This document shows positions 1 to 16,039 of a stretch of 16,039 bases of DNA, piece by piece. The notes under the pieces were generated by a model that had not been told where the DNA came from, searched no databases, and was given only the letters and a program-made list of their open reading frames with translations. A program made the translations under genes and the position numbers. Within the stretch, counting starts at the first letter, position 1; the number at the start of each line of letters is the position of its first letter. Origin of the DNA: an uncultured bacterium (GTDB taxonomy: Bacteria; CAIJMQ01); NCBI GenBank assembly GCA_964573245.1, contig CAZNJA010000032.1:1-16039 (forward strand), given 5' to 3'.

Positions 1-543
1 TACGTTTATATCGTTAGTAAAATCTACTGGTTGGAATATATAATGGGCTTCAGAAATTTCAATGTCTGGTCTCTCTATCTGAAAACTTTCAGCAGAAAGA
101 CTTACTTTTGCTCTTAAATCAGACAAGTGTCTGTATAATATTTTTTGCGTTTCTTCCTGAACAAACTCGAGCGATTGCAGTCTTTGGGTATATGTGTAGA
201 AAAGACCACTTAAAAAAATTAGTGTCGCCAGCAAAACCCCATTAAAAATAACTGCAAGTCTTGGCAGAGCAAAATTAAGTAATTGCCTGCTTTCGTCTGG
301 ATATAAATTTACACTCTCTTCCAATTCGTTTTTCAACCTGTCCCAGTAGCCCGCGAAATATTCTTTGGAAGGTTTTTCTTTTATCTTTAGTTTTATAAGG
401 TTATCTATTTTTGCCATATTCTTAAAATAATCCGCGCAATCCGAGCACTCATCAAGATGTTTTTTGACTTCATCTTTGACGGTTATATCCAAAGAATTAT
501 CCGAATAGCCCGATAACAATTTTTTTATTTTATTGCATCTCAT
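1..543 (-). CDS. Zinc-binding (ZAS/zf-HC2) transmembrane anti-sigma factor, 3' end runs off the window
   Basis: Not in the ORF track; translated by hand from ATG at 543: MRCNKIKKLLSGYSDNSLDITVKDEVKKHLDECSDC (HxxxCxxC motif), then a hydrophobic helix LAVIFNGVLLATLIFLSGLFYTY. The frame stays open to base 1. GGAGG SD upstream; lies directly downstream of the ECF sigma gene. Confidence 0.88.
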   Translation of the reverse strand, partial: MRCNKIKKLLSGYSDNSLDITVKDEVKKHLDECSDCADYFKNMAKIDNLIKLKIKEKPSKEYFAGYWDRLKNELEESVNLYPDESRQLLNFALPRLAVIFNGVLLATLIFLSGLFYTYTQRLQSLEFVQEETQKILYRHLSDLRAKVSLSAESFQIERPDIEISEAHYIFQPVDFTNDINV

Positions 544-561
544 TTTTTCTTCCTCCGTATA

Positions 562-1125
562 TTAGACAAATAAACTTAGTTTTTCTTTGAGTTTTTTTCT
601 TGCCTGGAACAGACGCCAGGATACTGTCTTCTCCCTGCAGCCCAAAATCTGGGCTATTTGTTTATGCGGCAAGCCCTCCATAATTGCCAATTCCACAACG
701 GCTTTTTCCTTTACCGTCAGAGAATCTACGGCTTTTGTTATTTCCTCATGTAGTTGATGCTGCTCGGCGATTTTTTCGGGAGAATCAGGGCTATTCTCTA
801 TAGAAATATTTTTATCCAATTCAAACGGCTGGTTTTTGGAGAATTTTTTGAGATGATTGAACGTAACATTTATGGCTATTCTATACAACCATGTAAAAAA
901 GGAAGATTTTTCCCTGAAAGTTGCTATTGCTTTATACGCCCTGATGAAAGATTCCTGCGAAAGGTCGTCGGCGTCGGCATGGTTATTTGTCATTCTATAC
1001 ACCAAAAAATATATCTGCTCCTTATACCTATTAACCAACTCGCTGAAGGCATCTTTATCGCCCGTTTTTACCCTTTTTACAAGAACAGCATCTCGTTCTT
1101 TTGCCAAAACACGCTCCCGTGCCAT
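562..1125 (-). CDS. ECF-family RNA polymerase sigma factor (RpoE/SigW-like)
   Basis: 187 aa with region 2 motifs (GDKDAFSELV, DADDLSQESFIRAY, FFTWLYRIAIN) and region 4 HTH (GLPHKQIAQILGC...TVSWRLFQARKKL). Confidence 0.95.
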   Translation of the reverse strand: MARERVLAKERDAVLVKRVKTGDKDAFSELVNRYKEQIYFLVYRMTNNHADADDLSQESFIRAYKAIATFREKSSFFTWLYRIAINVTFNHLKKFSKNQPFELDKNISIENSPDSPEKIAEQHQLHEEITKAVDSLTVKEKAVVELAIMEGLPHKQIAQILGCREKTVSWRLFQARKKLKEKLSLFV

Positions 1126-1199
1126 TACCCCTTAGACAAATTACATACCCCAATCCTTTGGAAATAGTTTTTTTGAAAGCGGGTAGGAATAAACAGTGC

Positions 1200-2477
1200 T
1201 CATTCCAAAAACCTTATTTCTCCTCCAACTATCGTGCACATGGTTTTACCTTTGAACCGCCAACCTATAAACGGAGAGTTTTGTGATAGTGACTTGATAT
1301 CCTCGGTTCTGAATTGCCACTGTTTTTTAGAGTCAACAACTGTTATATCCGCATCTTCCCCGACTTTTATTTTGCCCTTATTTAATTTAAGTATTTTTGC
1401 GGGATTTACGGTAAGTTTTCCGACTGCTTCCGAAAGCGTGAGAACTTTCCTATCAACCAGTTGTTTCATGACAAGAGCAAAAGTTGTCTGCAACCCAAGC
1501 ATCCCAAACGGCGCATTTTCGTACTCAAATTCTTTTTCAGTAGAAAGATGCGGCGCGTGATCCGAAGCGATTATATCGATAGTCCCATCTCTCAAACCTT
1601 TTTCTATAGCTTTTATATCTTCCTTTGTTCTAAGCGGCGGATTCACTTTTGTATTCGTATCAAATGTTTTAACCACCTCTTCGGTTAATGTAAAGTGATG
1701 AGGTGTCACTTCACATGTAACTTTTACGCCTCTTTTTTTCGCAGAACGAATAAACTCTACGGAACGTTTTGTAGAGACATGACAAATATGCAGTTTTGCA
1801 TCTGTTAGTTCCGCAAGCATTAAATCTCTTGCGACCATTGTTTCCTCGGATTCTTTAGGTATGCCGGGAAGCCCCAAAACAGTAGAAGTATAACCCTCGT
1901 TCATGCTTCCGCCGGCTGATAAACTTTCATCTTCGCAGTGGCTTACTATTGGAACATCAAGCATAAGCGAATATTCCATTGCCCGCCGCATCAAAAGCGA
2001 ATCCCGAACACCGTTGCCGTCATCCGAGAAACCGACAGCGCCTAAACTCGCAAGTTCTGCCATTTCAGAAAGCGTTTCGCCCTTTCTTTCTTTTGTTATC
2101 GCGGCAAACGGATAAACATTGCAACGCGCTTTTTTCGCTTTTTCCAGAACAAATTCCAATGTGGAAGCATTATCTATTGCTGGGGTGGTGTTCGGCATAC
2201 AACAGATACTCGTAAATCCCCCGTGGACTGCGGCGATACTGCCTGAAAGAATAGTTTCAACGTTCTCCCTGCCAGGTTCGCGAAGATGCGTATGCATATC
2301 TATTAAACCCGGAAGGACTATTTTACCCTTTGCATCCAAAACCTTTGCACCGCTTGCTTTTAAATTTGCCCCGATTTTTGAAATTTTCCCGCCTTTGATA
2401 AAAACATCCAAAACTTTATCTATTTTGGAAGCCGGGTCAATTAACCTGCCGTTTTTTATTAAAATTGTCTTGCTCAT
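1200..2477 (-). CDS. pyrC: Dihydroorotase (type I)
   Basis: PGLIDMHTHLREPG, CCMPNTTP, KVNPPLR and IASDHAPH motifs; follows pyrB. Confidence 0.97.
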   Translation of the reverse strand: MSKTILIKNGRLIDPASKIDKVLDVFIKGGKISKIGANLKASGAKVLDAKGKIVLPGLIDMHTHLREPGRENVETILSGSIAAVHGGFTSICCMPNTTPAIDNASTLEFVLEKAKKARCNVYPFAAITKERKGETLSEMAELASLGAVGFSDDGNGVRDSLLMRRAMEYSLMLDVPIVSHCEDESLSAGGSMNEGYTSTVLGLPGIPKESEETMVARDLMLAELTDAKLHICHVSTKRSVEFIRSAKKRGVKVTCEVTPHHFTLTEEVVKTFDTNTKVNPPLRTKEDIKAIEKGLRDGTIDIIASDHAPHLSTEKEFEYENAPFGMLGLQTTFALVMKQLVDRKVLTLSEAVGKLTVNPAKILKLNKGKIKVGEDADITVVDSKKQWQFRTEDIKSLSQNSPFIGWRFKGKTMCTIVGGEIRFLE

Positions 2478-2484
2478 GTTTTAC

Positions 2485-3411
2485 TCATTCCTTCTTACCT
2501 CCAAGTAAAATATAAAGGATAGCCATTCTGACAGCCACGCCATTTGTCACCTGTTCCAATATAACCGAATATTTGCTGTCTGCAACTTCAGGGTCTATTT
2601 CAACGCCTCTGTTTATAGGGCCAGGATGCATAACAATAATATCTTTCTTCGCTTTTTTCAATCGGTCCATAGTAATGCCGAAAAATTGTCTATATTCTCT
2701 CATTGAAGGGAAAAAGCTGCCGCGTTGTCTTTCCGTCTGAATACGCAAAGCCATAATCGCATCGACTTCTTTTATTATATCGTCGAGGGAACTAAATATT
2801 TCTACCCCTGCATTTTTCAAATATGGCGGAATAAAGGTGGGCGGAGCCACTATATAAACTTCCGCTCCCATTTTTGTAAGCCCCCAGATATTGGAGCGGG
2901 CAACACGCGAAAAACGCACATCTCCCACAAGCGCGACTTTTAAGTTTTTAAGCGTCCCCTTTCTTTCTCTTATCGTGAACATGTCAAGAAGCGCCTGTGT
3001 GGGGTGCTCGTGTGCGCCGTCGCCGGCGTTTATTACGGGGACGGAAAGTTTTTTAGCCAATAAATGTGGTGTGCCTGCGCCGGAATGCCTCACTATCACA
3101 GCATCGATTTTCATTGCTTCAATATTAAGCGCGGTATCAAGTAATGTTTCGTTTTTTTGAACGGATGAGCCGTTTGTGGAAAAACTCACGGTGTCGGCAG
3201 AAAGCCGTTTTTCCGCGAGTTCGAAAGATATACGTGTTCGTGTCGAGGGCTCAAAAAAAAGGTTGACTATCGTTTTGCCGCGAAGCGTCGGGACTTTTTT
3301 GATTGGACGTTTCAGAATTTCTTTAAAAGAGACGGAAGCATCTAAAATATGAATAATTTCATCAGGTGTAAGTTCTTCAATGCCAAGAAGGTCTTTTCTC
3401 TTCCAGTTCAT
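2485..3411 (-). CDS. pyrB: Aspartate carbamoyltransferase catalytic subunit
   Basis: FFEPSTRTRISFE, INAGDGAHEHPTQALLD and MHPGPINRGVEI motifs. Confidence 0.98.
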   Translation of the reverse strand: MNWKRKDLLGIEELTPDEIIHILDASVSFKEILKRPIKKVPTLRGKTIVNLFFEPSTRTRISFELAEKRLSADTVSFSTNGSSVQKNETLLDTALNIEAMKIDAVIVRHSGAGTPHLLAKKLSVPVINAGDGAHEHPTQALLDMFTIRERKGTLKNLKVALVGDVRFSRVARSNIWGLTKMGAEVYIVAPPTFIPPYLKNAGVEIFSSLDDIIKEVDAIMALRIQTERQRGSFFPSMREYRQFFGITMDRLKKAKKDIIVMHPGPINRGVEIDPEVADSKYSVILEQVTNGVAVRMAILYILLGGKKE

Positions 3412-3965
3412 CGGTTTCTTGTTATCATTATTCCTTCTTTTCCGTCCAACTCTTTCAATTTTACTTCTACGATTTCGTTACTGCCTACGGCCATTTTCTC
3501 AACCGCATAATCGGGCTGTATCGGAAGTTCCCTACCATCTCTGTCAATCAAAACCGCAAGCCGTATGGATGCAGGCCTGCCAAAATCCATAAGGGCATCC
3601 ATAGCCGCTCTTATAGTCCTTCCCGTAAAGAGAACATCGTCGACAAGTATAACATTTTTCCCCGTAATATCGAAATCTATTTTAGTTTCGCGCACTAAAG
3701 GTTCGGGACCAACAGAAGTAAAATCGTCTCTGTAAAGATTAATGTCCAAAAACCCCAAAGGAATGGCAAGTCCGGACGTTTTCCTAATCTCTTCTGCAAG
3801 TCTCTGTGCAAGAATATCACCCCTACACCTTATTCCTACTATCGCGAGATTAGAATGTCCTGCCTCAACAATCTGTTTGGCTATTTCCTTCCATGATTTT
3901 GCTAATTCCTGCTCTTCCATTAAGATTTTAGCAACCATTTGGGGGAAAATATCAGAATTAGCCAT
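3408..3965 (-). CDS. pyrR: Bifunctional pyr operon regulator / uracil phosphoribosyltransferase
   Basis: LDINLYRDD, VILVDDVLFTGRTIRAAMDAL and RELPIQPDY motifs. Start moved from 4031 to ATG 3965, which has an AAGGAG SD. 4 bp ATGA overlap with pyrB. Confidence 0.95.
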   Translation of the reverse strand: MANSDIFPQMVAKILMEEQELAKSWKEIAKQIVEAGHSNLAIVGIRCRGDILAQRLAEEIRKTSGLAIPLGFLDINLYRDDFTSVGPEPLVRETKIDFDITGKNVILVDDVLFTGRTIRAAMDALMDFGRPASIRLAVLIDRDGRELPIQPDYAVEKMAVGSNEIVEVKLKELDGKEGIMITRNR

Positions 3966-4077
3966 AATAGTCAACTCCTTTAATTCATAAACAAGGCATA
4001 ACAAGAACAACAAAAGCGAATTACCATTCATAAGTTCATTATGAATTTTACGGGGGCAAATCGAATTACTTGTCAGG

Positions 4078-4106
4078 TTGACTGTAAAACTTAAAGATGT
4101 TATGCT
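4078..4106 (+). promoter_or_regulatory. Sigma70-type promoter for tRNA-Asn
   Basis: TTGACT, 17 bp spacer, TATGCT with extended -10 TG, about 30 bp upstream of the tRNA. Confidence 0.7.
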
Positions 4107-4134
4107 TGCCTGCTCTTTGGCAAAGAAAATTATT

Positions 4135-4207
4135 TCCCCGGTAGCTCAACCGGTAGAGCGGGTGGCTGTTAACCACTAGGTCGGGGGTTCGAATCCCTCC
4201 CGGGGAG
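4135..4207 (+). tRNA. tRNA-Asn (GTT)
   Basis: Acceptor stem TCCCCGG/CCGGGGA, D arm GCTC...GAGC, anticodon loop CTGTTAA, T loop GTTCGAATC, discriminator G. CCA is not encoded (CTA follows). Confidence 0.97.
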
Positions 4208-4227
4208 CTAAAGAAAAAAACCTTTTT

Positions 4228-4266
4228 AAAAACCCTTTGTGGTAAAATACAGGGGGTTTTTATTTT
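4228..4266 (+). terminator. Probable intrinsic terminator after tRNA-Asn
   Basis: AAAACCCTTTGT-ggtaaaat-ACAGGGGGTTTT stem (two G-U pairs) followed by a T-rich tract. Confidence 0.6.
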
Positions 4267-4298
4267 AAATAACAGGATAAAAATAATAAGGGAGTTGA

Positions 4299-4646
4299 AT
4301 GTCCATAATAAAAGAATTTAAGGAATTTGCCGTAAAAGGCAACGCGATAGATATGGCAGTAGGTATTATTATCGGAGCGTCTTTTGGTAAAATGGTCAGC
4401 TCTTTAGTGAACGATATAGTCATGCCGCCCTTGGGAATATTAATTGGAGGTGTCGATTTTAAAAACCTGCGAATAATTTTAAAAGAAGCGACTATGAACA
4501 CCCCTGCTGTTACTCTTAATTACGGACAATTCATAAATACACTGCTTGATTTTTTCATTATAGCGGTTTCTGTATTTTTGATGGTTAAAGTCATCAATAG
4601 ATTAAAAAGAAAGCAAGTTCCAGCAAAAAAACAATCTGATAAATGA
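4299..4646 (+). CDS. mscL: Large-conductance mechanosensitive channel
   Basis: [41 protein letters not shown] and [22 protein letters not shown]. Confidence 0.97.
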
Positions 4647-6043
4647 CAAAAGTTAAATTTTTAGGCGCTGTCGGGGATGTAACAGGCTCAAGATTTGTCC
4701 TGGAGAACGATAAGTCACGGGTTTTAATAGACTGTGGCCTATATCAGGGAAGAGGTTCTCGTGTCCGCAATTGGGAAAAATTTCCGATAGAACCCTCAAG
4801 TATAAATAGTGTAATTATTACACATGCACACCTTGACCATTGCGGGTATCTGCCAAAACTAGTAAAAGAAGGTTTCAACGGTAAAATCTTCTGTACTCCA
4901 CCTACCGCAGCAATTACACAAATCACTCTTTTAGATTCCGCGAAAATACAGGAAGAAGATGCCGAACACAAGAAAAGGAGGCATGAGAGAGAAGGCAGAA
5001 AAGGTCCATATCCAGAGGTTCCGCTCTACACAGTTGAAGATGCAGAAAATGTTTTTCCTCTACTTGAAACCGTTGCGTACAAAAACGAAATCCAAATTAC
5101 TCCAGATATAAAAGCAACTTTTTATGATGCGGGGCACATTCTCGGCTCAGCAATGATTGAGCTAAAATTTAATAATAACAGCAAAGAAAGTACGGTCATC
5201 TTTTCAGGAGATATAGGAAGGTGGGAGAAACCTCTCCTTTGTGACCCGACTCTATTTGAGACAGCAGATTATGTTTTTATGGAAACAACATACGGAGATA
5301 GGCTTCATGAGGATAAAGGCCCCTCTGTAGAAAAATTTAAGCGGATAATATTAGAAACTAAAAACAAAGAAGGCAAAATTATTGTGCCAACATTCGCAAT
5401 TGAAAGGGCACAGGAACTTCTTTTTTACCTGAGCAGTTTATTCAGAGAAAATCAGATCCCTTCTATTCCGATTTTTGTTGATAGCCCAATGGCTATAAAT
5501 GTTACTGAAGTTTTCAAAAATTATACTGACTATTTTGATGAGGAAACGCAGAATCTTATTAAAAAAGGTGAGTCTCCTTTTAATTTTCCGTCTCTTAACA
5601 CGACAAGGTTAAGTAACGAGTCAAAAGAAATAAATAATGTCAAAGGTACCGCAATTATAATGGCAGGTTCAGGTATGTGCACCGGAGGTAGAATAAAATA
5701 TCATCTTGTTAATAATATCCAAAGACAGGAAAGTACTATACTTTTCGTGGGATATCAAGCGCAGGGGACTTTGGGCAGGGAAATACTAGAAAGACCTGAA
5801 TCCGTAAGAATACTCGGAAGAACTCATCCTGTTAAAGCAAGGATAGAGAAAATAAATGGGTTTTCTGCACATGCCGATAGAGATGAACTCCTAAAATGGG
5901 TTTCTAGTTTTAAAAAGGCCCCTAAGAAAATATTCCTTCTTCATGGAGAAAAAGAGGTAACTGCAAGCTTCGCTTCGTTTTTAAAAGAAAAGTTGAAAAG
6001 CCAAATTATAGTTCCGGAATATCTGCAGGAACATGAATTATAA
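4643..6043 (+). CDS. Metallo-beta-lactamase/beta-CASP family ribonuclease (YSH1-like)
   Basis: [54 protein letters not shown] and FSAHADR motifs. Confidence 0.94.
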
Positions 6044-6533
6044 CCAGACAAACCACAAAGAGGAATCAACACGAGAAGAAATAGAAAAAGCCAAAACGTC
6101 CGCTTTTAAACTGCTTTCTTATCGCATCAGAACTTGCAAGGAAATTTCCGACAAATTAAAAGAGAAAAGTTTTTCGCAGAAGACTATTGTCGCAGTCATC
6201 AAAGATTTAAAAAGAATAGACTACTTAAACGATTACAAATTCGCAAAAGAATTCATCGAAAGCCGCCTGAGCCATAATCCGAAAGGCAAAAGGCTTCTGC
6301 GCCACGAATTGTTGAAAAAAGGAATAGAGGAAAACATCCTAGACGAATTGTTGCGCGAACAAATGCCCGAACGAAAAGAAGAAGATATTGCCCAAACTTT
6401 AGCCGAAAAAATCTGGCAGAGAAAAAAGAACATAGAAATAAATAAAAGAAAAGCCCAAGTTTATAATTATTTGATGAGAAGAGGTTTTAACGGTTCGTGT
6501 GTGACGAAAATATTGAGGAAATTGTCTGTCTGA
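6033..6533 (+). CDS. recX: Regulatory protein RecX
   Basis: AFKLLSYRIRTCKEI, YLNDYKFA, KGKRLLRHELLKKGI and YLMRRGF motifs. Confidence 0.9.
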   Translation: MNYNQTNHKEESTREEIEKAKTSAFKLLSYRIRTCKEISDKLKEKSFSQKTIVAVIKDLKRIDYLNDYKFAKEFIESRLSHNPKGKRLLRHELLKKGIEENILDELLREQMPERKEEDIAQTLAEKIWQRKKNIEINKRKAQVYNYLMRRGFNGSCVTKILRKLSV

Positions 6534-6535
6534 AT

Positions 6536-7477
6536 TCAAGATAGAAAAAGTGAGGCGCACGAGATAATTCCCGCATCTTTGCCTAATTTTGCCGGGATAA
6601 CTTTTACGTCTTTTGCAAGAAGAGAAAAACTTCTTTCGTCTATAGTTTTCTTTATTGTTGAGAATAAAATATTCCCAACCTGTGCGATTCCACCACCAAT
6701 GATAATGACTTGAGGATTAAGCAAATTCACAAGCCCGCTGAAGAAAGCCCCCAAGTAATTTCCGATTTCCAGCCAGACTTCTTCCGCCAATTCATCGCCC
6801 CTGCGGTAAGCATCCGAAATCGTTTTAGGCGTAATTTTAGCCAAATTTCCGCCGACAATTCCTCTTATCAAAGATTCCCTTCCTTTTAGCTTCTTTTTAG
6901 CTGTTTCAACGATATATTTCGCGCCAACATAACGCTCTATACATCCGATATTCCCGCAATTGCATTTAGGACCTTTATAACAAATCGGGATATGCCCCAT
7001 TTCGACCGCGGAGTACTTATTACCTCTAAGCAGTTTCCCGTCTAATATAACCCCGCCGCCTACGCCTGTGCCAAGCGTGATACAAATGATATTTTTAAAG
7101 CCTTTTCCTGCGCCGAATTTATATTCTCCCCACGCAAACGCTTTGGCATCGTTTTCTACTTTAACGGGAATAGAAAATTTTTCTTCAACGATTTTTTTAA
7201 GATTCAAATTATCCCAGTCGGGTAAATTAGGCGCAAGAAAAACTTTTCCGTTTTTATCAACCAATCCGGGAGTCCCAATCCCTATGCCGAGAATCTCTTT
7301 TTTAGGATAAATTTTTAAAAAATAATCTATGCTCTCAACCATAACTTGCAGAATCTTTTCTCTTCCCTTGCCTTGAGGAGTAGGAATTTCTTTTTTGTTT
7401 AAGATTTTGCCTTTTTCCGTGACAACTCCAACCTTTATAAAAGTTCCGCCTAAATCCAATCCGACAATTTTTTTCAT
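6536..7477 (-). CDS. ROK family sugar kinase (glucokinase-like)
   Basis: GLDLGGT, GIGTPG, VENDA, TLGTGVGGG and EMGH...CNCGNIGCIE zinc motif; no N-terminal HTH. Confidence 0.93.
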   Translation of the reverse strand: MKKIVGLDLGGTFIKVGVVTEKGKILNKKEIPTPQGKGREKILQVMVESIDYFLKIYPKKEILGIGIGTPGLVDKNGKVFLAPNLPDWDNLNLKKIVEEKFSIPVKVENDAKAFAWGEYKFGAGKGFKNIICITLGTGVGGGVILDGKLLRGNKYSAVEMGHIPICYKGPKCNCGNIGCIERYVGAKYIVETAKKKLKGRESLIRGIVGGNLAKITPKTISDAYRRGDELAEEVWLEIGNYLGAFFSGLVNLLNPQVIIIGGGIAQVGNILFSTIKKTIDERSFSLLAKDVKVIPAKLGKDAGIISCASLFLS

Positions 7478-7490
7478 AGTTATTAAAGTG

Positions 7491-8054
7491 TTATTCCAGG
7501 TTTGTGTGATTTTTATGAAGAGTCTCCGCCGGAATATTTTTTGTTTTTTGAATAATAATCGCCATAGTATCGCAGAATATCAAAAGACACTGCTCGAAAA
7601 GACTGCCAAGCTGCTGAAAGTTTGTTGTTTCCTTTGGATAAGCGCCTTTCGAAGGAGCAGGAATATAAATTACCAAGTCCGAAATTTTGGCGATAGAGGA
7701 ACTTCGCTCGGCCGTGATTAAAGCGATTTTCATTCCGATTTCTTTCGCTTTTTTGGCAATGCTTGCGGGAAAAATGCTTTCCCCCGAACCGGAAGCGGCA
7801 ATAAGCAGGTCGCCGTTGGAAGCAGGCGGCTGTAGAATTTCTCCCGCGATATAAGCATTTAAACCGAGATGTCTTAAACGCTGCGCGAAAGATTCTATAA
7901 TTAACTTGCTTCTGCCAGAACCAACCACAAAAATTTTTTTGGCGGAAATAATTGCGTCAACAAAAACATCGGTTTTTTCTACCTTATCCAACGTTAAGCC
8001 AACCGATTCTATTATTTTCTTCTTTATTTCTGAAAAGTCCATTGTTTTTTTCAT
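7491..8054 (-). CDS. SIS-domain sugar-phosphate isomerase, 6-phospho-3-hexuloisomerase (PHI/HxlB)-like
   Basis: IFVVGSGRS, FAQRLRHLG, SGSGES, LGSLFEQ and the C-terminal HTNLE typical of PHI. Confidence 0.88.
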   Translation of the reverse strand: MKKTMDFSEIKKKIIESVGLTLDKVEKTDVFVDAIISAKKIFVVGSGRSKLIIESFAQRLRHLGLNAYIAGEILQPPASNGDLLIAASGSGESIFPASIAKKAKEIGMKIALITAERSSSIAKISDLVIYIPAPSKGAYPKETTNFQQLGSLFEQCLLIFCDTMAIIIQKTKNIPAETLHKNHTNLE

Positions 8055-8076
8055 TTTACCACATTAAAATAGCTAT

Positions 8077-8105
8077 TTGACACTCTTTATTGCCTTTGAT
8101 ATGCT
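8077..8105 (+). promoter_or_regulatory. Sigma70-type promoter upstream of the diguanylate cyclase
   Basis: Perfect TTGACA, 17 bp spacer, TATGCT with extended -10 TG; same -10 as the tRNA promoter. Confidence 0.7.
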
Positions 8106-8129
8106 TTTCTTCTCTCAAAGAGGAGACGT

Positions 8130-8186
8130 ATGAATCATTACATTAACCCTGCCGGTTATATATTCCAAAAATTCTTTAGAATCTAA
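8130..8186 (+). CDS. Putative 18-aa leader ORF in frame with the diguanylate cyclase
   Basis: GAGGAG SD before ATG; MNHYINPAGYIFQKFFRI; its TAA abuts the ATG at 8187. Confidence 0.4.
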   Translation: MNHYINPAGYIFQKFFRI

Positions 8187-10442
8187 ATGGATATCGAAAG
8201 CAAAACAAAAGAACAACTTATAAAAGAAATCGAGCATTTGCGCAAGCAAGTCAATGAGTTGGAAAAATTAAAAGCAAAATATAAACATACAGATAAAGAA
8301 TTAAAGAAGCACCATGAGCTTCTGGAAGAGTCTGAAAAGAAGTTTAAGACTATTTTTGACAATGCGATTGATGGAATACTTATAGCAGATATGGAAAGTA
8401 AGAAATTATTAATGGGAAATAAAACAATTTGCAGAAAACTAGGTTATAGCCAGAAAGAGATTAAAAATATGGAAGTTACGAATATCCATCCCAAGAAAGA
8501 TTTACCCTATGTTCTAGAGCAGTTTGAAGGTCAAGTGAATGAAGGATTTACTTTGGCCAAAGATATGCCTGTAAAAAAAAGAGACGGCAGTGTTTTTTAT
8601 ACGGATGTTAATTCTGCTCCCATAACATTATCCGGGAAAAGATATTTAATGGGTATATTTAGGGATATCACAAAACGTAAAAACATGGAAGAAGAATTGC
8701 GGGAAACCAAAAAACAAATAGAATTTGTGCTCGGGCATACAAAAACAGGATTGGATATCATAGATTCCCAATTTAATATCAGATATATAGACCCCGAATG
8801 GCAAAGAGTTTACGGCAACTATCGGGGGAAAAAATGCTACGAATATTTCATGGGACGCAAAGATGTTTGTCCTACTTGCACTATACCAAAAGCGTTTGCT
8901 ACAAAAGAACTGGTTATCAGCGAAGAGGTTCTTATTAAGGAAAACAATCGTCCTGTCCAAGTAACAACTATTCCCTTCCAAGACAATACCGGTGAATGGC
9001 TTGTAGCAGAAGTAAACATAGACATAACAGAACGTAAACGGATGGAAAACGAATTGAACAGATATCGTAAATATCTTGAAGAATTGGTAAAAAAACGCAC
9101 GGAAGAATCAAAAACGATTAATGAAAAACTCGCTCAAGATATATCAAGAAGAGAAAAAACAGAGCAGGAATTGAGGGAAAGCGAAAAACGTTATAGAAAT
9201 TTGTGGGATGAAGCGCCGGTTGCTTATCATACATTGGATACGCAAGGCATTATTACAAGTGTAAATAAAACCGAAGCCAAAATGCTCGGATACAAACCAA
9301 ATGAGATGGTTGACAAATCCATTTTTGATTTTATATTGCCTGAACAACGCGAAGAGGCAAAAAAAAGGTTTCGGGAGAAATTGACCGAAAAACACCTTTC
9401 CAAAGCCGAGCGCAGAATCTATACCACAAAAAATGGTTCTACAATCTATGTTTCAATCGATGACGCTCTTGAATATGACCAAAGTGGAAAAATCATCGGT
9501 ATCAGAACGACTATGGTCAATGTAACAGAAAGCAAAAAAATGGAGGAAGCATTACGTGAATCGGAACTGCAATACAAAACTACAATTAATTCTATGAGAG
9601 ACGCCATTCATGTCGTGGATGCTGATTTGAGGATAATTTTACACAATAACGCCTTGATGAGATGGATAGAGGAGATGGGACTCAAAGTAGATCTTTCCAG
9701 AAAAATATTGTTTGATGTTATCCCGTTTCTTTCCGACAGAGTTCGCAGTGAATACAATCACGTATTCAAATCAGGCGAAATACTTACGACGGAAGAAAAC
9801 ATTAAATTCGGCGGGAAAGAATGGTTTACAGAAGTGCGAAAAATACCCATTTGGGAAAATAGCCGGGTCTCAAGGATTCTGACAGTAATAAGAGATATCA
9901 GCGAGCGCAGAAAAACGGAAGAAACCATAAGATATTTAGCTTACCATGATACCTTGACAAATCTGCCAAATCGAACTCTTTTCAACAACCGATTGGCTTT
10001 GGAACTAAACCGCGCCCAAAGGAATAAACAAAAAGTTTCAATTATGTTGATGGACCTTGACCGATTCAAAAACGTAAATGATACACTGGGACACAGTTTT
10101 GGAGATAAATTATTACAAAACGTGGGCAAACGTTTGTCGGAAATAGTGCGTTCAAGCGATACGGTAGCCCGCATGGGTGGAGACGAATTCATTCTGTTGT
10201 TGCCGGAAACTACCCGCATTCAAGATGTGACCAAAATAGCAAGAAAGATTTTAGAGGCAATAAAGGAACCCTTTTTGATAGGCGGCAAAGAGCTAAAAAT
10301 AACCACCAGTATAGGGATAAGTGTTTATCCCACTCATGGCGAAGACGCCGAAACACTTATTAAAAATGCCGACATAGCAATGTATCAGGCTAAAAAATCC
10401 GGCAGAAATAAATTTTTCAGGTGTAAACTAAATTTCAAATAA
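8187..10442 (+). CDS. Cytoplasmic multi-PAS diguanylate cyclase
   Basis: About four PAS/PAC units ending in DIT/NVT/DIS motifs and joined by coiled coils; AYHDTLTNLPNR, DLDRFKNVNDTLGH, intact GGDEF and RxxD I-site (RSSD). No EAL domain or TM helices seen. Confidence 0.95.
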   Translation: MDIESKTKEQLIKEIEHLRKQVNELEKLKAKYKHTDKELKKHHELLEESEKKFKTIFDNAIDGILIADMESKKLLMGNKTICRKLGYSQKEIKNMEVTNIHPKKDLPYVLEQFEGQVNEGFTLAKDMPVKKRDGSVFYTDVNSAPITLSGKRYLMGIFRDITKRKNMEEELRETKKQIEFVLGHTKTGLDIIDSQFNIRYIDPEWQRVYGNYRGKKCYEYFMGRKDVCPTCTIPKAFATKELVISEEVLIKENNRPVQVTTIPFQDNTGEWLVAEVNIDITERKRMENELNRYRKYLEELVKKRTEESKTINEKLAQDISRREKTEQELRESEKRYRNLWDEAPVAYHTLDTQGIITSVNKTEAKMLGYKPNEMVDKSIFDFILPEQREEAKKRFREKLTEKHLSKAERRIYTTKNGSTIYVSIDDALEYDQSGKIIGIRTTMVNVTESKKMEEALRESELQYKTTINSMRDAIHVVDADLRIILHNNALMRWIEEMGLKVDLSRKILFDVIPFLSDRVRSEYNHVFKSGEILTTEENIKFGGKEWFTEVRKIPIWENSRVSRILTVIRDISERRKTEETIRYLAYHDTLTNLPNRTLFNNRLALELNRAQRNKQKVSIMLMDLDRFKNVNDTLGHSFGDKLLQNVGKRLSEIVRSSDTVARMGGDEFILLLPETTRIQDVTKIARKILEAIKEPFLIGGKELKITTSIGISVYPTHGEDAETLIKNADIAMYQAKKSGRNKFFRCKLNFK

Positions 10443-10508
10443 CCTCATATCCAAAGCCACCTAAATCGGGTAAACAGTTATTCAATAGGACTTAAGTTAT
10501 GCGCAATG

Positions 10509-10537
10509 TTGCCTATCTTGAATTTTTTTTGTAAAAT
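10509..10537 (+). promoter_or_regulatory. Putative sigma70 promoter for the SpoIIAA-like gene
   Basis: TTGCCT, 17 bp spacer, TAAAAT ending 9 nt before the ATG. Confidence 0.5.
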
Positions 10538-10546
10538 ATTAGCATT

Positions 10547-10912
10547 ATGGATTATAAAATATCTTCGTCTGATGATAAGTCTATCGTAGTAATTCGTGTC
10601 AAAAAACCCCTTCCTACGCAGACAGCATTGGAATTCACAAAAGAAGCTACTGAACTCGGCAACAAACACAACACGAAAAAACATCTTATAGACCTGCGCG
10701 GCATTAGAAACGAATGGGGTGTGTTCGAAACCTATCAATTCGCGCAAGAAATCAAAAAATCAGGAAGACAGCGGTTAGATAAAGTTGCCTTAGTCATAGA
10801 TCCAGAAGATAACACTCACACTTTTCTTGAAACGGCTTTGGTAAACCAGAATTACAACAACCGTCTTTTTGAGGATTACGACAAGGCAATCGCTTGGCTG
10901 AAAGAAAAGTAG
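10547..10912 (+). CDS. SpoIIAA-like (STAS/SEC14) small protein
   Basis: 121 aa with HLIDLR, KVALV and the C-terminal RLFEDYDKAIAWL typical of this family. Confidence 0.75.
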   Translation: MDYKISSSDDKSIVVIRVKKPLPTQTALEFTKEATELGNKHNTKKHLIDLRGIRNEWGVFETYQFAQEIKKSGRQRLDKVALVIDPEDNTHTFLETALVNQNYNNRLFEDYDKAIAWLKEK

Positions 10913-10927
10913 ACAGAAGGAAGTTTT

Positions 10928-11617
10928 TTAATCAAAAAATCTATATTTAAAAAGACAAAGCAGAGCAATCAAGCCGTCCCTAAGTTTTATCTTTTTACCT
11001 TCTTCATACCCACGTCCCGCATAACTAATAGGAACTTCCCATAACCTATAATGCTTCTTTAGAACTTTTGCGGTGATCTCCACTTCAAATTCAAATCCGC
11101 AAGATTTAAAGTTAAAAGATTTCAAGATTTCAGTTTTAAATAATTTAAAACAGGTTTCAAAATCGGAAAGGTTAACATTATAATGAAAGTTGGCGATGAA
11201 ATTTAGGAGTAAATTCCCCATAAAATGCCAAAATAAAAGCACTTTATGCGCGCCAAGAAACCGCGTGCCGTAAACCACATCCGCTTTGCCGTCAAGAATT
11301 GGTTTTAAAAGAGAAGGATACTCTTGGGGATTGTATTCTAAATCCGCATCCTGAATTATGACAAACTCTCCCGTAACAGCAGGAATAGCTGTTCTTATCG
11401 CAAAACCCTTGCCGAGATTTGAATCGTGACGCAATAATTTAAATCCTTTTTTAGCCTGAATGTCTCTTAAAACTTCTCCCGTCCCATCATTTGAGCCATC
11501 GTCAACAACAATCAATTCCTTTTCTATGCCGTCCAAACTCGCGTTAAAAACTCCATCTATGGCTTTAGCGATAGTTCTTTTTTCATTATAGACCGGCATT
11601 ATTATGGAGAGTTTCAT
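10928..11617 (-). CDS. Glycosyltransferase family 2 (DPM1-like polyprenol-phosphate glycosyltransferase)
   Basis: KLSIIMPVYNE, VVDDGSNDGT, NLGKG, IQDADLEY and DVVYGTRF motifs. Start is ATG 11617 or GTG 11623. Confidence 0.93.
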   Translation of the reverse strand: MKLSIIMPVYNEKRTIAKAIDGVFNASLDGIEKELIVVDDGSNDGTGEVLRDIQAKKGFKLLRHDSNLGKGFAIRTAIPAVTGEFVIIQDADLEYNPQEYPSLLKPILDGKADVVYGTRFLGAHKVLLFWHFMGNLLLNFIANFHYNVNLSDFETCFKLFKTEILKSFNFKSCGFEFEVEITAKVLKKHYRLWEVPISYAGRGYEEGKKIKLRDGLIALLCLFKYRFFD

Positions 11618-11626
11618 TCTCACACA

Positions 11627-11711
11627 GTTAACAAAAAGTTAATACAGGTTAATATTAGTTAATAAAAGGTTGCATTGGGGATAATCTTTGTTAACTATAC
11701 GCTTATTAACT
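11627..11711. repeat. Phased GTTAA / TTATTAAC-like motif array in an AT-rich intergenic region
   Basis: GTTAA at 11627, 11638, 11648 and 11658, degenerate GTTGC at 11669, GTTAAC at 11690, inverted TTATTAACT at 11703. Confidence 0.6.
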
Positions 11712-11712
11712 G

Positions 11713-11967
11713 TCATCCCTTGGATTCCTTTATAATTTTAAGGAGTTTTTTTACTTTTTCCCGAACGATTCCTCTTTCTTCTTCCAAAACTTTTATTCTG
11801 TCTTTAAGAAGATTTTCGTCTTTGCTTCCTCTTTCCAATTTCGTGGTTTGCTTTTTAAATTCTTCGAGTTCGGCTTCAAGGTAGTCTCTTTCTTTTTTTA
11901 TTTTCTTGTGCTCACTGATGAAATGTTCTATTCCATTGGAAAGCTCAGACCATTTTTGTTCAGACAT
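11713..11967 (-). CDS. ZapB-like coiled-coil protein
   Basis: 84 aa, all-helical with heptad pattern, ending LEEERGIVREKVKKLL; sits directly after pheT, where zapB-like genes often occur. Confidence 0.6.
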   Translation of the reverse strand: MSEQKWSELSNGIEHFISEHKKIKKERDYLEAELEEFKKQTTKLERGSKDENLLKDRIKVLEEERGIVREKVKKLLKIIKESKG

Positions 11968-12036
11968 ATTTAAAATATAAAATCAAATATTCAAAATTCT
12001 TAAAACCTTTAATCTAGAGCCTTGAATACGTTATTC

Positions 12037-14451
12037 TTATCCTCTTAATTTCAAGCCCAATTCTTCTTCTAATTTTTTAACAATCTTATCTTGCAACAGA
12101 TTTACTTCTTCGTCGGTCAAAGTTTTGTTCTTTGAGCGGAAAAACAAAGAATAAGACATGCTCTTTAAACCTTCGGGCACCTGTTTGCCTTTATAATAAT
12201 CAAAAAGTTTCACATTTTCCAAAAGTCCCTTTGCCTCTTCTCTCATTATACTTTCAATTCGTTCTGAAAAAACATCATTTGGAACTACAAAAGAAACATC
12301 CCGAACAACAGGTGGATATTTCGGAAGGAGCCTTATTTTTTTCTTCAACCGAACAAACGGCAAAAGTAGTTCCATATTGATTTCCGCGATATAGGTTTTT
12401 TCTTTTAATGAAAAGTTTCCCATTACAGTAGAATCGACTTCACCTATTACTCCTATTTCTTTATTATCCAACATGGGAGAAAAACAGTATGACGAGTTAA
12501 ATAAAGGGTTTTTATTATTTTCTGCATACATAAGCACAATACCAAGCTCTTTTAAAAGAGTCTCTAGTATGCCGTGTAATACAAAAAATGACATTTTAAT
12601 ATGAGGATAGAGCCAATTTTGTTCCAGCCAATCCCCGGTTAAAAGAATTCCCAAGCGAATATTTTCTTCGGGTAACTTATTTTTCCCATATTTATATATA
12701 CTGCGAAGTTCAAAAATTTTTAAATTCTTCTCGCCTTTGGAAATATTTTCCTGCGCTGTCTGAAGAAGCGAAGGCACTAAAGAGTTTCTTAAAATTTCAA
12801 AATCCGCCGAAATGGGATTATCGATTTTAATCGTATCATCCGTAACGCCTACCAGAGATTTTTCAAGTAAATCCGCACTTATGAAAGAATAATTTATGAC
12901 TTCGTTTAGAGAAAGGCGGTTTAATATGCTTCGGCATTTTCTTATAATTTTTGCCCTGTCGTCTTCTTTTAACGAAGGCATGCGCCCCGAAGGAAGAGAT
13001 AAAGGAATAATGTCATAATTATTTATTCGCGCTATTTCTTCTATCAAATCGATTTCTTGTTTAATGTCGTTTCTCCAGCTCGGAGCCTGAACTTTCAACA
13101 AACCTTTTTCTTTCGCCACCTCGAAACCTAAACTTTTTAATATTTTTTCATAAGAAGCAATCTTAATGCCGAGCACTCTTTTTATTTCCGCGGGATTGAA
13201 GGAGATAGTCTTTTTCTCGGTTTTTGCTTTTATATCAATTGCTCCGGAAACAACTTTTCCGCCTGATAGTTCCTGCATAAGACAACACGCTCGATTTGCC
13301 GCAAATGCGGTCCCCTCAAAATCCACGCCTCTTTCGAAACGATAGGAACTTTCGCTTGCCACATTTAAAGATTTTGAAGTCTTTCTTATAAACGTCGGCG
13401 AAAAGTTAGCGCTTTCGACAACAAGGGTTCTGGTGTTTTTATTGACCCCTGCTTCCTCGCCGCCCATTATTCCTGCAAGAGCAATAGGTTTTTTACTGTC
13501 CGCTATGACAAGAGCGCCGGAAGACAGAGTCCGTTCGATTCCGTCTAAACACAGAATTTTTTCTTTTTCTTTTGCTTGTCTGACTATTATTTTTTTATCT
13601 ACGATCTTTTCATAATCAAACGCGTGCAAAGGCTGTCCTGTTTCAAGCATAACATAGTTAGTTATATCTACTATGTTGTTTATAGGCCGTACTCCCGCAA
13701 GAATAAGCCGACGCCTCATCCAGTATGGAGAATTTTTGATTTGTGCGCCTTCGACTATCCTTGCAGTGTATCTGGGGCATGAATCGGAATCTTTTACTTC
13801 AATGTCTATTCTGTCTTTTATCTTATCCTTCGTTTCCTTAATTGTAATTTTGGGAATTTTTAAATACTTAGAAGATATTGCGGCAAGTTCTCTTGCAATC
13901 CCCATTATAGATAAACAGTCGCCTCTATTTGGCGTTATTTTTATATCGATTACGGCATCATCCGTTTCTATCTCGTCGGATAATTCTTTGCCTACCTTAC
14001 ATTTATCTGGCAAAATCCAGATCCCCGCCGGTTCTCCGACCCGTCGAGGTCGGAGACCGTCCGAATCATCTTCAAGTTCCAATTCCACCTTGGAACATAT
14101 CATCCCTTCGGATTCTATGCCTCTAATCGCGCGTTTTTCTATCTTTAATCCGTTTGGTAGCGCGCTTCCCGGCAAAATTACGGGAACTTTTATACCTTTT
14201 TTTACATTTGAAGCACCGCAAATGATTTGTTTGAAAGGGTCTTCTCCGACATCAACCGCGCAAATCGTCAGTTTGTCGGCAGAGGAGTGTTTTTTTACGG
14301 AAAGGACTTTGCCTATTTTTATTCCTTTAAGTGTAGAAGACGGTTCAATTCTCTCAACTTCAATACCCAAGCACAACAGTTTTTCGGCAAGTTCTTCCAA
14401 AGAAGAAGGAACCTCTATAAGTTCTTTAAGCCAATTGATCGGAATTTTCAT
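12037..14451 (-). CDS. pheT: Phenylalanine--tRNA ligase beta subunit, carrying a short in-frame insertion
   Basis: MKIPINWLKE, QIICGASN, RGIESEGMICS, ITPNRGDCLS, SSYRFERGVD, DLIEEIARI and the FDX-ACB C-terminus (KYPPVVRDVSF). Confidence 0.98.
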   Translation of the reverse strand: MKIPINWLKELIEVPSSLEELAEKLLCLGIEVERIEPSSTLKGIKIGKVLSVKKHSSADKLTICAVDVGEDPFKQIICGASNVKKGIKVPVILPGSALPNGLKIEKRAIRGIESEGMICSKVELELEDDSDGLRPRRVGEPAGIWILPDKCKVGKELSDEIETDDAVIDIKITPNRGDCLSIMGIARELAAISSKYLKIPKITIKETKDKIKDRIDIEVKDSDSCPRYTARIVEGAQIKNSPYWMRRRLILAGVRPINNIVDITNYVMLETGQPLHAFDYEKIVDKKIIVRQAKEKEKILCLDGIERTLSSGALVIADSKKPIALAGIMGGEEAGVNKNTRTLVVESANFSPTFIRKTSKSLNVASESSYRFERGVDFEGTAFAANRACCLMQELSGGKVVSGAIDIKAKTEKKTISFNPAEIKRVLGIKIASYEKILKSLGFEVAKEKGLLKVQAPSWRNDIKQEIDLIEEIARINNYDIIPLSLPSGRMPSLKEDDRAKIIRKCRSILNRLSLNEVINYSFISADLLEKSLVGVTDDTIKIDNPISADFEILRNSLVPSLLQTAQENISKGEKNLKIFELRSIYKYGKNKLPEENIRLGILLTGDWLEQNWLYPHIKMSFFVLHGILETLLKELGIVLMYAENNKNPLFNSSYCFSPMLDNKEIGVIGEVDSTVMGNFSLKEKTYIAEINMELLLPFVRLKKKIRLLPKYPPVVRDVSFVVPNDVFSERIESIMREEAKGLLENVKLFDYYKGKQVPEGLKSMSYSLFFRSKNKTLTDEEVNLLQDKIVKKLEEELGLKLRG
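14024..14062. repeat. Short GC-rich palindromic element inserted in frame in pheT
   Basis: cccgccggttctccgacccgtcgaggtcggagaccg: 9 bp stem TCTCCGACC/GGTCGGAGA plus 3 bp after a 1 nt bulge. Encodes the extra GLRPRRVGEPA; the first 20 nt recur at 15977-15996. Confidence 0.8.
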
Positions 14452-14501
14452 TTTTATATATTGGGATATTATAAACTTTTTACTTTTTAAATTGTAGTTT
14501 C

Positions 14502-14573
14502 CCTCTGGAATCTTTTCAAGATTCCGAGGACTATGTCCCTGAAATTGCCCTTTACCAAGGGCAATTTCTAGGG
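14502..14573. repeat. Two tandem bulged hairpins between sufBD and pheT (terminator or REP-like)
   Basis: CCTC-t-GGAATCTT/AAGATTCC-GAGG (14502-14529) and CCCT-GAAATTGCCCTT/AAGGGCAATTTC-t-AGGG (14537-14573). Confidence 0.7.
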
Positions 14574-14601
14574 GTACCTTTTTTACTTCTGCATTTGGAA
14601 T

Positions 14602-15768
14602 CTACATCGCTTCTTCTTGGCAGGATTTGACCAAATCATCAATTCCTTTTTGCAGTTGGGGGGGGAGACCTAAAATAGCGGTATCCATAAAACCTCTCAC
14701 TATGGCAGCTTGTGCTTCTTCGGAGCTTAAACCTCTCGTCATAAGATATTCTATTTCTTCTTTCGCGATTTTACCGACTGCCGCCTCATGTGACATGTCT
14801 AAATCTTTCTGTGTTCCTTCAAGTTCAGGTATTGCGTGTATAACTCCCTGTGAAGAAAGGATTAAACCTCTACATTCCAAATGCGCTTTCACAAAAGGGG
14901 CCTCGCCCTTTAAATGCCCTCTTGCGATAATCGTTCCTCCATGGGTGACGGCACGCGATATTATCTCGGCTTTGGTATTGGGTTTACTCAAGATTACACG
15001 GGAACCGACATCTATATGAGAATTCGGATGTGCATATAGAAGAGAATTAAATCTAGCCACTGCTCCTTCTCCTGTCAAGGTCGCAGTTGGATACATTTGC
15101 AGAGAACGAACCGGTTTAAGACAAATATAATTGGAAAGGAACATACCCCCTTCTTCAACTATTGCTTTTGACCTGGGGCGAACTATAACATCTTCAGCCC
15201 AATTATGAATCATGGTAAATTTTAAGTTTGCGCCTTTTTTAATATAGAACTCGGAAATCCCGACATGCGCGCCTTTCTTTACGTATGAAGCAGTAGTACA
15301 ACCCGTTATTATATCCAGCTCGGAATTTTCCTCTGCAATTATTATATTATGTACATTCTGAAGCAGGTTTTCTTTTTTTAAGAAAAGGCAGGATTGTATG
15401 GGATATGAAATTTTTGCCCCCGGTAATGCTCTTATAAAATAACCATTGCGTGAATCTTTTTCTGCCAAAGTTGTATATTCGTCACCACCTCTTGAAACAG
15501 CTTTCCACCAGTAATTCTTAAGCCATTTGTATTTCTTTAAAGCCTCGCTTATATTCATAACCTCCAAGCCTTTATGCAGACTCTTGGCATGAATAACGCT
15601 GTGGTCTGCCTGTATAAATGTGCCCGAGCGTCCTTTTTCGGAAACATCTACACCGGTTTCGAGTAAATTCTTTTTATCAGCAGCAGAAATTTTAGAAAGG
15701 TCTTTTTGATAAGAATGTTCCTGCGTATCACGGGCAAACTTTTCAATTTTTATCTCTTTACCTGGCAT
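14602..15768 (-). CDS. SufB/SufD-family Fe-S assembly scaffold (SmsB-like)
   Basis: GYFIRA, QNVHNIIIAEE, IITGC, HVGISEFY, HLECRGL and SHEAAVGKIA...YLMTRG motifs. Start placed at ATG 15768 (MPGKE), just after the sufC stop with a GAGGG SD, instead of 15837. Confidence 0.92.
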   Translation of the reverse strand: MPGKEIKIEKFARDTQEHSYQKDLSKISAADKKNLLETGVDVSEKGRSGTFIQADHSVIHAKSLHKGLEVMNISEALKKYKWLKNYWWKAVSRGGDEYTTLAEKDSRNGYFIRALPGAKISYPIQSCLFLKKENLLQNVHNIIIAEENSELDIITGCTTASYVKKGAHVGISEFYIKKGANLKFTMIHNWAEDVIVRPRSKAIVEEGGMFLSNYICLKPVRSLQMYPTATLTGEGAVARFNSLLYAHPNSHIDVGSRVILSKPNTKAEIISRAVTHGGTIIARGHLKGEAPFVKAHLECRGLILSSQGVIHAIPELEGTQKDLDMSHEAAVGKIAKEEIEYLMTRGLSSEEAQAAIVRGFMDTAILGLPPQLQKGIDDLVKSCQEEAM

Positions 15769-15775
15769 ATTTCTA

Positions 15776-16039: not shown

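What the first reader, a model, noticed from the sequence alone, without database searches (positions are those of the whole stretch)
14024..14062. Miniature palindromic element inserted in frame into the essential gene pheT
Seen: PheT reads EDDSD-GLRPRRVGEPA-GIWIL. The extra ~33 bp are 73% GC (24/33 over 14024-14056) in an AT-rich gene and fold into a hairpin (TCTCCGACC-cgtcga-GGTCGGAGA). Known: in PheT the tRNA-binding OB domain usually runs from the GMICS..EL motif through a short acidic loop straight into GI, and coding-sequence palindromic insertions have a precedent in the longer Rickettsia palindromic elements. Inference: this is a non-autonomous REP/MITE-like unit that lands in genes and is tolerated because its length is a multiple of 3 and it sits in a surface loop. 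The exact ends are ambiguous: removing 33 bp restores either DDSDGI or DDSAGI, with a possible GG or CGG duplication.
Basis: partly seen in the sequence, partly recalled or inferred. Interest (0 to 1): 0.85.

Follow-up and report, generated by a model that had tools for sequence, protein, structure and literature searches.

The report
In-frame mobile hairpin repeat in pheT
A 33-base GC-rich hairpin repeat that also sits inside other housekeeping genes of this uncultured bacterium and its close relatives has been inserted, without breaking the reading frame, into a floppy loop of the essential enzyme subunit PheT; this kind of selfish DNA inside working genes is already known from Rickettsia and a few other bacteria.

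Summary
pheT (12037-14451, minus strand) carries 33 extra bases (14024-14056, 24/33 G+C) that fold into a 9-bp hairpin and read as GLRPRRVGEPA.

It is a lineage-specific insertion. None of 42 other PheT sequences has residues there. One metagenome contig from a roughly 91%-identical strain skips exactly these 33 bases.

It belongs to a small repeat family with ends GGTCTCCGACC...GGTCG(T/G)AGAACCGG(A/C)GG. Other copies lie in frame in nadC and sufC of this genome, in pdxA and comM of two sister genomes, and at the ntpI/ntpK junction. Each of the four whole in-gene copies is missing from the orthologues found in the sister genomes.

The genome also holds larger families of GC-rich palindromes that nest in one another's loops. 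In 281 orthologue pairs, 27 of 60 in-frame length differences of 8-30 residues are such hairpins.

In the AlphaFold model the insert is an unstructured, low-confidence loop.

No cognate transposase was found, so how the element moves is unknown.

I class it as a new family of a known kind (intragenic REPs, Rickettsia palindromic elements). This scan had already noted in-frame hairpin repeats in miaB of this genome and in other Omnitrophota genomes.

The parts
14024..14056 (-). The 33-nt in-frame insertion, family A minimal unit. Its boundary can slide by 2 nt. It is read as GLRPRRVGEPA (PheT residues 132-142).
   Evidence: Alignment gaps in 42 of 42 other PheT sequences. Codon comparison with sister genomes. 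A metagenome contig skips 14024-14056, with the joint ambiguous by 2 (table 5). 30 of 33 bases match the identical pdxA (G001) and comM (G002) copies.
14029..14059 (.). Hairpin. The perfect 9-bp stem is 14033-14041 / 14048-14056 with a 6-nt loop; a bulged outer stem extends it.
   Evidence: I22.: -13.7 kcal/mol on the sense strand (z -3.45) and -12.1 kcal/mol on the plus strand (z -2.81).
12037..14451 (-). pheT, phenylalanyl-tRNA synthetase beta subunit, 804 aa: the host gene.
   Evidence: The Pfam tRNA_bind match covers residues 44-130 and profile positions 1-81 of 96, so it stops at the insert.
15977..16039 (-). Second family A copy in the window. Another GC-rich palindrome is nested inside it and the contig end cuts it. 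It lies in frame in the sufC-like ORF and reads ...[13 protein letters not shown].
   Evidence: Relatives read ...[14 protein letters not shown] with no insert.
15776..16039 (-). 3' part of a sufC-like ATPase gene (5' end open), upstream of sufB/D (14602-15837).
   Evidence: SUFBD_core on the neighbouring ORF; alignment to 253-261-aa orthologues in G001-G004.

Best explanation
The 33 bases are one copy of a small, recently active family of GC-rich palindromic repeats. I call it family A; its canonical unit is GTCTCCGACCTCTACGGGTCGTAGAACCGGAGG. The copy was pasted into a Gly codon of pheT in the lineage leading to this genome.

Shown: it is an insertion. It has near-identical copies inside other genes. 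Those copies are present or absent among sister genomes. The unit length is 3n. The insert lies in a loop that varies in length in other phyla.

Inferred: the insert is transcribed and translated as an 11-residue flexible loop (GLRPRRVGEPA) at the end of the tRNA_bind OB domain. It is tolerated because it keeps the frame, has no stop codon and sits on a disordered surface loop.

How it moves is not shown. My preferred mechanism is copy-and-paste of the hairpin into short purine-rich GG(R)A sites by a host or trans-acting activity other than a cognate RAYT. Template switching or repair at hairpins is one candidate. I prefer this because the nearly closed sister genome with a fresh insertion has no Y1 transposase gene, and because these hairpins also appear swapped into each other's loops.
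For: Empty site:
- Only G000 of 12 PheT sequences has the 11 residues, and 0 of 42 others do in the wider alignment.
- G003 reads GAT TCC GAC GGA ATC TGG where G000 reads GAT TCG GAC [33 nt] GGG ATC TGG.
- An X2 contig at about 91% identity skips 14024-14056.

Family:
- The exact end pattern hits G000 three times and G001 once among 9 genomes. Allowing one mismatch adds G002.
- A fourth G000 copy lies at the window end.

Presence or absence in orthologues:
- The nadC insert (54 nt) is only in G000 of 5 genomes.
- The pdxA insert (33 nt) is only in G001 of 5, although G002 pdxA is 95% identical.
- The comM insert (33 nt) is in G002 and absent from G001 (96% identical) and G000.
- The sufC insert is only in G000 of 5.
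- The ntpI/ntpK junction copy is shared by G000, G001 and G002, so that one is older.

Targets: relatives' empty sites read GAC GGA ATC, GGC GGA AAA, TTG GGA AAA, TTG GGA AAG and GAA AAA.

Structure: the model has mean pLDDT 86, but residues 131-140 average 45 and there is no secondary structure over 121-146. Some other phyla carry a 6-residue insert in the same loop.

Genome-wide:
- In 281 orthologue pairs (G000 against 400 kb of G001), 27 of 60 internal length differences of 8-30 aa fold better than the 5th percentile of control coding segments.
- 24 of 60 exceed the control 95th percentile for G+C. Modal sizes are 11 and 9 aa.
- 15 of 17 ORFs spanning family B or C hairpins carry Pfam domains: Mur ligase, RadA, UvrC, Mfd, Der, RibD, TrpE and others.
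Against: - No RNA or protein data show that the 11 residues are made.
- No enzyme is linked to the element. G000 has no match to TnpB, IS110, DDE_Tnp_1 or rve, and only an HUH-less Y1_Tnp-like ORF. The assembly, however, is 110 contigs and 93% complete.
- Family A is low-copy: 4 copies in G000, and 2 each in G001 and G002 once the diverged ntpI/ntpK junction copies are counted.
- The pheT copy differs from the canonical unit at 3 of 33 bases and folds differently, so it is not a fresh identical copy.
- At the pheT, pdxA and comM junctions the filled site reads G where the sister genomes' empty sites read A. The empty allele in X2 reads GGG. A simple cut-and-paste with a target duplication does not fully account for this.
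Confidence: 0.8

Rival explanations
1. The element is a REP/REPIN-type repeat moved in trans by a Y1 (HUH) tyrosine transposase of the RAYT/TIRYT kind. It would be handled as a single-stranded hairpin during replication.
For: It is a short GC-rich imperfect palindrome, like a REP. The canonical unit contains GTAG and CTAC in its inner stem. G002 has four Y1_Tnp ORFs of 224-326 aa with intact HUH and Tyr motifs, and G003 has an IS200-type TnpA. Intragenic REPs are on record in PMC3733652 (abstract and passages read).
Against: The G002 genes are flanked by their own inverted repeats (GGGGACAGACACC... and the like), not by family A, B or C hairpins. G001, in about 10 contigs, shows no Y1_Tnp match, yet it carries a pdxA insertion missing from a 95%-identical orthologue. 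The only Y1_Tnp-like ORF in G000 reads SDKVYLL where HUH is expected. GTAG is not at the end of the palindrome, and the pheT copy has lost it.
Confidence: 0.2
2. The hairpin is kept in pheT because it does something there, for example as an RNA structure that pauses translation, or as a translational bypass element like the GC-cluster 'byps' of Magnusiomyces mitochondria. In that case the 11 residues are never made.
For: GC-rich hairpins inside AT-rich coding sequence are bypassed in yeast mitochondria (PMC8811140, passages read). In pdxA the codon before the insert and its last codon are both GGG.
Against: Every intragenic insert measured is a multiple of 3 and open in frame: 33, 33, 33, 54, 24, 27 and 39 nt. 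Bypass would not require that. In pheT the flanking codons are GGT and GGG, which are not a matched pair. An older shared nadC insert has changed at 6 of 36 bases between G000 and G002 with no indel. The same unit sits in unrelated genes and in both orientations.
Confidence: 0.04
3. It is not mobile DNA. It is a local loop expansion made by slippage or duplication, or an assembly error.
For: The loop varies in length in other phyla.
Against: 30 of 33 bases match units inside pdxA and comM of other genomes. The same ends occur in nadC, sufC and ntpI of this genome. Contigs from four runs carry the insert unchanged. There is no local direct repeat beyond 2 bases.
Confidence: 0.02

Closest known systems
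Intragenic REPs: GTAG- and CGTC-tagged palindromic repeats (Di Nocera et al. 2013, PMC3733652; abstract and passages read)
   Same: Both are 20-40-nt GC-rich imperfect palindromes. Both are mostly intergenic, but some copies are inserted in frame in known genes, many of them DNA-repair genes. Here UvrC, Mfd, RadA, RecJ and Ogg carry related hairpins. The CGTC class also has no dedicated transposase.
   Different: Family A has only a handful of copies. No GTAG or CGTC tag sits at the end of the palindrome. No REPtron was found. The host is an AT-rich (38% G+C), 1.46-Mb uncultured bacterium.
Rickettsia palindromic elements, RPE-1 to RPE-10 (as summarised in PMC10969869; passages read)
   Same: Palindromic selfish DNA inserted in frame into unrelated housekeeping genes. 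Read in more than one frame. Said there to be compatible with protein conformation and function. No known transposase (that last point is recalled).
   Different: RPEs are described there as about 150 bp, against 33 bp (11 residues) here. No sequence comparison with RPEs was made.
Mobile GC clusters of yeast mitochondrial DNA (PMC8811140; passages read)
   Same: Short GC-rich palindromes in an AT-rich genome. In-frame insertions in a coding gene (var1). Clusters merge and shuffle, as in the loop-in-loop nesting seen here. The mechanism is unresolved.
   Different: Those are organellar. Their terminal AG/TAG repeats are read as target duplications. Some are bypassed in translation. There is no sign of common descent.

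Membership tests
REP / REPIN (RAYT-mobilised) | Short (20-40 nt) imperfect GC-rich palindrome | tested here: met
   29-33-nt unit with a 9-bp stem.
REP / REPIN (RAYT-mobilised) | GTAG or CGTC tetranucleotide at one end of the palindrome | tested here: not met
   In the canonical unit GTAG lies inside the right arm (GGTCGTAGAACC). The pheT copy reads GGAG there and has CGTC only in its loop.
REP / REPIN (RAYT-mobilised) | A cognate RAYT gene flanked by the same repeats | tested here: not met
   G000 has one Y1_Tnp-like ORF lacking HUH. G001 has none. The four G002 genes are flanked by unrelated inverted repeats. The assemblies are incomplete.
REP / REPIN (RAYT-mobilised) | High copy number (more than 100 copies per genome, as the listing abstract of PMC2817692 puts it) | tested here: not met
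   Family A has 4 copies in G000. The related family C has 51 two-armed units.
Rickettsia palindromic elements | Palindromic repeat inserted in frame in unrelated ORFs | tested here: met
   pheT, nadC, sufC, pdxA and comM.
Rickettsia palindromic elements | Unit of about 150 bp encoding a conserved peptide; sequence related to RPE-1..10 | tested here: not met
   The unit is 33 nt. It is read in three different frames: GLRPRRVGEPA, SPTSTGRRTGG and, in antisense, SGSTTRR.... Sequence relatedness to RPEs was not tested.
MITE | Terminal inverted repeats | tested here: met
   The ends GGTCTCCGACC and GGTCG(T/G)AGAACC are imperfect inverted repeats.
MITE | Target-site duplication | tested here: inconclusive
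   Only a 2-nt GG ambiguity at the joint. Filled sites read G where sister empty sites read A.
MITE | A parent insertion sequence with matching ends | tested here: not met
   No match in G000 to PF07282, PF01548, PF01609 or PF00665. G000 is 93% complete in 110 contigs.
Translational bypass elements (byps) | Lengths not constrained to multiples of 3; matched take-off and landing codons | tested here: not met
   All measured intragenic inserts are 3n. pheT has GGT before the insert and GGG at its end.

The most novel reading that the evidence does not exclude
These hairpins may form a transposase-free, structure-targeted mobile system. GC-rich palindromes would be copied into, or swapped for, other hairpins: each other's loops, and the anticodon arm of tRNA-like copies. 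They would also be copied into GG(R)A sites in genes, perhaps by template switching at hairpins. Unit lengths held at multiples of 3 would make them a main source of new protein loops in this lineage; about 45% of 8-30-residue length differences between two congeneric genomes are such hairpins.
Probability: 0.15. Interest if true: 0.8.

Novelty: new member of a known kind. Interest (0 to 1): 0.5.

Why it matters
The finding shows that an essential aminoacyl-tRNA synthetase subunit can take up selfish hairpin DNA as extra protein loop. It also shows that in this small-genome uncultured lineage such hairpins account for a large share of protein length changes between sister species. That makes the group a natural place to study how non-coding repeats become coding sequence, and how palindromic repeats spread when no transposase is evident. 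I found no paper describing this for Omnitrophota. The search 'Omnitrophota' + 'palindromic' gave 10 papers, 9 listed, none on repeats. A six-term search with Omnitrophica/Omnitrophota and REP/MITE/RAYT terms listed 12 of 55 papers, and none of those 12 held both kinds of term.

Tried and rejected
- Rfam scan of the whole window at E <= 1: nothing at either family A copy. It found only tRNA-Asn and two weak sRNA matches elsewhere.
- RNA evidence: no RNA holder was listed among 13 runs, so expression could not be examined.
- Metagenome scan for the canonical 30-mer: one contig, which encodes the same pdxA as G001, so no new site.
- Look-up of the element sequence in earlier scan notes: nothing.
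- C42:350-360 holds a lone GGTCTCCGACC with no partner arm. I treated it as chance.
- The 274-aa plus-strand ORF 13673..14497 that overlaps pheT is the antisense frame of a conserved gene. I did not count it as a gene.
- Translational bypass and local slippage were considered and rejected (see the rival explanations).
- Flanks of the Y1_Tnp genes in G000, G002 and G003 were read for family A-C hairpins. None was seen.
- The script stopped with an error after printing the sufC part. The comM part was redone.
Full report
**Observation.** The minus-strand ORF 12037..14451 encodes an 804-residue PheT with the full bacterial domain set: tRNA_bind, B3_4, B5, the synthetase core and FDX-ACB. Between ...ELEDDSD and GIWILP... 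it reads GLRPRRVGEPA at residues 132-142. The coding DNA is GGT CTC CGA CCT CGA CGG GTC GGA GAA CCG GCG. Window 14024-14056 is 24/33 G+C, counted, in a gene whose 300-nt windows run 0.32-0.44 G+C. The arms 14033-14041 and 14048-14056 are perfectly complementary around a 6-nt loop. The arm pattern is expected 0.01 times per window by chance. The sense strand folds at -13.7 kcal/mol, z = -3.45. Contigs from four public metagenome runs carry the insert unchanged, so it is not an assembly artefact (records 3, 6, 11, 13).

**It is an insertion.** I aligned PheT from G000 with 11 relatives found by whole-genome search: three of the same genus at 74-77% identity, one of the same family, and seven further away. 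Only G000 has the 11 residues. In a 43-sequence alignment of the N-terminal 200 residues, 0 of 42 other sequences have a residue in those columns. At DNA level G003 reads GAT TCC GAC GGA ATC TGG. One contig of run X2, 151 nt long with 13 differences over 141 aligned bases, skips exactly 14024-14056. The joint can slide by 2 bases, and the empty allele reads GAC GGG ATC (tables 5 and 8).

**It belongs to a repeat family.** A short-word BLAST and pattern scans of the 110-contig, 1.46-Mb, 38% G+C assembly found the same ends, CCGGTTCTACGACCCG ... GGTCGGAGACC on the plus strand, at three further places:
- C17:22249-22300, in frame inside nadC in the opposite orientation. It is 54 nt and reads SGSTTRRLASLRSGGRRP.
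- C16:11061-11118, at the 3' end of the V-ATPase subunit I ORF, running into the ribosome-binding site of ntpK.
- Window 15977-16039, in frame in a sufC-like ORF and cut by the contig end.

The end pattern was then searched in all 9 genomes that the tool files in this organism's phylum. It hit only the genus. G001 has a 33-nt copy inside pdxA and G002 has one inside comM. Both read SPTSTGRRTGG and are identical over 33 nt. The pheT copy matches that canonical unit at 30 of 33 bases. The nearest named relative (G001) is titled Candidatus Omnitrophota bacterium.

**Presence and absence among orthologues.**

| Insert | Present in | Absent from |
|---|---|---|
| nadC, 54 nt | G000 | G001-G004 |
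| pdxA, 33 nt | G001 | G000, G003, G004 and G002 (95% identical protein) |
| comM, 33 nt | G002 | G001 (96% identical) and G000 |
| sufC | G000 | G001-G004 |
| ntpI/ntpK junction | G000, G001, G002 | G003 has only a short remnant |

The junction copy is therefore older. G001 lacks the 27-nt inner palindrome that G000 and G002 carry there. The family thus has old, vertically inherited copies and young, lineage-specific ones, as expected of mobile DNA.

In the relatives' empty sites the target is a Gly or Glu codon followed by A: GAC GGA ATC, GGC GGA AAA, TTG GGA AAA, TTG GGA AAG and GAA AAA. In pheT, pdxA and comM the filled site reads G where the sister empty sites read A. In sufC the Gly codon likewise reads GGG against GGA in G001 and G002. 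I cannot say whether that reflects a target requirement or the insertion process.

**Wider setting.** The genome is rich in other GC-rich palindromes.
- Enriched 10-mers include CCTGCCCGCC (39 occurrences), CCCGCCTGCC (28) and GCTCCGACGT (21).
- Family C (CCCGCCTGC-loop-GCGGGCAGG) has 51 two-armed units. Of these, 40 have lengths that are multiples of 3, with a mode of 27 nt. That includes 15 of 22 units lying in no long ORF. The copies descend from common masters, so these counts are not independent events.
- Families nest in each other's loops. Family B (CTCCGACGTNACGTCGGAG) sits inside family C at C2:22726 and C23:12174, and inside family A at C16.
- The sister genomes' pheT genes carry their own in-frame palindromes at other sites: 24 nt in G001, 66 nt in G002, and 33/57 nt at a shared site.
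- Of 17 ORFs spanning family B or C units, 15 have Pfam domains. They include Mur ligase, RecJ, an RpoB-RpoC frame, PyrK, PurE, RadA, a radical SAM enzyme, UvrC, a transketolase/DXS-like enzyme, two TrpE-like proteins, Der, RibD, Mfd and Ogg.
- I made a systematic comparison of 281 orthologue pairs, G000 against the first 400 kb of G001 contig C11. It found 60 internal in-frame length differences of 8-30 residues. Of these, 27 fold better per base than the 5th percentile of 1200 control coding segments, 24 exceed the control 95th percentile of G+C, and 20 do both. About 3 would be expected by chance for each single criterion. The commonest sizes among the hairpin-forming ones are 11 residues (7 cases) and 9 residues (5 cases).

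**Where it sits in the protein.** The Pfam tRNA_bind match ends at residue 130, covering profile positions 1-81 of 96. An AlphaFold2 model of residues 1-212, built on the 43-sequence alignment, has mean pLDDT 86. Residues 131-140 average 45, and there is no secondary structure from 121 to 146. Several other phyla carry a 6-residue insert a few columns upstream in the same loop. The loop therefore tolerates length change.

**How it moves.** This was not resolved.
- G000 has one Y1_Tnp match: a 436-residue ORF that reads SDKVYLL where the HUH motif is expected. It is conserved in G003, where it itself carries a PAR...AGG hairpin insert.
- G000 has no match to the TnpB zinc ribbon, IS110, DDE_Tnp_1 or rve families. 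The assembly is 93% complete and fragmented.
- G002 has four Y1 ORFs with intact HUH and Tyr motifs. Two of these are flanked by their own inverted repeats beginning GGGGAC and a third by its own hairpins, and none of the four flanks holds a family A-C hairpin. The GGGGAC repeats resemble the GGGGWSAS TIRs of the TIRYT genes described in PMC3733652.
- G001 shows no Y1 match, yet has a young pdxA insertion.

For these reasons I prefer a mechanism without a cognate RAYT, but this is inference.

**Comparison with what is known.**
- Intragenic REPs have been reported in several species, notably Opitutus terrae and Rickettsia conorii, many in repair genes. The CGTC class has no dedicated transposase (PMC3733652; abstract and passages read).
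- Rickettsia palindromic elements of about 150 bp are inserted in frame in many genes (PMC10969869; passages read).
- Yeast mitochondrial GC clusters are GC-rich palindromes in AT-rich DNA. They insert in frame in var1, and they merge and shuffle. In Magnusiomyces they are bypassed in translation (PMC8811140; passages read).

The present element works like these, but it fails the REP tag, RAYT and copy-number tests and the RPE size test. I therefore file it as a new family of the known kind 'palindromic repeats tolerated inside genes'. Earlier notes of this scan describe an in-frame double hairpin in miaB of this same genome and several in-frame hairpin families in other Omnitrophota genomes. 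I did not test those elements themselves.

**Verdict.** The insertion is real and belongs to a recently active repeat family. Its translation is inferred, and how it moves is unknown.

Noticed in passing
G000 C14:12787-13108 and C58:8091-8159; G002 C86:460-560 (L152): Partial or whole tRNA-like copies (tRNA-Val(gac)-like and tRNA-Ala(ggc)-like) in which the 17-nt anticodon arm is exactly replaced by the 19-nt family B palindrome CTCCGACGT(A/G)ACGTCGGAG. The G002 copy also has a palindrome in its D-loop and lies just upstream of thrS. ARAGORN calls none of them.
   Followed up: partly
G000 C8:25479-33479 (L137): A single open frame of 2667 codons holds both the RpoB domains (44-1297) and the RpoC domains (1321-2603), so rpoB and rpoC may be fused. 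It also carries a 27-nt family C hairpin in the RpoC part.
   Followed up: no
G000 C12:23859-25169 (L099:1429-2739): A 436-residue ORF with an N-terminal Y1_Tnp-like domain that lacks the HUH histidines, a predicted membrane segment, and a C-terminal part resembling the 202-residue ORF just upstream. It is conserved in G003.
   Followed up: partly
G000 C17, nadC codons 24-35 (L100); G002 nadC: A second, older 33-nt GC-rich palindromic insert (GPEPEGSRSGA) shared by G000 and G002 and absent from G001, G003 and G004. The two copies differ at 6 of 36 bases, and at every difference the G002 base is A or T.
   Followed up: partly
G000 genome-wide; G002 pheT codons 453-474: A further repeat family with inverted ends CCCGTTAGA(A/G)AT. 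The 11-mer ACCCCGTTAGA occurs 70 times in G000. One 66-nt copy is in frame in G002 pheT, and 25-residue copies lie in two G000 genes.
   Followed up: partly
window 16039 (contig end): The contig ends inside the second family A copy and its nested palindrome. These repeats probably break the assembly.
   Followed up: no
pdxA of G002 and G003 (L106, L109): Family C hairpins of different length (27 and 39 nt, PARQSLSGG and PARTPLKQWREGG) lie at the same codon of pdxA in two genomes. They are absent from G000, G001 and G004.
   Followed up: partly
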